A DNA stretch of 48,983 nt, taken from the UHGV virus genome UHGV-0385359; one strand, written 5' to 3'. The DNA comes from a virus. This document shows positions 1 through 48,983 of the stretch, piece after piece. The translations under genes were made by a program, and so were the position numbers. The notes below the pieces were generated by a model that was not told where the DNA came from, ran no database searches, and saw only the letters and a list, made by a program, of their open reading frames with translations. Each line of letters begins with the position of its first letter. Positions within the stretch are counted from its first letter, which is position 1.

Positions 1-3
1 CAT

Positions 4-33
4 AAAAAAACCAACCGTAAGAGGTTGGTTTTT
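4..33 (-). terminator. rho-independent terminator downstream of the tRNA-Pro 3' end (host side of att)
   Basis: Inverted repeat ccaacc(11-16)/ggttgg(23-28). On the minus strand it is followed by a T-run (revcomp of the A-run at 4-10) immediately after the tRNA CCA end. Confidence 0.6.
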
Positions 34-44
34 CTAAGGGATTT

Positions 45-93
45 TGGTCGGCACGAGAGGATTTGAACCTCCGACCCCCGACACCCCATGACA
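45..93 (-). other. prophage attachment-site core: 3' segment (about 46-49 nt) of tRNA-Pro (anticodon stem, T-arm, acceptor stem, CCA) without a cognate 5' half
   Basis: Revcomp reads CATGGGGTGTCGGGGGTCGGAGGTTCAAATCCTCTCGTGCCGACCA. This matches the 3' half of enterobacterial tRNA-Pro (proM type) as recalled. The upstream part (94-125) does not form a D-arm. Integrase is adjacent. Confidence 0.7.
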
Positions 94-222
94 CCGCCTC
101 AAAATACCTGAAAGCCGCACCGTGCCTGGTGTTGTATGTCGTTCGTATGTATAAACAAACAGTGCATTTTTAGCAAAATTCGCCCTATATACATCAAAGG
201 GTTAAGTATGTGTTTCTCCCCG

Positions 223-1401
223 CTACCCCGCCTTAATTTCTCCGTGTGGAACCACAACCCAGTCGATATGGTTCTGGGTGTAAATCTTCGTCGACTTCGC
301 ATCGCTGTGGGCCATTCGGCCTTGCGGATCGATTCCCTGTTTATCAAAAAGGTGAGCGGCCAGTGCTCTGATTTCGTGAAACGTTGGCCTTTCATCCATC
401 TTGAGGTGATCACATAGCCCGAGCCTGTCACGCAAAGATGAAAACGACCGGCTTAAATAGTCCGGGGCCACTTGCGTCGGATGAGATACCTCTTTACTCC
501 GTTTAACCTGGCGGTCTGGTATTCTGTGGACAACGTAAGGGCTGGCTACATTATCCCTGCTGTCGTCTATTATCCGCTTTAGCTCTTCACCAATTGGGAT
601 CGCAACGTGTGACGCTTCTTTTTTCTGCACCTTCTGCCTGTGAATGTATAGCGTTCCATAAATGCCATTTTCTGGCTGTGGCAGCCAGACGCAGCCGCAA
701 ACACCGTTTTTTGGTTCCGAGATAGAGTAGCGTATTCTGGAAACTTCCAGCCTTGCGTGCGTCGTCTGTAATGCCAGATCCATTGCAGTTCTGAGCCACG
801 GTTCAGCTGCTCGCCTGATTGCCGTAAACTGATCCAGAGATAAACGCTGTCTTTTTTTCTCTTCTATCCTGCGCATTTTTTTGCGTGTCGCCGGGTTTTC
901 AAACATTAGTGATTCATCGACAGCATAAGAAAATAACTTTTTCAGAAAGCTAACTTTTCTGTTTTGTACGTTTGCCGACGCATCAGCATGATATTGATTG
1001 ATGTATGCGTTTACGTGCTCCAGTTCGATATCACAAGCAGGGACATTAATAAAAAATTCTTTCACACGCAGGACATCATTATTCCAGTCATCAAGAGTGC
1101 TCTGTGATGGACGTTCATCTTCAATAGCCCGCGCCATTATATGATCTACATGTTCGGCAAATGGTTTTGCTTCACCTGCAATTCCACCAGACTCTCTAAT
1201 TAAATTTTCAATGGAAGGTGAGGTTGCTGGACGCATTCTCAGGTTATATTCTCGGGCTATAGCAATCGCAATAGCCCTGTCTTTACCTATATTCTTTTTC
1301 TTTCCCGTAATCAGCGTAAATTTATAAACACCGCGATCTTTATCAAAAACCAGATAGTCTGGCAGATGACGGTATTCTCTTTTTCTTGGCCTTGCCGCCA
1401 T
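223..1401 (-). CDS. int: tyrosine-recombinase integrase (lambda Int family)
   Basis: 392 aa. C-terminal HEIRALAAHLF (HxxR) and IYTQNH (catalytic Tyr region). Adjacent to the tRNA-derived att core. Putative arm-type repeats (c/tGTATGT) lie in 137-220. Confidence 0.9.
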   Translation of the reverse strand: MAARPRKREYRHLPDYLVFDKDRGVYKFTLITGKKKNIGKDRAIAIAIAREYNLRMRPATSPSIENLIRESGGIAGEAKPFAEHVDHIMARAIEDERPSQSTLDDWNNDVLRVKEFFINVPACDIELEHVNAYINQYHADASANVQNRKVSFLKKLFSYAVDESLMFENPATRKKMRRIEEKKRQRLSLDQFTAIRRAAEPWLRTAMDLALQTTHARLEVSRIRYSISEPKNGVCGCVWLPQPENGIYGTLYIHRQKVQKKEASHVAIPIGEELKRIIDDSRDNVASPYVVHRIPDRQVKRSKEVSHPTQVAPDYLSRSFSSLRDRLGLCDHLKMDERPTFHEIRALAAHLFDKQGIDPQGRMAHSDAKSTKIYTQNHIDWVVVPHGEIKAG

Positions 1402-1403
1402 GG

Positions 1404-1613
1404 TTAGCCCTCATTAATTAACTGGCGAACCGTGTGACTAACCATTGAGTCGACGCCCCATTTTTCTGTCTCGCAGACAAACACAGATCCATCCACGATC
1501 CTTCCCATGAGCAAACCATTTTCGACCCAACGCTTAATAGTTCGGTTGTCAGGAACAGAGTCTTTGGTAAATTCACGATTGCCCCATTGACTTGCTTTCA
1601 TCAGCTTTGCCAT
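1404..1613 (-). CDS. xis: excisionase / AlpA-Xis family DNA-binding protein
   Basis: 69 aa, directly upstream of int and translationally close. RWVENGLL..GR motif typical of phage excisionase winged helix. Confidence 0.65.
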   Translation of the reverse strand: MAKLMKASQWGNREFTKDSVPDNRTIKRWVENGLLMGRIVDGSVFVCETEKWGVDSMVSHTVRQLINEG

Positions 1614-1655
1614 GGCTATTTCTCCATAAAGCCCGGCTGCACCCGGGCGATAAAG

Positions 1656-2183
1656 TTAAATATCGTTGCTGGTGGTTCTATGTAAATTATGCTGTGGAGC
1701 TGATGCCAACAGACGCTTAGCATCAATACTGCCCTGTGCCTCAAGTTCGCCGTCCGCTTCAAGTCCATTTTCCAGGTAATCAATAACGTCGCTAACCCAC
1801 TTCCTCCAAGCGTCAGGAATATTATTCGGAATATTTTGTTGCTGGTTTTGTGGTTGCAGTGCAGCTGCTAACATTGCTCGCCAGATAGCATCGTGGTGAA
1901 CATAGAACATCGAGTCATCCTCCTTATCGAAAGACACATCATCGCTATCCATTGCAGCAGCAATCATTTCAGGTGTCGGCTCAACCGGCACAGCCGCCCA
2001 TCCAGCTGGAAACTTATAAGGCTGGCTGACAGGTTCATCGTTCTGAGCATCACGCAGAGCGTAAAAGACTTTATTACGCAATTCGTTGAACTCGTCAGAG
2101 CGAATATCTTCAGCCCGGTACGGCGGTGCCATTAAGCTAAAAATTATCGACAACTCGCGCTCAGATAACTGGATAGTTTTCAC
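1656..2183 (-). CDS. hypothetical prophage early protein
   Basis: 175 aa ORF in the leftward early operon; 4-nt overlap coupling with the neighbour. Confidence 0.5.
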   Translation of the reverse strand: MKTIQLSERELSIIFSLMAPPYRAEDIRSDEFNELRNKVFYALRDAQNDEPVSQPYKFPAGWAAVPVEPTPEMIAAAMDSDDVSFDKEDDSMFYVHHDAIWRAMLAAALQPQNQQQNIPNNIPDAWRKWVSDVIDYLENGLEADGELEAQGSIDAKRLLASAPQHNLHRTTSNDI

Positions 2184-2620
2184 GATTTACCTCCGTTGAG
2201 CATGGCGGCGCGGCAGGCGTTCCATATCTCCTGTGCATCGCCATCATGGAAGAGAGCGTCAGAATGGGACGCCATCAGGTCGCGAATTTCTACCGGGCAT
2301 TCGTCCGGCACTACCGGTGCTGGCGGGGCGGTGTAGAGTGGGCCCGGCGCGACATCATGGCGACGCCAGCGGATATCACAGGTTCTTTCCTCGTTCGGTG
2401 ATGCCCATGCAACGACATCAGCCACAGGCTCCGCCTTCCGCACTTCCAACAGTTCATCAATCGCTTTCACAGCATCAGTGATGATGTAGTCCATACTTCC
2501 GCCATTTGAGTATTGAAGATTACGCTGTAACACGTCACGAACGTGGCCCAGCCGCTCGGTTGTAAGCGGGCTGTTGGCCGGATGGTTAGCGCCGAGGCCT
2601 GTTAACTGGTTATTAGTCAT
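2180..2620 (-). CDS. hypothetical prophage early protein
   Basis: 146 aa ORF, ATGA-type overlap with flanking genes. Confidence 0.5.
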   Translation of the reverse strand: MTNNQLTGLGANHPANSPLTTERLGHVRDVLQRNLQYSNGGSMDYIITDAVKAIDELLEVRKAEPVADVVAWASPNEERTCDIRWRRHDVAPGPLYTAPPAPVVPDECPVEIRDLMASHSDALFHDGDAQEIWNACRAAMLNGGKS

Positions 2621-2802
2621 TGCAGCACCACCTTTTTACCGTGTTTCACTAATTCACCAACATCAATGCCGACGTTCAGCCAAAAACTCAGGGCTAACAA
2701 CACATCGTCTTCATTCTTGCAGTGGCAGGCGTTAATAAACTCCTGAACCGTTTTTACAGCCAGTTTTGCCATTTCCTCTTCAGTCAGGCGTTCTTTGGTC
2801 AT
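2617..2802 (-). CDS. hypothetical small protein
   Basis: 61 aa, translationally coupled within the operon. Confidence 0.4.
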   Translation of the reverse strand: MTKERLTEEEMAKLAVKTVQEFINACHCKNEDDVLLALSFWLNVGIDVGELVKHGKKVVLQ

Positions 2803-3047
2803 AGCGTCATAAGCTCCATTTTCTTGATGATTTCAGCCTGTGATTCTTCCTCATCTTCAGAAGTAGTCAGCGCCACATCATCGAACGCAGAACGAACCAT
2901 ATCGACCTCTTCTTCGGTGAAAAAATCATCGCGATAGTCGGACCATAAAACGGCAGAAAGACGACCACCTAAAACCTCGGTTACCATTGATACCGCTGGC
3001 TCTTCACCATCTTTAAAATCGACGACAAAAGTTACCTTACCCATCAC
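2799..3047 (-). CDS. hypothetical acidic small protein
   Basis: 82 aa, coupled. Confidence 0.45.
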   Translation of the reverse strand: MMGKVTFVVDFKDGEEPAVSMVTEVLGGRLSAVLWSDYRDDFFTEEEVDMVRSAFDDVALTTSEDEEESQAEIIKKMELMTL

Positions 3048-3268
3048 GCCCCCTTACCGATGCCAGCGGCGGCAACTTCTTTCGCCAGCCGCTCAGCTTC
3101 ACGAAAATCCCAGTCCACGCGGTGCGCTATCTCAATTGCAGAGCGCACAGTGCGCTCAATCAGAGAGTCCAGTTGATCGATTGTCATTGCTATGTCAGGG
3201 TTGTGAGCCAGTAACTCAGCGCGCCGAATCTGCCAGTTGTTGCAGGTTTCCAGTAATGAATTAGCCAT
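3044..3268 (-). CDS. hypothetical small protein
   Basis: 74 aa, coupled. Confidence 0.45.
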   Translation of the reverse strand: MANSLLETCNNWQIRRAELLAHNPDIAMTIDQLDSLIERTVRSAIEIAHRVDWDFREAERLAKEVAAAGIGKGA

Positions 3269-4034
3269 TGTCTTTACCCCGCGAGCTATATGCCGTCAGG
3301 CATTGTTCGAATCCCGCCTGGTCATCTGTTTGTCCAAGACTAAAGCCATGCTGAAGGCCGTGACGAAACGCGCTATCCTGCAATTTGTCAGCGGTTTGGA
3401 GTTTCGCCTCCAGTTCTGCTATGCGCTTCTTCATGTCGTCGATAGCCTCCAGAATCGACTCGTTATCGCCAGCACATCCCAGCTCCTCGGCATATTCTCG
3501 CTGCACCTGATCGGCGCTTAACAGCAAAAATTCACGGTGGTCTAAGCTGCGCTGTTGTTCCGCAATCCGCTCCTCATACCGAGCACCAATGGAAACAGCT
3601 TTTTCAAATGCCTTGAACCATTTGGCTGAATCCTGCTTTGCGGCTTCCAGCTTTGACTCCAGATGATCGATATAGAGCTTCAGAACGTCGGCGAGGTGCT
3701 TACCCCACGGTTTAATGACGTCAAATCGCTTATCACCCTGCACCCATTCTGTTTTATCGTGCCACTCATTGAATGCGGTACGGAAAGACTGGAGCGCTTC
3801 CAGCTCATCCAGCAGCGCCAGAACGGTGTCCGGGCCGAATGCCGCGATAAAGGTCGCAATTTTTCGCTCGGATATTTCATTAGAAACTGGCTGGTAAGAA
3901 CGGTAGGTTTCTCCCTTCTCAAGGCTCCCTTTGACGATAACCTGATATCCATCATCGCCATTATCGAGAGTCTCCCACTCTTCGCGTTCAACACTTTCTG
4001 CGATATCACGCAGCGCCTGTTTGTCGATTGTCAT
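3261..4034 (-). CDS. Ea22-like coiled-coil protein (start trimmed to the ATGA-coupled Met)
   Basis: Acidic, coiled-coil-rich protein typical of the ea22 family of the lambdoid b-region. ATG at 4034 overlaps the stop of the upstream gene (ATGA). Confidence 0.5.
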   Translation of the reverse strand: MTIDKQALRDIAESVEREEWETLDNGDDGYQVIVKGSLEKGETYRSYQPVSNEISERKIATFIAAFGPDTVLALLDELEALQSFRTAFNEWHDKTEWVQGDKRFDVIKPWGKHLADVLKLYIDHLESKLEAAKQDSAKWFKAFEKAVSIGARYEERIAEQQRSLDHREFLLLSADQVQREYAEELGCAGDNESILEAIDDMKKRIAELEAKLQTADKLQDSAFRHGLQHGFSLGQTDDQAGFEQCLTAYSSRGKDNG

Positions 4035-4525
4035 GCTGTACGCTCCCGTTTTGATTTGCGCAACGCTTCTTTGTAGCTGGCCTTGGCTGCTTTCTTCGTC
4101 GGGCACCACTCACCACGAACATCACAGTACGAATCCCAATATGCCCGTGAACGACGAACCATGCGGTACTCCCACTTGTAACGCCCAATCTCACGCTCTT
4201 CATAGACCGGCAACTCAATACCAAGCCATTCACCGAATGATTCACACACTTCAGAGTGAAGATATTCCTCGTAGCGAGTGCGTTTCTTCGGCTCAGGCAG
4301 CGCAGCAATCGCTAACTCTTCGCCTTTATCGGTGACGTGATAGAGCGTTCCGCCACCCGCAAAATCAGGCGCAGGCCGGGAAGTAGCACAACCATCAGCA
4401 ACAAGCGCTTGCCACTTCGAGTTGTCTGTATGACCGTCGCCAGCGAGGAAATAATTGCGGTACGGCGTCCTGTTGCGCTCGTTGATACCCAGCGCGTGCT
4501 GCATGAGTTCGATACCAGTGCTCAT
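4031..4525 (-). CDS. hypothetical protein
   Basis: 164 aa ORF; operon context. Confidence 0.5.
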   Translation of the reverse strand: MSTGIELMQHALGINERNRTPYRNYFLAGDGHTDNSKWQALVADGCATSRPAPDFAGGGTLYHVTDKGEELAIAALPEPKKRTRYEEYLHSEVCESFGEWLGIELPVYEEREIGRYKWEYRMVRRSRAYWDSYCDVRGEWCPTKKAAKASYKEALRKSKRERTA

Positions 4526-4776
4526 TGGGCTGCTCCTTTGCGGACGTTTCGCAGAAGCTGGTTAAATATCAGCGTTAAGTTATTGCTGCATCCAAACGGC
4601 AGATCATTGACGCGGTATGTCGGTATCCCACCGCGTGCGCCAGACTTAACAATTCTCCCTGTTGCATAAAGCTGAGATAGTGCGCTGGCTACGGCTGGCG
4701 TCTTTTTACCCATCGCTCTTGCGATTTCACCGCTGGTGGTGTTCGGGTGGGCCTGGAGATATTCAAATACGGTCAT
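4522..4776 (-). CDS. hypothetical winged-helix-like DNA-binding protein
   Basis: 84 aa; a helix-turn-helix-like segment (TSGEIARAMGKKTPAVASALSQL). Confidence 0.45.
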   Translation of the reverse strand: MTVFEYLQAHPNTTSGEIARAMGKKTPAVASALSQLYATGRIVKSGARGGIPTYRVNDLPFGCSNNLTLIFNQLLRNVRKGAAQ

Positions 4777-4970
4777 TGTGTTTTCCCCTCACGCAGTTGA
4801 GCAATTTCAGTCCGGGCCAGAACCAACTGATCAAGTGACTCAGTTAAAGCCAGGAAGGTGACTTCCAGACGCGTAGCAACGTCCCGCATCAGTTGCGCAT
4901 ATTCTGGTGGTAGTTCAGTGGCTGCGGCGTGGGCTTCTGCTGCCAATTCTTTAACTTTCAGGCGGCGCAT
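4773..4970 (-). CDS. hypothetical small protein
   Basis: 65 aa, coupled. Confidence 0.4.
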   Translation of the reverse strand: MRRLKVKELAAEAHAAATELPPEYAQLMRDVATRLEVTFLALTESLDQLVLARTEIAQLREGKTQ

Positions 4971-5497
4971 TGGCGCAACTCCATCAGTTCATTGAATCGG
5001 GTCATGAAAAGCCCAAACGCCTGCCCGGGGCGAAGAGGGTATATTTCAAACAAATCTGTCGGTGGAATACCTTCCAGCATCACCCACGGAATACTGTCAT
5101 CGATATCCAGATCTCGGCGTTCGGTCGCGAGCATGGTCAGGTCGGCATATTTAACGAGGTATGTCTCGTTAAGCGGCAGGCCGAACTTCAGGCGGATCAG
5201 TTGATCTGTGCGCGTCTCGATCCGGCGGTAGTCTGGCAACAGTGCTTTAAGTGGTGCCGGGATGTCCTGGCAGTACGCCTCTGCGGCATCATGCATCAGC
5301 GCTTCAAAGGCGAACTCTGGCGCCACGAGCTGGCTGCACAGAACGGAATGCTGCGCCACGCTGTAAAACTCTGGCAGGTGTCCAGCAAAACGGCAGATAT
5401 TAGAAAGTGCGCCAGCGATATCCTCAATATCAATATCGTCAACTGTTGAGTTGAGATAATCAAATTGCTTGCCAGAAAGCGTCTGGATAAAGCTCAT
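4958..5497 (-). CDS. yfdR: HD-domain phosphohydrolase (YfdR-like 5'-deoxynucleotidase family)
   Basis: 179 aa with NICRFAGH...YSVAQHSVLCS...EALMHDAAEAYCQDIPAPLK, matching the CPS-53 YfdR / YfbR HD-hydrolase signature as recalled. Confidence 0.7.
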   Translation of the reverse strand: MSFIQTLSGKQFDYLNSTVDDIDIEDIAGALSNICRFAGHLPEFYSVAQHSVLCSQLVAPEFAFEALMHDAAEAYCQDIPAPLKALLPDYRRIETRTDQLIRLKFGLPLNETYLVKYADLTMLATERRDLDIDDSIPWVMLEGIPPTDLFEIYPLRPGQAFGLFMTRFNELMELRQCAA

Positions 5498-5628
5498 CGT
5501 TATTTCTCCTTATTTTGCGCGCTGCACCGCGCGATTTTTGGTTGCACGAATCCCTCGCCGGATGGCGATAATTAATGGAATTACGCTTCAATAAATCCCC
5601 GCGGCGCCGGGGATTTAATGCAGAGCAA

Positions 5629-6456
5629 TTAGGCTTTAAAGTTACCGATGAAAGTTTCCACTGATTCACCGTCGAACTTGCTGATCAGTAAATCGCGGAA
5701 TTCGTTGGCGATCGCTTCTTCCTGGGCTTCAAGTTGGACGATGCGCAGAACAAAGCAGGGTTCATCGCTGGTCAGCAGGCTGTTACGCAAGCTAAAGCGG
5801 CGTTCGCCCAGACCTTCATACGGCACACATTTGAATTCGAACGCTACCGGCATTACGTCTTTGCTGCTTGCTTCGACGCTTTGCATGAGTGATTTTTTAC
5901 CAGCGAAATCACCAGTTTCATGATCCTGCTGGGTTGCTTGTTGGATAGTGATACGACGCACGGCCTGAGCCGCCTGAGAAATCTCCATCGTCTTACCATC
6001 AGCGTCAAACGCCAGCAGGTAATCACTCCAGTCTTCCAGCCATTCAGCGATTTGCTTTTGTTTCAGACGCTGACCATCGATCTGTAGTAGCGCGCGAAAC
6101 GGGGCGGTTTTCTTCAGAGTGATTGAAGCAACGTTATCGGCGTGACCGGGGTTATCCAGGGTGCCGATGTTGAATACTGAACGGGCGGTCATGTTGTCAG
6201 CGTCAATGAAGCAACGAGCTGGCTCGCTGGCGCTGGCATAACCTTTAGAATAACGTGCGAAGTCGTCAATACTGGTTGTGGTCATTGCGCCACGAAAGCG
6301 GAAACGTTCCAGAGAAAAGCGCTCAAGGCTTTCAACGCCAGTACCCTCTGGCAGTAATGCGGTCGGGCAAGCCAGGCCATGAATATCATTCAGGTGATAA
6401 CCGGAAAGGACCAGGTCTTTGACCTGCTTGAAGGTGCCGCTGTCTAACTGAGACAT
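5629..6456 (-). CDS. yfdQ: YfdQ-like (DUF2303-type) prophage protein
   Basis: 275 aa. Sits directly upstream of the YfdR-like gene, as in CPS-53. Confidence 0.55.
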   Translation of the reverse strand: MSQLDSGTFKQVKDLVLSGYHLNDIHGLACPTALLPEGTGVESLERFSLERFRFRGAMTTTSIDDFARYSKGYASASEPARCFIDADNMTARSVFNIGTLDNPGHADNVASITLKKTAPFRALLQIDGQRLKQKQIAEWLEDWSDYLLAFDADGKTMEISQAAQAVRRITIQQATQQDHETGDFAGKKSLMQSVEASSKDVMPVAFEFKCVPYEGLGERRFSLRNSLLTSDEPCFVLRIVQLEAQEEAIANEFRDLLISKFDGESVETFIGNFKA

Positions 6457-6512
6457 AAAAATTCCTTATTAATAGATGATCGAAGTGGTATCAGTGACTT
6501 TGTTGTTGCGGA

Positions 6513-6884
6513 TCACTGAGCCGCTTTAAGCTTTCCGTCCACCGCGCCGGTGATCCCGAACAGTTGCCCCTGATCCTCCTGGAGGATGGTTAGCTTCCCG
6601 CCTTTGTTAACCCACATAGGGGTTTCGGTTGTGTCCTCTTCGGAGGCTTTACCGCGCGGGGTTGGGGTGCTGTAGTTCAGCTTGTGCTTGATCTTGACGC
6701 GCTTCTCTTCAACGGAATTACCCATACGCTCAAAATCAAAGGTGAGGACTACTTTGCCTTTGTTGCCGTTGTTCAGAACGCCAAGCGCGGTGGTGTTAAG
6801 TGCTGCCGCGATTTTGTTCATGAACACACCGGCATCCAGCTCGCCCAAAAAGTCGGGCACTACGGTCATGCGGTCATTACTCAT
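6513..6884 (-). CDS. hypothetical protein (yfdP position); start trimmed to an RBS-supported Met
   Basis: GAGGG-N7-ATG at 6884. First gene of the leftward early operon, downstream of the PL-like region. Confidence 0.45.
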   Translation of the reverse strand: MSNDRMTVVPDFLGELDAGVFMNKIAAALNTTALGVLNNGNKGKVVLTFDFERMGNSVEEKRVKIKHKLNYSTPTPRGKASEEDTTETPMWVNKGGKLTILQEDQGQLFGITGAVDGKLKAAQ

Positions 6885-7170
6885 GGTTTTACCCTCGTTA
6901 TGGCGGCTGCCACCGCCGAACTTTCTCCATACACAACAGAGAAGGGCACCTGCATTTGTCGGCGACTGCAATCGCTATCCTCTTGCCCGGGTGGATTGGG
7001 TTATGAGCCCGTCGCCCGGTGATGCCCTTGTCTGTTGTGTAAAAAGGGCGGTACCGAGGTAGAACATTATCTTCGTCCCCCTTGCATAAGGTTGAAGACC
7101 CTGGTACCGCCAAGACTACACACAGCAATACTGGAACTACGGTTATCACGGTCCTGAGCGTGATTTTTTC

Positions 7171-7324
7171 GACAGGTATCTTCGGGCGGGGTGCCAGTGA
7201 CTAGCTGGCAACCCTACGGTGTTCCATAGCTGGTGTCCGTGGGTTCGACGGGACCGTGTCCACCAGGTGAGCGCGCTGGATTGGTAGTCACTCCAAACCG
7301 CAACCCCTCCCGAAGATACCTGTC
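7171..7324. promoter_or_regulatory. large structured inverted-repeat element in the PL leader (21-bp arms with one mismatch, nested inner helices)
   Basis: gacaggtatcttcgggcgggg (7171-7191) is complementary to cccctcccgaagatacctgtc (7304-7324). Nested complementary pairs inside: agtgacta/tagtcact and ctggtg/caccag. Confidence 0.5.
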
Positions 7325-7425
7325 AGCGAATCATCCGGTCATTCATACGCCACCGGCGGCTACTTCGTGGGCTTCCTGCCTGTTCGCTGTTGATGAATAC
7401 ATAATTAACCAATAGATAATATTTG

Positions 7426-7463
7426 TAAATAACCAATGGTTAATTTTGTGGGTTTTATAAGGT
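7426..7463. promoter_or_regulatory. OL operators (TTAACC-N3-GGTTAA family) and leftward early promoter region
   Basis: ttaaccaatggttaa (7449-7463) and a half-matched ttaaccaatagataa (7426-7440). The same motif recurs in OR upstream of cI/cro. Confidence 0.5.
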
Positions 7464-7541
7464 AATCAATTGTTTTTTAATGTTATTTATTTTTCTTAAA
7501 TAATGGTGATATGATTAAAAAAACACCGATAGGGGGTGGTA

Positions 7542-7748
7542 ATGGAACGTGACGAACTGGAAGAAGACCGAGCAGCTTTCATTGCGGGTGAGATTGGCGG
7601 CGTGGTTATTCAGTTAATTATTGATGGCGTTGAAATCAATCGGGACAACATCGTTGACTATCTGGAGGCCAAGCGCAGGGCGGTAGGGAATGTGATCCAC
7701 AAGGGGATACTGCGCGATTCAGCTGCAATGGTGAGAAAAGGGCAATAA
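7542..7748 (+). CDS. hypothetical small acidic protein
   Basis: AGGGGG RBS 6 nt before the ATG at 7542. Terminator hairpin immediately downstream. Confidence 0.45.
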   Translation: MERDELEEDRAAFIAGEIGGVVIQLIIDGVEINRDNIVDYLEAKRRAVGNVIHKGILRDSAAMVRKGQ

Positions 7749-7775
7749 AAAACCCGGCGCGGTGGCCGGGGTTAT
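7749..7775. terminator. bidirectional hairpin terminator between convergent genes
   Basis: cccggcgcggtggccggg hairpin flanked by A-run and T-rich sequence. Lies between the plus-strand gene and the SecB-like gene. Confidence 0.5.
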
Positions 7776-8140
7776 TCTGCTATAACCACTGGTAAGTTTA
7801 TGTTGTTGTATCCCGCCAGTCGAGTTGTTGCAATAGTGAACGCTCTTACATAAGGATACAGGGTGTTAACAACAATTGCTGTTGCCAATTCTTCGTGCGC
7901 GTCCGTCTCGCTCATGTCTCTGTCAAATTTCACAACAGCCATTTGGGTGGCGTTAAATATAAACTTCTCATTTTTAATGAGTTTAAGTGACAGCGCGAGC
8001 CTAAAACTGCGTTTGTCTTTAGTATTGTAATCGACGGCAGTATCTATGCTCATAGTAAATTCTTTACCGTCACTTGTTTTTTCTGTCGTGCGAGTAAGAC
8101 TGAAAGAGTCCACCCACATACTGGAAATTACAAATTTCAT
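7772..8140 (-). CDS. SecB-like chaperone (toxin-antitoxin-chaperone TAC component)
   Basis: 122 aa. Aligns with E. coli SecB along its length, e.g. TLYPYVRAFTIATTRLAGYNNINLPVVI versus [29 protein letters not shown]. Immediately downstream of the antitoxin. Confidence 0.75.
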   Translation of the reverse strand: MKFVISSMWVDSFSLTRTTEKTSDGKEFTMSIDTAVDYNTKDKRSFRLALSLKLIKNEKFIFNATQMAVVKFDRDMSETDAHEELATAIVVNTLYPYVRAFTIATTRLAGYNNINLPVVIAE

Positions 8141-8150
8141 AATATTTCCA

Positions 8151-8666
8151 TTAATGTGTCTTTTCTAAGAGAGTTGTTTCAACGGCAAATTCATTCACCC
8201 AAGAATTTGAAAAAGATACTTGTTTGAACCATGTAGTCTGAACTCTAGTAGAAACACCAGCCTTTTCACAAAGGTCTGCAAAAACAGCAGGGTAAGAATC
8301 AGCCACACGAAGTAACTTGTCCATCGACTCAGACTGGATCACATCGTTGTTTTCATATTTGGTGAAGGCATTTGGTCCACCGCCAAAAACAAGTGAAGCC
8401 TCATCTTGTGTTAGTCCAAGCCGGATGCGAATGTCGTAAACTTCTTTGCCAGTAAGCAATCCATCCACTTCTTTTTTGAAGCAATTCATAACTCGTTTAT
8501 TGTATTTGAGTTCGCTTGCACCCACTTGCTCTACATGACAAGAATCACAGATAAAGTAAGTATCAGTAACTTGTTTTATCCTGCCTTTATAAGTGATCTG
8601 ATCCTCTTCCATCTTCTTAGTCAGATGTCCTTTGCCGCAAAGGGGGCAAATCTCTCCATTTTTCAT
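8151..8666 (-). CDS. MqsA-like antitoxin (Zn-ribbon + XRE HTH) with C-terminal aromatic-rich extension (putative chaperone-addiction segment)
   Basis: CPLCGKG...CDSCH zinc ribbon. LTQDEASLVFGGGPNAFTKYENN...MDKLLRV matches the MqsA HTH (LTQKEASEIFGGGVNAFSRYEKGN..TIKLLRV). Extra ~45 aa C-terminus (…WFKQVSFSNSWVNEF…). AGGAGG RBS before the ATG at 8666. Confidence 0.8.
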   Translation of the reverse strand: MKNGEICPLCGKGHLTKKMEEDQITYKGRIKQVTDTYFICDSCHVEQVGASELKYNKRVMNCFKKEVDGLLTGKEVYDIRIRLGLTQDEASLVFGGGPNAFTKYENNDVIQSESMDKLLRVADSYPAVFADLCEKAGVSTRVQTTWFKQVSFSNSWVNEFAVETTLLEKTH

Positions 8667-8682
8667 AAAGCCTCCTGAGTAG

Positions 8683-9078
8683 CTATGATGTGTGGTAAGA
8701 AACAGTAGTGACAACATTTCCAGCTGAATCGATGCAAAATTTAATATAAAAGTGACAATCCATTTCCTTGTAAGCAGCTTCTATCCATGCACTTTCAACC
8801 CAGGTATATGAGTCACACGCAGCCCAAGTATCTGGTTCGCTAAGCTCGCACCATTCTGACTGGTGAAACCTACCGCCTGTTACAGCATGTTTGATAATGT
8901 TCTTTAAGTCATCAGCATCTTTAGATAGGTCTCTAAGGTTTCTCCTGCACTTCTTAGTGCCGATCACCATAGTTGCAGCATCTATAATACTCAGGATGTC
9001 AGCATAAAGCGGGCCACCTGGGATTTGTTGTTTCTCCCCAGGAAAGTCTGATGAATGACGACTCACTATAGTTACCAT
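8683..9078 (-). CDS. MqsR-like toxin (putative mRNA interferase); start uncertain
   Basis: Sits directly upstream of the MqsA-like gene (toxin-first order, as in mqsRA). Weak but colinear similarity to MqsR, e.g. the C-terminal HFYIKFCIDSAGNVVTTVSY region versus YLKITVIHDVLIVSF. Confidence 0.5.
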   Translation of the reverse strand: MVTIVSRHSSDFPGEKQQIPGGPLYADILSIIDAATMVIGTKKCRRNLRDLSKDADDLKNIIKHAVTGGRFHQSEWCELSEPDTWAACDSYTWVESAWIEAAYKEMDCHFYIKFCIDSAGNVVTTVSYHTS

Positions 9079-9174
9079 TATGGTAAGTTCACTCCTTCCA
9101 TGTCAATGCAGATTGTGCTTATAGTTACCTACGCTTCCTGTACGTCTGCAGCATACTGTTGTCCGATTACGAAC

Positions 9175-9273
9175 TTATGCCCCCGGTGTGGCATACCCAC
9201 CCACAACAAACCAGGTTAAGAATGCGACTGCAACGATAAACACCAATATGGGGAAGGCTATCCCAATTCTCAT
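9175..9273 (-). CDS. small hydrophobic peptide (32 aa: MRIGIAFPILVFIVAVAFLTWFVVGGYATPGA)
   Basis: Strong RBS GGAGGG-N4-ATG. Single predicted TM helix. Below the ORF-track size cutoff. Confidence 0.45.
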   Translation of the reverse strand: MRIGIAFPILVFIVAVAFLTWFVVGGYATPGA

Positions 9274-9355
9274 AAATCCCTCCTCAAAAATTACCTGTAG
9301 CTCATATAATTGCTGTGAACCGTTTCCGACCTCGCTCAAGCGTCTCTTTCGTTCA

Positions 9356-9433
9356 TCACCAGTAAACGAGCAACTGTACGATCACAACGACAACAAGCAA
9401 CGTAACAAACCCAATAATCAGATTGTCTCTCAT
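9356..9433 (-). CDS. small hydrophobic peptide (25 aa: MRDNLIIGFVTLLVVVVIVQLLVYW)
   Basis: ATG with double stop TGATGA. Tandem and co-oriented with the other small membrane ORFs. Weak RBS. Confidence 0.3.
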   Translation of the reverse strand: MRDNLIIGFVTLLVVVVIVQLLVYW

Positions 9434-9614
9434 TAGCTATCAGCTCTCTTTAGTTGAATGCTAACGTCGACTAACCACACGGATAGCTGACCTTACTATC
9501 AGCATGATTGACGCATAACATGCTGAATTTAATGATCATTAATTACTATAACCAAAAGTAACTTTCGCCCACAGGGCTACACATTATTCCTGTATGCTAC
9601 CATCATCACTCTGG

Positions 9615-9809
9615 CTAAAGAAAAAGCACCACTACGGTCACAGCTACAAACGCAGCAAAAAGCATAGCCATGACGACAATGGCAAATGTCGTTGAATCCT
9701 GAATGTATGTTTTCTCCTGGCCCCTCATTGGGCCAAAAAATATAATCCAAATGAAGATGGCGGTGATTGAGATAACAGTGACTGCTATGAAAAACAGAAC
9801 CTCTCTCAA
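9615..9809 (-). CDS. small membrane protein (64 aa, two TM segments)
   Basis: TTG start preceded by G-rich SD-like AAGGGGGGG. Strongly hydrophobic. Confidence 0.4.
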   Translation of the reverse strand: MREVLFFIAVTVISITAIFIWIIFFGPMRGQEKTYIQDSTTFAIVVMAMLFAAFVAVTVVVLFL

Positions 9810-9910
9810 TTCCCCCCCTTACTTCAATGGCAAACCACACCAAAGCTCGCAGAGTGCATACCAGGCTGTCACACATGACAAAGTAACGAGGATACCTGAT
9901 CTCATAGCGC

Positions 9911-10066
9911 TCAAAGAGACATGCCGATAACGGCATTAACCACACTGGACGCCATAAACACGCCACCAACGATGAAACTCGCCTGGTTCTTCCTGGTAGC
10001 GCCAAGAGTCAACAGAACCACTGAAAGGGCAAAGAAAGGTATCGCGATTATGCTGAACGTGTTCAT
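9911..10066 (-). CDS. small membrane protein (51 aa, two TM segments) immediately downstream of cI
   Basis: AGGA-N8-ATG. The start lies 11 nt after the cI stop codon. MNTFSIIAIPFFALSVVLLTLG... Confidence 0.45.
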   Translation of the reverse strand: MNTFSIIAIPFFALSVVLLTLGATRKNQASFIVGGVFMASSVVNAVIGMSL

Positions 10067-10076
10067 GTATTTCGTC

Positions 10077-10811
10077 CTATAGGCGATTGTATCTAATGGA
10101 CTCGTGTATCAACGCTTTACCCATTACATACAGCTGGTCTTGCGATTTTTCATCAATGTACCACTTCTCATAAGCTGGGTTATCAGAGAGAACGGCAAGG
10201 CGATCACCCTGCATCTGAAGGCGCTTGACGTGGAACGTTCTGCCGTACACGAAAGAGTAAACGCCATCAGTCTGGAAATGCCGGACTGATATATCGACGA
10301 ACAGCCGATCCCCGGAAACGAGAGTAGGCGCCATGCTGTCACCATTGACAGTCATCACTTTCACATCTTCATGAGAGCGATTTCCGAAGAGTGAACGGGC
10401 ATGCTCGGTGGTGAACTCGATTGCATACAGCACTTCAACATAGTCCGAAAGCATGTAGTTTCCGGGGCCAGCACTGACAGCCAGATCCAGAACTTCAACG
10501 CGATAAACATCCTGATCAGAATTATTAACCATGCGTTTCACTTCCCCAGAATCAGTGGCCTCACCTACACCGTACTCCAGCCATTCCGCGCGGACGCCAA
10601 GCACTTTGCTGAGGGCTACTATTTTCTGACTGTCTGGGATGGCTTGGGCATTGAACCACTTCCAAACTCCAGGTGTAGTTATCTCTACCCCAGCTTTATT
10701 AAGCAGGTCCGCAAGGTTTTTATTTCTTCCGCGCCCCGTCAACCCTGCAAGCTGGCAAACGTGTAGCAATCTGGCCGTGAAGCCTTCTTTCGTTTCGTCT
10801 CTCTTAACCAT
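10077..10811 (-). CDS. cI: CI-type prophage repressor (HTH + S24 LexA-like peptidase)
   Basis: N-terminal HTH. C-terminal GDSMAPTL...KR (Ser/Lys dyad autocleavage domain). Divergent from cro across an operator region. Confidence 0.85.
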   Translation of the reverse strand: MVKRDETKEGFTARLLHVCQLAGLTGRGRNKNLADLLNKAGVEITTPGVWKWFNAQAIPDSQKIVALSKVLGVRAEWLEYGVGEATDSGEVKRMVNNSDQDVYRVEVLDLAVSAGPGNYMLSDYVEVLYAIEFTTEHARSLFGNRSHEDVKVMTVNGDSMAPTLVSGDRLFVDISVRHFQTDGVYSFVYGRTFHVKRLQMQGDRLAVLSDNPAYEKWYIDEKSQDQLYVMGKALIHESIRYNRL

Positions 10812-10876
10812 TGGTTAAATATCCGGGAACTTGACTTTACTGTCAGTTAATATTTATTATTAACTTGTGGTTAATT
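10804..10876. promoter_or_regulatory. OR operator cluster / PRM-PR region
   Basis: ttaaccattggttaa (10804-10818), ttaacttgtggttaa (10862-10876), and a palindromic gttaatatttattattaac site between them. Same TTAAC-N5-GTTAA motif as at OL. Confidence 0.55.
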
Positions 10877-10894
10877 TTGAAATCAGGAGAGATA

Positions 10895-11143
10895 ATGAAC
10901 GCTGTAGAAATTGCAGTTGACGCTGTTGGCGGGCAAACAGCAGCCGCAAAAATTTGCGGTTTATCCCCGGTAGCAGTCCACAGATGGGTTAAGAACGCCT
11001 GTCTTCCGCGGACTGAATACACCAAAAAAACGGAATACGCAGAGCTACTTGCAGCTAATTCAGCAGGTAAGTTTACGGCCGCGTGGCTGCTGGAAAACGC
11101 AAATCCTGATCGCCCTGAAAAGGTAAATGATTCAGCGGCCTAA
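10895..11143 (+). CDS. cro: Cro/YdaS-family transcriptional regulator
   Basis: 82 aa. CAGGAGAG RBS. GGQTAAAKICGLSPVAVHRW HTH typical of YdaS/Cro-like proteins. Divergent from cI. Confidence 0.7.
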   Translation: MNAVEIAVDAVGGQTAAAKICGLSPVAVHRWVKNACLPRTEYTKKTEYAELLAANSAGKFTAAWLLENANPDRPEKVNDSAA

Positions 11144-11171
11144 ACATAACCACAGAATCAAGGGGTTAACC

Positions 11172-11663
11172 GTGGGTAACGAACCTGAGTGGAAAGTGGA
11201 GCGTCAGCCAGCATGGCTGGTGGCCGCAATTAAAAAGACCATCACCGAACTTCCTGGCGGATATGCAGAAGCAGCGGAATGGCTGGGAGTGACAGAAAAC
11301 TCTCTTTTCAATCGGCTACGCATTGAAGGAGACCAAATCTTCCCGCTTGGCTGGGCGCTAGTGTTACAGCGCGCTGGTGGCTCAAACCATATAGCTGACG
11401 CCGTAGCCCGCCATTCAAACGGTGTCTTTGTTCCGCTTGCAGATGTTGATGATGTGGATAACGGGGATATCAATCAGCGCCTTATGGAGTCGATCGAATG
11501 GATTGGCAAACATTCTCACTACGTCCGTAAAGCCACTGCTGACGGAATCATTGATGAGGCAGAACGAGCTCAGATCGAGGAGAACAGTTACAAGGTCATG
11601 GCTAAGTGGCAGGAACACATCACGCTGCTGTATCGCGTTTTTTGTGTTTCTGAAAAAGAGTGA
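11172..11663 (+). CDS. CII-like regulator (YdaT / 186-CII family); GTG start inferred
   Basis: HTH AEAAEWLGVTENSLFNRL resembles 186 CII / YdaT. AAGGGG-N6-GTG. An alternative ATG at 11127 lies inside cro. Confidence 0.5.
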   Translation: MGNEPEWKVERQPAWLVAAIKKTITELPGGYAEAAEWLGVTENSLFNRLRIEGDQIFPLGWALVLQRAGGSNHIADAVARHSNGVFVPLADVDDVDNGDINQRLMESIEWIGKHSHYVRKATADGIIDEAERAQIEENSYKVMAKWQEHITLLYRVFCVSEKE

Positions 11664-11892
11664 CGCCCGCAGGTGTGCAGCCTCGGGCGTCTGGCGAACA
11701 ACTCTTCGTGTATGGAGAAATAATCCGCATGAGCAATTTAATCGTAAATTCTCATTTACCGCAACTCAGGATGATCCCTGTTCCGGGTTCACCGTCGTTT
11801 CGGTATGAGCGCAGAGTATCAAACCGCTGGGTTACGTGTAACCACAGCCGCGCGACCGCAATTGTGGGGGTATTTAACCGGAGGGCGGCGCA

Positions 11893-12606
11893 ATGGTTCA
11901 GCAAATAAACGGGGTTAATGTTCTGGCACCAGCACCTTTGCTGGTTAATGGTCGCGTAACGATGAGCAGTCGAGAAATTTCTACGCTGACTGGCAAGCAA
12001 CACGGTCATGTTTGCCGGGACATCGAAACAATGCTGGAGCAGCTTGGGGAACGATCTGAAGGGTATATCCATATTTGGACACACCCACAGAATGGTCAGC
12101 AATACAGAGAGTTCCGCCTTGATCGTGAGCATACCGAATGCTTAATCACCGGATACAGTGCAGTGCTGCGGATGAAAATTATCCGTCGTCTGAGAGAGTT
12201 AGAAGAGGGGCATACGCCGCTGCCGCAGACCCTACCGGAAGCACTTCGTCTGGCTGCCGATATGGCAGAGCAGAATGCGGCGCTGGTAAGCAAGGTACAA
12301 CAGGACGCGCCAAAAGTGGCATTCGTAGAACAGTACGTAGAGGCCGGTGGCGCGAAAAGCCTGCGGGAGACCGCGAAGATCCTCAATATGCCTGAAAAGG
12401 CGATGATCGACGCTCTGGTACGCGACAAAGTCCTTTTCCGACAGTCCGGCAATCTGCTTCCACACGCACTGCGCCAGCGTGATGGCCTGTTCACTGTAAA
12501 GACCGGTTCATCTGAGTTTGGTCATGCCTATACGCAGACCCGCGTAACGCCCCGCGGCGTCCAGTGGATAGCTGATCGCTACGCTTCAGAACTGATGAGA
12601 GGCTGA
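11893..12606 (+). CDS. Rha-family regulator / antirepressor (pRha N-domain + KilAC C-domain)
   Basis: N-terminal SSREISTLTGKQHGHVCRDI (Phage_pRha-like) and a C-terminal KilA-C-like region. GGAGGG RBS. Confidence 0.7.
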   Translation: MVQQINGVNVLAPAPLLVNGRVTMSSREISTLTGKQHGHVCRDIETMLEQLGERSEGYIHIWTHPQNGQQYREFRLDREHTECLITGYSAVLRMKIIRRLRELEEGHTPLPQTLPEALRLAADMAEQNAALVSKVQQDAPKVAFVEQYVEAGGAKSLRETAKILNMPEKAMIDALVRDKVLFRQSGNLLPHALRQRDGLFTVKTGSSEFGHAYTQTRVTPRGVQWIADRYASELMRG

Positions 12607-12607
12607 T

Positions 12608-12787
12608 ATGGAAGAGAATATTCAGCCACTTAACCAGTATTACCAGGATCACCACGGAATCATTGTCCATGTCACCGGGTACGATCACGATCGCCAGCGC
12701 GTTATTTACCGTCGCGCCGGTTATGAGTGGGAGTGCGCCGCGCCAAAAATTATTTTTCGTGCCAGATTCAAGAGGATAGACAAGTGA
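12608..12787 (+). CDS. hypothetical small protein (59 aa)
   Basis: ATG overlapping the Rha stop (TGATATG). Ends in a GTGA overlap with the replication gene start. Confidence 0.4.
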   Translation: MEENIQPLNQYYQDHHGIIVHVTGYDHDRQRVIYRRAGYEWECAAPKIIFRARFKRIDK

Positions 12788-13776
12788 GCACATTGATTCA
12801 GCTTCTTGATCGTCCGATCGCATATAACCCGGCATTTGCAAAGTTAAAAGCAGGGAAAGTAAAGGCTGGCCCGGTTGCGGCAGTATTCCTTTCCCAGCTT
12901 GTTTACTGGCATAACCGAATGGATGGCGGATGGATGTATAAAACCCAGGCCGATATCTCATCAGAGACGGCGCTGACGCGTGACGAGCAGGAAACAGCGC
13001 GTAAACGCCTGGTAGCGCTTGGCGTGCTGGAAGAAGACCGCCGGGGCGTACCTGCAACAATGCACTACCGCATCAATACCGAACGGCTTGAAGCGCTGCT
13101 GCTGGAGACGGCGAAGCCAGTGAAGAAGGCCAGCCAGGATAAAACCAGATTGCGGAACCTCCAGAATGTGGAAACCCCGCAATCTGGATTGGTGCAGTCC
13201 CGCAAACTGGATTGCGGTGATGCCGCAAACAAGAATGCGGAAGTTCCGCAAACAAGTTCGGGGCAACCCACCGAACAAGCCTGCGGTGACCCCACAAACT
13301 TTCATACAGGAGATTACACAGAGAATACTCAGGAGACTACACAGGAGAATAACCCCTCTTGTCCGGTTCCTGCGGAACCCGACCCCGAAGTGACGATTAC
13401 CGATCAGGCCATCGAGGTTTTAACCCACCTGAACCGGGTAAGCGGCTCCCGTTTCCAGAAATCAAAAACCTCTCTCGAAAATATCCGTGGGCGGCTGCGC
13501 GACGGGTACAGCGTCAGTGATTTGAAGCTGGTCATCGATCTGAAACATGAGCACTGGCATGACAACGACGAGCAATACCAGTACATGCGCCCCGAAACCC
13601 TGTTTGGGCCGAAGAAGTTCGAGGGTTATCTGCAAAGCGCCACACGCTGGGAAAGCCGGGGCAGGCCACCACGCGATGAATGGGGGAAAAAGCAGCCAGT
13701 AACTACGGCGCTTGCCCGTTCAAGTTTCCAGGGGGTTGATTATTCATTGCCAGAGAATTCGGGGTTTCGCCAATGA
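12784..13776 (+). CDS. replication initiation protein (N-terminal winged-helix + conserved phage replication C-terminal domain); GTG start
   Basis: AGAGGA-N9-GTG. N-terminal region is like phage replisome-organiser proteins. C-terminal EVLTHLNRVSGSRFQ...LRDGYSVSDLKLVI is typical of the conserved phage C-terminal domain. Internal iterons. Confidence 0.65.
   Translation: MSTLIQLLDRPIAYNPAFAKLKAGKVKAGPVAAVFLSQLVYWHNRMDGGWMYKTQADISSETALTRDEQETARKRLVALGVLEEDRRGVPATMHYRINTERLEALLLETAKPVKKASQDKTRLRNLQNVETPQSGLVQSRKLDCGDAANKNAEVPQTSSGQPTEQACGDPTNFHTGDYTENTQETTQENNPSCPVPAEPDPEVTITDQAIEVLTHLNRVSGSRFQKSKTSLENIRGRLRDGYSVSDLKLVIDLKHEHWHDNDEQYQYMRPETLFGPKKFEGYLQSATRWESRGRPPRDEWGKKQPVTTALARSSFQGVDYSLPENSGFRQ
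13141..13300. repeat. iteron cluster (putative ori) inside the replication initiator gene
   Basis: At least 7 copies of TTGCGG / CCGCAA(A/T)C motifs in both orientations, e.g. ttgcggaacc, ccccgcaatctgg, cccgcaaactgg, attgcggtg, gccgcaaacaag, aatgcggaagttccgcaaacaag. Confidence 0.55.
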
Positions 13777-14660
13777 CGACAAATAAATATTGCCAGGTGC
13801 TGGCAGAACTGCGCAACCGCAGAGCGCATTATCTGAAAGATGTTGGCGATCAGTGGCGGACACCGGATCTGCTTTTTTGGGGCATTAATGCGATGTTCGG
13901 CCCCCTGACACTGGATCTCTTTGCTGACGACGATAACGCTAAGTGCCCTGTGTGGTACACCGCCGATGATAACGCGCTGGTGCAGGATTGGGCGGAAATG
14001 CTTGCCTCCATCGGTGGCGCCGCGTTCGGCAATCCGCCCTATAGCCGATCGCAATACGATGGTAAGCAGGCGATCACCGGCATGAGTCATATCATGAGCT
14101 ATGCCTCTGCCATGCGTGAAAAGGGCGGTCGCTATGTGTTCCTAATCAAAGCGGCACCGAGTGAAACATGGTGGCCTGAAGACGCTGATCATATTGTTTT
14201 CATCCGTGGCCGCATTGGCTTCGACCTTCCTGCATGGTTTATCCCGGCAGACGAGAAACAGCAGCCTACCAGCGCATTTTTCGCTGGCGCCATAGTGGTA
14301 TTCGATAAGACATGGCGTGGCGAGCGTTTCAGCTACATTCATCGCAGTGATCTGGAGGCTAAGGGGCGGGCATTTATGTCGCTGGCCCAATTTGCCGCGG
14401 CAAAAGTGGCGCCGCCAGCCCCGGTGGAAGACGTTATGCCTGCTGGCTTGGGACAGCCAGAAGTGGAGTCGCGTATCTGGCCGCTGGAGGTTGGCCTGGT
14501 ATTCAATCAGGTTGAGGGTGCGGATTCTCTGGAGTTGGCCCAGCAGAACAAGCTGAAGGCGAACATCAATCAGCTCTGGCTTGAGCGTATGCCCACCAGC
14601 GAAATAATCACCGTGGCTGGTGGTCTGGTCAACAGCATGCAGGGAGCCGTCAATGCGTGA
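13773..14660 (+). CDS. phage N6-adenine DNA methyltransferase (Dam-like)
   Basis: GNPPYS (DPPY-type) catalytic motif. ATGA overlap with the replication gene. Confidence 0.8.
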   Translation: MTTNKYCQVLAELRNRRAHYLKDVGDQWRTPDLLFWGINAMFGPLTLDLFADDDNAKCPVWYTADDNALVQDWAEMLASIGGAAFGNPPYSRSQYDGKQAITGMSHIMSYASAMREKGGRYVFLIKAAPSETWWPEDADHIVFIRGRIGFDLPAWFIPADEKQQPTSAFFAGAIVVFDKTWRGERFSYIHRSDLEAKGRAFMSLAQFAAAKVAPPAPVEDVMPAGLGQPEVESRIWPLEVGLVFNQVEGADSLELAQQNKLKANINQLWLERMPTSEIITVAGGLVNSMQGAVNA

Positions 14661-16512
14661 AATTATCGTTGATAACTTTGCTGGTGGCGGCGGCGCGAGT
14701 ACCGGGATCGAGCTGGCGATCGGGCGCAGCGTGGATATTGCCATCAACCACGACGAAAACGCGATCGCTATGCATAAGACTAACCACCCGGACACCCTGC
14801 ATTATTGCGAGTCCGTTTTTGACATTGATCCGCTGGCGGCCACAGGCGGTAATCCGGTCGGCCTCGCATGGTTTAGTCCTGATTGCCGCCACTTCTCAAA
14901 GGCGAAGGGTGCTAAGCCGGTAAAAAAAGAAATTCGCGGTCTGGCGTGGGTAGTGGTGCGCTGGGCGCTGGCGAAACGCCCGCGTGTCATGATGCTGGAG
15001 AACGTGGAGGAGTTCAAAACGTGGGGGCCGCTGCTGGCAGACGAAATGCGCCCGGATCCATCCCGCACGGGCGAAACCTTCGCGGCGTTTGTCGGCATGC
15101 TGTCTGATGGCATCCCAGCGGATCATCCCGCCCTGGCGGAGGTGTGCGAGTTTCTGTCCATACCGGAAGGTAGTGAGCAGGCGCAGCGCCTTATTAACGG
15201 GCTGGGCTACGGCATCGATTACCGCGAGCTGCGAGCCTGCGACTTCGGCGCGCCGACGATCCGCAAGCGATTCTTTATGATTATGCGTTGTGACGGGAAA
15301 CCGATTGCTTGGCCTGAGCCGACACATGGCGATCCGAAATCACCGGCAGTCCAGGCGGGTAAGCTGGCACCGTGGCGCACCGCTGCGGAATGCATAGACT
15401 GGTCTATCCCTGCACCATCGATATTCGATCGCAAAAAGCCACTGGCAGAAAATACCCTCAAGCGCATTGCGCGCGGCATTCAGCGATTTGTTATCGACAG
15501 TGCGTCGCCGTTCATCGTGAAGTGCAACCACATCAGCACCAAAACGCAATACGACTGTTTCCGGGGGCAGGCGTTGGGCGAACCGTTACAGACGATCACG
15601 AAAACTCATGGTTACGCCATCGCAGTACCACATCTGACTCCGTTCCTGGCTGGCAGCGGCGGCAGTGAGTACCAGGCTAAGCCGCGCCCGCTGGATAAAC
15701 CTGCTCACACCATACTGAAACAATCCCGGGCATGTGTTGTTGCGCCGGTTATCGCCCGACAGTTTGGGGCCAGCGTCGGCCACCGGGCAGACGAGCCAAG
15801 CGCGACAATTACCGCAGGCGGTGGCGGCAAGTCTCAGTTAGTTGTCCCAACACTCATTCAAACTGGATACGGTGAAAGACCCGGTCAACATCCGCGAGTA
15901 CCCGGGCTTGATAAACCACTTGGCACTGTCGTTGCTGGCGGCTGTAAGCATGCTGTTGTGGGGGCCTTTCTCGCAAAGCACTACGGCGGCAACTATACGG
16001 GGCCGGGCGTCGGGCTGAATGAACCCACTCATTCAGTTACGACAGTTGATCACCACGCTGTTGTAACATCCCATCTGATTCATTTGCGAGGGTTCTGCAA
16101 AGACGGTCAGAAGATGGATCAACCGGTGCCAACGATTACCGCCGGAGGACAGCATGTTGGGGAGGTGAAAACCACTCTGGCAGTTGAGCACTACGACGAA
16201 CAGCGCGCGCAGCAGACGCTGGCATTCCTGCGTGAATATTGCGGCGAAGACTGCACCGGGCTGGTGGATATCGACGGGATCACATACCGGATTGTTGACA
16301 TCGGAATGCGCATGCTGCAACCGCATGAGCTTTACCGCGCGCAGGGCTTCCCGGACTGGTACATCATCGATCGGGATTATCGCGGCGTGAAGTATGCAAA
16401 GGATAAGCAGGTTGCACGCTGCGGTAATGCTGTGCCGCCACCGTTCGCCGAGGCTTTAGTGCGCGCGAATCTGCCGGAAATGTGTGCAGAGCAGCAGAGG
16501 GAGGTTGCGTGA
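14653..16512 (+). CDS. DNA cytosine-C5 methyltransferase (large, about 619 aa)
   Basis: Motif I DNFAGGGGAS, ENV motif (MMLENVEEF), Cys-containing SPDCRHFS. ATG overlaps the dam stop (ATGCGTGA). GGAG RBS. Confidence 0.65.
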   Translation: MREIIVDNFAGGGGASTGIELAIGRSVDIAINHDENAIAMHKTNHPDTLHYCESVFDIDPLAATGGNPVGLAWFSPDCRHFSKAKGAKPVKKEIRGLAWVVVRWALAKRPRVMMLENVEEFKTWGPLLADEMRPDPSRTGETFAAFVGMLSDGIPADHPALAEVCEFLSIPEGSEQAQRLINGLGYGIDYRELRACDFGAPTIRKRFFMIMRCDGKPIAWPEPTHGDPKSPAVQAGKLAPWRTAAECIDWSIPAPSIFDRKKPLAENTLKRIARGIQRFVIDSASPFIVKCNHISTKTQYDCFRGQALGEPLQTITKTHGYAIAVPHLTPFLAGSGGSEYQAKPRPLDKPAHTILKQSRACVVAPVIARQFGASVGHRADEPSATITAGGGGKSQLVVPTLIQTGYGERPGQHPRVPGLDKPLGTVVAGGCKHAVVGAFLAKHYGGNYTGPGVGLNEPTHSVTTVDHHAVVTSHLIHLRGFCKDGQKMDQPVPTITAGGQHVGEVKTTLAVEHYDEQRAQQTLAFLREYCGEDCTGLVDIDGITYRIVDIGMRMLQPHELYRAQGFPDWYIIDRDYRGVKYAKDKQVARCGNAVPPPFAEALVRANLPEMCAEQQREVA

Positions 16513-17549
16513 GAGCACTGTTAACCCCTGAAATTGTGCCACGCCTCGGCGTGGTGCTGTTCAAGCCTGGTCGCGAGCTAATGAGCCTGTTTGCTGGTGG
16601 GCGCGTTCTCGTTGCTGCTGAACCTAAAAATATGACCCGGCTGCCATCAGGCCGGGTTCCAGATGCCCGCCAGCCTCTGGCTGATGATCAATCTCTGGTT
16701 CCGTTCTTCACTGATGATCGGGTGATCCGCGCCGCAGGTGGTTTGTCTGGTCTTGAATACTGGCTTTTACGCCGTGTTAAAGAGTGCCAGTACCCTCATT
16801 CGGGCTATCACCATAAAGAGCTGGTCACAATGCGTCACGCTCCCGGTTCAATGGTGCTTTGCTGGCACTGTGAGAACCAGTTACGTGAGCAGACGACGGA
16901 ACAGCTTGCAGATCTGGCACGCCGTAACGTGATCGCGTGGGTCATTGATACTGTGCTGGTGGCACTTGGGTACAACCGGGAAAGGGAGCTTTCACTCGGT
17001 GAGCTGTGCTGGTGGGCGGTTTACGCTGGCGCCGCTGATGCCATCACAGAAAGCATGGCAGCCAGTGCGTTGCGGTTGCCTGTTGAGCCTTTGCAGTCCG
17101 TTTACAAAGAAAGCGATATCACTCCTTCTTTGCCCGCCACAACGATTTTTAAGGAGAAGATTAAACCAATACAACGCTGTACTTTGCCCGTAGAGCATGC
17201 AGAGCAACAACAAAAGGTTCTGGCATTGAAAGCCGATCCTGAAGCCCCTGAGTCTTTCATGTTACGGCCGAAGCGTCGGCGCTGGGAAAACAAAATCTAC
17301 ACAGACTGGGTGAAAACTCAGTCGTGCGTCTGTTGCAACAAGCAGGCAGACGACCCCCACCACCTGATTGGCCACGGGCAGGGTGGAATGGGAACAAAGG
17401 CACACGACCTGTTTGTGATACCGCTGTGCAGAGTGCATCACGATGAGTTGCATGCTGATCATGTGGCATTTGAAGCGAAATACGGCGACCAGTTAATGCT
17501 GCTGTTTCGGTTTTTAGATCGTGCTCTGGCAATCGGCGTACTGGCGTAA
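16509..17549 (+). CDS. DUF968-family prophage protein (Cys/His-rich C-terminus); GTG start
   Basis: C-terminal CVCCNKQADDPHHLIGHGQGGMGTKAHDLFVIPLCRVHHDELH. GGAGG-N4-GTG overlaps the methyltransferase stop. Confidence 0.5.
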   Translation: MRALLTPEIVPRLGVVLFKPGRELMSLFAGGRVLVAAEPKNMTRLPSGRVPDARQPLADDQSLVPFFTDDRVIRAAGGLSGLEYWLLRRVKECQYPHSGYHHKELVTMRHAPGSMVLCWHCENQLREQTTEQLADLARRNVIAWVIDTVLVALGYNRERELSLGELCWWAVYAGAADAITESMAASALRLPVEPLQSVYKESDITPSLPATTIFKEKIKPIQRCTLPVEHAEQQQKVLALKADPEAPESFMLRPKRRRWENKIYTDWVKTQSCVCCNKQADDPHHLIGHGQGGMGTKAHDLFVIPLCRVHHDELHADHVAFEAKYGDQLMLLFRFLDRALAIGVLA

Positions 17550-17567
17550 GTGGAGTGGAGAAGAATA

Positions 17568-17915
17568 ATGCGTGATATGTATGAAGTGATGGACCGTTGG
17601 GGCGCATGGGCTGCGGCGGACAGTAGTGGGGTAGATTGGCAACCGATAGCTGCAGGGTTTAAAGGACTTCTGCCTCATGGAAAAAAAACACGCCTGCAAT
17701 GTGATGATGATGAAGGGATTATGATCGATGGCTGCGTTGCTCGATTGAAGAAGTATAAGCCGGAGGAGTATGAACTGATTATCGCTCATTTCGTTATCGG
17801 TATTTCACTGCGTGCTATTGCTAAGAAGCGCAAATGCTCAGATGGGACAATAAGGAAAGAATTACAGACAGCTCTTGGGTTTATTGATGGATGTATGTGT
17901 TTGATTTTAACTTAG
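17568..17915 (+). CDS. quuD: late-gene antiterminator Q (QuuD / phage-82-type)
   Basis: MRDMYEVMDRWGAWAAAD...IAAGFKGLL...CDDDEGIMIDGCVARLKK closely resembles DLP12 QuuD as recalled. GGAGAAG RBS. Confidence 0.8.
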   Translation: MRDMYEVMDRWGAWAAADSSGVDWQPIAAGFKGLLPHGKKTRLQCDDDEGIMIDGCVARLKKYKPEEYELIIAHFVIGISLRAIAKKRKCSDGTIRKELQTALGFIDGCMCLILT

Positions 17916-17927
17916 GTTAGACGGTTA

Positions 17928-18314
17928 CTACTCTTTTGCCTGAGCTTTGGATTCGATCTCCGTTAGGGCATCAATGCGAATGTTGATGTTTTTTAAAAGT
18001 TTATTGTCTAAATCGACAAGGCATTGGTTATAGTGCGCAATTTGGTCAGGTGTTAGGTTAGGGTTGGCCAGACAGTTCGTAATGAATTTTCTGGCCGTTT
18101 TTATTTCCCTTTTCATTCTAACGTCATTAAGCGTAGGCAAACCTACGTAAGCGATGAGAAGAATTACAACGTGAGATAAGCCAACTGCAGCTCCAGGCGC
18201 TAACGATTTGAAGAAAGCCAGCTGAGGCAACCAGTCAAAAAGGAAGTTCAACCCCGCAGTGATAAGAGTGGTAAACCACGCCTGCATAGCCAGGTAAGAT
18301 TTAGCGTTAGCCAT
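17928..18314 (-). CDS. membrane protein (2 TM + C-terminal coiled coil), gene 3 of a minus-strand moron module
   Basis: 128 aa. TGAATG coupling to the upstream gene. AGGAAGG RBS. Confidence 0.5.
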   Translation of the reverse strand: MANAKSYLAMQAWFTTLITAGLNFLFDWLPQLAFFKSLAPGAAVGLSHVVILLIAYVGLPTLNDVRMKREIKTARKFITNCLANPNLTPDQIAHYNQCLVDLDNKLLKNINIRIDALTEIESKAQAKE

Positions 18315-18560
18315 TCACCTTCCTGCACTCGCTTCGTTACGTGTTTTGAGTTCGCGCAGCAGTAACGCCAACTGTTCTGCGTCATTTTCGTTTCTAACGC
18401 TTACTTTCCTTTTGGAGGTTCTGCCTTCAGGATCTGTATAAGTTAGCTCAATGTATGCATTCGGCTTTACCCAAACCAAAAACCTAAGCACAGCATATCT
18501 GACCGTCATCGCGACGGCCATGAATACAGTGATGTAAAGCATAATGCTTAGGATGGACAT
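18315..18560 (-). CDS. small membrane protein (1 TM), gene 2 of the module
   Basis: 81 aa. N-terminal hydrophobic helix then a charged tail. 3-nt gap to the upstream gene. Confidence 0.45.
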   Translation of the reverse strand: MSILSIMLYITVFMAVAMTVRYAVLRFLVWVKPNAYIELTYTDPEGRTSKRKVSVRNENDAEQLALLLRELKTRNEASAGR

Positions 18561-18563
18561 GAT

Positions 18564-19442
18564 TTAAAGTAGTTTCCTGTCTGCTGCTGCTCTATGACGT
18601 ATAACTTTAGTGATACTATAACGTGGTTTAGATAGTTCGCCATTCGTTTCTTTTGTTGTTTCCGTAAGTTCTACAACAAAAAGATCGTCTTTACAGAACG
18701 CTGCCTGGTTGTGTTCAATCCGTTCGAGAAAAGCCTCATCTTTCATAGAGGCGCTGACTTCTTCGCCACCTGGCAGAATGATGTCCCAGCTTTTGCCTTG
18801 CTTGAAGCGAACATTAGCAAAATGTACGTTAGCTTCGCGTGTCGTTACGTGCGTTTTCTCAACAAAAGTAGATTTAGCAACTTTAAAGCTTGCTGCTTCA
18901 ACTTGTGTCACCCTGACTACCTTGTGATCCTGTTGTGAAACCGAGAACGTAGATGGCTTGTCAGTCTGCAGGGGTTTATAGATTAATTTATCCAGCTCCT
19001 TTCGGATGATTGGACTTGTGATTAATTTCTGAATGTCGTTGCTGCATTCAACCTTCTCACCATCCACTTCGATTTCTGCTGTGTCTTTTTGTTCATCGAC
19101 AACAATGGAGCTGATTTTACGCCCTTTGAGCCATTCGATTATACCGAGCACACCACCTGCTGCAGCTCCGGCACCCGCAACGAGACCGAGAGCATTAATC
19201 GTTTTGATGCTCCCCATTACAGCTACCAGCAAAGTGAATGAACCTTCTTTTGTCGCCTTAATGTTGACTTTCGGCGCTGCTGTTTCGCCGTTAATTATTT
19301 TTTCGGCATGTTCAATGAGGGTGCTAAGCGAGGTTAATGCTTCGCCTAATGTTTTCGCATCGATCTGATTATCTGCGTAAGCCTCGCCACCATAGGCAAT
19401 TTCGATTTCGGTTACTGGCAAGTTTTCGAGTTGCTGTGTCAT
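18564..19442 (-). CDS. uncharacterised 292-aa protein with central Gly/Ala-rich hydrophobic segment, gene 1 of the module
   Basis: ATG at 19442 with AGGA-N9 RBS. Segment GLVAGAGAAAGGVLGIIEWL. No recognisable family. Confidence 0.5.
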   Translation of the reverse strand: MTQQLENLPVTEIEIAYGGEAYADNQIDAKTLGEALTSLSTLIEHAEKIINGETAAPKVNIKATKEGSFTLLVAVMGSIKTINALGLVAGAGAAAGGVLGIIEWLKGRKISSIVVDEQKDTAEIEVDGEKVECSNDIQKLITSPIIRKELDKLIYKPLQTDKPSTFSVSQQDHKVVRVTQVEAASFKVAKSTFVEKTHVTTREANVHFANVRFKQGKSWDIILPGGEEVSASMKDEAFLERIEHNQAAFCKDDLFVVELTETTKETNGELSKPRYSITKVIRHRAAADRKLL

Positions 19443-19573
19443 CAAAAAGCATCCTTTGCGAAAGAGAAATAGCCACAGGATACAGATAATCTTAGGAAAA
19501 TCACTAACGCGTACGCAAAAACTATCGTAATCTGTTAAGAGTGCTCACTTCGACACACTGCTTAATCATCGAA

Positions 19574-19600
19574 ACCCTGCCACGGCGGGGTTTTTATTTT
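19574..19600 (+). terminator. orphan rho-independent terminator in the intergenic region
   Basis: ccctgccacggcgggg hairpin followed by TTTTTATTTTT. No plus-strand gene upstream. Confidence 0.4.
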
Positions 19601-19710
19601 TGTTAACACGTCCGTGCTTATCCAAAAGCGCTTCGTTAAAGTCTGAACAACCGTGGGTTGTTTGTTGATGGAGTGCCTTTTATATGGCTCAATCAGTGCA
19701 ATGGTTTGTA

Positions 19711-19740
19711 TTGACAGATTAGCGGTTTGTTTTTATAAAA
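19711..19740 (+). promoter_or_regulatory. near-consensus sigma70 promoter (TTGACA-N18-TATAAA)
   Basis: ttgaca 19711-19716 and tataaa 19735-19740. No ORF with an RBS downstream. Confidence 0.5.
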
Positions 19741-19746
19741 GCGTCG

Positions 19747-19826
19747 CTTCCGTATGATTGTGTTCTACAGTATCAGTTATGGGGTGCGGGAGCTTCGCCC
19801 CTGTATCTTTTACAGGGGCTTTTTAT
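19747..19826 (+). ncRNA. candidate small RNA (about 80 nt) defined by promoter + intrinsic terminator
   Basis: Starts about 7 nt after the -10. Ends at the hairpin cccctgta-tcttt-tacagggg (19798-19818) plus CTTTTTAT. Lies in the 575-bp noncoding region between the moron module and the ibpA-like gene. Confidence 0.45.
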
Positions 19827-20023
19827 ACGGCTGTGGTCACATATCTGGGGTCTGGTACGCATGGGGAGCCTGTGCTGGTTTACCTGTTGTACTCCCCGGG
19901 CCGGAGTGAAAAAAATTTTCCTGGCAGATCTTGAAAACTGTGTAAGAGGGATTATTTTAATTATCGGACAAGCAATGCTTGCCTCTATGTTGAGCTTTTG
20001 AACAGGAATTCAGGAGGTTAATT

Positions 20024-20491
20024 ATGGCACTCAGAACCTTGTCAGCACTCCCGGTATTTGCTGATTCCATTTTCTCAGACCGTTTCAACAGGATTGACAG
20101 ATTGTTCAGTCAGTTAACGGGGGATACCCCTGTAGCGGCTGCGCCTTCATACGATCTCAAGAAACAGGATTCGAATCGTTATCAACTTACGGTAAGCGTT
20201 CCCGGCTGGAAGGAGGATGAGCTTGAAATTGAAACCGTGGGTGGAAACTTGACTGTTGCTGGTAAGCGGGCCGAAGAATCTTCAGAAGAAAAGGAAAACT
20301 GGATATATCGTGGTATCCGACGCGCGGATTTCCAGTTAAGCTTTTCTTTACCTGAACACACTAAAGTGAGCGGTGCAAAACTGGAGAATGGTCTTCTGCA
20401 GGTGGATATTTACCAGGAAATTCCTGAAAGTGAGAAGCCTCAGAAAATAGCGATAGAGAGCAATCAGAAAGTGATAGAACATAAATCATAA
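20024..20491 (+). CDS. small heat-shock protein (Hsp20 / IbpA-IbpB family)
   Basis: 155 aa. The alpha-crystallin domain aligns with E. coli IbpA (YQLTVSVPGW..EL.I...G.LTV.GK....E...NWIYRGI..R.F...F.L.E...V.GA.LENGLL.VD). CAGGAGG RBS. Confidence 0.8.
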   Translation: MALRTLSALPVFADSIFSDRFNRIDRLFSQLTGDTPVAAAPSYDLKKQDSNRYQLTVSVPGWKEDELEIETVGGNLTVAGKRAEESSEEKENWIYRGIRRADFQLSFSLPEHTKVSGAKLENGLLQVDIYQEIPESEKPQKIAIESNQKVIEHKS

Positions 20492-20579
20492 TTGGGTGTA
20501 AGTCTCAGCAGACTAAAGCTCCCGTTTATGTAACTACTCTTTATTTCGATATGACAATACCTTATATACTTCACCTTTC

Positions 20580-20606
20580 GGCCTGCTTTTGCAGGTCTTT
20601 TTTTTG
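20580..20606 (+). terminator. rho-independent terminator after the sHSP gene
   Basis: cctgc-tttt-gcagg hairpin plus T8. Confidence 0.6.
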
Positions 20607-20736
20607 TAAAAAAAAGCCCGCATTGGAGTACGGGCATAACACAGAGCAAATAGCTAATATTCAAGTTGTTTTATCAACTTGTGAGAAGAATTTAATCTTA
20701 AGCGAAATTTATGTAAAGGCATTATTACTTATCTGG

Positions 20737-20767
20737 TTATTGGTTGCCTTCGGGGCGGCTTTTTTTA
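20737..20767 (+). terminator. short GC hairpin + T7; candidate tR'-like terminator downstream of a putative late promoter
   Basis: gccttcggggcggc followed by TTTTTTT, 45 nt upstream of the first holin-like gene. The palindrome caagttg-N5-caacttg lies 60 nt upstream. Confidence 0.35.
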
Positions 20768-20812
20768 TTTCCCCTCGTACTGAGAGGAGCCACATCAATA
20801 AGAGGGGGCTAA

Positions 20813-21202
20813 ATGTCCGATCCATTAACCGGCGCTGGCGCAGTTCTCGGCGGTGGCCTGCTGGGCTCCGTTGCGTATGGAGTTTTTACTCACACCGACT
20901 TTGGCGTCGTTTTTGGCGCGTTTGGCGGTGCAGTATTTTACGTCGCAACAGCAACAAACCTTACGCGAGTCCGCCTGGCGGCATATTTCCTGACCTCGTT
21001 CATCGTCGGGGTGCTTGGAGCCGGATTTGTTGGCTCCTGGCTCAATGCCGCCACGCGTTATGAAAAACCGCTGGATGCGCTCGGCGCAGTAGTTCTTTCT
21101 GCACTGTGCATAAAGATTCTAACTTTCCTTAATAATCAGGATTTGAACAACCTGTTTGGTGTCTTTACGCGGTTACGCGGGGGAGGAGGAAATGGTAAGT
21201 GA
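20813..21202 (+). CDS. holin-like membrane protein (Gly-rich, 3 predicted TM)
   Basis: AGAGGGGG RBS. First gene of the lysis cassette, ahead of the GH19 endolysin and spanins. Confidence 0.5.
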   Translation: MSDPLTGAGAVLGGGLLGSVAYGVFTHTDFGVVFGAFGGAVFYVATATNLTRVRLAAYFLTSFIVGVLGAGFVGSWLNAATRYEKPLDALGAVVLSALCIKILTFLNNQDLNNLFGVFTRLRGGGGNGK

Positions 21203-21470
21203 CCCGACAGCACTACTTAACTCGATCACCTGCGCGGTGATAGTTCTTGTTCTGATGTTCTACCAGCGCCGGGGAGCACGTCACCGGCCTTTTATTTCGT
21301 TTCTGGCGTATCTGACCGTGCTGGTTTACGCCATCATTCCTTTGAAATTCATTTTCGGCCTGTATCACGATTCAAACTGGCTGGTTGTGCTGGTGAATAT
21401 TCTCATATGTGCCGCCGTGCTATGGGCGCGGGGAAACGTGGCACGTTTAATCAACATTCTTCAGAAATAA
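21192..21470 (+). CDS. holin / antiholin-like small membrane protein (3 TM)
   Basis: GGAGGAGG RBS. 11-nt overlap with the previous gene. Hydrophobic segments ITCAVIVLVLMF, FISFLAYLTVLVYAII, WLVVLVNILICAAVLW. Confidence 0.5.
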   Translation: MVSDPTALLNSITCAVIVLVLMFYQRRGARHRPFISFLAYLTVLVYAIIPLKFIFGLYHDSNWLVVLVNILICAAVLWARGNVARLINILQK

Positions 21471-21627
21471 AAAAAGGGAAGCGCGACATCTCCGCTTCCC
21501 TGAAAGTTCGAGGCCTGGTGTTGTTCTAATGAGGTGGAGTATCGACTTTAGTCAAACTCTGTTTCGCATTTATTACATCACACCTTGTCAGTAGTTTTTT
21601 GTCCTGCCTCAATATCGGGTTAATCAA

Positions 21628-22260
21628 ATGAATCAACAACAATTTCAGCTGGCGGCTGGTATAAGCGTCGGACTGGCCGCGCGCTGGTTTCCGCATATCG
21701 ACACGGCAATGAAAGAATTCGGCATCACTGCGCCGCTCGATCAGTCCATGTTCATAGCGCAGATGGGGCATGAGTCCGGCGGGTATGAAAAGCTGGTGGA
21801 AAGTCTGGACTACGCAGCCGATCGTCTTGTTCCCGTATTCGGCAAACGTCGTATTACTGCACAGCAGGCCGCCGCGCTCGGCAGAACGGCAACGCAACCG
21901 GCTAATCAGAAAGCGATTGCTAACCTGGTTTACGGTGGCGAGTGGGGCAAAAAGAACCTGGGCAACCAGGTTGCTGGTGACGGCTGGAAATATCGCGGGC
22001 GTGGGCTGAAGCAAATCACAGGGCTAAGCAACTACCGCAAATGTGGGCTGGCGCTAAAACTGGATCTGGTCACACAGCCGGAGTTGCTGGAGCAGGACAT
22101 AAATGCAGCGCATTCCGCAGCGTGGTTCTTTGCCACCAGCGGATGCCTTGTGTATTCCGGCGATGTGGAACGTATCACAATCATCATCAACGGCGGTAAA
22201 AACGGCCTTGATGACCGCCGACGTCGCTTCAATCTGGCAAAAGCCGTGCTGGTGGTGTGA
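21628..22260 (+). CDS. endolysin, glycoside hydrolase family 19 (chitinase-like lysozyme)
   Basis: AQMGHESGG...YRGRGLKQITGLSNY, the GH19 catalytic region signature. Positioned between the holins and spanins. Confidence 0.8.
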   Translation: MNQQQFQLAAGISVGLAARWFPHIDTAMKEFGITAPLDQSMFIAQMGHESGGYEKLVESLDYAADRLVPVFGKRRITAQQAAALGRTATQPANQKAIANLVYGGEWGKKNLGNQVAGDGWKYRGRGLKQITGLSNYRKCGLALKLDLVTQPELLEQDINAAHSAAWFFATSGCLVYSGDVERITIIINGGKNGLDDRRRRFNLAKAVLVV

Positions 22261-22261
22261 T

Positions 22262-22570
22262 ATGCAATTGAGACTGTTTGTAGTTATTTCGGCTCTTCTT
22301 CTTTCAGCTTGTGACTCCGGGCCAGAGCCAGCTAAATCAACGATGGTTGTTTCCTCTCAACTTTCTTCGGATGCAGACCGCATCAGAGTGACCAAAATGT
22401 CGGAATTTCGTGATGGGCTTGCATACGATAACTGGCGCGGTGTGTACCTCATTCAGGATAAGCAAACTGGCCGGGAATACATCGGTATAAGTGGAATCGG
22501 GATTTCAGACGTCGGCTCTCACAGCCAACTGGTTGGAAAAGTCCAGCAATCACTAAGGGATGAGCGATGA
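22262..22570 (+). CDS. lipoprotein of unknown function within the lysis cassette
   Basis: Signal peptide with lipobox LLLSAC. ATGA overlap into the Rz-like gene. Confidence 0.5.
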   Translation: MQLRLFVVISALLLSACDSGPEPAKSTMVVSSQLSSDADRIRVTKMSEFRDGLAYDNWRGVYLIQDKQTGREYIGISGIGISDVGSHSQLVGKVQQSLRDER

Positions 22571-22842
22571 ACATTGAAACTATTTTTGGGATTGTAATTG
22601 CTGTTGTGGCTGCCATCGCTGGCGCATTTGGTTTCGGTCACGCGCGCGGCACCAGCAAAGCGGAAACCAATGCAGACAAGCAGCGCACCAAAGAGAACGC
22701 CGCCGCAACGGTAGCGGCAGCAGAGCGCCGGGTAGAAACAACGAAAGAGGCCAGCAATGTACAGCAGACCGTTAACCATATGCCTGGCGACGATGTTGAT
22801 CGCGAGCTGCGCGACAACTGGACCCGCCCCGGTGGTCGTTGA
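22567..22842 (+). CDS. Rz: i-spanin (Rz-like: N-terminal TM + coiled-coil periplasmic domain)
   Basis: N-terminal TM IFGIVIAVVAAIAGAF followed by a charged, Ala-rich helical region. Contains a partially embedded Rz1 frame. Confidence 0.7.
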   Translation: MNIETIFGIVIAVVAAIAGAFGFGHARGTSKAETNADKQRTKENAAATVAAAERRVETTKEASNVQQTVNHMPGDDVDRELRDNWTRPGGR

Positions 22843-22975
22843 TACGGCTTGTGACTGGGTCAGGCCACTGTACCTGACAGACCACGACATCGATGTACTG
22901 GATAAGCAGACCAAGAAAGACATCTTGGCGCATAACAAAGCGTGGATGTCAAACTGTGGCACTACAACTTATTGA
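22757..22975 (+). CDS. Rz1: o-spanin (Rz1-like proline-rich outer-membrane lipoprotein), overlapping the Rz 3' end in the +1 frame
   Basis: Lipobox LIASC, Pro-rich mature region. AGAGG RBS inside Rz. Confidence 0.65.
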   Translation: MYSRPLTICLATMLIASCATTGPAPVVVDTACDWVRPLYLTDHDIDVLDKQTKKDILAHNKAWMSNCGTTTY

Positions 22976-23670
22976 TTTTGTTTTTTGTTGTCTACCATAT
23001 CGGGCAATGTAAAGGCATATAGAAGAAATACTTCGGTGAAACCAATCATTTCTTGAGCATCTTCTTTTGAAAATTCTTCATCAGAATGAACTGCTCCATT
23101 GGAATCAATTCGAACTATATGTGCCCATTCCTTCATTTGATCTGTGATCAGTCCCTTACCATGCAACATAGAAATCCGTTTGACCAATTTCTCATCTTTT
23201 GAGTCATTTCCCAATAACTCCCGTGTAGCAATGTCCAAGACTTTACGGCAAAGCATAACGGATGTGTCGAAACGACAGCGCCCTAAGTTGTCCTTTGCCT
23301 CTATGAAAGCCATAGCAGCACGTGGTGGAGTGTGATCGGGAGCATTAAGAGTAGTGGGTTTCGGGATTATATCAATCAGCTGGTATTCTGTATTTCCAGG
23401 GATGATTACGTTTACATCATTATTTTGCCTGGATTTTGCACGAGGTAAATAACCACCGGGATTATTCATTTTCACAATAGCAATACCGGATTGAAAGCAG
23501 CTTCGACAACAAAACGCAACATTAACTAAAGGCCCTGCGTTGATGCGCAGTTCAGCCCATCCTTCAAGGACGGCATTTTCCCTCAGACAATGTGGGCAAG
23601 TGATATCGAAAGTGAGAATTCCCATGACTCTACTCCATACATTAAAAGAAATTGAAAATGAATTAGACAA
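22969..23670 (-). CDS. moron protein: N-terminal CxxC...CxxC zinc ribbon + C-terminal DUF4145-like (HEPN-like?) domain
   Basis: CPHCLREN...CCRSC. The C-terminus (…LCRKVLDIATRELLG…VRIDSNGAVHSDEE…) resembles DUF4145. Lies on the opposite strand between the lysis cassette and cos (the lambda bor position). Confidence 0.5.
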   Translation of the reverse strand: MSNSFSISFNVWSRVMGILTFDITCPHCLRENAVLEGWAELRINAGPLVNVAFCCRSCFQSGIAIVKMNNPGGYLPRAKSRQNNDVNVIIPGNTEYQLIDIIPKPTTLNAPDHTPPRAAMAFIEAKDNLGRCRFDTSVMLCRKVLDIATRELLGNDSKDEKLVKRISMLHGKGLITDQMKEWAHIVRIDSNGAVHSDEEFSKEDAQEMIGFTEVFLLYAFTLPDMVDNKKQNQ

Positions 23671-23986
23671 TGCGCAACGACCTGAGTCTACTCTCCTTCA
23701 ACGATATGAAGTATCGAGTGAGTTTAAAAATGTAGTCGCATTGATCGGTAGATTGGTTTAACTGGACCGCCGCCTCTATGTCGCGTTTCAACATTATTGA
23801 AGTATCGCTTAAGGAGGACGTATTCAACACGGCTGAGTTGGCATTACAGCAGGTATTCACTGAGTGCCTGTGATAATGTCGATACACATTAATCAGTTGC
23901 GTGAGATGTCGGGCAATACCGATCCGGACGAAGCGTGACGCTGCTATAAGCTGGAAGATGGTGCAGACGACCTATATCTTCTGGCT

Positions 23987-24019
23987 CAATGGTTCGAATC
24001 CATTCCTGATTACCACATT
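23987..24019 (+). other. tRNA 3'-end-like fragment (perfect T-arm AATGG-TTCGAAT-CCATT + 7-nt acceptor strand + A + CCA)
   Basis: aatggttcgaatccattcctgattacca. No D-arm or anticodon arm can be folded upstream, so this is not a complete tRNA. Confidence 0.35.
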
Positions 24020-24088
24020 CAAGCTACTGGCACCCGCTAGTGGTTTTTTATGCGCATCGTACGCGCACATCAGAGAGACTCATTTCAA

Positions 24089-24598
24089 ATGAAAAGAAAA
24101 TTTAAGCTTGATGTCGAGATTGGTGCAGACCATCCACAGGCGGCAATCGCTGAATTGCAGTCTGTGGTAGCTCAGTTGCTAAGAATAAACTTTCCCTTTT
24201 TTGCGTCAGTTAACCTCGAACATTGCGTTGGTAGCGCGTCCATCGAACTGGTTGCTGAACATAAAGCAAAATCCCCTCAGTGTGGCGACCACGTATCGTT
24301 TAGCGTTAATGGTGGCACTGTGTTTATCAACGAAGCTTTTGTTCAGCCAGCAAGCGGCAGTGCATCAATGTCTCCTGGAGTGGAGCGGGGTGAGAAGACA
24401 ATCCGCGATAAAGTGCGCGATATCGTTGCCCCCTACATGACTGGCGAAGCAACTGTATTCACCGATGAGCTGGTGGATGAAGTGATGAACCTGTTTGATA
24501 AGCCAGAGACCAGACGGTTGATTGATAGTTGTATCACGGAGTCAATCAGGCTGCACTGCCGTCCGGGTGGGCTCATCTGGCAGACGTTACGCAGATAG
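24089..24598 (+). CDS. hypothetical protein (moron between lysis genes and cos)
   Basis: 170 aa from the ATG at 24089. Start uncertain: the ORF is open from 24050. Confidence 0.4.
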   Translation: MKRKFKLDVEIGADHPQAAIAELQSVVAQLLRINFPFFASVNLEHCVGSASIELVAEHKAKSPQCGDHVSFSVNGGTVFINEAFVQPASGSASMSPGVERGEKTIRDKVRDIVAPYMTGEATVFTDELVDEVMNLFDKPETRRLIDSCITESIRLHCRPGGLIWQTLRR

Positions 24599-24649
24599 CG
24601 TGTTGTAAATGATATTCATTATCGTTTACGGGTCCTTTCCGGCGATCCG

Positions 24650-24840
24650 GCCTGTTACGGGGCGGCGTCCGCGCAGATTCTCGCTATTTATGAAAATTTT
24701 CGGGTTTTTGCCGTTTCCGTTCTTCTTCTCGCTAATTCATTGTTTTAACTGAAAACACCCCCTGAAAAGAAAGGAAGCGGTAGCCCCGGTTAATGGGGGA
24801 TCAGCCTGCGGGTGTTTCCTTTCTCTGTTTTTGCGCACGG
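24650..24840. other. cos: cos site (cosN + cosB with lambda-like R3/R2/R1 and IHF-site architecture)
   Basis: GGGCGGCGTCCG at 24660-24671 versus the lambda cohesive end GGGCGGCGACCT. Downstream CGCTATTTATGAAAATTTTC and R-site-like CGTTTCCGTTCTTCTTC, CTGAAAAGAAAGGAAGCGG and GTTTCCTTTCTCTGTTTTTG, nearly identical to the lambda left end as recalled. 190 nt before the Nu1 ATG, as in lambda. Confidence 0.8.
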
Positions 24841-24848
24841 AGTAAGCT

Positions 24849-25368
24849 ATGGAGGTCAGCAAAAAGCAGCTTTCTGAGATTTTTGGTGTCAGCGTGCGCA
24901 CCATCCAGAACTGGCAGGATCAGGGAATGCCGGTTGCGCGTGGCGGCGGAAAGGGGAATGAAGTTTTGTACGATTCTGCCGCTGCTATCGAGTGGTATTC
25001 CGAGCGCGACGCGGCCATTGAGAATGAAAAATTACGGAAGGAGGTGGAGGAGCTGCGCATTGCATCAGAATCCGATCTCCAGCCCGGCACGATTGAATAC
25101 GAGCGTCACCGGCTTACCCGGGCACAGGCTGACGCCCAGGAACTGAAAAATGCTAAAGAGTCCGCTGAAGTGGTGGAGACCGCATTCTGCACGTTCGTGC
25201 TGTCGCGGATAGCCGGGGAAATAGCCAGTATTCTCGATGGGATTCCTCTGTCGGTTCAGCGGCGTTTCCCGGAGCTGGAAAACCGACACATTGATTTCCT
25301 GAAGAAGGATGTCATCAAAGCCATGAACAACGCAGCTGCGCTGGATGAAATAATACCGGGGTTGCTGA

Positions 25369-25394
<26 letters not shown>
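24849..25394 (+). CDS. nu1: terminase small subunit Nu1
   Basis: Near-identical to lambda Nu1 over 181 aa (MEV.KKQL..IFG.S.RTIQNWQ.QGMPV.RGGGKGNEVLYDSAA...). Confidence 0.95.
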
Positions 25395-29066
<3,672 letters not shown>

Positions 29067-29086
<20 letters not shown>

Positions 29087-30395
29087 TCTCCCGCATATTG
29101 CCAGCATGGCTTTTAATGAACCGCTGATGCTTGAGCCCGCCTATGCGCGGGTTTTCTTTTGTGCGCTGGCGGGCCAGCTGGGCATCACCCGGCTGACAGA
29201 CACCATTTCCGGCGTCAGCCTGGGGGCTGCACAGATGGCCGAACCACTGGCCCTGTTTGGTGATGAAGAACAGGAGCCGCGTCAGGCACGAAGTTACCAG
29301 GTAACCAACGGTATCGCTGTTCTTCCGGTATCCGGCACGCTGGTCGGAAAAACCCGTTCCCTGCAGCCGTATTCCGGCATGACCGGGTATAACGGTATTG
29401 TGGCTCGCCTGCAGCAGGCCATCAGCGATCCGGGTGTGGACGGTATTCTGCTGGATATGGATACGCCGGGCGGCATGGTGGCAGGGGCATTTGACTGTGC
29501 AGACATTATTGCCCGCGCCCGCGAAATCAAGCCTGTCTGGGCGCTGGCGAACGACATGAACTGTAGCGCCGGTCAGCTTATTGCCAGCGCAGCAACACGC
29601 AGGCTGGTTACGCAGACCGCCCGCACCGGCTCCATTGGTGTGATGATTGCGCACAGCAACTACGGGACGGCGCTCAAGACACAGGGCGTCGAAGTCACGC
29701 TTATTTACAGTGGCGATCACAAGGTTGATGGCAACCCTTACGGGAAACTTCCGCCCGGTGTCCGCGCTGATTTTCAGTCCCGAATTGATGCGACCCGGCA
29801 GATGTTTGCCGACAAGGTTGCCCTGTATACGGGCATGTCTGTCCAGGCGGTGCTGGATACCGAAGCTGCCGTATTCTCGGGTCAGGAGTCCATTGAACAC
29901 GGGCTGGCCGATGAACTTGTCAATAATACCGACGCGCTCAGTGTGATGCGCGATGCACTTGATAAACGCAAAAAAATTACCCTCGGAGGAAATATGGAAG
30001 GTACTACTGCATCCGCAGCAACCACTCAACCCGCGGAAGACGCATCTGCTGAAGACATCAAGGCAGATAAGGCTCCGGCGACTGTTGCAGCCGCCGCACC
30101 GGCATCTGATGTGAGCGAACAGATTTCTGCCGCAATTGCCGCAGAAAACGGGCGCATCATGGGCATTCTCAACTGCGAAGAGGCAACCGGGCGCGAAGCA
30201 CAGGCACGCGCACTGGCCGAAACGCCGGGGATGACCGTTGACAGCGCCCGCCGCATTCTCGCCGCGGCGCCGCAGAACGCACAGGTTCGCACGGAAACCG
30301 AACTTGATCGCCTGATGGAGACTTCCCCGGGCGCACTGGCAGCAGGCACCCCGGCATCTGATGCCGTCAATGACTTGATGAACACACCTGTATAA
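29067..30395 (+). CDS. C: head maturation protease / scaffold gpC (S49 peptidase family)
   Basis: Closely matches lambda C (MT.ELRNLPHIASMAFNEPLMLEPAYARVFFCALAGQLGI…). Confidence 0.95.
29994..30395 (+). CDS. nu3: scaffolding protein Nu3 (in-frame internal start within C)
   Basis: GGAGGA-N5-ATG inside the C frame at the position of lambda Nu3. C-terminal sequence identical to the gpC C-terminus. Confidence 0.7.
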   Translation: MEGTTASAATTQPAEDASAEDIKADKAPATVAAAAPASDVSEQISAAIAAENGRIMGILNCEEATGREAQARALAETPGMTVDSARRILAAAPQNAQVRTETELDRLMETSPGALAAGTPASDAVNDLMNTPV

Positions 30396-30404
30396 GAGGC
30401 TCTC

Positions 30405-30737
30405 ATGGCTAATACCGAAGAATTCAAACACTACCAGCCACTCGGAAACAGCGACCCGGCACATACGGCCAGCGGGCCTGGTGAACTGACCGAAGCGACT
30501 CCGGCAATGACACCGCTGATGCTCGATGCCACTTCCGGCAAACTGACCGTCTGGAACGGAACGAACGCCGGAGAGGCAACGGGCATTCTGGCAATTTCTG
30601 CCGATCAGAGCAGTGCAGAATTGACTTTCTATAAAACCGGCACCTTCCGTTATGAAGATGTGCTCTGGCCAGAAGATGTCACTGATGAAAGCAAAAAACG
30701 TAATGCTTTCGCAGGCACGGCGATCAGCATTGTTTAA
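30405..30737 (+). CDS. D: head decoration protein gpD
   Basis: 110 aa, lambda D-like (…[16 protein letters not shown]…AMTPLMLD…[16 protein letters not shown]…). Confidence 0.95.
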
Positions 30738-30804
30738 CTCTTAACCTGACGGTTACCACTATCACAAAGGTCGCACATGCGGCCTTTTTTAACGGGAAAA
30801 ATCT

Positions 30805-31830
30805 ATGTCAATGTATACCACTGCCCAGTTGCTGGCGGTCAACGAGAAGAAATTCAAATTCGACCCGCTGTTCCTGCGTCTCTTTTTCCGCGAAAGTTAC
30901 CCGTTCACCACTGAAAAGGTGTATCTCTCGCAGATCCCCGGCCTGGTGAATATGGCGCTGTATGTCTCCCCCGTCGTGGCCGGACAGGTCATCCGTACCC
31001 GCGGCGGTTCAACCTCTGAATTTACGCCGGGCTACGTGAAGCCGAAGCATGAAGTTAACCCGCAGATGACCCTGCGCCGCCTGCCTGATGAAGATCCGCA
31101 GAATCTTGCAGATCCTGACTACCGTCGCCGCCGTATCATTCTGCAGAACATGAAGGATGAAGAGCTGGCAATCGCGCAGGTCGAAGAAAAGCAGGCCGTT
31201 GCGGCGGTGCTTGGCGGGAAGTACACCATGACCGGCGAGGCGTTTGAGCCTGTCGAGGTGGACATGGGACGCAGTGCTGGAAACAACATCATTCAGGCGG
31301 GGGCCGCAGCATGGTCTTCCCGCGACAAGGAGACGTATGACCCGACTGACGATATTGAGTCGTACGCACTTAATGCCAGCGGTGCGGTAAATATCATCGT
31401 GTTCGATCCAAAAGGGTGGGCTCTTTTCCGCTCCTTTAAGGCGGTAAAAGAGAAACTGGATACCCGCCGCGGTTCTAACTCTGAACTGGAAACCGCTCTG
31501 AAAGATCTGGGTAAAGCCGTTTCGTATAAAGGGATGTATGGCGATGTGGCGATCGTTGTTTACTCCGGCCAGTTCGTTGAAGACGACGCCAAAAAGAACT
31601 ACCTGCCGGATCTGACGATGGTGCTGGGCAATACACAGGCCCGCGGTCTGCGTACTTACGGCTGCATTCAGGATGTCGATGCCCAGCGAGAGGGGATTAA
31701 CGCATCTGCCCGTTATCCAAAAAACTGGGTACAGACGGGCGATCCGGCGCGTGAGTTCACCATGATCCAGTCCGCCCCGCTGATGCTGCTGGCGGACCCG
31801 GATGAATTCGTGTCGGTACAGCTGGCGTAA
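30805..31830 (+). CDS. E: major capsid protein gpE
   Basis: 341 aa, about 90% identical to lambda E as recalled. Confidence 0.97.
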   Translation: MSMYTTAQLLAVNEKKFKFDPLFLRLFFRESYPFTTEKVYLSQIPGLVNMALYVSPVVAGQVIRTRGGSTSEFTPGYVKPKHEVNPQMTLRRLPDEDPQNLADPDYRRRRIILQNMKDEELAIAQVEEKQAVAAVLGGKYTMTGEAFEPVEVDMGRSAGNNIIQAGAAAWSSRDKETYDPTDDIESYALNASGAVNIIVFDPKGWALFRSFKAVKEKLDTRRGSNSELETALKDLGKAVSYKGMYGDVAIVVYSGQFVEDDAKKNYLPDLTMVLGNTQARGLRTYGCIQDVDAQREGINASARYPKNWVQTGDPAREFTMIQSAPLMLLADPDEFVSVQLA

Positions 31831-31872
31831 TAACGGCCCTTCGGGGCCGTTTCCATTTATAAGGAAAACTCC

Positions 31873-32265
31873 ATGACGAAAGACGAACTGATTGCGCGCC
31901 TGAAAATGCTGGGCGCTCAGCTTAATCGTGAGGTCAGCCTGGCAGGGTCGAAAGAAGATCTGGCATTACGGGTTGCGGAACTGGAAGAAGAGCTGGATGA
32001 CGACGGCATCACCGTGGACGAAGGCGGCGGTTCTGATATTGCTGAGGCTCCGTTGGCTGAAACGGACCAGGCCAGCGGCAGCCAGGGATTCGAAACGGGC
32101 GGGCTGGTGGCGGTAAAAACGCTGGCGACCTTGCACATTGAAGCGCTGGACGCGGTGAAAGATGTGCCGGTGGGAATTGTTAAACCCGGCGTTGTTATTC
32201 GAGTGACAGCAGAAGAAGCCCGGGAACTGAGTGCATCGAAGCTGGTTGCTCTGACCTTCTCTTAG
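31873..32265 (+). CDS. FI: DNA-packaging protein FI
   Basis: N-terminus MTKDELIARL..LG.QLNR.VSL.G.KE.LALRVAELEEELDD as in lambda FI. Confidence 0.85.
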   Translation: MTKDELIARLKMLGAQLNREVSLAGSKEDLALRVAELEEELDDDGITVDEGGGSDIAEAPLAETDQASGSQGFETGGLVAVKTLATLHIEALDAVKDVPVGIVKPGVVIRVTAEEARELSASKLVALTFS

Positions 32266-32275
32266 CGGAGTCGCT

Positions 32276-32629
32276 ATGTCTGATTTCGACAATATCTTTG
32301 ATGCTGCGATCTCCGGCGTCGATGACACCATCCTCGATGTGATGGGAACGGAAGCCAGTATCACTTCCGGCATCATGGCGGGGAGCAAGATTACAGGCGT
32401 TTTCGACGATCCTGAAAATATTGGTTACGCCGGGGCGGGAGTGCGCGTGGAAGGGACTTCACCGTCGCTCTTTGTCAAATCAGCGTCCGTCCGTCAGTTG
32501 CGTCGTATGGACACGCTGACCATCAACAGCGAAGCGTTCTGGGTTGATCGCATCAGCCCGGATGACTGCGGAAGTTGCTATGTCTGGCTGGGGCGGGGTT
32601 CACCTCCGGCAGCTAACCGGCGGCGTTAA
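32276..32629 (+). CDS. FII: head-tail connector / head completion protein FII
   Basis: 117 aa, lambda FII-like (M.DFDN.FDAAI…GVFDDPENI.YAG.GVRVEG.SPSLFV…). Confidence 0.9.
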   Translation: MSDFDNIFDAAISGVDDTILDVMGTEASITSGIMAGSKITGVFDDPENIGYAGAGVRVEGTSPSLFVKSASVRQLRRMDTLTINSEAFWVDRISPDDCGSCYVWLGRGSPPAANRRR

Positions 32630-32641
32630 AAGGAGGCGCAA

Positions 32642-33196
32642 GTGTCCATAAAAGGTCTTGAGCAGGCTATTGCCAACCTGAACAGCATCAGTAAGACCGC
32701 TGTTCCGCGCGCATCGTCACAGGCGGTAAACAGAGTGGCAAATCGGGCAATCAGCCGTAGTGTCTCGGTCGTGTCGAAAGAAACGCGGGTTCCCCGCAAG
32801 CTGGTTAAAGGGCGCGCCCGACTGCGCAGGGCAACGGTGAAAAAGCCACGAGCCCTTATTCGCGTTAACCGGGGTAATCTTCCAGCCATCAAACTTGGCG
32901 TTGCCAGCGTTCGTTTATCACGGCGTAAACGTGACAAAAAAGGGGCAAACAGCGTGCTCCGGGTCGGCCCTTTCCGTTTTCCCGGTGCATTCATTCAGCA
33001 ACTTAAAAACGGGCGCTGGCATGTTATGCGCAGGACTGCGAAACCGCGCTATCCGATTGAGGTTGTCAGTATCCCGCTGGCGGCCCCCCTGACAACCGCG
33101 TTTAAAAATGAGCTTCCGAAGCTTATGGAATCCGATATGCCCAACGAGTTACGGGCATCACTTAAAAACCAACTCAGGTTGATACTGACACGATGA
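32642..33196 (+). CDS. Z: tail completion protein gpZ
   Basis: 184 aa, lambda Z-like (…KGLEQA..NL..ISKTAVP…PGAFIQQLKNGRWHVM.R…). Confidence 0.9.
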   Translation: MSIKGLEQAIANLNSISKTAVPRASSQAVNRVANRAISRSVSVVSKETRVPRKLVKGRARLRRATVKKPRALIRVNRGNLPAIKLGVASVRLSRRKRDKKGANSVLRVGPFRFPGAFIQQLKNGRWHVMRRTAKPRYPIEVVSIPLAAPLTTAFKNELPKLMESDMPNELRASLKNQLRLILTR

Positions 33197-33591
33197 AACA
33201 CACGGATATACGCCTGGCGATTATTGAAGCTCTTGAAAACAACTTCGGTGAGGATGCGACCTTTTTTGATGGTCGGCCGGTGGTGTTTGAAGAAGAGGAT
33301 TTCCCTTCTGTTGCAGTTTATCTCACGGATGCCGTATGCACCGGGGAAGAGCTGGATACCGATACCTGGCAGGCCACGCTCCATATCGAAGTCTTTCTTC
33401 CGGCTCAGGTTCCTGACTCAGAACTTGATGAATGGATGGAGTCCCGGATCTATCCGGTTATGGCGGACATACCTGCACTCGGTGATTTGATTACCGTCAT
33501 GGCAACGGAAGGGTATGACTACCAGCGGGACGACGATCTGGGGCTGTGGAGTTCCGCCGACCTGAAATATTCCATTACTTACGAAATGTGA
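33193..33591 (+). CDS. U: tail terminator gpU
   Basis: 132 aa, strongly lambda U-like (MKHT..R.A…[37 protein letters not shown]…). Confidence 0.95.
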
Positions 33592-33598
33592 GGACATT

Positions 33599-34336
33599 AT
33601 GCCAACACCAAACCCTCTGGAACCTGTAAAAGGTGCCGGAACCACGCTCTGGCTTTATGACGGCATGGGCGATCCGTTAGGAAACCCGGCATCAGATGTG
33701 GACTGGAACCGTCTGGCAAAGATTAAGGATCTTACGCCTGGCGAAATGACGGCTGAGTCGTACGATGATACCTATCTCGACGATGAAAATGCCGACTGGA
33801 GCAACACGGCTCAGGGCGAAAAAACTGCGGGTGATACCTCTTTCACACTGGCGTGGAAGCCGGGTGAAGAAGGACAGAAAGACCTGGTATCCTGGTTTAA
33901 CGATGGTTCAGTACGGTATTACAAAATCAAATATCCGAACGGTACGGTCGACGTTTTCCGCGGCTGGTGCAGCAGCCTGGGTAAAGCCATTCCGGCTAAA
34001 GAAGTGATCACCAGAACGGCGAAGATCACGAATACCGGGAAACCGAATCTGGCGGAAGAGGACAATACGCCGCCGATTGCGGTTACGGGTGTTACCCTGG
34101 ATAAAACGACGGATACCGTTGCGGTCAGCGATACCACAGTACTGACTGTCGCCGTGGTGCCTGCCAGCGCCTCGGACAAATCCTTCCGCGTTTCCACGTC
34201 CGATCCTGCTGTCGCAACGGTCACCGTCAGCGGCAGTACGATTACCGTAACTGGCGTGGCCGCAGGTAGCTGCCAGATTATCGTCATGACCAATGACGGT
34301 CTTTTTGTCGCTGTCTGCGAAATCACTGTTTCGTGA
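33599..34336 (+). CDS. V: major tail tube protein gpV (with C-terminal Ig-like domain)
   Basis: 245 aa, lambda V-like (…[47 protein letters not shown]…). Confidence 0.95.
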
Positions 34337-34372
34337 TAACCGGGGCTAAGGCCCCGCCTTTCGGAGTAAATC

Positions 34373-34786
34373 ATGTTTTTAAAATCCGACTTGTACGAGC
34401 GTAACGGTAAAAGCGTCACGCTCTTCGAATTGTCCGCACTACAGCGTATTGAACACCTCGAACATCTGAAAAAAATCGAAGCAATTGAAGAGGGAGATAT
34501 TCAGGCCGCGATGACCACCACTGTTCGTGAGGGGGCGTTCATTGTGGCCATGTCGCTGTGGCATGGTCACGGCCTGAAAGGGACCCTGCCGGAGGGGGCC
34601 GTGCGGGAAGTCGAACAGATTCAGGAGGAGGTGCTTGCCACATGGCCGCTTGAAGCCGTTGCAGAAGCGGAATTCCGTATCAGGCTCCTGTCCGGCATGC
34701 TGCCACCTCCTGATGAAACAGGCGATCCTGATGCAGGCGAAGAACCCGGCCCGGTCACGGCGGAAAAGCCCTCGCCAGCGAGCTGA
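34373..34786 (+). CDS. G: tail assembly chaperone gpG
   Basis: 137 aa, lambda G-like (MFLK…LSELSALQRIEHL…WH.H…). Confidence 0.9.
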   Translation: MFLKSDLYERNGKSVTLFELSALQRIEHLEHLKKIEAIEEGDIQAAMTTTVREGAFIVAMSLWHGHGLKGTLPEGAVREVEQIQEEVLATWPLEAVAEAEFRIRLLSGMLPPPDETGDPDAGEEPGPVTAEKPSPAS

Positions 34787-35127
34787 CATTTGTCATGAAG
34801 CTGGCGCGTGAGTTCGGTCGCCCCGACTGGCGCTCCATGCTCGCTGGCATGTCCTCAACGGAATATGGCGACTGGCATATTTTCTACCGGGACAATTTTT
34901 TTCATGACGTACAGCTTGACGCCCATTTCTCGGGGTTGCTCTACACCATTTCATCATTATTTTCCCTTAATCCGGATTTGACTCCTGACAGCTTCAGCAT
35001 ACTGACACCGGCTCCCGGCGATTTGCCGGTGGAAGAGCCGGATGATGACATGTTGATGGCGAAGGCGTCAGGAATGTCAGGAGGCGTTCGCTATGGCCCA
35101 GACGGCAGTGGGGGATCTGGTTGTTAA
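34762..35127 (+). CDS. T: gpT segment of the G-T fusion produced by a programmed -1 frameshift
   Basis: The -1 frame after the slippery-like GGAAAAG (34762-34768) encodes ...ELTFVMKLAREFGRPDWRSMLAGMSSTEYGDWH..., matching lambda gpT. This frame has no independent start with an RBS. Confidence 0.75.
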   Translation, partial: GKALASELTFVMKLAREFGRPDWRSMLAGMSSTEYGDWHIFYRDNFFHDVQLDAHFSGLLYTISSLFSLNPDLTPDSFSILTPAPGDLPVEEPDDDMLMAKASGMSGGVRYGPDGSGGSGC

Positions 35128-37651
35128 TCTTGACGTTAACTCGTCAAAATTTAACGAGCAGATAACTCATATTAACCGGCAGTTTAAACGAACAGGTGAT
35201 GCTGCTAATGATACGGAGTTACGTATCCGGCAGGCGTTCTCACGTCAGGAAATTGCGGCAAAAAAAGCGGGCCTTTCTGTGGGGCAGTACTCGAATGCGA
35301 TGCGTATGCTACCTGCACAGTTTACGGATGTCGCGACGCAGCTGGCGGGCGGGCAGAGTCCGTGGCTTATCCTTCTGCAACAGGGCGGGCAGGTTAAGGA
35401 CTCATTTGGCGGGATTATTCCCACGTTCCGTGCGTTGCTGGGGGCCGTATCGCCTTTGATGGTTGGTGTCGGCGCGCTGTCCGCTGCTACCGGCGCACTT
35501 TTTTACGCGTGGTATCAGGGATCGTCCACACTTTCAGATTTCAATAAAACACTTGTTCTTTCCGGTAATTCGGCAGGGCTTACCGCTGACCGGATGCTGG
35601 CGCTGGCAAGGAACGGACAGAGTGCCGGGCTGACGTTTAACCAGACGAACGAGGCGCTGACGGAACTGATCAACGCAGGAGTGCGCGCCGGGGCGAATTT
35701 CGATGATATGAGTCAGTCCGTTGCCCGGTTTACCCAGGCGTCTGGCGTTCCTGTTGATAAAGTGGCGGCGGCATTCGGCAAGCTGACAAGTGACCCGACG
35801 TCCGGCCTCATCGCGATGGCGCAGCAGTTCCACAACGTTACAGCAGAGCAGATTGCGTATGTCGCGCAGTTGCAGCGCGCCGGGGATGAAGCCGCTGCGT
35901 TGCAGGCGGCAAACGATGCGGCAACCAACGGTTTTAATGAGCAGACAAAATCCCTGCGCGACAATATGGGGACAATTGAGTCGGCTGCCGATTCACTTAA
36001 GCGTGCTTTTAAATCGATGTGGGACGCGGCACTGGATATCGGGCGCCCGGATACCGCACAGGAGATGGTCCGTAAGGCAGAGGCTGCGTTTAAACGCGCG
36101 GATGAGATCTGGAATCTGCGAAAAAATGACGGCTACGTTAATGATGAGGCGCGCGCCCGGTACTGGACTGACAGGGAGACAGCCCGGCTGGCGCTGGACA
36201 TGGCGCAACAGCAGGCGGGCATTGCAAAAGCGAATGAGGAAAATGCTTCACGTGAAGCTGCCGCGGAATCTGATCGGCAGAAATACGCCGCGCAGGCGCA
36301 GTCAAATTACGCCAGAACGCAGTCCGCGCTTGAGAAGTACACGGCCAGGCAAAACGAGCTTAATAAGGCGCTGAAAGAAGGGCGTATCCTCCAGGCTGAC
36401 TACAACATCAATATGTCAGCCGCGAAAAAGGAGTACGAAGATTCCCTGAAAAAACCGCCAAAAACACCGGCGGTCAGAACACAGTCCGGAGTGAGGGCAA
36501 CTGATACAGGCAATGCCCTGACGCTTGAGTTGCAGTCGCAACTGAAGACCCTTCAGGATCACAAAGGCATAAATGACACAATCAGCCAGCAGCGGCAGGA
36601 TCTCTGGAAGCAACAGTCACGTTTTTCAGTGCTTGAGGAAGCATCCCGTCAACGCGCTCTCACTGCTGAGGAAAAATCCCTGCTCGTAAGCAAGGATGAA
36701 GTGCTGGCCCGTGCAGAAATTAACGCACGGCTTGGCGATCAGATTGTTGCACAGCAGCGCCTTAATACTCTTGCAGATCAGGCTGAAAAATTTTCTCAGC
36801 AACAGGCGGCACGGCAGGCAGGGATCGCCGCTCAGTCTCAGGGGCTCTCTGCACGTCAGGCTGAACGTGAGGTGGCGTTACAAAAACTGCGGGAGGCATA
36901 CGGTACAAATCCGCAGGCTCTTCAGCAGGTGCTTACGGCGCAACAGGCCACTTATGATGCTGAAGATGCCCTGCGTTCAGACTGGCTTGCCGGGGCCAGG
37001 CAAGGCTGGGCAGAGTATCAGGATGCGGCCACGAACGTATTTTCTTCAGTGCAGCAGATATCTCAGTCCACCTTTGGCGGGCTTGCGAATCAGCTGACAC
37101 AATGGCAGACCTCCGGGAAAGCAAGCATGAAAGAATTCACGTCATCGACGCTGAAAATGATTGCATCAGTCATTAATCAACTGATGGTGGCTTATGTCAT
37201 TCAGAGTGCTATGGGCTGGGTTGGTGGTGGAACAAAAGCCCCCGCGTCAGGGCAGTCGTTCGCCGTACCTTCCTATCGTCCCGCGACTTTTGATGGCGGC
37301 GGCTTTACCGGGCATGGCGGTAAGTATGATCCCGCCGGCATTGTGCATCGCGGGGAATTCGTCTTCACCAAAGAGTCTACCAGTCGCATTGGTGTCGCCA
37401 ACCTTTATCGTCTTATGCGTGGGTATGCCACAGGCGGGCTCGTTGGTTCCGGTAATGTGCCGATTCCTGCACCGGGTGGTATCAGCGTTTATGCCCCGGT
37501 CAGCATCAGTCAGCAGAACGCTGGTGGAGAAGTCAGCCAGGCCAGTACCGCCGGAACGGCACGCCAGCTTCAGGGGATTGTCCAGCAGGCTATCACTGAT
37601 CGTCTGAAAAAGGAGATTAGTCCGGGTGGATTACTTTACTCCAGGGGGTAA
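35093..37651 (+). CDS. H: tail tape-measure protein gpH
   Basis: 852 aa, collinear with lambda H (…MRMLPAQFTDVATQLAGGQSPWLILLQQGGQVKDSFGG… C-terminal GGFTG.GGKYEPAGIVHRGEFVFTKE.TSRIGV.NLYRLMRGYATGG). Confidence 0.95.
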   Translation: MAQTAVGDLVVNLDVNSSKFNEQITHINRQFKRTGDAANDTELRIRQAFSRQEIAAKKAGLSVGQYSNAMRMLPAQFTDVATQLAGGQSPWLILLQQGGQVKDSFGGIIPTFRALLGAVSPLMVGVGALSAATGALFYAWYQGSSTLSDFNKTLVLSGNSAGLTADRMLALARNGQSAGLTFNQTNEALTELINAGVRAGANFDDMSQSVARFTQASGVPVDKVAAAFGKLTSDPTSGLIAMAQQFHNVTAEQIAYVAQLQRAGDEAAALQAANDAATNGFNEQTKSLRDNMGTIESAADSLKRAFKSMWDAALDIGRPDTAQEMVRKAEAAFKRADEIWNLRKNDGYVNDEARARYWTDRETARLALDMAQQQAGIAKANEENASREAAAESDRQKYAAQAQSNYARTQSALEKYTARQNELNKALKEGRILQADYNINMSAAKKEYEDSLKKPPKTPAVRTQSGVRATDTGNALTLELQSQLKTLQDHKGINDTISQQRQDLWKQQSRFSVLEEASRQRALTAEEKSLLVSKDEVLARAEINARLGDQIVAQQRLNTLADQAEKFSQQQAARQAGIAAQSQGLSARQAEREVALQKLREAYGTNPQALQQVLTAQQATYDAEDALRSDWLAGARQGWAEYQDAATNVFSSVQQISQSTFGGLANQLTQWQTSGKASMKEFTSSTLKMIASVINQLMVAYVIQSAMGWVGGGTKAPASGQSFAVPSYRPATFDGGGFTGHGGKYDPAGIVHRGEFVFTKESTSRIGVANLYRLMRGYATGGLVGSGNVPIPAPGGISVYAPVSISQQNAGGEVSQASTAGTARQLQGIVQQAITDRLKKEISPGGLLYSRG

Positions 37652-37653
37652 CG

Positions 37654-37992
37654 GTGACAGATACGTTTAACTGGCGTACGCGCAAAACGGCTCAGGGGAC
37701 TGAAAATGTCCGTACGCTTCAGGCTCAGTTCGGCGACGGATATAAACAGATCGCCGGAATGGGGATCAATGATAAGTCCGAAACATGGAATCTTGACTGG
37801 ACGGGTACGCGAAGTGATGCCGCGGTGTTGCGTGCGTTTCTTATGTCCCACGTCACAACGTCTTTCTGGTGGACCAATCCCTGGGGGGAGAAAAAGCTCT
37901 ACCGGGTGAAAGCTGATTCATTCAGTGTTTCGTTCCCTTCCGGGAAAAAAGCGACAGTGGCATTCACTTTTGAGCAATCCTTTGCTCCATGA
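37654..37992 (+). CDS. M: minor tail protein gpM (GTG start)
   Basis: 112 aa. AGGGGG-N5-GTG immediately after the H stop. FGDGY.Q motif as in lambda M. Confidence 0.8.
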   Translation: MTDTFNWRTRKTAQGTENVRTLQAQFGDGYKQIAGMGINDKSETWNLDWTGTRSDAAVLRAFLMSHVTTSFWWTNPWGEKKLYRVKADSFSVSFPSGKKATVAFTFEQSFAP

Positions 37993-38087
37993 CGTTATTT
38001 TTTTCTATCATGTATCATGAGGTACTTAATCACAGCATCAAATAATACGATGCATTAGTTTTGATAAACGTCTACAGGTGATAACAA

Positions 38088-38429
38088 GTGAAAAGGATAT
38101 TGTTGTTAATAATTGTGCTGAATCTCACTGGTTGTATGAATATATACAACTATCGAGGTGAGCAGCCTATAACAGCTACATTTTTGTCTTCATATACTCC
38201 GCAGGAAACTCAAGAGTGTATTCTTTCCTCTTGGCAAAAAGAACCTTTAGGGAATAGTGTTACGGCGCAAAAAACTGGCAGTTTTTACAGTGTGTTAGCG
38301 GTTAGTGATAATGTTGATGTTTATTATGAAAAAAACAGTGTAATAGTTAATTATTACTCTCTTCGTGGTTCATTAGATCCTTGGAATGGAAGGGTGAAGA
38401 GAATAAAAGCAATTCAGTCATGCTTATAG
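38088..38429 (+). CDS. moron lipoprotein inserted between tail genes M and L (low GC; own terminator)
   Basis: GTG start with AGGTGA RBS. Signal peptide MKRILLLIIVLNLTGC (lipobox LTGC). AT-rich gene with an AT-rich upstream region carrying TTGATA. Confidence 0.6.
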   Translation: MKRILLLIIVLNLTGCMNIYNYRGEQPITATFLSSYTPQETQECILSSWQKEPLGNSVTAQKTGSFYSVLAVSDNVDVYYEKNSVIVNYYSLRGSLDPWNGRVKRIKAIQSCL

Positions 38430-38453
38430 ATTTGTAGATCATGCGTCAATTGA

Positions 38454-38478
38454 AACCGCCGAAAAGGCGGTTTTTTTT
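38454..38478 (+). terminator. strong rho-independent terminator after the lipoprotein moron
   Basis: accgcc-gaaaa-ggcggt hairpin plus T8. Confidence 0.75.
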
Positions 38479-38488
38479 CGGGGGAGAT

Positions 38489-39226
38489 ATGAGTTTTACC
38501 AGTGACATACAACAGCTTGAGCCCGGAAGTCTCATCCAGCTTATTGAGATTGACGGGACTGATTTTGGTATGGACGAAATTCTTCGCTTTCATGCTCACA
38601 ATATCCAGGAAGAGGGCTGGGCGTCGTTCGCTGCTGATAATCTTCCTGCCATCATCTGGCAGGGTAAGCAATATGACCCGTATCCGTATGAGCTTAAAGG
38701 TATGGAGCTTTCGAGTACGGGATCGCAGCCGACACCCACGCTTTCAGTCGGCAACGTCGGCAACTATGTGACAGCACTGTGTCTTGAGTATGACGACATG
38801 GTTAAGGCGAAAGTGAAGATCCACACCACGCTGGCAAAATACCTTGATGCGGCTAACTGGGTTAGCGGCAACCCGAATGCGAGCCCGGCTGACGAGCGGG
38901 TACAGCTTTTCTATGTGAATGCGAAAACGGCCGAAACACGCGTTCAGGTTGATTTTGAACTGTGTTCACCTTTCGACATTCAGAGCCTTCAGCTACCCAC
39001 CAGGCAGATCACTCCGGTCTGCACCTGGTGTCTTCGTGGCTGGTATCGCAGCGGGACTGGTTGTGACTACAACGGGACGAAGTATTTTACCAAAGATGGT
39101 ACGCCAACCGACGATCCGTCGAAAGATGTCTGCGGCGGACGGCGGCGGGATTGTCAGGATCGGCATGGTCCCGATGCCCCTTTGCCGTTCGGTGGCTTTC
39201 CGGCGGCTAACCTGCAGGGGAAATAA
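38489..39226 (+). CDS. L: minor tail protein gpL
   Basis: GGGGGAG RBS then the ATG at 38489. Lambda L-like (…C..C…C Fe-S cluster cysteines near the C-terminus: CTWCLRGWYRSGTGCDY…C). Confidence 0.9.
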   Translation: MSFTSDIQQLEPGSLIQLIEIDGTDFGMDEILRFHAHNIQEEGWASFAADNLPAIIWQGKQYDPYPYELKGMELSSTGSQPTPTLSVGNVGNYVTALCLEYDDMVKAKVKIHTTLAKYLDAANWVSGNPNASPADERVQLFYVNAKTAETRVQVDFELCSPFDIQSLQLPTRQITPVCTWCLRGWYRSGTGCDYNGTKYFTKDGTPTDDPSKDVCGGRRRDCQDRHGPDAPLPFGGFPAANLQGK

Positions 39227-39963
39227 TGATGCGTGAAAAACTGATGGATGCCATCCGGCAGCATGTCGCTGCGGAATATCCGAAAGAAGCCTGCGGGGTG
39301 ATTATTCAGTCTGGTCGTACGCAGACGTTTATTCCCTGTCGCAATATCGCCGACAACCCGGAAGAAATGTTTACGCTTTCTCCTGAAGACAGAATGGCCG
39401 CCGGGGAGTTGGGCGACATCATTATGATTGTTCACTCACATCCTGACGTGGTGCAACTGGTGCCGTCAGAAATGGACCGTATTCAGTGTGACTGGTCCGG
39501 TATTGAATGGGGGATCATGTCGTGGCCGGACGGTGATTTTTGCACAATCTCTCCGCGGGAAGAGCGGGATTACGTCGGGCGTCAGTGGGTGCTCGGCTAT
39601 GCAGACTGCTGGTCGCTGATCCGGGAGTATCATCAGCGTGAGTTTACTCTCTCGCTGGGGGACTACTCGGTGCCGTACGCGTGGTGGGAAGGTGGAAAAG
39701 AACACCTGTACGACGATAACTGGCAGCAGGAGGGTTTTGTCGAGGTTGAGCCCCGTGATATGCGACCCGGCGATATCATCATGATGCGCGTTCAGGCGCC
39801 GGTCACTAACCACGCTGCGGTATATCTTGGCGACAACATCATTCTCCATCATATGTTCGGGCATCTGTCATCGCGTACGCCATATGGCAAATATTACCGC
39901 GACAGAACGGTGCGGGTGGTAAGGCATAAGGAGCTTACGGATGCTGAAAACGCTGATTCTTGA
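39226..39963 (+). CDS. K: tail assembly protein gpK (MPN/JAB + NlpC/P60 domains)
   Basis: 245 aa. HSHP (JAMM-like) motif and lambda K-like organisation. Confidence 0.9.
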   Translation: MMREKLMDAIRQHVAAEYPKEACGVIIQSGRTQTFIPCRNIADNPEEMFTLSPEDRMAAGELGDIIMIVHSHPDVVQLVPSEMDRIQCDWSGIEWGIMSWPDGDFCTISPREERDYVGRQWVLGYADCWSLIREYHQREFTLSLGDYSVPYAWWEGGKEHLYDDNWQQEGFVEVEPRDMRPGDIIMMRVQAPVTNHAAVYLGDNIILHHMFGHLSSRTPYGKYYRDRTVRVVRHKELTDAENADS

Positions 39964-40558
39964 CGGCAGGATGGCGAAGAAATTTGGCAAACGGCATCAG
40001 TATCACGTCGCTGATCTTCGTGAAATGCTGAGGGCGATGTGTTCACAGGTGCCGGGATTTAAAAAATACGTGTCAGAAGCGCATATGAAGGGGATTCGTT
40101 TCGCCTTTTTCAACGGGAAAAGCAATATCGGGCTGGAAGAGTTCGATATGACGCGGGGGGGCGATACCTACCGCATCATGCCCATCATTGAGGGGGCAAA
40201 AAATGCCGGGGTGCTTCAGATAGTCATCGGTGCCGTAGCACTGGTTGCTGCTTTTTTTACCGCCGGTGCCAGTCTTGCTGCGTGGGGGGCGGCAATGAGT
40301 GCGGGTGCAATAACCGCCACAACGGTACTGACCGGCATTGGCGTTTCAATGATGCTGGGTGGCGTGGTTCAGTTACTCACCCCGCAGCCATCGTTTAATA
40401 CTGGTGCTTCTTCCAGTACGGATAATAAACCCAACTATGCGTTTGGCGCGCCGGTCAATACGGTGGCTATGGGTTATCCCGTTCCTGTTCTCTACGGGGA
40501 GCGCGAAATTGGCGGGGCCATTATCAGCGCCGGTATGTATTCAGGCGATCAACAATAA
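39941..40558 (+). CDS. I: tail assembly protein gpI
   Basis: 205 aa. C-terminal Gly/Ala-rich hydrophobic segment and LYGE..IGG motif as in lambda I. Confidence 0.85.
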   Translation: MLKTLILDGRMAKKFGKRHQYHVADLREMLRAMCSQVPGFKKYVSEAHMKGIRFAFFNGKSNIGLEEFDMTRGGDTYRIMPIIEGAKNAGVLQIVIGAVALVAAFFTAGASLAAWGAAMSAGAITATTVLTGIGVSMMLGGVVQLLTPQPSFNTGASSSTDNKPNYAFGAPVNTVAMGYPVPVLYGEREIGGAIISAGMYSGDQQ

Positions 40559-40612
40559 GTTGACATCTATCAACCTCCGGGCGCTTCTGGCGCCCTTTTT
40601 TGTGAGTGAAAT

Positions 40613-43600
40613 ATGCGACTCCTTGAAGGTGAAACCATTATCCACGGCGCTAAAGGCGGCGGCGGTAAAGCGCATACGCCAGTAGAGCAACCTGACGATC
40701 TGCTGTCGGTGGCAAAACTGAAAATGCTGGTGGCACTGTCAGAAGGTGAAATTCAGGGTGACCTGACTGCCCAGCAGATTTTCCTCAATGACACACCGCT
40801 GGCAAATGACAGCGGTGAATACAATTTCAAAGGCGTGAAATGGGAGTACCGTAAAGGCACTCAGGATCAGACCTACATCGCCGGCATGCCGGAAGTGGAT
40901 AACGAGCTTGCCGTGGGCGTAACGGTCACCACCACTGCGCCGTGGACGAGGCAATTCACTAATCTGTCCCTTGATGCGATCCGCATAAAACTGAGTCTGC
41001 CCGTTCAGTATCTGTATAAAGATAATGGCGATATGGTAGGAACAGTCACGGAATACGCTATCGACTTATCAACGGACGGCGCGGCCTGGCAGACGGTCGT
41101 GAACGGCAAATTCGATGGTAAAACCACAACAGAATACCAGCGTGATCACCGCATAGACTTACCGGGCGCTGTAACCGGCTGGTCTGTCCGGGTAAGACGT
41201 ATCACGGCAGATGCCAGCGGCTCTAACTCAAAACTGGTTAATGCCTTTAAAGTCTTTTCTTTTGCAGAGGTGATAGACAGTAAACTTCGCTATCCCAATA
41301 CAGCGCTGTTATATGTTGAAGTGGACAGCAGCCAGTTTAACGGCAGCGCGCCGAAAGTCACCTGCAGGCCAAAGGGTAAGCTGATTAAGGTGCCGGATAA
41401 TTATGATCCTGCAACGCGTACCTACTCCGGGTCGTGGTCCGGCGGTTTCAAAATGGCTTATTCAAATAACCCCGCATGGGTTTTCTATGATCTGGTGCTG
41501 GATGAAATCTATGGTATGGGTACGCGCGTTGACGCATCCATGGTGGATAAGTGGGAACTGTATTCTATTGCTCAGTATTGCGATGAAAAAGTTTCAGACG
41601 GAGCAGGGGGAACAGAGCCACGGTTTACCTGTAACGTGTTCATCCAGAACCAGCAGGATGCTTATCAGGTCCTGCGCGATCTGGCCGCTGTGTTTCGCGG
41701 GATCACCTTCTGGGGTAATGAAAAAGTTTACGTTCAGGCTGATGTCCCGCAAACTGATGTTGACTGGGTTTATAACGCCTCCAGTGTCATTGATGGCCTG
41801 TTCACTTATGCTGGTGGGTCTTATAAGAACCGCTACAGCTCCTGTCTTGTTTCCTGGTCCGATCCGCAGAATCACTACAGCGATACTGTAGAAGGTGTCT
41901 ACGATTCAGAGCTTGTTGAGCGGTATGATGTGCGGCAGACAACGCTGACCGCAATTGGCTGCACGTCACAGAGCGAAGCACACCGCCGCGGGCGCTGGGT
42001 TCTGCTTTCAAACGCGAAGGATGGCACGGTGTCGTTTGGCGTAGGACTCGACGGGTACATTCCGTTGCCTGCGGAAATCATTGGTGTGGCCGACCCGTTC
42101 CGCGCCGGTAAGCAAAATGGTGGTCGCATCAGTGCGGTGAATGATCGCCAGGTAACACTTGATCGCGCAATTGACTATGCAGTAAACGATCGGCTGGTTG
42201 TTAACCTGCCAGACGGTAAAGCACAGACCCGGACAATCAGTGCCGTGAGCGCGGATAAAAAGACAGTAACAATTGCCACTGCATTCAGCCAGCCGCCTGC
42301 TGCTGGTGCTGTCTGGGCAATTGACAGCGATAACCTGGCTATCCAGTATTTCCGGGTCACATCGATCGCAGCAAATGACGACAGCAACGGTGGTTTCACC
42401 ATCACTGCCGTACAGCACGACCCCAATAAATACCGTTACATTGACGATGGTGTGCGCATTGAATCGCCGCCGGTTACGGTCACTCCGATTAATGTACTGG
42501 AAGCCCCGAAAAATATCGTGATTACCGAGAGTGATCATGTGTCTCAGGGGCTGTCTGTTGCAAGCCTGGATGTCTCATGGGGCAAAGTGGATGGCGCCAT
42601 TCGATACATGGCGCAGTGGCGTAAGGATAATGGTGACTGGATTAATGTTCCGGTCACCAGCGCACAGGGATTCTCCGTTCAGGGCATTTATACGGGCAGT
42701 TATGATGTGCGTGTGCGGGCGCTGAACGCGCAGGAAACGTCCTCTCCATGGGGTTATGCTGATACAACATACCTTTCCGGTAAAGCCGGTAAGCCAGGAA
42801 CACCGACTAACCTGATTGCATCCGATGATGTTGTCTGGAATATCGATCTGACCTGGGCCTTCCCGGACGGGGCCGGGGATACGGCGTACACTGAGTTGCA
42901 GCGTTCGACGACCGACGATCTCGCAAATCCAGAGTTGCTCACGCTGGTTCCTTATCCTGCTGCGCGCTATCAGCATGGGCCAATGCCTGCCGGTGTGCGC
43001 CAGTGGTATCGTGCGCGTCTTGTCGACCGAATCGGTAACACTGGTGACTGGACGGAATGGGTCATGGGGACATCCTCCATTGATGTCAGCGACATAGCCA
43101 ATGACATTCTTGAGGACATGAAGGAATCAGACACGTTCAAAGACCTGATCGAGAGTGCCGTGGACAGCAATGAAAAAATTGCTGGCATGGCTGATGACAT
43201 TCAACAGCAGGCCGATGAACTGGAGCGGCAGGCGACAGAGATTCAGGAGAATGCCGACGGGCTGGCGCAGGCTGCGGTGAAAATCGATGAGATGTCGGTA
43301 TCTATGGATGGCATCACCGGCGGCGTCAAGAACTCATCCATCGCCGTTATACAGAACAGCATTGCGCAGGTAACAAGCAGACGTTCACAGACAGTGACGA
43401 ATGCCGGTAACAGCGCCAGCATTGATCGTGTTGACACGACAATTGCCGATGCCAGCCAGGCCGTTGCCCGCGCCTTGACGACGCTGGATTCATCTGCCGG
43501 GGGTAATGTATCCAATGTGACAGATCTGGCCGAAACGCTGGCGGATTTTTCGCAGGCGTCGGCAACGAAGATCAACTCCCTGACTGTGACAGTTAACGGG

Positions 43601-44080
43601 CAGACTGCGGCAATTAACCAGACTGCTCAGGCCGTGGCGGACGTCAACGGAAATCTTAGTGCGATGTACAACATCAAGGTGGCCGTGGATGAGAACGGGC
43701 GACAGTATGCTGCGGGAATGGGCATTGGAGTGGAGAATACCCCGTCGGGTATGCAGTCACAGGTGTTGTTCCTTGCAGATCGGTTTGCCGTAATGACTCA
43801 GGCAGGCGGAAATGTGACATTGCCTTTTGTTATTCAGAATGGTCAGGTATTTGTCAACGACGCTTTTATTAACTATGCGTTAATCACCCTGGCAAAAATT
43901 GGTGAACTCAGATCCATTAATTATGTTGCAGGTCAGACGGGAACGATTATGAAATCAGACGGCACTCTGGAGGTGAATGGTGCAGTATCTGGACAAGGGA
44001 GGTTAAGCATTACGAATATCAGAATTGTTCAATATGACTCTCAGGGTAGGCCATTGGCAGTTATGGGGGCACCTTTATAA
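40613..44080 (+). CDS. J: central tail fibre / host-specificity protein gpJ
   Basis: 1155 aa, lambda J-like over the N-terminal two thirds. The C-terminal roughly 150 aa diverges from lambda, suggesting a receptor other than LamB (inference). Confidence 0.95.
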   Translation: MRLLEGETIIHGAKGGGGKAHTPVEQPDDLLSVAKLKMLVALSEGEIQGDLTAQQIFLNDTPLANDSGEYNFKGVKWEYRKGTQDQTYIAGMPEVDNELAVGVTVTTTAPWTRQFTNLSLDAIRIKLSLPVQYLYKDNGDMVGTVTEYAIDLSTDGAAWQTVVNGKFDGKTTTEYQRDHRIDLPGAVTGWSVRVRRITADASGSNSKLVNAFKVFSFAEVIDSKLRYPNTALLYVEVDSSQFNGSAPKVTCRPKGKLIKVPDNYDPATRTYSGSWSGGFKMAYSNNPAWVFYDLVLDEIYGMGTRVDASMVDKWELYSIAQYCDEKVSDGAGGTEPRFTCNVFIQNQQDAYQVLRDLAAVFRGITFWGNEKVYVQADVPQTDVDWVYNASSVIDGLFTYAGGSYKNRYSSCLVSWSDPQNHYSDTVEGVYDSELVERYDVRQTTLTAIGCTSQSEAHRRGRWVLLSNAKDGTVSFGVGLDGYIPLPAEIIGVADPFRAGKQNGGRISAVNDRQVTLDRAIDYAVNDRLVVNLPDGKAQTRTISAVSADKKTVTIATAFSQPPAAGAVWAIDSDNLAIQYFRVTSIAANDDSNGGFTITAVQHDPNKYRYIDDGVRIESPPVTVTPINVLEAPKNIVITESDHVSQGLSVASLDVSWGKVDGAIRYMAQWRKDNGDWINVPVTSAQGFSVQGIYTGSYDVRVRALNAQETSSPWGYADTTYLSGKAGKPGTPTNLIASDDVVWNIDLTWAFPDGAGDTAYTELQRSTTDDLANPELLTLVPYPAARYQHGPMPAGVRQWYRARLVDRIGNTGDWTEWVMGTSSIDVSDIANDILEDMKESDTFKDLIESAVDSNEKIAGMADDIQQQADELERQATEIQENADGLAQAAVKIDEMSVSMDGITGGVKNSSIAVIQNSIAQVTSRRSQTVTNAGNSASIDRVDTTIADASQAVARALTTLDSSAGGNVSNVTDLAETLADFSQASATKINSLTVTVNGQTAAINQTAQAVADVNGNLSAMYNIKVAVDENGRQYAAGMGIGVENTPSGMQSQVLFLADRFAVMTQAGGNVTLPFVIQNGQVFVNDAFINYALITLAKIGELRSINYVAGQTGTIMKSDGTLEVNGAVSGQGRLSITNIRIVQYDSQGRPLAVMGAPL

Positions 44081-45039
44081 TGCAAATGTTTATTGAAGGT
44101 ACGTCATTTGATGCCGCCAATGCGATGAGCTTCACATATGTCATAGACTTTCTGACAGTTTCTGGCACAGGAAGTAAAACCTATAACACCTCTGGCTTCG
44201 ATCTTTCCGTTGTTGGAATGAATAGCACCTTAGCCCCAACAAATACGCAGAGCACTATAGACGCTTCAATATCTGGGACAACCTTAACATGGAACACGGA
44301 CGTTCCTTTAAGGCTGGTTGTGACTGCTACAGCCAGGCAGGGAGCGAATAGTGGCTATTCAGGATTTGCTCTATATACTTACCCAAATAACCAGAGAACG
44401 ATTAAGTTAGCACCAGACTTTACGCCATTTGTGTTGAGCGCGGTAATAAATATTGAACCTGGAGCCAGAACCGTAGATACCGGGGTGGCGGTAGGTGATG
44501 GGGTTATTATTTTTATGCGCAATAGAAATAATCAGGGTGGAGCTTGCAGTAGATCGCATTTTACTCTGCTTGAGACCGGAACTTACAAGATGCAGTTTAC
44601 GGCAGCGGCAAACAATCAATTTCCTACCAGGGCTTACGTATTTTCAAGAAAGCTTCCGCCAACACCAAAGAATGGATTCTATCTTTACAAAGACGGAGTA
44701 ATGGTATGGCATAGTAATTGCCTTCCGCTGGATGCCAGATTCATTAACCAGAGCTATGTGGAATCAGATTATCCATTAGCAGTAACGACAGGAATAACAA
44801 ACTTTATATACATTCCACAAGACCCAACAGTTCCTGAATATGGTTTCCAGAACTATGGATGCTCTGGTGCAGGAATAGGCACTAATGGCAAGTGGAGGAC
44901 GAATAACACGGAGGTTTATCAATCATTCCTGGGTAACGTAGGAATACCATTACCCAAAGGGTGGGTTGTGGGAACAAGGGTTATGTATATAGAGTGCAGT
45001 AATTACGATAATTACTACACTTATTCGCTCGGAAGCTAA
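44080..45039 (+). CDS. hypothetical protein translationally coupled to J (TAATG overlap); low GC
   Basis: 319 aa, Ser/Thr/Asn-rich. No recognisable family. Occupies the lom/stf-accessory position. Confidence 0.5.
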   Translation: MQMFIEGTSFDAANAMSFTYVIDFLTVSGTGSKTYNTSGFDLSVVGMNSTLAPTNTQSTIDASISGTTLTWNTDVPLRLVVTATARQGANSGYSGFALYTYPNNQRTIKLAPDFTPFVLSAVINIEPGARTVDTGVAVGDGVIIFMRNRNNQGGACSRSHFTLLETGTYKMQFTAAANNQFPTRAYVFSRKLPPTPKNGFYLYKDGVMVWHSNCLPLDARFINQSYVESDYPLAVTTGITNFIYIPQDPTVPEYGFQNYGCSGAGIGTNGKWRTNNTEVYQSFLGNVGIPLPKGWVVGTRVMYIECSNYDNYYTYSLGS

Positions 45040-45042
45040 CTG

Positions 45043-45297
45043 TCACTCAGTAAGCCCGTGTTTATCACAGGTTGATGTGTCAGTGAACGATTCCTGCGGC
45101 ATCCACTGCCAGGCAAAATACCCGCCAGAAAGATATTCTGTCGTTTTAAGCGGTTTTCTGATCCCAAAAACAGGTATTGACACCCTGTTTTTCATTATTA
45201 CGGCCTCGTTGTAACACAACGGTGGCGTATTGCTCGCGCATCCGGCAGTTAATAATGCAGAGGATATGATTATTGCTGCTGTGTAAACCTTATTCAT
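45043..45297 (-). CDS. small lipoprotein on the opposite strand downstream of J (Cor/superinfection-exclusion-type position)
   Basis: 84 aa. Signal peptide with lipobox LLTAGC. Convergent with J-orf. Confidence 0.45.
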   Translation of the reverse strand: MNKVYTAAIIISSALLTAGCASNTPPLCYNEAVIMKNRVSIPVFGIRKPLKTTEYLSGGYFAWQWMPQESFTDTSTCDKHGLTE

Positions 45298-45376
45298 AAA
45301 TAGCCCTTTATAGTTGGTGTAAATATTACCTGTTTATTCTATGTACAGATAATTAAAGGGCAAAATTGATTAAACA

Positions 45377-45420
45377 GATCAATATTCGTTAATTGATCGT
45401 TCAAAACGATCAATTATAAT
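45377..45420 (+). promoter_or_regulatory. promoter TTGATC-N16-TATAAT overlapped by a perfect 10-bp inverted repeat and three GATC sites
   Basis: GATC at 45377, 45395 and 45408. IR attgatcgtt (45392-45401) / aacgatcaat (45405-45414). TATAAT at 45415-45420. GGAGG RBS and the tail-fibre ATG follow. Confidence 0.5.
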
Positions 45421-45433
45421 TTCGGAGGTAGTA

Positions 45434-46786
45434 ATGCTATACAATACTGGAACCATTTCTGTTAGCGGTAATAACGCCACCGGCACAGGCACGAACTGGA
45501 CCACGCCAGCCAGCCAGATTCGCGTGGGTCAGACTATCATTGTGCTGTCTAACCCTGTCCAGATGTTCCAGATTACGACAATCAATAGCGCCACTTCCCT
45601 GACGGTTACGCCAGCTGCGTCACCGGCACTCAGTGGGCAGAAATACGGTATTCTGGTATCAGACAATCTGTCTGTTGACGGGCTGGCGCAGAGTATTTCC
45701 CAACTGATTAACGAATATGATGAGAATATCAGCGCATGGGAGACTTTTGCTTTAACGAGCGCTAACCAGACGATCAATGTCACCATAAACGGCACACCTG
45801 TTTCTATTCCTGCCCTGGGTAAACTTGTACAGAAAGGGGAGAACGGTGCAGTTCCTGTTAACCGCGGGGGCACCGGCGCAACCACTGCTGAAGACGCTCG
45901 CACAAACCTCGGTTTAGTAGACAGCAATGGATTAGTGCCTGTTACTCTGGGGGGGACGGGGAAATCTTCCGCTACTGGTGCCTCATCTTCTCTAAATTTT
46001 TATGGCAATTTCGCTTCCCACTTCAATGCATTAAGCGGTGATATGGATTCACTCGTTGGTCAGAGTAATGATTCTGGTGGTGAGACATATTCAATCGCTA
46101 TATCAACAAGCGAAAATAATGTTGCTAACTGGCCCACGAATCCTACCAATTCGGGAAAAGCATATGGTTGGGGAGCAATGATGTGCTTTACTCATGCAAG
46201 GGGGGGCGGTAGAACACAAATTTACGTTCCTGATGATGCTGCAAATTTATATTTCAGACATAGATACGGAAGTGCGTGGAAAAATTGGGTGGCGGTATGG
46301 ACTAACAGGAACACTACCGTCGACAGCAATGGATTTATTAAACGTGCATCTCCGATTGTCTCTGTATTTGGTGATGGTAGCTACGATACCAACGCAGAAT
46401 CGGAAGGGGCAATGGTGCAGCGTACAGGTACAGGCGAATACAAAATCACTGGCATTCGTGGTCTTAACTCCGATCTGGCATGGGGGGGAATAAACGGTGG
46501 GATTGAGATCCCGAAAGACATAAACGGCCAGCCTCTAATCTGGATTGACTATAAGGTGCTGGAGGATGGCGATATGGTTATCAAAACGTATCACCGGGAA
46601 CACCAGAATGCCCCGGAGTTTGCAAGGAATACGATTAAAGGTATTGCCGATGGTGAGCCGGTTGATATCCCTTCAAATACGTTTGTTTCAGTGCGTGTAG
46701 AAATGCCGGAAAGCAGTGTATGGAATCAGCGAGTGGCCGAAGCCGAAAAAGCTATGACTGAAACTCCTGGAGCATCCGCCGATTGA
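45434..46786 (+). CDS. side tail-fibre protein (constant N-terminal part + variable C-terminal part inside an invertible segment)
   Basis: 450 aa. Contains the conserved fibre motif NRGGTGATTAEDARTNLGL. A crossover site lies at this motif. Confidence 0.8.
   Translation: MLYNTGTISVSGNNATGTGTNWTTPASQIRVGQTIIVLSNPVQMFQITTINSATSLTVTPAASPALSGQKYGILVSDNLSVDGLAQSISQLINEYDENISAWETFALTSANQTINVTINGTPVSIPALGKLVQKGENGAVPVNRGGTGATTAEDARTNLGLVDSNGLVPVTLGGTGKSSATGASSSLNFYGNFASHFNALSGDMDSLVGQSNDSGGETYSIAISTSENNVANWPTNPTNSGKAYGWGAMMCFTHARGGGRTQIYVPDDAANLYFRHRYGSAWKNWVAVWTNRNTTVDSNGFIKRASPIVSVFGDGSYDTNAESEGAMVQRTGTGEYKITGIRGLNSDLAWGGINGGIEIPKDINGQPLIWIDYKVLEDGDMVIKTYHREHQNAPEFARNTIKGIADGEPVDIPSNTFVSVRVEMPESSVWNQRVAEAEKAMTETPGASAD
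45897..45922. repeat. hix/gix/cix-like invertase crossover site (left), inside the tail-fibre ORF
   Basis: cgcacAAACCTCGGTTTAGtagac resembles the Hin/Gin crossover consensus (TTATCCAAAACCTCGGTTTACAGGAA). Inverted relative to the site at 47560-47583. Confidence 0.55.
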
Positions 46787-46843
46787 ATATAGAATCGGCA
46801 GACTTTTCGACAGAAACGGACACAACCCAGGTTGTGTGAATAC

Positions 46844-47593
46844 CTACTTTTCTGTGGTAGATATTTCGTCAACTTTCAACTTCAACCCCTTCACGGCAGC
46901 GAGAAGATAACCAATCAGCCCCATATAGTCGGCAACGAGATAATCAGATCCTTCGTCACGAATCACCAGATCGGGAATTACTAAATCTAGATCTTGCGCT
47001 AATGCCCCGGCTGTAAGACGTTTAGATTCCGCATCCTTATAGCGGAACGTGTAACCATCAAGCGCGGCGATCTTATCCAGAGCCTCTGTGGGGTCGATGA
47101 TGTTTACTTCCTCTTTTGCGTTCCAGTCTGACGTCAGAGTAACTCCGTTGGCCTGAACCGCTCCTTTCGCGTTAATTGTTCCATTTCGTGTATTGATATA
47201 CACGGCAGGTTTTCCTTCCTGTACACCATTGGTTGGTGATGTGTACGCGGTGCAGAATCCAATCCCGTACCACGAATAAAGGTTGATGTTAGCCGCATTG
47301 TCAAAGTTGGCTGAGTCTACGCCCGCATAAATACCACGTATACCCGGGCCGGAAGGTGCCGTCGCTGATGCCGTACCTGGGATAGTAATTGAACCAGAGG
47401 AGAGGGCTACAGGGCAGTTAAAAAGAGCACGCTGCGCCGCAGAGTTAAAGACATGTTCTTTGCCGGAGCCAGCATTGTAACGCATGCTCCCTGTAGCTGA
47501 CTGTACTGTCATATCCCCGGTCGTTGCGGAAATCCCGGCAACCATCACCGTGTCCGATGTTCCTAAACCGACGTTTTTTATAATGTATTTTGT
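46844..47593 (-). CDS. alternative tail-fibre C-terminal segment (start-less, inverted orientation) with a C-terminal intramolecular-chaperone (peptidase S74-like) region
   Basis: The frame is open from 47593 with no RBS or start. C-terminus DPTEALDKIAALDGYTFRYKD…LAQDLDLVIPDLV…YMGLIGYLLAAVKGL is typical of autoproteolytic fibre chaperone domains. The reading frame runs across the right crossover site. Confidence 0.65.
   Translation of the reverse strand, partial: TKYIIKNVGLGTSDTVMVAGISATTGDMTVQSATGSMRYNAGSGKEHVFNSAAQRALFNCPVALSSGSITIPGTASATAPSGPGIRGIYAGVDSANFDNAANINLYSWYGIGFCTAYTSPTNGVQEGKPAVYINTRNGTINAKGAVQANGVTLTSDWNAKEEVNIIDPTEALDKIAALDGYTFRYKDAESKRLTAGALAQDLDLVIPDLVIRDEGSDYLVADYMGLIGYLLAAVKGLKLKVDEISTTEK
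47560..47583. repeat. hix/gix/cix-like crossover site (right), adjacent to the invertase gene
   Basis: TTCCTAAACCGACGTTTTTTATAA versus the gix consensus TTCCTGTAAACCGAGGTTTTGGATAA. Its revcomp matches the left site at 14 of 16 core positions. Confidence 0.6.
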
Positions 47594-47648
47594 CTATGCA
47601 TCCGATAACTTCACCTGATTTTTTTGACTAAAAAGGTGATTAAAAACT

Positions 47649-48203
47649 ATGCAAATAGGCTATGTCAGGGTGTCAACAAATGACCAAAACACGGATCTCC
47701 AGCGACAGGCCCTGGAACGAGCAGGATGTGAACAGATTTTTGAGGAAAAAATGAGCGGAACGGTTGCAAACAGACCGGCACTAAAACGGCTGCTGCGTGT
47801 CCTGAAAGAGGGAGATACGCTCGTTGTTTGGAAACTGGATCGGTTGGGGCGCAGTATGAGAAATCTTGTGTTGCTGGTTGATGAATTGCGTCAACGAGGA
47901 GTGCATTTTCGAAGCCTGACAGACAGCATCGATACATCAAGCCCGATGGGACGCTTTATTTTCCATATTATGTCAGCGCTGGCAGAAATGGAGCGTGAAT
48001 TAATTGTCGAACGAACCAGGGCAGGTTTAGCCGCTGCACGAGAGAAAGGGAGAATAGGAGGACGTAGGCCAAAGTTAACGGCAGAACAGTGGGCGCAGGC
48101 TGGCAGACTGATAGCTAACGGCGTAGACAGAAAGCAGGTCGCGATAATTTATGATGTGGCTGTATGCACGCTCTATAAAAAATTTCCAGCAGGAGAGCGG
48201 TAA
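47649..48203 (+). CDS. pin: serine-recombinase DNA invertase (Pin/Gin/Hin/Cin family)
   Basis: MQIGYVRVSTNDQNTDLQ (catalytic Ser10 region) and a C-terminal HTH. 184 aa. Confidence 0.9.
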   Translation: MQIGYVRVSTNDQNTDLQRQALERAGCEQIFEEKMSGTVANRPALKRLLRVLKEGDTLVVWKLDRLGRSMRNLVLLVDELRQRGVHFRSLTDSIDTSSPMGRFIFHIMSALAEMERELIVERTRAGLAAAREKGRIGGRRPKLTAEQWAQAGRLIANGVDRKQVAIIYDVAVCTLYKKFPAGER

Positions 48204-48344
48204 ATTGCCGCATCAGAGCGTATGCAAGACCCTGATGCGGCCAGCTGGCGATCGTTCGATAGTGCGAATATAGAATGGTTGCCAGCCGCCGCGGATTGTA
48301 TCTGCCCGGCATAACGGATCAATGCGTTTTATCTGAAACTGGTA

Positions 48345-48581
48345 TTAATGCCACGTCTTTTTACTCAGGCTGGTGATAGCTGAAATGGCATGTGCTGAAT
48401 CATCAAAAAGCCGGGTCAGTACAGGAACCCACTGCCTGTTTTTGTACTCAAGCACCAGATGTCCAGGCAGGTCTTTGCTGACGATGGCAAATGTCCTGAG
48501 TTCAGGCGTTGGAACAGGGAGATCGGTGCCAGGCGGGAAATATATTCTTACCCCGGCAATAATCATGTTGTCCATGCTCAT
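48345..48581 (-). CDS. hypothetical protein translationally coupled (TGATG) to the dinI-like gene
   Basis: 78 aa from the Met overlapping the DinI stop. Confidence 0.4.
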   Translation of the reverse strand: MSMDNMIIAGVRIYFPPGTDLPVPTPELRTFAIVSKDLPGHLVLEYKNRQWVPVLTRLFDDSAHAISAITSLSKKTWH

Positions 48582-48820
48582 CATTCGTTCACCAGCCACA
48601 TATCGGCTTCTTCAAACATCTCTTCCAGCATTCTGTTTAGCCGCTCTTTTTCGGTCTTTGTGCAGTCGCTGTTTAATGCGTTAGCCTGCATTGGCTTAAC
48701 TCTCACGTCGGCGTCGGGGAAGATCCGGTGTACGCGCTTTGTCAGCTCGTTAAGAATGATGTTTCTTGCGCCCGGTAGCCCCTCTACATTGCGTTTGTCG
48801 TAAACGAGTTCCACAAACAT
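48581..48820 (-). CDS. dinI: DinI / MsgA-family protein (DNA-damage-inducible protein I homologue)
   Basis: 79 aa. MFVELVYDKRN..GLPGA…L..EL.KR…FPDADVRVKPM…EMFEEA..WLV.E matches the MsgA/DinI family. Confidence 0.8.
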   Translation of the reverse strand: MFVELVYDKRNVEGLPGARNIILNELTKRVHRIFPDADVRVKPMQANALNSDCTKTEKERLNRMLEEMFEEADMWLVNE

Positions 48821-48833
48821 AAAATTCTCCTTT

Positions 48834-48877
48834 ACTGGTTAGATATACAGTTAAATTTAAACTGTATAAATAAACAG
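48834..48877. promoter_or_regulatory. two tandem LexA (SOS) boxes in the dinI-like promoter
   Basis: TACTGgttagatataCAGTt (48834-48853) and aaCTGtataaataaaCAGtg (48858-48877). Both fit CTG-N10-CAG. Confidence 0.65.
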
Positions 48878-48983
48878 TGTCAAGGTGTTGATGACGGTGT
48901 TAAGAGGATCTGTGAAATGGTTTTTTTTTTGACGGCGCTTTTACCCCAGTTTTACCCCGAAGCTTCCCCGCGCAAAAAACAGG

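Follow-up and report, generated by a model that had tools for sequence, protein, structure and literature searches.

An MqsRAC-type toxin–antitoxin–chaperone module, most likely a defence cassette, in the immunity region of a lambdoid prophage

The virus genome UHGV-0385359 was analysed over a stretch of 48,983 nucleotides, hereafter the window, in which three tightly spaced open reading frames lie on the minus strand at exactly the positions given in a preliminary description of this DNA. The first (8683–9078) encodes a divergent MqsR-like toxin of 131 aa, the second (8151–8666) an MqsA family antitoxin of 171 aa, and the third (7772–8140) a SecB-like TAC (toxin–antitoxin–chaperone) protein of 122 aa that belongs to a short, CmdC-like class. 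Only 16 nt separate the toxin from the antitoxin gene, whose ATG is preceded by AGGAGG, and a mere 10 nt separate the antitoxin from the chaperone gene. The genes are co-oriented in the order toxin, antitoxin, chaperone that we looked for in a TAC system, and share one terminator, which follows the third gene. This intrinsic terminator (7753–7770, minus strand) marks the end of the module and was identified by a terminator scan as a G+C-rich hairpin with a stem of six G–C pairs and a T-run, the stem being followed by TTTTTTATTG; the hairpin is bidirectional and serves both the module and a convergent 70-aa ORF.

Upstream of the module, in the same orientation, is a cI-type repressor gene (10077–10811, minus strand) whose product combines an HTH domain with an S24 peptidase domain (Peptidase_S24, 1.4e-16), and to the right of cI are divergent cro-like and cII-like genes (10865–11663). 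A repeat search uncovered CI-operator-like palindromes (repeat families D1, D3, I1 and I5–I7), including OR operator copies of the TTAACCAATGGTTAA type at 10804–10885 and their OL-like counterparts, also of the TTAACCAATGGTTAA type, at 7403–7448; promoter-like sites occur on the minus strand at 7443–7401, in the OL region. With operators on both flanks, the module lies inside the immunity region. The rexAB genes of phage lambda are accessory genes located between cI and OL and co-oriented with cI, which are expressed in the lysogen and exclude other phages. The present module has the corresponding position, between cI and OL/PL and co-oriented with cI. The earlier placement of the module in the lambda rex position, downstream of and co-oriented with the repressor gene, was thus upheld by the OL and OR flanks, except that the module does not abut cI. 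About 1 kb lies between cI and the toxin gene, occupied by three or four small hydrophobic ORFs and containing no strong terminator, which makes transcriptional read-through from the cI promoter plausible. These small ORFs had gone unmentioned in the preliminary description; a YoaK label given to one 32-aa ORF by precomputed annotation was not reproduced with Pfam and was set aside.

Residues 7–130 of the antitoxin matched the Pfam family MqsA_antitoxin (PF15731; 2.5e-21, 76.6 bits, cut-off 30) and aligned with the E. coli MqsA structure (PDB 3gn5, 1e-13), while the NCBIfam model TIGR03830 was matched at 6.5e-35 (119.7 bits, cut-off 61.8). The core (aa 1–130, 8277–8666, minus strand) comprises the zinc ribbon, formed by Cys 7, 10, 40 and 43, and the HTH-XRE domain of MqsA, in which the DNA-reading residues N97 and R101 of E. 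coli MqsA align with N99 and K103. That this protein is an MqsA homologue, as first proposed, is thus confirmed by two profiles above their curated cut-offs, the 3gn5 match, and the CxxC...CxxC and HTH motifs. Past the end of every MqsA match runs a C-terminal extension (aa 131–171 plus stop codon, 8151–8276, minus strand), which on sequence grounds is a candidate chaperone-addiction (ChAD) element. A tail of roughly 45 aa, rich in aromatic residues, had been described; the extension beyond MqsA is indeed there, with a length of 41 aa, and is aromatic-rich only locally, its five aromatics (W146, F147, F152, W156 and F160) all falling in one 15-residue stretch. The shortness of the tail and the local confinement of its aromatics were counted against the TAC reading. 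At the sequence level the protein has the two features sought in a TAC antitoxin, membership of a canonical type II family and a C-terminal extension.

The third gene product has a SecB fold, as required of a TAC chaperone. It scored 23.4 bits against Pfam SecB (E 6.1e-5), just below the cut-off of 26, and was matched over its full length by the PADLOC model PDLC04071 (1.9e-8), which represents CmdC, the chaperone of PD-T4-9/CmdTAC; phmmer and profile searches of the chaperone against PDB sequences gave no match. Export SecB was judged by the cut-off of the equivalog model TIGR00809 and by whether helix 1 is followed by the C-terminal region that serves in SecA binding. The 122-aa protein reached 14.9 bits against a cut-off of 102.8, and it stops 14 residues past the long helix. 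By sequence, then, it is a SecB-fold protein of the short CmdC-like type that is closest to the TAC chaperones and is not a housekeeping or export SecB; the original likening to SecB survives for the fold and for the TAC chaperones, and fails for the export type.

The toxin is divergent. PF15723, the Pfam model of MqsR, did not match it at E ≤ 1, and by this family profile it would not be assigned to MqsR. A search of 1.84 billion representatives returned 323 relatives at E ≤ 1e-3, most of them 135–146 aa long, and 13 of 54 relatives sampled matched Pfam MqsR_toxin (best 2.6e-7). When the profile of the toxin family was aligned to E. coli MqsR with hhalign, the match extended over 89 columns (E 1.8e-4, probability 49%), and the toxin fold, which is of the MqsR/RelE-like kind, superposes on MqsR at 2.4 Å over 89 residues. 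A Foldseek search against the PDB found nothing for the toxin, nor did phmmer and profile searches against PDB sequences. The missing PF15723 match and the empty Foldseek search both weigh against the TAC reading. Compared with E. coli MqsR, the toxin is longer, with an additional conserved N-terminal segment and a longer beta-hairpin. In E. coli MqsR, K56, Q68/69, Y81 and K96 are important for toxicity (PMC5422877, citing Brown 2009), and in the hhalign alignment one of these four is kept, Y81 as Y111. K56 corresponds to Q73, in a variable column, and Q68 and K96 correspond to a Cys (C88) and a His (H129) that are near-invariant in the toxin family, which has invariant residues of its own (Y25, W76, D89 and K113). 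Three of the four toxicity residues being replaced, the chemistry or the target of the toxin may differ. We conclude that the toxin belongs to a branch of the MqsR fold that is longer and divergent, and the preliminary comparison of the 131-aa protein with MqsR thereby gains a shared fold and a profile link, in spite of the missing direct match to PF15723. Both folds whose absence had been named as decisive, SecB in the 122-aa and MqsR-like in the 131-aa protein, are present. A GTG at codon 5, from which one RefSeq model (127 aa) begins, was considered as the start and rejected, the codon being GTA or GTT in related loci (L009, L010 and L127).

Over the toxin start codon lies a 15-bp palindrome, TTACCAT-W-ATGGTAA (9072–9086). 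The window has one copy of it, where chance would give 0. Of the 16 loci that were examined first, 15 contain it once each, from Enterobacteriaceae to Acinetobacter and Sedimenticola, and always on the toxin ATG. Among 120 viral contigs with the palindrome pattern most were chance matches and 12 had a toxin homologue at that position; as these 12 toxin-bearing contigs were recovered via the pattern, they are no independent evidence of its conservation. Published MqsA operators have the form AACCT N3 AGGTT (PMC4894380), and in P. putida the operator TTAACCT GGA AGGTTAA overlaps the mqsR RBS (PMC5422877). The palindrome has the ACC-N5-GGT spacing of these published operators and is probably an MqsA-type operator, an assignment drawn from sequence comparison. 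Its location on a toxin start codon appears to be unreported. An RNA hairpin of the palindrome that would sequester the AUG was considered and discarded, with a z of -0.95 relative to shuffled sequences and a minimum-energy structure that leaves the arms unpaired.

The palindrome is accompanied by a promoter-like element, TTGACA-18-CATAAT, the sole strong promoter-like site in the promoter scan (11 of 12 matches). The -35-like TTGACA (9101–9106, minus strand) is 14 nt upstream of the palindrome, and the -10-like CATAAT (9077–9082) is inside it. TTGACA was found at the same distance from the palindrome in the window and in loci L003, L009, L010, L127, L050, L072 and L046, and TTGACT takes its place at that distance in L012; the sequence between the -35-like hexamer and the palindrome diverges although the spacing is kept. 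The CATAAT hexamer includes the A and T of the toxin ATG, and a transcript from the promoter-like site would therefore begin past the toxin start codon. That the -10 is on the toxin ATG, with transcripts lacking the toxin start codon, was another point counted against the TAC reading. A leaderless toxin mRNA was also considered and rejected, because no -10-like hexamer precedes the ATG at the spacing that this would need. It is conceivable, and in our view rather improbable, that transcription from the module's own promoter starts a few bases inside the toxin ORF and yields transcripts for antitoxin and chaperone only, toxin mRNA being made solely by read-through from the cI promoter. Such an arrangement would couple the dose of toxin to lysogeny and leave the antidote under separate, autoregulated production. 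No regulation of this design has been described for TAC or MqsRA systems, and it would mean that the N-terminal Met-Val-(Asn/Thr) of the toxin family is partly dictated by the operator sequence.

The exact module proteins are recorded from Citrobacter koseri, with close relatives in Enterobacter, Salmonella, Klebsiella and Phytobacter, and the identical toxin occurs on 22 contigs. Neither in phage records nor in any complete E. coli genome did megablast and blastn searches with the module find a match to the three genes. Toxin homologues with 44–49% identity were found in Escherichia phage PhiR70_1 and Klebsiella phage 2b LV-2017, where a toxin–MqsA–SecB-like triplet directly follows cI; its genes are annotated as hypothetical in PhiR70_1 and are unannotated in 2b LV-2017. 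Of the 12 toxin-bearing viral contigs, which are from IMG/VR, ten carried the whole triplet, which in nine of those ten comes right after a CI-like repressor. Six loci have the cassette behind three different repressors. BLAST placed the stretch shared with phages that have another repressor from 10068 to 7509 or 7731 of the window, whereas in L009 (Enterobacter) and L127, which are more distantly related, the shared stretch begins at 9113 and 9153 and ends at 7741 and 7740, respectively, and comprises the three genes with the promoter-like element before them and the terminator after them. The mosaic junctions (10068 and 9113/7741) are sharp.

Eight genome loci, taken from a narrow toxin alignment, extend from Enterobacter to Acinetobacter, Pseudoalteromonas and Verticiella. 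In seven of these eight, genes for a long-tailed MqsA and for a third protein come after the toxin gene; the third product lacked a Pfam SecB match in three of the seven (L011, L012 and L016). Locus L014 pairs the toxin with an MqsA of 156 aa and lacks a chaperone gene, and in L013 the third gene encodes 100 aa without a SecB signal. Across the relatives the toxins (31–89% identity) and antitoxins (40–91%) are all alignable, while the third proteins fall into two classes barely linked by BLAST, the CmdC-like class of 122–126 aa to which the window's protein belongs and a class of 149–167 aa. The sequence of the antitoxin tail varies in step with the chaperone class. It appears that, on the conserved toxin–antitoxin core, ChAD and chaperone are exchanged together from one class to the other, and the pairing of one core with two distant chaperone classes appears to be unreported. 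Tails that differ with the class of chaperone fit the published modularity of ChAD–chaperone pairs: MqsRA of V. cholerae RC385 depends on its SecB-like chaperone, and ChADs are transferable (PMC5105189).

Taken together, these analyses suggest, with a probability that we put at roughly 0.75, that the module is a tripartite TAC of the MqsRAC type, which a lambdoid prophage carries in its immunity region as accessory cargo and which most likely serves in anti-phage defence. Following published relatives, the toxin would be an endoribonuclease of the MqsR/RelE fold, bound and neutralized by the zinc-ribbon domain of the antitoxin, while the antitoxin HTH would bind the palindrome and autoregulate the operon. 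The aromatic tail would destabilize the antitoxin unless held by a tetramer of the SecB-like chaperone. All three genes would be expressed in the lysogen, at least partly via read-through from the cI promoter. On infection by another phage, some phage protein that is abundant and unfolded would compete for the chaperone, the antitoxin would be degraded, and free toxin would cut RNA, with abortion of the infection or dormancy of the cell as the outcome. A trigger of this kind has been described for HigBAC of E. coli NT1F31, in which the tail protein gpV competes for the chaperone (10.1101/2024.02.24.581848).

Several other explanations were weighed. The module might act in addiction or stabilization, loss or excision of the prophage ending the resupply of labile antitoxin and chaperone so that stable toxin kills or arrests the cured cells, with defence absent or secondary. 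Type II TA modules on mobile elements classically behave in this way, and addiction would suit a cassette that travels as a unit among prophages with different repressors and has a promoter-like element and a terminator of its own. Against it, the two closest tested systems, MqsRAC C496_10 and the same-locus HigBAC, defend from plasmids (PMC9519451; 10.1101/2024.02.24.581848), the rex position has been called a variable defence locus (10.1101/2024.02.24.581848), and simple addiction needs no chaperone layer; we regard addiction as the principal role as unlikely. A host stress-responsive growth regulator, in which unfolded host proteins titrate the chaperone and bring about persistence or dormancy under proteotoxic stress, was the first interpretation of HigBA1-SecB(TA) of M. 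tuberculosis (PMC3581621, PMC5105189), and cells expressing MqsRAC turn persister-like after attack by T2 (PMC10783111). The present module is phage cargo in an immunity region and recurs in isolated temperate phages, which points to a lysogeny-linked benefit and not to host housekeeping, and makes such a role very unlikely here.

Least probable of all, to the point that we give it hardly any weight, is that the system is a plain two-gene MqsRA, beside which a general chaperone gene, or a phage gene without relation to it, merely happens to lie as the third gene. Such a system would accommodate the locus without a chaperone gene (L014) and the one whose 100-aa third protein has no SecB signal (L013), but in the window only 10 nt lie between the antitoxin stop and the third gene, both genes use one terminator, and a third gene is present in nearly every relative and varies jointly with the antitoxin tail. 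Nor is the 122-aa protein the export SecB, as it ends soon after the long helix and falls far short of the cut-off for that protein (14.9 against 102.8 bits). A last alternative concerns the effector step only and is compatible with the TAC reading. E. coli MqsR cleaves mRNA specifically at GCU and independently of the ribosome. A toxin with the MqsR fold and another activity or target, for example a His/Asp/Lys-based RNase of different specificity, or an action on tRNA or rRNA, is a possibility to be taken seriously, one that we do not favour: Y81 is kept as Y111, the superposition on MqsR (2.4 Å) covers 89 residues, and such TAC toxins are treated as MqsR in published work (PMC5105189, PMC9519451).

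In public records the toxin is labelled a hypothetical protein, the antitoxin an MqsA family antitoxin and the chaperone a protein-export chaperone SecB, and PADLOC recognizes the chaperone alone among the three module proteins, a further point against the TAC reading; such modules could therefore escape model-based surveys of defence systems. On the TAC reading, the MqsRAC class of chaperone-gated defence systems gains a member from prophages of Citrobacter and related Enterobacteriaceae and is seen to occupy the rex locus repeatedly, after repressors that are unrelated to one another. TAC biology as presently understood is not altered by the module, which offers experimental handles in the putative operator on the toxin ATG, the paired swap of ChAD and chaperone, and the conserved non-canonical residues of the toxin.

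TACs with MqsRA pairs were catalogued and then validated for V. cholerae RC385 (PMC3581621, PMC5105189), and known systems resemble the present module to differing degrees. MqsRAC of E. coli C496_10 (Vassallo et al. 2022), compared here by its description, has the same design of MqsR toxin, MqsA antitoxin and SecB-like MqsC; its toxin is neutralized only by antitoxin and chaperone together, and it defends against T2, a defence abolished by extra chaperone (PMC9519451, PMC10783111). Vcho-TAC of V. cholerae RC385 (Bordes et al. 2016) likewise joins an MqsRA-family pair to a dedicated SecB-like chaperone, and its ChAD spans aa 136–176 of a 176-aa MqsA, a layout nearly identical to that seen here (131–171 of 171; PMC5105189). 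Its cloning primer encodes the toxin start MVNNAIN, (PMC5105189), which agrees with the MVN start present in 53 of 150 representatives of the present toxin family, and from this primer sequence and the gene sizes we infer a link between the two toxins. Vcho-TAC differs in host and context, is not described as prophage rex cargo, and has been examined for chaperone addiction alone and not for defence (PMC5105189).

HigBAC of NT1F31 (Mets et al.) is also a TAC in a lambdoid prophage, at a variable locus downstream of cI that is the site of lambda rexAB, and in it aromatic ChAD residues dock in the chaperone and a phage structural protein is the trigger, by competition (10.1101/2024.02.24.581848). 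It differs in its HigB/HigA pair and in its ChAD, which has 96 aa with four spaced aromatics as against 41 aa here. HigB1-HigA1-SecB(TA) of M. tuberculosis (Rv1955–Rv1957) is likewise among the closest known systems. CmdTAC (PD-T4-9) of E. coli ECOR22 contains, in CmdC, the best profile likeness of the present chaperone, whereas its toxin CmdT is an ADP-ribosyltransferase acting on mRNA, and its antitoxin CmdA bears no relation to MqsA (PMC9519451, PMC11618068); the PD-T4-9 models gave no match to the present toxin or antitoxin, the C model alone matching, and the module is thus not a CmdTAC by these models. The two-gene MqsR/MqsA systems of E. coli K-12 and P. putida share the antitoxin fold, the zinc ribbon, the HTH with its DNA-reading Asn, and, at an operator that is putative in the present module, a palindrome of the same ACC-N5-GGT spacing, but have neither tail nor chaperone, a toxin of 98 aa with K56, Q68, Y81 and K96, and an operator with the half-site AACCT (TTACCAT here) that is not on the start codon. 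With lambda RexAB only position and logic are shared, and there is no relation in sequence or mechanism. Both MqsRAC systems and a rex-position TAC have been published before, and the present module is a further member of the MqsRAC group.

Around the start of the toxin gene, a 10-nt sequence (coding strand: GGTAACTATA) is directly repeated without mismatch, with copies at 9067-9076 and 9120-9129 that lie 53 nt apart. The copy at 9067-9076 comprises the right arm of the 15-bp palindrome that overlaps the toxin start codon together with the first toxin codons, while the upstream copy (9120-9129) may serve as an extra operator half-site. Among the loci compared, the repeat was found only in the window-type loci and in L127, a more distant relative. 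One of the RefSeq models for the Citrobacter koseri toxin (WP_199977216.1) is 127 aa in length, which implies a start at a GTG at codon 5, not at the conserved ATG within the palindrome; this codon-5 GTG (start region 9066-9078) is not kept in relatives.

The same 15-bp palindrome occurs three times, spaced 35 bp, in another viral contig (L092, 1519-1603), and no toxin homologue was detected when these sites were checked for one. Within the prophage, the CI operators (TTAACCAATGGTTAA type; 7403-7448 and 10804-10885) look like MqsA-type operators (AACC...GGTT) and like the toxin-start palindrome, a likeness that is probably coincidental. Immediately left of OL, where one would expect nutL or early-left terminators, the repeat search identified two long, nearly perfect inverted repeats, one of 19 nt (6930-6948/7023-7041) and one of 22 nt (7171-7192/7303-7324), both at 95% identity.

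Between OL and the chaperone gene, a 70-aa ORF (7536-7748, plus strand) runs convergently with the module and shares its bidirectional terminator. It matches phrog_3975, a family of unknown function (3e-35), and occurs in loci L001-L005 and is absent from L006. On the other side of the module, ORF calling in the interval between cI and the toxin gene yielded a run of small hydrophobic ORFs on the minus strand, encoding 51 aa (9911-10066), 64 aa (9615-9809), 25 aa (9356-9433) and 32 aa (9175-9273), and locus comparison showed that this run is kept along with the module behind different repressors. The 32-aa product is labelled YoaK (PF28021) in the precomputed annotation of L004, a label that a search against the Pfam version used here did not reproduce. 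Elsewhere in the prophage, a full-length Rfam match to the FourU RNA thermometer (RF01795) is located at 19966-20030 on the plus strand; its 84.6 bits (E = 3e-15) exceed the gathering score, which is 60.

Two relatives of the module vary in gene content beyond the toxin. An uncultured gammaproteobacterium (L013) encodes the toxin, then a 198-aa long-tailed MqsA and then a 100-aa protein (5969-6271) in which no SecB signal was found, and this third product may be an alternative partner of the antitoxin tail. A Pseudohongiellaceae MAG (L014, 4986-5906) carries the toxin with a 156-aa short-tailed MqsA and without a chaperone gene. Downstream of this toxin and MqsA, reading by eye picked out two more toxin-antitoxin-like pairs, at 6132-6751 and 6792-7567, which by the same reading resemble MazE/MazF and Phd/VapC; together with the toxin and MqsA, these by-eye assignments suggest a toxin-antitoxin island.

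Follow-up and report, generated by a model that had tools for sequence, protein, structure and literature searches.

In phage lambda, rexA and rexB are co-transcribed with the repressor gene cI from pRM, and RexB is an inner-membrane protein. The slot directly behind a prophage repressor is a typical site of prophage defense genes. Small membrane proteins as a class are systematically under-annotated, and a function has been established for only a few; the characterized bacterial examples act by binding membrane proteins. To our knowledge, no function is known for any member of the small YoaK family. A tagged version of YoaK from E. coli K-12 has been detected (10.1101/511675), and an RseP study handles YoaK as a small membrane protein, which in vitro serves as a substrate of RseP (PMC10470546). 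Our literature search found no paper connecting YoaK with prophages. Here, we describe a temperate phage with four or five small membrane proteins in what appears to be an always-on lysogen transcript. One of these is YoaK, a conserved host-type protein of which a phage-borne subtype recurs right behind the repressors of dozens of prophages.

The window (the whole stretch of DNA analyzed, 48,983 nt) is UHGV-0385359, a Citrobacter koseri lambdoid prophage, and the small ORFs lie at 9,175..10,066. The cI-type repressor gene (10077..10811, minus strand) encodes 244 aa with HTH and Peptidase_S24 domains (Pfam E=1.4e-16), carries the public names "S24 family peptidase" and "Repressor protein CI," and is the first gene in the transcription unit, preceding the small ORFs. 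A Cro-like gene (from 10895) and a CII (CP76) gene (from 11127) are divergent from it. Our ORF list confirms the four minus-strand ORFs, co-oriented with cI, that were reported in the preliminary description, and the rexAB-equivalent position assigned to them there also holds: reading leftward, cI is followed by the small ORFs, the TAC module, and a terminator at 7770..7753. The cI stop (TAG) is at 10079..10077, so the gap to the ORF1 ATG is 10 nt; ORF1 is directly downstream of cI as described. All four ORFs are real, but they are not the complete set, as a fifth candidate of 28 aa had been overlooked in the gap between ORF1 and ORF2. ORF1, this candidate (ORF1b), and ORF2 form a packed block, with successive gaps of 10 (from cI), 5, and 9 nt.

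The whole window, on both strands, contains eight ORFs of 25-70 aa with GRAVY >= 1.3. Four of the eight are found within these 892 bp on one strand, a clustering of hydrophobic small ORFs that is far beyond chance. The layout is that of a repressor (pRM-type) operon, with the small ORFs on the same strand as cI and directly downstream, and a terminator only after the cargo. As we found no convincing terminator between cI and the small ORFs, we infer that the repressor and the small ORFs share a transcript; two weak terminator-like hairpins, which could attenuate read-through, are located inside the ORF1 and ORF2 coding sequences. Transcription with the repressor would in turn mean that the peptides are made continuously in the lysogen. 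The preliminary description had named conservation of the reading frames as a check, and this came out in favor of the genes: an excess of in-frame synonymous changes and intact homologs in relatives show that the small ORFs exist and that purifying selection maintains their reading frames.

ORF1 (9911..10066, minus strand; ATG start) encodes a 51-aa small membrane protein with two predicted TM segments, which belongs to an unnamed conserved family of 50 protein clusters (60-96% identity, mostly exactly 51 aa). Its AGGA Shine-Dalgarno (SD) motif overlaps the cI stop. In the AlphaFold2 model (mean pLDDT 92), ORF1 folds as a helical hairpin with helices at residues 3-25 and 28-50. Synonymous to non-synonymous differences are 7:1 versus L006, 7:2 versus HK97, and 3:1 versus L019 (sum 17:4). 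The segment that includes ORF1 (9828..10068) has 95% DNA identity in HK97, HK225, and 52 E. coli genomes, and it sits downstream of a different cI in all three places examined (HK97, HK225, and an E. coli prophage). In L006 and L019, which have other repressors, ORF1 starts 12-13 nt from the repressor stop; in HK97, a relic of a foreign repressor 3' end is found upstream of ORF1. In megablast/blastn searches with 9100..9830 as the query against phages and a set of 5,426 E. coli genomes, the only matches were the ORF1 segment (HK97 type) and a single weak one in a Klebsiella phage; ORF2, ORF3, and YoaK were without any match in the 5,426 E. coli genomes. Relatives of ORF1 are also chromosomal, in Klebsiella oxytoca and Lelliottia. 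In one Salmonella locus, L153, ORF1 is a frameshifted pseudogene and is therefore dispensable there.

ORF1 is unannotated in HK97, where its neighbors are gp49/gp48, and in HK225 opposite-strand ORFs (gp45 and gp44) are annotated over it. This leads to an alternative that denies gene status to some or all of the small ORFs. ORF3 and ORF1b would then have arisen by chance as open frames, or coding would reside in gp45 and gp44 of HK225 or in a 142-aa frame that overlaps ORF2. For ORF1, the antisense frame has a stop in the K. oxytoca homolog, where ORF1 itself is intact. For ORF2 (9615..9809, minus strand; 64 aa, TTG start), a two-TM small membrane protein of a rare family, the 142-aa frame is uninterrupted in this prophage and in L153 but is closed in L007 and L008 by a longer poly-G tract, and its differences are 6 synonymous to 20 non-synonymous versus 16:10 in the ORF2 frame itself. 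The tract in question is the poly-G SD sequence of ORF2 (GGGGGGGAA; 9810..9818, minus strand), which differs in length among relatives (alignment A1): it has seven G in this prophage and L005 and eight in L007 and L008, and it reads GGAGGAAAA in L006, which has the canonical SD motif AGGAGG. L005-L008 and L153 share both the TTG and the SD motif, and L019 has the TTG as well. ORF2 relatives of the same length extend down to 37-39% identity and retain the loop GP..G.EKTY.QDSTTFA. Public data include a 107-aa "long form" of ORF2, which we rejected, as its N-terminal part is in the frame with 7:16 and 6:20 counts and it is a probable poly-G/A indel product; judging from the protein sequences, such poly-G indels are the probable origin of the "fusion" gene calls P0017, P0018, and P0021 of 107 and 74 aa. 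Downstream of ORF2, the folding of the 181-nt spacer to ORF3 is marginal (z = -1.95).

The evidence is more divided for the two shortest frames. ORF1b (9819..9905, minus strand) would encode a Cys-rich, hydrophobic 28-aa peptide, MRSGILVTLSCVTAWYALCELWCGLPLK, from an ATG at 9905, 5 nt past the ORF1 stop, to a TAA at 9821..9819, which leaves 9 nt to the TTG of ORF2. In HK97 and HK225 a stop codon cuts it short, and it is without a good SD motif. It is intact in L153, where ORF1 is frameshifted, and synonymous and non-synonymous differences in this frame number 12 and 11, respectively, as compared with 7:16 and 6:17 in the remaining sense frames. LCELWC-motif peptides also precede YoaK in L033 and L041. 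ORF3 (9356..9433, minus strand; 25 aa, ATG start) is a single-TM peptide with a weak SD motif (GAGAG at -17..-13). It is intact in L153, with five synonymous and four conservative (I/V/L) changes, and it has a homolog, MREYLIVGVVTLLSVVAIVLMVA, directly upstream of YoaK in L023, L026, and L057. The two are identical at 13 of 19 residues (68%; E=9e-7, pS 0.65, pN 0.24), and the placement of the homolog relative to YoaK matches that of ORF3 although the prophages are unrelated, which argues against a chance frame. For ORF3 and ORF1b alike, the synonymous and non-synonymous counts rest on few substitutions. Altogether, non-gene status is effectively excluded for ORF1, ORF2, and YoaK and is left for ORF1b and, to a lesser extent, ORF3; as an account of the locus, we consider it unlikely.

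Two other candidates for the identity of ORF3 were rejected. It is not YoaJ: the gene order is opposite, there is no match to the YoaJ model NF011343 at E<=1 (E. coli YoaJ, as a control, scores 60.4 bits against a cut-off of 54), and BLASTP gives no alignment. It also does not align with the MKESSRFALIV... peptide encoded ahead of YoaK in L025, L044, and L132, and the two are therefore treated as separate families. The claim that two of the four ORFs would be missed by standard annotation proved half right: the exact ORF3 sequence was not found in a 15-billion-protein collection, but ORF4 has already been named by NCBI/PGAP as a "YoaK family small membrane protein."

ORF4 (9175..9273, minus strand; 32 aa, ATG start) is a full-length member of the YoaK family, of the prophage subtype "MRIGIAFP." It matches NF033821 with 65.6 bits (cut-off 32; E=2.1e-18), residues 1-32 aligning to profile positions 1-32, and PF28021:YoaK is precomputed on a protein identical to it. 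The sequence, MRIGIAFPILVFIVAVAFLTWFVVGGYATPGA, has the family length of 31-32 aa, the motifs MRIGI.FP and WF..GGY..PG (which also occur in 144 loci retrieved with a degenerate DNA pattern), and a 21-residue apolar stretch. Upstream of the gene is GAGGAGGG, followed by 4 nt and the ATG. ORF4 shares 69% identity with YoaK of E. coli K-12 (b4676). It differs from a Phytobacter yoaK by 17 synonymous and 0 non-synonymous changes, and YoaK comparisons in general give pS of 0.5-0.97 and pN of 0-0.2. Conservation this strict suggests that the host partner is specific and itself conserved.

This subtype (B) is also an ordinary chromosomal gene in five genera, Phytobacter, Kosakonia, Scandinavium, Pluralibacter, and Yokenella, where the proteins reach as much as 100% identity with that of the prophage and synonymous sites are near saturation; on plasmids YoaK is rare (9 of 72,556 records, some of which are mislabeled chromosomes). 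Together with the chromosomal ORF1 relatives, these genes allow for a different benefit to the phage, namely that the peptides alter host physiology (lysogenic conversion), with prophage YoaK supplying or overriding a host YoaK-type regulator of a membrane protein and the others acting similarly. Judging by where the genes occur, a housekeeping or physiological role fits YoaK and ORF1 no worse than phage exclusion does. However, the prophage genes occupy the slot behind the repressor, before TA/TAC modules and other candidate defense genes, and the chromosomal contexts of subtype-B yoaK are inconsistent (a KTSC protein, an ecotin-like gene, an F420 oxidoreductase, and a tilS-like gene), so that no partner is indicated. 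Conversion is thus a serious possibility, albeit one to which we give clearly less than even odds.

Among 40 IMG/VR contigs, the YoaK subtype is immediately downstream of a repressor gene in at least 31, ahead of highly variable cargo. The 40 ORFs upstream of YoaK in viral contigs include 30 with HTH_3, 20 with Phage_CI_repr, and 14 with Peptidase_S24 matches, and in most of the 44 viral contigs YoaK starts 10-17 nt past the repressor stop. In mEp234, YoaK falls within the operon annotated from pRM to Timm, again with a relic of a foreign repressor 3' end upstream. The adjacency of repressor and YoaK across temperate phages is a new pattern. The cargo that follows includes hicAB, an S49-type protease, ParA-like, ImmA-like, NYN, and many others, or is absent, as in L009-L014, which have the repressor and YoaK alone. 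The remaining small ORFs also travel separately: L019 has ORF1, ORF1b, and ORF2 only, and L153 has ORF3, the frameshifted ORF1, ORF1b, and ORF2 near a tail-fiber gene and an integrase. These arrangements suggest that the small genes are probably independent cassettes shuffled by recombination and not one multi-part system. ORF1, ORF1b, and ORF2 would form one block, ORF3 and YoaK a second, and TAC a third unit with its own promoter.

The TAC module and its terminator (7753..9078, minus strand), which are outside the small-ORF set and are described for context only, comprise a 131-aa putative toxin, a 171-aa MqsA-family antitoxin (MqsA TIGR03830, 119.7 bits), a 122-aa SecB-like chaperone (SecB PF02556, E=6e-5; PADLOC PD-T4-9_C, 1.9e-8), and a strong hairpin with a T-run (7770..7753). 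The 131-aa protein has no match in Pfam, NCBIfam, PHROGs, PADLOC, or PDB. Before the module, a consensus scan found a promoter-like site (9077..9106, minus strand; TTGACA-18-CATAAT, 11/12) that is conserved in L005-L008 and suggests that TAC is a separate, self-promoted unit. The preliminary description had offered the peptides as membrane partners of this system, and they could likewise be accessory subunits, in keeping with a C. koseri block of ORF1 through YoaK plus TAC that is ~98% identical behind three different repressors, and with weak SecB-like matches downstream of YoaK in L023 and L049. Yet those weak matches account for only two of the 44 viral contigs, L019 and L153 carry small ORFs without TAC, TAC has the promoter-like site of its own, and both ORF1 (in HK97, where it is with gp49/gp48, HK225, and the E. 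coli prophage) and YoaK (in the 44 viral contigs and mEp234/HK106) are found for the most part with no TAC and adjoin varied cargos or, for YoaK, none. Co-occurrence has thus largely refuted a partnership with TAC already, and we regard it as extremely unlikely.

Short, very hydrophobic peptides with one or two helices are also reminiscent of membrane-damaging type I toxins or holin-like proteins (Hok, Ldr, or TisB style), which would stay silent until phage attack and then cause abortive infection. The Pfam and NCBIfam libraries include Hok and Ldr models. None of the five peptides matched Hok/Gef, Ldr, or any other toxin family in these libraries at E<=1, and an Rfam scan of 6500..12000 returned no family at E<=1 and no described antisense RNA, so the earlier Hok/Ldr-like proposal found no support. 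The only promoter-like site on the opposite strand (9508..9536, 9/12) might yield an RNA antisense to ORF2, but such sites are at shuffled background (eight found versus 6.3 expected) and the spacer that holds this one is absent from L019 and L153. The repressor operon is constitutive, with ordinary SD motifs and no structured leader. In addition, the sections of the RseP study that describe growth inhibition on expression for HokB report none for YoaK (PMC10470546). A silent toxin is accordingly a very improbable reading of this locus, and our conclusion is that the peptides are neither type I toxins nor TAC components. The suggestion of SieB- or Imm-like exclusion proteins fared no better as a matter of homology: the five peptides have no SieB, Imm, or RexB match in Pfam, NCBIfam, PHROG, or PADLOC at E<=1, and none matches any PHROGs or PADLOC family. 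At 25-64 aa they are also smaller than SieB, T4 Imm, and RexB, which are ~83-190 aa.

Altogether, we favor, with a probability of roughly 0.6, the explanation that these are genuine tiny inner-membrane protein genes that are co-transcribed with cI, made in the lysogen, and act on a host membrane protein. The small ORFs would share the leftward transcription unit of cI in the slot that rexAB occupies in lambda, and the peptides, by analogy with characterized small membrane proteins, would insert into the inner membrane and bind a host membrane protein there. The most probable pay-off for the phage would be protection of the lysogen from other phages when their DNA enters the cell, or else a different effect on lysogen fitness. 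Superinfection exclusion by the peptides is plausible.

A broader and more tentative proposal, which we hold possible but would not bet on, is that YoaK together with ORF1, ORF2, ORF3, and LCELWC-type peptides form an unrecognized class of repressor-coupled micro-proteins of enterobacterial temperate phages, kept at the repressor 3' end through immunity swaps and targeting a conserved host inner-membrane protein to exclude phages or stabilize lysogeny. If this is true, the phage context would lead to the first function for YoaK, an uncharacterized K-12 small protein. While the YoaK family and the name of ORF4 are already known, the repressor-linked placement is new. There is a corresponding annotation gap: HK97, mEp234, and HK106 omit such genes, YoaK also being unannotated in mEp506, and HK225 and one Klebsiella phage mis-annotate them. 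Tractable K-12 phages (mEp234, HK106, mEp506, and HK97) thus already carry these genes, and the locus offers a cheap experimental route to the function of YoaK and of the HK97 51-aa protein.

Compared with known systems, the locus is most like lambda rexA-rexB in position, with the same slot between cI and the immunity-region terminator and predicted expression in the lysogen. RexB differs in having 144 aa and four TM segments, while the peptides here have 25-64 aa, no sequence relationship to it, and no RexA-like partner. The small superinfection-exclusion proteins T4 Imm, P22 SieA/SieB, and HK97 gp15 are inner-membrane proteins that protect the cell and may serve as a working analogy for mechanism only, as they are larger and no homology to the peptides was detected. 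With E. coli K-12 YoaK, ORF4 shares a length of 32 aa and the MRIGI.FP...WF..GGY..PG signature, but it represents the subtype MRIGIAFP.LVFIVAVAFL and is prophage-borne, directly behind a repressor. The dgcP-yoaK-yoaJ synteny of Escherichia and Enterobacter, which is a feature of subtype A and not a requirement of the family, is replaced here by the order cI ... ORF3, YoaK, TAC. ORF3 resembles YoaJ (24 aa) in that it is also ~25 aa, has one TM segment, and adjoins yoaK; however, YoaJ is downstream of yoaK in E. coli, whereas ORF3 is upstream. Finally, the peptides resemble MgrB, AcrZ, MgtS, SgrT, and CydX in size, in having a single helix or hairpin, and in very strong sequence constraint, and these features suggest that they too have a specific protein partner. 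The difference is that here the genes are on a mobile element, inside a repressor operon.

The genome is a Citrobacter koseri lambdoid prophage, and NCBI copies with identical proteins bear that species name. Its cI-type repressor gene (244 aa, Peptidase_S24; 3' end at 10077, minus strand) is followed on the same strand by ORF1 (51 aa; 10066..9911), ORF2 (64 aa, TTG start; 9809..9615), ORF3 (25 aa; 9433..9356) and ORF4 (32 aa; 9273..9175), which bears out the preliminary description of four tandem small ORFs co-oriented with cI. A toxin-antitoxin-chaperone (TAC) module (9078..7772, minus strand) lies downstream of the four, with a hairpin and T-run 3' of it (7770..7753); divergent Cro-like and CII genes flank cI on its other side. 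Based on this order, the site is indeed the proposed rexAB-equivalent slot. In a census of the whole window on both strands, only eight ORFs of 25-70 aa reached a hydrophobicity (GRAVY) of at least 1.3, and four of these fall within 892 bp on one strand; chance is excluded as a cause of this clustering. Altogether, our analyses show that the small ORFs are real, conserved, hydrophobic genes physically coupled to the repressor gene. The row is richer than first described, and part of it, YoaK, is already known.

That known part is ORF4, which by sequence is a YoaK-family member: NCBIfam NF033821 covers it end to end (65.6 bits; cut-off 32), NCBI names it "YoaK family small membrane protein" with PF28021:YoaK precomputed, and it shares 69% identity with E. 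coli K-12 YoaK. The K-12 protein is uncharacterised and was detected after tagging (10.1101/511675); in vitro it also serves as a substrate of RseP (PMC10470546). Searching species-representative genomes with a degenerate DNA pattern for YoaK gave 82 places, nearly all in Enterobacteriaceae, and these comprise two subtypes. Subtype A (MRIGI[ILV]FPVVIFITAV...) sits 3' of dgcP, a diguanylate cyclase gene, which is also the K-12 arrangement. Subtype B (MRIGIAFP.LVFIVAVAFL...), to which ORF4 belongs, is chromosomal in varied contexts in Kosakonia, Scandinavium, Phytobacter, Pluralibacter and Yokenella. In loci from Scandinavium, Pluralibacter and Citrobacter sp. (L070, L088, L104), chromosomal subtype-B yoaK sits just 5' of a gene that, judged by eye from its sequence, is ecotin-like. 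Constraint on the YoaK peptide is extreme: ORF4 and a Phytobacter chromosomal yoaK differ by 17 synonymous and 0 non-synonymous changes, and across 103 distinct DNA versions median synonymous divergence (pS) is 0.77 and median non-synonymous divergence (pN) 0.13.

The same pattern applied to IMG/VR retrieved 44 contigs, all with true YoaK homologues. Among the 40 with upstream sequence, the same-strand gene directly 5' of YoaK is usually a repressor (HTH_3 in 30/40, Phage_CI_repr in 20/40, Peptidase_S24 in 14/40), and the intervening gap is mostly just 10-17 nt. Cargo 3' of YoaK is highly variable, including ParA-like, HigB-like, ImmA/IrrE-like, S49-type protease, NYN and KilAC-type proteins. 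Rac-like Citrobacter prophages carry a variant with one residue different, 12 nt 3' of an S24 repressor gene. The cultured coliphages mEp234, HK106 and mEp506 have YoaK without annotation between cI and hicAB, and in mEp234 it falls within the operon drawn from pRM to Timm by its annotators. In Klebsiella phage ST974-OXA48phi18.2 (L156 2480..2599), YoaK is misannotated as "CI transcriptional regulator". The gene is rare on plasmids, as is the mEp234-type copy among E. coli genomes (6/5,426). Across these contexts, YoaK thus recurs as a passenger in repressor operons. Our literature search found no paper tying YoaK to prophages; as a comparative finding, the linkage is modestly novel, and K-12 phages allow it to be tested directly.

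At the other end of the row, the ORF1 segment (9828..10068) recurs at 95% identity in 52 E. coli genomes as well as in HK97, HK225 and a Lambdavirus record; all three places examined have a different cI upstream of it. ORF1 has no annotation in HK97 and is called by PGAP in one genome; HK225 gp45 and gp44, annotated on the strand opposite ORF1 and the additional ORF1b described below (L001 2439..2784), are annotation errors in the public phage record. A protein search returned 50 clusters at 60-96% identity, mostly of exactly 51 aa, with the conserved pattern MNTFSIIAIPFF...RK...GGVFMASSVVNAVIGMSL. Pairwise in-frame synonymous to non-synonymous ratios are 7:1, 7:2 and 3:1, a K. oxytoca homologue has a stop in the antisense frame with the ORF1 frame still intact, and the AlphaFold2 model is a confident helical hairpin (pLDDT 92). 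K. oxytoca and Lelliottia carry remoter members on the chromosome. In HK97 (L002 2455..2502) and HK225, the 3'-end relic of a Phage_CI_repr-type repressor, ending in MGRRIKGDGESK and a stop, separates the resident cI from ORF1. In two relatives (L019, L006) this sequence is the genuine repressor end, 12-13 nt 5' of ORF1; thus, ORF1 moved together with a repressor-gene tail. Such relics show that recombination during immunity swaps took place within repressor genes and brought the micro-ORF with it. A foreign repressor 3'-end relic (KHG-stop-like) also lies between the resident cI and YoaK in mEp234 (L155 1480..1560).

A fifth candidate, ORF1b (9819..9905, minus strand; ATG at 9905, stop at 9821..9819), fills the 101 nt that separate ORF1 from ORF2; it encodes a Cys-rich, hydrophobic peptide of 28 aa, MRSGILVTLSCVTAWYALCELWCGLPLK. 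Its ATG is 5 nt past the ORF1 stop and its TAA 9 nt ahead of the ORF2 TTG, giving spacings of 10, 5 and 9 nt from cI through ORF2. ORF1b is intact in a Salmonella enterica locus (L153), although ORF1 is frameshifted there; its frame is the richest in synonymous changes (12:11 synonymous to non-synonymous vs 7:16 and 6:17 in the other frames), and LCELWC-motif peptides occur directly 5' of YoaK in four loci (L033, L041, L046, L060). A premature stop cuts it in HK97 and HK225, and no Shine-Dalgarno (SD) motif was found ahead of its start. It is possible that ORF1b is a real gene.

The ORF2 family is rare: clustering at 90% gives three clusters and at 50% six representatives, the most distant of them 37% identical. 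Full-length relatives measure 64-65 aa and share a conserved loop between the helices, the TTG start is kept in L005-L008, L019 and L153, and the synonymous to non-synonymous ratio is 16:10 in the ORF2 frame vs 6:20 in an overlapping 142-aa frame. The poly-G/A tract before ORF2 (9810..9818, minus strand; about 5455..5464 in L005-L008) reads 7 G, 8 G or GGAGGAAAA; since L006 has a canonical AGGAGG at this position, we interpret the tract as the ORF2 SD motif. "Fusion" calls in public data (107-aa P0017 and P0018, 74-aa P0021) are probably tract-length variants joining ORF2 to an upstream frame. The tract variation itself could be sequencing noise or true homopolymer slippage affecting ORF2 translation.

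ORF3 is probably a real gene as well. Its exact sequence was not found in a collection of 15 billion proteins and its SD motif is weak. It is intact in the Salmonella prophage L153 with five synonymous and four conservative changes, and a 23-24 aa homologue lies between repressor and YoaK in L023, L026 and L057 (13/19 identical, E=9e-7, pS 0.65, pN 0.24). Identity of ORF3 with YoaJ was considered and rejected. A 21-nt direct repeat (GTGGCCTGATGAGGTGTTTGG) flanks the ORF3-like micro-ORF in L057 (about 8905..9030, reverse strand) and L026 (3950..4106) and looks like the footprint of cassette duplication or insertion. A different micro-ORF family of ~30 aa (MKESSRFALIVIALLLCVLFVVQAIVLLVK and MKDSTRFALIVISLVMCVLFLVQATVLLVK), with no detectable similarity to ORF3, lies directly 5' of YoaK in viral contigs L025 and L044 and Klebsiella sp. 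plasmid NZ_CP170105.1 (L132).

Comparison of these loci shows the small ORFs to be independent cassettes. In L019, only ORF1, ORF1b and ORF2 come after the repressor, L009-L014 carry YoaK alone, and L153 (GCA_011192615.1; 3558..4195) has the altered order ORF3, frameshifted ORF1, ORF1b, ORF2 in another prophage region flanked by a tail-fibre assembly gene and the integrase. In C. koseri, the full block plus TAC lies behind three different repressors at about 98% identity. These co-occurrence patterns argue against the earlier suggestion that the peptides are membrane partners of the TAC, which also has a promoter-like site of its own (TTGACA-18-CATAAT, 11/12 match; TAC region with promoter 7772..9106, minus strand). 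Because this site overlaps the annotated ATG of the 131-aa putative toxin, translation may in fact begin further downstream; a toxin length of 127 aa is given in some records. Searches of Pfam, NCBIfam, PHROGs, PADLOC and PDB sequences gave no match to the toxin. The antitoxin belongs to the MqsA family and has an extended C terminus, and the SecB-like chaperone matches the PADLOC defence chaperone PD-T4-9_C (E=1.9e-8). Nor did a Hok/Ldr, SieB or Imm identity hold up: no peptide matches these families, none of the five matches RexB, and an Rfam scan found no antisense RNA family.

We propose that the small ORFs would be transcribed together with cI in the lysogen, and that the peptides would become inserted in the inner membrane, acting there via a host membrane protein; YoaK, being almost invariant, probably has a specific partner. 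The benefit may be exclusion of other phages, as favoured by the slot, elsewhere home to defence cargo, or altered host physiology, as favoured by the chromosomal homologues. The small ORFs would be a further case of lysogen-expressed membrane morons behind cI.

Follow-up and report, generated by a model that had tools for sequence, protein, structure and literature searches.

Prophage-mediated defence by the gp29/gp30 pair of mycobacteriophage MichelleMyBell (DefenseFinder MMB_gp29_gp30) was reportedly described by Dedrick et al. in 2017. The pair is made up of a toxic protein and a membrane protein (PMC11856565), lowers the plating of phage Tweety by 10^4-10^5-fold (PMC8549241), and gives a phenotype typical of abortive infection, in which the attacking phage adsorbs and injects and no progeny follow (PMC6426606). 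The gp29 gene lies in the central region of a cluster N phage genome, a region reported as expressed in lysogens (PMC6426596), and the DefenseFinder gp29-gp30 system has been reported only in Actinobacteria (10.1101/2023.03.30.534874). The PDC set of PADLOC goes back to genes located inside BREX, DISARM and type I RM loci (10.1101/2024.01.29.577857).

Gene layout of the A-B-C module

The locus compared here with these systems lies in a 48,983-nucleotide stretch of viral DNA (UHGV-0385359), the whole of which we refer to as the window. Three tightly packed minus-strand open reading frames, designated A, B and C, are all present between Q and the lysis genes where the initial annotation had placed them:

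17550-17915, plus strand: antiterminator Q gene (Pfam PF06530, 5.5e-46), convergent with C
17928-18314, minus strand: gene C, 128 aa, orphan family phrog_26468
18315-18560, minus strand: gene B, 81 aa, orphan family phrog_27630
18564-19442, minus strand: gene A, 292 aa; the ATG at 19442 is the start used by homologues

Read from a TTG start, the frame of gene A spans 18564-19445 and encodes 293 aa. To the left the cargo slot is bounded by the Q gene, and 12 nt separate the stop codons of Q and C in the sequence, a correction to the 10 bp first given. The tight coupling proposed for the three genes was borne out on reading the sequence, with a 3-nt gap at the A/B junction (TAA-atc-ATG) and none at the B/C junction (TGAATG). 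The module is also low in GC, as had been noticed (0.41-0.46 versus 0.55-0.60 in the early region); this low-GC stretch runs on to about 20800 and hence covers the neighbouring Hsp20 gene as well. A, B and C are not chance ORFs, since profile HMMs recover the triad with unchanged order and spacing across loci. The real holins of the window are located at 20813-21470 (Pfam).

Protein A belongs to the gp29 family

Protein A had been thought to resemble no known defence family, which did not hold on comparison with profile models. It matches the PADLOC model PDLC05015 (PDC-S42) over its full length at 1.1e-53 (residues 13-289 on profile positions 5-294 of 302) and the NCBIfam model NF053583 ('LAPAL') with 224.3 bits against a curated cut-off of 60. 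The same two models are matched by MichelleMyBell gp29, at 1.6e-16 for PDC-S42 and with 181 bits for NF053583. BLASTP of A against gp29 gave an E value of 3e-8 at an identity of about 22-23%, and hhalign of the A-family profile against gp29 gave a probability of 98.9% and an E value of 1.1e-17 over 270 columns, covering gp29 in full. Judged by sequence, A is a full-length, distant homologue of MichelleMyBell gp29. This link needed profile methods, as tblastn from the Vibrio homologue did not reach the mycobacteriophages. A second homologue search with a diverse alignment, limited by a word-index cap, returned matches almost all from the same enterobacterial clade. The A family as a whole comprises about 3,600 clusters at 50% identity in several bacterial phyla, and a diverse sample of 145 members was used for individual scans. 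DUF7946 was rejected as a family assignment: it matched 61 of the 145 members over the N-terminal 40-90 residues only, and fell below the cut-off in every member individually checked.

Three labels, namely gp29 with its experimental support, the PADLOC candidate PDC-S42 and the NCBI 'structural protein' family, denote one family. A literature search returned nothing on PDC-S42, the 'LAPAL motif', DUF7946 or the E. coli accessions and no text tying PDC-S42 to gp29, and the supplements of the PDC paper do not name S42. Joining the labels corrects an annotation that PGAP spreads through genomes, since NF053583 is named 'LAPAL motif-containing putative phage structural protein' and PGAP propagates this name in E. 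coli genomes. Taken at its word, the name would make A a virion protein, which we consider extremely improbable: gene A is not part of the structural operons and runs antisense to them, its homologues occupy many different positions, including a non-phage island and megaplasmids, and they occur in tailed as well as PM2-like non-tailed prophages. Further against a structural role, no virion-protein fold was found among the matches of A in the PDB or BFVD, and the family includes gp29, a defence protein of the cluster N phage central region (PMC6426596). The literal LAPAL motif reads LGEAL in the A protein of the window, LAPSL in phage A2 ORF19 and LAPAL in the homologue at locus L046.

Protein A consists of an N-terminal alpha/beta domain with IDAxxLGxAL and EGSF motifs, an uncharged Gly/Ala-rich hydrophobic segment in the middle that ends in WLKGRK, and a C-terminal part with two beta-barrel domains, the last of which has an OB-like fold in the AlphaFold model (mean pLDDT 82.7, pTM 0.76). 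Hydropathy analysis places the central segment, already recognised in the initial annotation, at about residues 82-106. It is conserved across the 145 family members, and in 92% of them no other 17-mer is as hydrophobic; its hydropathy across the family is borderline (median 1.56), and in the AlphaFold model of A it is not a continuous TM helix. OB folds were the sole matches in a fold search of the model against the PDB, and a sequence search of solved structures returned noise only (MS2 coat protein, domain scores of 8.5 bits). No invariant catalytic-type residues were found in the family alignment.

Two small membrane proteins accompany protein A

The membrane topologies suggested for the two smaller proteins agree with hydropathy analysis. 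Protein B has a single N-terminal TM helix, after which alignment across loci reveals a conserved soluble tail, KPxxY[IV]xLxYxDxxG..., and protein C has a strong TM segment at residues 37-63 and a weaker one at 8-30. The AlphaFold model of C (mean pLDDT 76.7) contains four helices (2-28, 30-57, 62-82 and 89-127) and fits a predicted two-helix membrane hairpin followed by a tail that is helical, basic and some 65 residues long. B has no Pfam, PADLOC or NCBIfam match, and the homologues of C are all annotated as 'hypothetical' and carry no Pfam domain. In the annotated E. coli prophage that we examined, PGAP leaves one of the two partners of A uncalled.

Conservation and mobility of the cassette

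Profile HMMs detect B and C behind A, at constant spacing, in the 72 loci examined with the exception of four distant ones; locus L002 in addition breaks off ahead of C. The triad is kept down to about 27% identity in A, and the A protein of the window is 94% identical to that of the E. coli prophage copy (87% at the DNA level). Family members without a membrane partner are phage A2 ORF19 and those at loci L046 and L049. The surroundings of the cassette vary widely. In Morganella it lies antisense in the Q-to-holin slot, beside two different antiterminator families, in Raoultella and Mixta in the nin region, in Pantoea at a prophage end and between tail genes, and in Pseudomonas downstream of cI on the same strand. 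It adjoins Drt8 in Tatumella, resides in a serine-recombinase/VapE integrative island without phage genes in Enterobacter, adjoins the integrase of a PM2-like prophage in Vibrio, and is carried by Pseudomonas megaplasmids. The operon of A, B and C is compact and strictly conserved, and it travels as one block between unrelated mobile elements and between different prophage positions.

The view that the module is a moron occupying a defence hotspot beside Q gained support from the related Klebsiella phage ST846-OXA48phi9.1, in which the same Q-proximal slot holds Kiwa in the same antisense orientation (1.6e-82 and 5e-144 with the Kwa models). The slot is a natural hotspot with interchangeable antisense cargo, A-B-C or Kiwa, and should be useful for finding further systems.

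These positions also bear on the idea that the module assists the prophage's own lysis or sets its timing, for instance as membrane proteins that act like antiholins or regulate a holin. The module adjoins lysis genes in the window, in Morganella and in Orbaceae Mu-like prophages, where the genes immediately downstream of it, encoded on the same strand, specify a membrane protein and a lytic transglycosylase, and in MichelleMyBell and phage A2 the family gene comes after the lysis genes. We nevertheless regard a lysis function as very unlikely, given that the cassette is also found in the nin region, at prophage ends, beside cI and on megaplasmids, that the integrative island copy has no lysis genes within 8 kb, and that the cassette of the window is antisense to the late operon. 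Moreover, neither B nor C had a significant Pfam, PHROG-function or NCBIfam match to holin, antiholin or spanin families, and another phage carries Kiwa in the same slot.

Upstream region and slot boundaries

The 575 bp upstream of A had been read as regulatory sequence belonging to the module. No more than about 60 bp proved specific to the cargo, and the features on this side of the slot are as follows:

19443-19504, minus strand: cargo-specific leader with the ribosome-binding region of A and a candidate -10 element TAAGAT (19494-19489)
19518-19513, minus strand: candidate -35 element TTGCGT of the leftward cargo promoter, mostly inside the left end of the backbone block
19505-19604, plus strand: phage backbone block bounding the cargo slot, TAACGCGTACGC...GTTAAGAGTG, then an intrinsic terminator
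19571-19594, plus strand: stem-loop of the intrinsic terminator in the backbone block (terminator scan)
19797-19819, plus strand: second terminator (terminator scan)
19966-20030: FourU RNA thermometer of the divergent Hsp20 gene

The leader is common to the E. coli and L019 copies and is not found in the Kiwa-carrying Klebsiella phage. The backbone block is kept in the window, in the E. coli locus L001 and in ST846-OXA48phi9.1, whichever cargo is present, and presumably holds the late promoter/qut and tR' region. A promoter-like element, TTGCGT-N18-TAAGAT, has a conserved position upstream of A between copies. Promoter scans of the window detected no significant sigma-70 promoter upstream of A, so that expression in lysogens is an assumption, and the candidate promoter taken alone is not significant versus shuffled sequence. 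We retain it as a candidate solely for its positional conservation, the scans being statistically unconvincing.

The Hsp20 gene with its RNA thermometer, which adjoins the cassette in the window, could point to a host-fitness or addiction module that has nothing to do with phages, for instance a membrane stress module of toxin-antitoxin type by which the mobile element is stabilised. Such a role would agree with the reported toxicity of gp29 (PMC11856565) and with the presence of the cassette on plasmids and islands as well as in prophages. It is quite unlikely in our judgement, because Hsp20 is not a conserved neighbour (its place is taken by tRNA genes in E. coli), Drt8 adjoins the module in one locus, the slot is shared with Kiwa, and the characterised relative has a measured anti-phage phenotype (PMC8549241).

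Proposed function

With A placed in the MichelleMyBell gp29 family, defence of the abortive-infection or exclusion type, as initially suggested, is the best reading of the module. We propose that A-B-C is probably a self-contained anti-phage defence cassette, carried as a lambdoid-prophage moron and representing the proteobacterial three-gene version of gp29/gp30. A function in anti-phage defence, as opposed to a structural or lysis function, is very probable since A is distantly related to gp29, which is reported to abort infection.

In the mechanism that we envisage, A would be a non-enzymatic, latent and membrane-active protein, lacking any enzyme-like conserved motif. In the uninfected lysogen it would stay in the cytoplasm, either soluble or peripheral, and keep the Gly/Ala-rich helix, which is conserved and marginally hydrophobic, packed away between its N-terminal domain and its beta-barrel (OB-like) domains. 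B and C, with their tails facing the cytoplasm, would hold or gate A at the inner membrane. A cue from the infecting phage might be sensed via the beta-barrel domains of A or via B and C, and would set free the helix, or else the complex of A, B and C, which would then disturb the membrane, such that the infected cell no longer supports phage growth. As long as the prophage is repressed, leftward transcription of the cassette would start from the candidate promoter at the margin of the backbone block; on prophage induction, convergent transcription through Q would probably silence it. Extended to the whole family, this becomes a tentative and rather doubtful proposal: that gp29/LAPAL/PDC-S42 proteins are non-enzymatic abortive-infection effectors killing via a sequestered Gly/Ala-rich helix that inserts in the membrane, to which Proteobacteria added B and C as a dedicated receptor or gate in the inner membrane and which Q-operon transcription switches off at induction. 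If true, this would make them membrane-targeting immune effectors of a new kind, for which no structural relative has been solved.

Defence could also take the form of superinfection exclusion, with B and C, A docked to them, altering the inner membrane so that phage DNA is kept out and the cell survives without toxicity. Many prophage exclusion proteins are small membrane proteins, A of the proteobacterial branch has two such inner-membrane proteins as obligate partners, and the position of the cassette is typical of morons. Exclusion seems unlikely all the same: phage A2 ORF19 and the L046 and L049 homologues work, or at least persist, without a membrane partner, adsorption and injection go ahead with the sole relative studied (PMC6426606), and toxicity is reported for gp29 (PMC11856565).

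Seen as a gp29-type defence cassette, the module widens the range of a system believed to be restricted to Actinobacteria, adding Proteobacteria, Firmicutes phages, plasmids and non-tailed prophages. From the sequence comparisons, the proteobacterial form is a new three-gene variant of a known defence family, with B and C as previously unrecognised partners, and its three-gene operon form is relevant to anyone who wants to clone or detect the system. Large as it is, the family has neither an enzymatic domain nor a solved structural relative, making it a reasonable target for mechanistic work with E. coli genetics.

Comparison with known defence systems

EACC1 is a proteolysis-gated pore-forming effector (10.1101/2025.11.14.688446). 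Like A, it is a non-enzymatic protein in which a small-residue-rich hydrophobic element precedes beta-strands, and residues 82-140 of A align with positions 42-101 of EACC1 (PF19953) at an E value of 0.016 and 15.6 bits, below the Pfam cut-off of 23.6. However, a protease gene would be expected alongside EACC1 and the cassette has none, and A is three times longer. Only 6 of the 145 family members match EACC1, all weakly, and we therefore claim no relationship.

Lambda RexA/RexB is likewise a prophage pair of a roughly 280-aa cytoplasmic protein and a small membrane protein, and rexAB follows cI on the same strand as A-B-C does in Pseudomonas. Homology to RexAB was rejected, with an hhalign probability of 0.2% for RexA and a BLASTP E value of 2.1 for RexB against C; RexA is absent among the fold matches listed for A. 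Kiwa, consisting of the membrane protein KwaA and the DUF4868 protein KwaB, also combines a small membrane protein with a cytoplasmic protein of about 290 aa, but in reversed gene order. Neither A against the KwaB models of PADLOC nor B and C against its KwaA models gave a match, and no sequence relationship was found.

PDC-S42 is a single-gene candidate model in PADLOC, whereas a three-gene operon is present here and in nearly all proteobacterial loci examined. The closest counterpart is gp29/gp30, in which a large protein is similarly followed by a small membrane protein within a variable region of a temperate phage. A and gp29 have the same domain order and the motifs H-x-[IL]-x-A...L, GSF, W[RK], EDExFLxRV and KVxxHR in common. 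C resembles gp30 in its two-TM hairpin topology; profiles of B and C gave hhalign probabilities of 0.3-0.4% with gp30, a comparison of low power with a 67-aa, mostly TM protein. The mycobacterial system has this one 67-aa partner, whereas the module described here, in a Gram-negative host, has two: B, with one TM helix and a soluble tail, and C, with two TM segments and a helical tail.

Gene organisation

Three minus-strand open reading frames (A, B and C) occupy the gap that separates the gene for the antiterminator Q from the sequence preceding the lysis genes:

17550-17915, plus strand: Q, antiterminator (Pfam PF06530, 5.5e-46)
17928-18314, minus strand: C, 128 aa
18315-18560, minus strand: B, 81 aa
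18564-19442, minus strand: A, 292 aa from the ATG used by homologues; the open reading frame reaches a TTG at 19445

The sequence reads TAA-atc-ATG at the A/B junction and TGAATG at the B/C junction, 12 nt separate the stop codons of C and Q, and the GC content of the module is 0.41-0.46 compared with 0.55-0.60 in the early region. Hydropathy analysis assigns a central uncharged Gly/Ala-rich segment to A, one N-terminal transmembrane (TM) helix to B and a hydrophobic hairpin to C, and an AlphaFold model of C (mean pLDDT 76.7) contains four helices (2-28, 30-57, 62-82 and 89-127), so the physical description of the three proteins in the initial annotation is correct. In B, the TM helix leads into basic residues and a soluble tail that is conserved, and in C the hairpin leads into a strongly basic helical tail; according to the positive-inside rule, both tails should be cytoplasmic, on the same side as A. 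B (phrog_27630) and C (phrog_26468) are orphan families with no match in Pfam, PADLOC or NCBIfam, and every annotation among C homologues is "hypothetical".

Elsewhere in the window, a 233-aa DUF4145 protein (22969-23670, minus strand; Pfam 1.4e-10, phrog_1305) is encoded just after the lysis genes and may be another antisense moron; its PADLOC match to PD-T7-4 is weak (0.003). The start (FAGGGG...) of a 630-aa open reading frame upstream of the DUF968 gene (14620-16512, plus strand) looks like that of a cytosine-C5 DNA methyltransferase, making this a candidate from the appearance of its sequence.

A-B-C is a conserved unit

A word-indexed homologue search with A returned 40 clusters, all from Enterobacterales and neighbours, and an exhaustive profile search returned 3,591 cluster representatives at E <= 1e-3; among the best 150 of these, almost all are 275-330 aa long and match the profile nearly end to end. 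Loci were sampled from species-representative genomes, IMG/VR contigs, assemblies, phage records and plasmids, and HMMs built for A, B and C were run on every open reading frame of the fetched loci. A is present in 72 loci, including the window, and is directly followed by B and C at fixed offsets in all except a Tatumella saanichensis locus, where the contig stops before C, and four others. Stop codons of A and B lie 244-290 nt apart and those of A and C 593-750 nt apart (412 nt in L022, where C is cut by the contig end). A-B-C is an obligate operon. The four loci without the triad are all distant: L046 and L049, in which a solitary A (24% identity) adjoins a cI-like repressor; Lactobacillus phage A2, whose ORF19 is a solitary A homologue between endolysin and integrase; and mycobacteriophage MichelleMyBell. 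A is therefore the ancestral core of the cassette, and the triad marks a large proteobacterial branch that includes Pseudomonas, Vibrio, Gilliamella and Pseudoalteromonas.

In a prophage of E. coli E66 (NZ_CM173951), PGAP calls A and C and leaves the 250-bp gap between them (6746-6996) blank. An open reading frame in this gap matches the B-family HMM at 6e-23, indicating that gene B was overlooked by PGAP in this record. The same prophage encodes a PP2C phosphatase and Ser/Thr kinase pair (1694-3188, minus strand), which may be a second defence cargo; the kinase matches the PADLOC models PD-T4-6, mad6 and Stk2 (down to 1e-38).

A belongs to the family of gp29

A matches the PADLOC candidate PDC-S42 (1.1e-53), NCBIfam NF053583 ("LAPAL motif-containing putative phage structural protein"; 224 bits, cut-off 60) and phrog_3243, of unknown function. 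PDC systems are 145 untested candidates, picked because they lie within BREX, DISARM or type I RM loci (10.1101/2024.01.29.577857). A Vibrio homologue of A bears the depositor's note "MMB_gp29_gp30__gp29", in agreement with a BFVD fold match in Mycobacterium phage Pipsqueaks. We therefore compared A directly with gp29 (310 aa) of the MichelleMyBell defence system gp29/gp30 (KF986246). A profile of 145 diverse A homologues aligned with gp29 over 270 columns (hhalign 98.9%, E 1.1e-17), with the signature motifs of the A family common to both, and A of the window alone retrieved gp29 in BLASTP at E 3e-8. gp29 itself matches NF053583 (181 bits) and PDC-S42 (1.6e-16), so PDC-S42, the LAPAL family and gp29 are a single family. 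Our literature search found no published statement equating PDC-S42 or the LAPAL family with gp29 and no published description of the three-gene form; gp29-gp30 was previously detected by DefenseFinder in Actinobacteria only (10.1101/2023.03.30.534874).

The AlphaFold model of A is confident (mean pLDDT 82.7, pTM 0.76) and comprises an N-terminal beta-alpha-beta-beta unit (residues 11-77), a centre made of a short helix, a Gly/Ala-rich stretch (low confidence at 92-96) and a helix at 99-106, and beta-barrel units at 113-180 and 196-285, the second of which has the OB-fold order beta1-3/alpha/beta4-5. Only W220 and F239 are invariant across the 145 members, and L33, G68, S69, G87, R148, P158, D236 and V281 are near-invariant, a set that does not look catalytic. 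In 92% of members, no 17-mer is more hydrophobic than the central segment (median Kyte-Doolittle 1.56). This segment is uncharged in 61%, is followed by a basic WLKGRK-like motif in the sequences inspected, and is retained as a hydrophobic feature in gp29 and phage A2 ORF19. Being conserved yet just marginally TM-like, it is more readily understood as a latent or peripheral membrane element than as a constitutive anchor. A relationship of A to EACC1 was considered and rejected, as the family-level test failed.

Genomic contexts of the cassette

In the window, the cassette occupies the Q-holin interval in antisense orientation, as it does in 65 of 5,426 complete E. coli genomes and in Morganella prophages, where two different antiterminator families adjoin it. 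It is also found in the nin region on the early-gene strand, at a prophage end, between tail genes and, in Mu-like prophages of Orbaceae, upstream of the lysis genes. In Pseudomonas it directly follows a cI-like repressor or is carried on megaplasmids (~30 of them), and in Vibrio it adjoins the integrase of a PM2-like prophage of 14 kb. An Enterobacter island combines it with a serine recombinase and a VapE-like primase, and phage structural or lysis genes are absent within 8 kb. In the T. saanichensis locus, a Drt8 reverse transcriptase (PADLOC 7.9e-151) and its PD-(D/E)XK partner (3e-73; together 2124-4522, plus strand) lie ~1.5 kb upstream of A-B(-C), forming a small defence island. Such a spread over many contexts is how an autonomous accessory cassette behaves. 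A structural role in the virion, as the name of NF053583 would have it, is thereby ruled out, and the spread argues against a role in lysis.

In the serine-recombinase/VapE island of Enterobacter hormaechei (L050-L055), a 250-aa protein with a tRNA_anti-like OB domain (PF12869; 6747-7499, minus strand) is encoded divergently beside the cassette.

The slot beside Q and its flanks

Klebsiella phage ST846-OXA48phi9.1 (MK416021) shares the DUF968-Q backbone of the window and encodes, in its Q-holin gap (1022-2414, minus strand), KwaB (PADLOC 5e-144) and KwaA (1.6e-82), both annotated merely as "hypothetical proteins". This phage carries an unannotated Kiwa system in the slot matching that of the cassette, which is a defence hotspot. 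In the window, the E. coli prophage and the Klebsiella phage, the lysis-side limit of the cargo is a conserved ~100-bp block with a plus-strand terminator:

19505-19604 (about), plus strand: backbone block ending in an intrinsic terminator, conserved whichever cargo adjoins
19797-19819, plus strand: second terminator hairpin (terminator scan)
19966-20030, plus strand: full-length FourU RNA thermometer (Rfam RF01795, 84.6 bits, E 2.8e-16)
20024-20491, plus strand: IbpA/IbpB-like Hsp20 gene (Pfam HSP20 1.4e-17; phrog_432)

For this type of Q, the block would represent the late promoter/qut and tR' region, although no scan found a convincing plus-strand promoter. A leftward promoter-like element spans the cargo-backbone junction, with a candidate -35 (TTGCGT, 19518-19513) on the left margin of the block, where it overlaps the GCGTACGC palindrome, and a candidate -10 located 18 nt beyond it inside the cargo (TAAGAT in the window, CATAAT in E. 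coli, TATAGT before Kiwa). The window element by itself is no better than shuffled sequence, and we consider it a candidate because its position is conserved across two kinds of cargo. The 575-bp stretch upstream of A had been taken for the module's own regulatory region, a reading that does not hold, as the rest of it, beyond the block and the promoter-like element, belongs to other features, namely the second terminator and the thermometer. The latter overlaps the start of the Hsp20 gene, which is therefore probably temperature-controlled. This small heat-shock gene sits between the cassette and the holins; E. coli relatives have four tRNA genes in its place.

C and Q converge with no terminator between them, and given the 12 nt separating their stop codons, transcription through Q in lytic growth is expected to enter the cassette in antisense direction. 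Such convergent transcription could silence the defence once the phage's own prophage is induced.

Proposed function and comparison with known systems

With the MichelleMyBell prophage present, phage Tweety plates 10^4- to 10^5-fold less efficiently, and its escape mutations lie in gene 54 of Tweety (PMC8549241). This defence is considered a typical abortive infection, in which phages adsorb and inject and yet yield no progeny (PMC6426606); toxicity is ascribed to gp29, gp30 is a putative membrane protein, and how the pair acts is unknown (PMC11856565). We propose that A is a non-enzymatic and latent membrane-active protein, which B and C would dock or gate at the inner membrane. Infection may be sensed by the beta-barrel domains of A, or by B and C, and activation would disturb the membrane and abort the infection. 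The main rival is that the cassette excludes DNA entry, and a lysis-accessory function or an addiction module is much less likely. The initial annotation had suggested an abortive-infection or superinfection-exclusion system, which the homology to gp29, the behaviour as cargo and the defence hotspot largely support. The A family is large, lacks an enzymatic domain and a mechanistic explanation, and is currently misnamed.

In its proposed working, the cassette resembles RexAB and Kiwa, prophage-carried pairs of a cytoplasmic and a small membrane protein, and by description Sbash gp30/31, a prophage pair of the same type; membership of the Rex or Kiwa families was rejected by sequence comparison. 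MichelleMyBell gp30 is a 67-aa two-TM hairpin with no detectable similarity to B or C, although such a comparison is weak for proteins so short. Judged by sequence, A is a member of the gp29 family and the cassette a form of the gp29 system rather than a new kind of system, with membrane partners that are different and additional.

Follow-up and report, generated by a model that had tools for sequence, protein, structure and literature searches.

A probable DNA-inversion switch between two alternative tail-fibre C-termini in a lambda-like prophage of Citrobacter koseri

Invertible tail-fibre switches are known from the Mu G, P1 C and e14 P segments. The right end of virus genome UHGV-0385359 raises the question of whether a single fibre gene, two short inverted sites and a neighbouring invertase gene operate as another such switch. 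The window (the whole stretch analysed, 48,983 bp) has a prophage-like order of ORFs, from an integrase-sized ORF through terminase-, portal-, tape-measure- and J-sized genes, J being the one checked at family level, and it appears to be a complete lambda-like prophage of Citrobacter koseri. An earlier note had read this region as an invertible fibre segment; all the features that it named are present where it placed them, and we conclude that they very probably make up a working two-cassette DNA-inversion switch. The parts are listed below in window coordinates.

45390-45401 and 45405-45416: perfect 12+12 palindrome, 100% complementary (inverted pair I13), overlapping the promoter-like site (element 45390..45420)
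45393-45420, plus strand: promoter-like site TTGATC-16-TATAAT just upstream of the fibre gene, a consensus match from a promoter scan
45434-46786, plus strand: fibre ORF, 450 aa
45434-45916, plus strand: constant part of the fibre, aa 1-161, ending ...GGTGATTAEDARTNLGL
45897-45922, plus strand: left 26-bp crossover site inside the fibre ORF, CTCGCACAAACC-TC-GGTTTAGTAGAC
45917-46786, plus strand: cassette 1, currently fused, with a knob-type C-terminus, aa 162-450 plus stop
46820-46837, no strand assigned: G+C-rich hairpin ACACAACC-CAGG-GTTGTGT between the convergent stop codons, with a terminator-like match on the minus strand
46844-47563, minus strand: cassette 2, currently silent, supplying residues 162-400 once inverted
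47558-47583, minus strand: right 26-bp crossover site; the plus strand reads TGTTCCTAAACC-GA-CGTTTTTTATAA
47649-48203, plus strand: Gin/Pin-family serine DNA invertase, 184 aa, with Resolvase and HTH_7 profile matches
47649-47760, plus strand: candidate recombinational enhancer, the first ~110 nt of the invertase gene

The two sites have the form of DNA-invertase sites, being 26-bp imperfect dyads in inverted orientation with identical central dinucleotides. On the left, the shared arm spans 45904-45917 with the dinucleotide at 45909-45910, and the site codes for A-R-T-N-L-G-L-V-D; on the right, the shared arm spans 47563-47576 with the dinucleotide at 47570-47571. The earlier note had proposed aligning both sites to the known crossover sequence, and when this was done the left site and the right site, read as its reverse complement TTATAAAAAACG-TC-GGTTTAGGAACA, carried the same central TC/GA as Mu gixL (TTATCCAAAACC-TC-GGTTTACAGGAA). 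As an inverted repeat, the arms (14 nt, 13/14 complementary; pair I9) rank ninth among the 54 inverted pairs within 3 kb, so that their length alone is unremarkable. The Mu gix 13-mer core AAACCTCGGTTTA, with at most one mismatch allowed, has two matches in the window, which are the two sites on opposite strands; 0.03 matches were expected, and none of 100 shuffles contained two. The single position at which the right site departs from the core, CG in place of GG, is the family consensus for the invertase-proximal site, and in about 11 loci from other species the outer-half consensus ATCTATAAAACG-TC-GGTTTAGG likewise lies beside the invertase gene. The outer half of the right site (TTATAAAAAACG) matches that of Mu gix (TTATCCAAAACC) at 9 of 12 positions. 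Taken together, the inverted repeat, the core matches and the site alignment bear out the earlier description of two inverted gix-like sites, one of them within the fibre ORF.

The gene 65 bp from the right site encodes a Pin/Gin-family invertase, as had been proposed, with a Resolvase domain (PF00239, 171.6 bits) and a C-terminal HTH_7 domain (PF02796, 48.5 bits). The protein aligns with the Gin structures 3uj3 and 4m6f in the PDB over residues 1-181 (E=1e-88), about three-quarters of the 181 aligned residues being identical, and its Ser9 nucleophile aligns with Gin position 9. Basic residues in helix B mark the invertase subclass (Hin K47, K/R48 and K/R51; PMC3798978), and K46, R47 and R50 of this protein align with Gin K46, R47 and K50. 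The catalytic domain, Ser9, the HTH domain and the helix-B residues of the Gin/Hin/Cin/Pin invertases are all present. Inversion would be expected to depend on Fis and an enhancer, for which the 5′ part of the invertase gene is a candidate: Fis-like G-N13-C motifs lie at 47670-47684, 47719-47733 and 47742-47756, and their positions are kept in Mu gin, although the motifs are degenerate. Across 10 invertase genes, synonymous diversity is 0.18-0.34 in nt 1-108 against 0.5-0.63 further 3′, a difference that is suggestive only, 5′ gene ends often being otherwise constrained.

We propose that the invertase would bind both sites, cut at the shared central TC/GA dinucleotide and invert the intervening 1.66 kb, while the promoter, start codon and first 161 codons of the fibre gene would stay fixed in either orientation. 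Because the crossover falls in codons of the conserved NLGL motif, either cassette joins in frame, and the promoter-like site probably drives whichever of them is fused. The window orientation would yield the 450-aa fibre with a knob-type (Phage_tail_C_2) tip, and the opposite orientation a 400-aa fibre in which a Peptidase_S74 intramolecular chaperone comes after the tip. Inverting the segment in silico gave an in-frame 400-aa product that reads ...ARTNLGL-GTSDTVMVAG... across the junction. The constant N-terminal part is thus fused to either cassette, as the earlier note had claimed, at a length of 161 aa rather than 160. Its account of the silent frame likewise stands in the main: the minus-strand frame is open from 47593, across the right site, to the stop at 46844-46846, and has no start codon upstream of the site. 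The correction is that an in-frame GTG and ATG lie 5-6 codons inside the cassette, and because of these, annotation pipelines report cassette 2 as a separate gene of 213-256 aa. The hairpin between the two convergent stop codons could possibly act as a two-way terminator serving either orientation.

Both orientations occur in natural C. koseri genomes. The flipped allele, which we located through short members of the knob protein cluster, is carried by L067 (GCA_016074985.1), where window positions 45904-47576 are inverted at 99.2% identity and both flanks are colinear; the window flipped in silico gives a single 4297-nt match to this locus at 98.8%. The natural 400-aa fibre of L067 is identical to the predicted fusion at 397 of 400 residues, confirming that inversion joins the minus-strand frame to the constant part. 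This protein was not among the matches of our first protein search with the predicted fusion and probably falls in the 90% cluster represented by the 256-aa P0034. The half-sites in L067 are exchanged exactly, the exchange falling inside the TCGGTTTAG core, and the outer halves keep the C/G difference that lies immediately 5′ of TC. As in Mu G, one constant N-terminus is paired with alternative C-terminal parts on opposite strands. The outcome that had been named beforehand as fatal to this reading, a single orientation between sites with no shared dinucleotide, is contradicted by the opposite states of L067 and the window and by the TC/GA in both sites.

Breaks in other assemblies agree with the L067 allele that the segment inverts. 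Contigs from independent assemblies start exactly at 47563 (L006, an 831-kb contig, and L007) or end exactly at 45917 (L019 and L021); at these two bases the sequence shared by both orientations begins and ends, respectively. L070, a contig of 1645 bp, coincides with window positions 45918-47562, and four further C. koseri contigs of 1632-1663 bp encode partial knob proteins. Counted together, six or more independent assemblies either break precisely at an arm boundary or have the segment as a contig by itself. Because a 14-nt repeat alone cannot break a k-mer assembly, this pattern requires both junctions within one read set, which implies mixed populations. Long C. koseri contigs in which this exact cassette pair is intact all have the window orientation (L001-L005, L022, L025 and L066) except L067, which may mean that inversion is slow or that the population is biased. 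The flipped junction, searched for as an exact sequence, was absent from IMG/VR and from JGI metagenome contigs, a result that is uninformative because these collections hardly contain the locus at all (a single contig, in the window orientation, and none, respectively). DNA searches of phage and E. coli collections yielded nothing beyond gin-like genes at ~74% identity and, in phage Eeyore, the constant region, and do not bear on orientation.

A switch of this type is already known, and the C. koseri locus adds one more case; the novelty implied earlier was overstated, since a gin-driven shufflon of tail-fibre C-termini has been documented by experiment in an Enterobacter lambdoid prophage (PMC13418256). 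This FRphi tail-fibre-protein shufflon of Enterobacter sp. BIDMC93 was demonstrated with long reads (Walker, Richard et al., Nat Microbiol 2026, PMC13418256; bioRxiv 10.1101/2025.07.22.666180). Deletion of gin locked the isoforms, only one of which infected the test host, and the authors report that such loci disturb genome assembly, with heterogeneity in reads and public data; each isoform is treated as a complete fibre, and chaperones are not discussed in the paper (PMC13418256). By architecture the two systems are alike, each being a lambda-like Enterobacteriaceae prophage with one fibre gene, a constant N-terminus, alternative C-terminal domains and gin downstream, and the three-cassette loci in our survey share the FRphi layout together with an invertase near-identical to that of C. 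koseri. They differ in that FRphi has three cassettes against two here, and in host species. None of eight accessions from the invertase clusters appears in the FRphi paper's accession table, and the site sequences had no match in its supplement.

The two cassettes differ in type. Cassette 2 carries a C-terminal Peptidase_S74 domain (PF13884) at 46964-47131, scoring 45.3 bits against a cutoff of 22, and its S-D-x-x-x-K motif is TSDWNAK at fusion residues 305-311 (Ser306 codon, 47129-47131). TSDWNAK aligns with SDRRIK of PDB 6f45, the SDxxxK motif being conserved, so that the domain shows both marks of a Peptidase_S74 chaperone, a C-terminal PF13884 match above the gathering score and the Ser...Lys motif. 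This part should trimerise the fibre and then self-cleave at about Ser306, which, from what is known of the family, would release a 95-aa C-terminal piece. Cassette 1 has no Peptidase_S74 domain by profile search, confirming the claim that this domain is confined to the minus-strand cassette; it ends instead in PF25670, Phage_tail_C_2 (46310-46711, 200 bits), and may fold without a chaperone. The two isoforms may accordingly fold in different ways, as the earlier note had held. An S74-like dyad at the start of the knob domain (SNGFIK and SDGTLK, matches to the S-D-x-x-x-K regex) was rejected, its Ser being Val in the SU10 homologue. Upstream of both cassettes, the first ~97 aa of the fibre resemble the N-terminal part of phage depolymerase tailspikes (PDB 7lzj/7vyv residues 3-99, E~1e-13), and the constant region is 55-83% identical in 36 loci of other Enterobacteriaceae. 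An NCBIfam profile search returned nothing for either fibre isoform.

Cassette 1 matches residues 481-785 of phage SU10 gp12 (E=1e-60), and this relative is the source of another reading, in which the locus alternates not between two receptor-binding tips but between an S74-type tip that is self-sufficient and a knob-type end for docking another protein. SU10 gp12, the sole PDB entry similar to the knob domain in sequence, is a proximal protein of the long tail fibre that is attached at its C-terminal end to the distal gp13, and the match falls in its unresolved C-terminal part. A fold search with an AF2 model of the knob cassette (pLDDT 82) gave only weak matches, the best to the R2 pyocin fibre (E~7e-3, TM 0.25), with no convincing solved fold and no receptor-binding domain among them. 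However, the neighbourhood of the locus holds no candidate gene for a distal fibre, enterobacterial prophages commonly have a knob-ended fibre of 410-480 aa as what appears to be their terminal fibre protein (one such fibre is found on 435 Salmonella contigs), and the FRphi isoforms were each taken to be complete fibres (PMC13418256). We consider a docking end unlikely and prefer two alternative tips, with the knob as a putative receptor-binding part whose nearest PDB relative carries a distal partner.

Inversion could also be real but serve mainly the lysogen rather than virion host range, for example if a protein made from the fibre gene kept other phages from adsorbing. PinQ/PinR-type inversions in E. 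coli cryptic prophages are reported to inhibit T2 adsorption (PMC12529663; bioRxiv 10.1101/2025.03.28.646004), and the fibre locus has two neighbours of the lysogen-benefit kind, a Cor-like exclusion gene (45043-45297) and DinI (48581-48820). The window, however, looks like a complete prophage rather than a cryptic remnant, each cassette encodes an intact fibre C-terminus and has homologues that are complete stand-alone fibres, and infectivity in FRphi is set by the isoform (PMC13418256), which makes this role quite improbable. That the switch is a relic, its orientations recording rare past events after a useful inversion rate was lost, is barely credible: the strong excess of one orientation among assembled contigs and the CG in the right site would fit it, but many assemblies carry an intact and identical invertase ORF, the exact breaks and isolated segments described above come from six or more independent assemblies, CG is the consensus for that site, and the excess is also expected if the fibre of the founding particles fits C. 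koseri.

The reading that we favour, a working switch between two alternative fibres, places the locus close to Mu G. As in Mu G/Gin, P1 C/Cin, e14 P/Pin and p15B Min, a small serine invertase adjoins the right-hand site; as in Mu G/Gin, the sites are inverted 26-bp imperfect dyads with a central TC/GA; as with gixL in Mu S, the left site lies within the fibre gene over N-L-G-L codons; and as in Mu G, two convergent promoterless cassettes share one constant N-terminal part. The Mu segment differs in its length, ~3 kb against 1.66 kb, and in its S-U and S′-U′ pairs, U being annotated as tail-fibre assembly chaperones, whereas the C. koseri cassettes are single ORFs of the S74 and knob types that make up 96% of the segment. 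Neither variable part has a U, U′ or tfa gene of its own. The gap between the two convergent stop codons is 57 bp, with no room for a tfa gene; tblastn of Mu U and U′ against the window found nothing (best E=0.35), and no similarity to either was present in the 36 related loci. Cassettes fill 96-102% of the inter-site DNA in 11 locus states (10 different loci, L067 being the window's own locus flipped), and the absence of U/U′-type genes claimed earlier is upheld on each count. R64-type shufflons (Rci, PilV) also join a constant N-terminus to alternative C-terminal adhesin segments by site-specific inversion, and multi-cassette versions exist, but they use a tyrosine recombinase and unrelated sites, and their target is a conjugative pilus adhesin. 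Cassette 2 resembles endosialidase-type fibres and tailspikes in ending in PF13884 with S-D-x-x-x-K; it differs from them in that the S74 domain sits on a silent invertible cassette and its cleavage is predicted.

Related loci suggest how such a segment might be assembled. Of 36 related loci in Enterobacter, Pseudocitrobacter, Buttiauxella and Citrobacter, at least 12 encode the invertase at 92-96% identity (tblastn), and 11 of these show two to four sites. In Enterobacter ludwigii, each of the loci L008-L013 combines three sites with three cassettes, and their 1602-bp inner block occurs in both orientations, L008 and L009 being 100% identical as reverse complements. Fifteen locus states hold 31 cassette copies (13 S74-type and 18 knob-type), and homologues of each cassette exist as complete stand-alone fibres. 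Many fibre genes already hold a near-perfect gix core because the crossover sits in codons of the widespread ...ARxNLGL motif; non-invertible relatives without an invertase still carry AAACC-TC-GGTTTAGG. We tentatively suggest that the cassettes may be self-contained and need no accessory gene, the S74 type being autocleaving and the knob type having no recognisable chaperone, and that, with gix cores in ARxNLGL codons, the gin module may recruit and exchange fibre tips very freely. Such free recruitment and exchange would explain the 31 copies in 15 states.

These loci are at present easily misread: the silent cassette is called as an independent "tail fiber domain-containing protein", and assemblies either break at the sites or freeze the segment in an arbitrary orientation. 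Once the 26-bp sites are recognised, both kinds of error would be corrected. Cassettes that bring their own folding aid, or need none, would be convenient parts for host-range engineering, because no matching chaperone gene must move along with them. For C. koseri, a two-orientation switch without a separate assembly gene means that the lysate of a lysogen culture would hold two kinds of particle, presumably of different receptor specificity. The isoforms would then differ in host range, and a prophage with two alternative fibres bears both on the hosts that it can infect and on the strains that are open to lysogenisation.

The 3′ part of the fiber gene lies in a segment that inverts, a conclusion reached along several independent lines, within a lambda-like prophage of Citrobacter koseri, the host being taken from the names on identical or near-identical proteins. 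An integrase-sized ORF at the left end of the window is followed by terminase-, portal-, tape-measure-, and J-sized genes, identified by ORF size with a family check for J only. The features around the switch are as follows.

40613-44080: J, family-checked
Between J and the fiber gene: a gene of 319 aa
45043-45297, minus strand: Cor-like gene, 84 aa (PHROG family "Cor superinfection exclusion protein," E=4e-12)
45390-45420, just 5′ of the fiber start: perfect palindrome TAATTGATCGTT caa AACGATCAATTA, overlapping a promoter-like TTGATC-16-TATAAT
45434-46786: fiber gene, 450 aa
45897-45922: left crossover site, CTCGCACAAACC-TC-GGTTTAGTAGAC
47558-47583: right crossover site, reverse complement, TTATAAAAAACG-TC-GGTTTAGGAACA
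Mu gixL, for comparison: TTATCCAAAACC-TC-GGTTTACAGGAA
47649-48203: serine recombinase, 184 aa
48345-48599, minus strand: ORF of 84 aa, no family match, overlapping the start of the DinI homologue
48581-48820, minus strand: DinI homologue, right end of the prophage

By its sequence, the palindrome looks like an operator on the fiber promoter. The DNA 3′ of the invertase differs among strains, with a SocA_Panacea-domain gene in locus L002 and a DUF4236 gene in locus L004. In T1, phi80, and N15-type phages, Cor proteins act by blocking FhuA.

The fiber has two alternative C-terminal cassettes. The earlier note had described a minus-strand frame without a start that inversion would fuse to the constant N-terminal part. 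This frame runs uninterrupted from 47593 to its stop codon at 46844-46846 and has no start codon upstream of the site, and inversion in silico between the central dinucleotides joined codon 161 in frame to it (cassette 2), giving a 400-aa protein. The placement of the S74 chaperone on the silent frame was also borne out: Peptidase_S74 scored 45.3 bits in cassette 2, and the domain search found none in the currently fused cassette 1. From the TSDWNAK motif of cassette 2, starting at Ser306, the S74 isoform would release a 95-aa C-terminal piece. Cassette 1 ends in PF25670 Phage_tail_C_2 (200 bits), here called the knob. Its sole sequence relative among PDB entries was SU10 gp12 (E=1e-60), a proximal fiber subunit whose C-terminal part, the part homologous to cassette 1, is not resolved in the structure, and no solved fold convincingly matched an AF2 model of cassette 1 (pLDDT 82). 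The motif TVDSNGFIKRASP at 46310-46340, at the PF25670 start, is TKASDGTLKAASP in most knob cassettes; it is probably not an S74-like S-D-x-x-x-K catalytic dyad, since the SU10 homologue has Val in place of the Ser. Only 57 bp, with a hairpin at 46820-46837, separate the two stop codons, so a tail-fiber assembly (tfa) gene cannot fit, and nothing in the window resembled Mu U or U′, in keeping with the proposed absence of such genes.

Comparison with L067, a C. koseri locus (GCA_016074985.1) ordered as invertase, orphan ORF of 283 aa holding the knob cassette, and 400-aa S74 fiber, revealed the flipped allele. BLAST against the window gave three pieces, the middle one (45904-47576) inverted, while the window flipped in silico gave a single 4,297-nt match at 98.8%, and the natural L067 fiber was identical to the predicted fusion at 397/400 residues. 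The half-sites in L067 are swapped, and a C/G difference beside TC remains with the outer halves, placing the exchange inside TCGGTTTAG. Furthermore, contigs start at 47563 (L006, an 831-kb contig, and L007) or end at 45917 (L019 and L021), positions at which the sequence shared by the two orientations begins and ends; a 1,645-bp contig (L070) corresponds to window 45918-47562 at 99.8%, and partial knob proteins lie on four further contigs of 1,632 to 1,663 bp. Since a 14-nt repeat cannot break k-mer assembly, these breaks indicate that one flank has two alternative neighbors in one read set. The Enterobacter ludwigii loci (L008-L013, identical fused fiber) have three cassettes and as many sites; the 1,602-bp block bounded by sites two and three matches at 100% as reverse complement between L008 and L009, with flanks at 91 to 94%. 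Both orientations thus occur, L067 carrying one and other C. koseri contigs the other. Every other long C. koseri contig that retains precisely these two cassettes unbroken has the window orientation; inversion may be slow, and such bias would also be expected if lysogens were founded by particles whose fiber fits C. koseri.

The two inverted gix-like sites, one within the fiber ORF, proved real. The repeat arms (45904-45917 and 47563-47576) are 13/14 complementary, an unremarkable length (ninth among the region's 54 inverted pairs); the case therefore rests on specificity: the Mu gix core AAACCTCGGTTTA, allowing one mismatch, has exactly two matches in the 49-kb window, on opposite strands and at the two arms, versus 0.03 expected. 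Serine invertases require matching central dinucleotides for religation after a 180-degree rotation. Written as 12+2+12, both sites and Mu gixL have TC. The left site encodes A-R-T-N-L-G-L, and in Mu S, gixL spans the same N-L-G-L motif.

The recombinase matched two Gin crystal structures over residues 1 to 181 (E=1e-88) and carries Ser9 as well as the basic residues in helix B that are specific to DNA invertases (PMC3798978). In gin, the recombinational enhancer lies inside the gene (Kahmann 1985, as cited in PMC3798978). The window invertase gene has three Fis-like G-N13-C motifs within 47649-47760, with centers at nt 29, 78, and 101, and Mu gin (L028, 4593-4700) has such motifs at corresponding positions. 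Across 10 related invertase genes, Mu gin among them, synonymous sites vary less at nt 1 to 108 (diversity 0.18 to 0.34) than further 3′ (0.5 to 0.63). These data only suggest a candidate enhancer within the gene.

Scanning a single genome for each species yielded 36 loci whose constant region is related. At least 12 encode an invertase 92 to 96% identical to that of the window (tblastn), and between two and four sites are present in 11 of these. The site nearest the invertase has the consensus ATCTATAAAACG-TC-GGTTTAGG. Cassettes make up 96 to 102% of the invertible DNA; 15 locus states held 31 copies (13 S74-type, 18 knob-type). Relatives without a nearby invertase (L034, L045, L048, and L049, ~7471) keep AAACC-TC-GGTTTAGG within the fiber gene because this core encodes NLGL, and such cores are potential ready-made crossover sites. 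Within C. koseri, L068 (GCA_051452685.1) pairs two knob cassettes (427 aa fused, 300 aa orphan), and in L069 (GCA_030056185.1) the knob cassette of the window is the orphan, alongside a distinct knob cassette, a pair of small ORFs, and an apparently split fiber gene (86-aa and 326-aa parts). The L068 switch adjoins Pyocin_S and colicin-immunity genes. L018 (C. koseri prophage, Logan DRR174611, 6355-7597) has the same upstream genes and a single, noninvertible 383-aa S74 fiber with neither invertase nor second cassette; its DNA 3′ of the fiber stop matches window sequence 3′ of the invertase stop, so that the whole switch acts as a replaceable module. In L059 and L060 (Enterobacter sp. ENT03), a serine recombinase 38% identical to the window invertase lies at 7991-8401, ~0.5 kb after the constant-region site, and may represent a different arrangement of the switch.

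The gix-like sites, invertase, and alternative fiber frames are thus confirmed, and their interpretation as an invertible tail-fiber switch is supported. This kind of switch is already known: the locus shares mechanism and enzyme family with Gin/Pin-type segments, although it lacks the U/U′ assembly genes, one of the features that define the Mu G type. FRphi, a lambda-like prophage of Enterobacter sp. BIDMC93, has an experimentally demonstrated gin-driven tail-fiber shufflon, with three C-terminal isoforms seen by long-read sequencing and locked by gin deletion; only one isoform infected the test host, via FhuA, and related loci hold up to six paralogues, one such locus being in Citrobacter amalonaticus (PMC13418256). 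That paper does not discuss chaperones. FRphi resembles our three-cassette Enterobacter loci in layout. Given FRphi entry via FhuA and the Cor-like gene here, the window phage may, by analogy, also enter via FhuA. The remaining interest of the locus lies in its self-sufficient cassettes, S74 or knob with no tfa, and in a crossover placed within a near-universal fiber motif.
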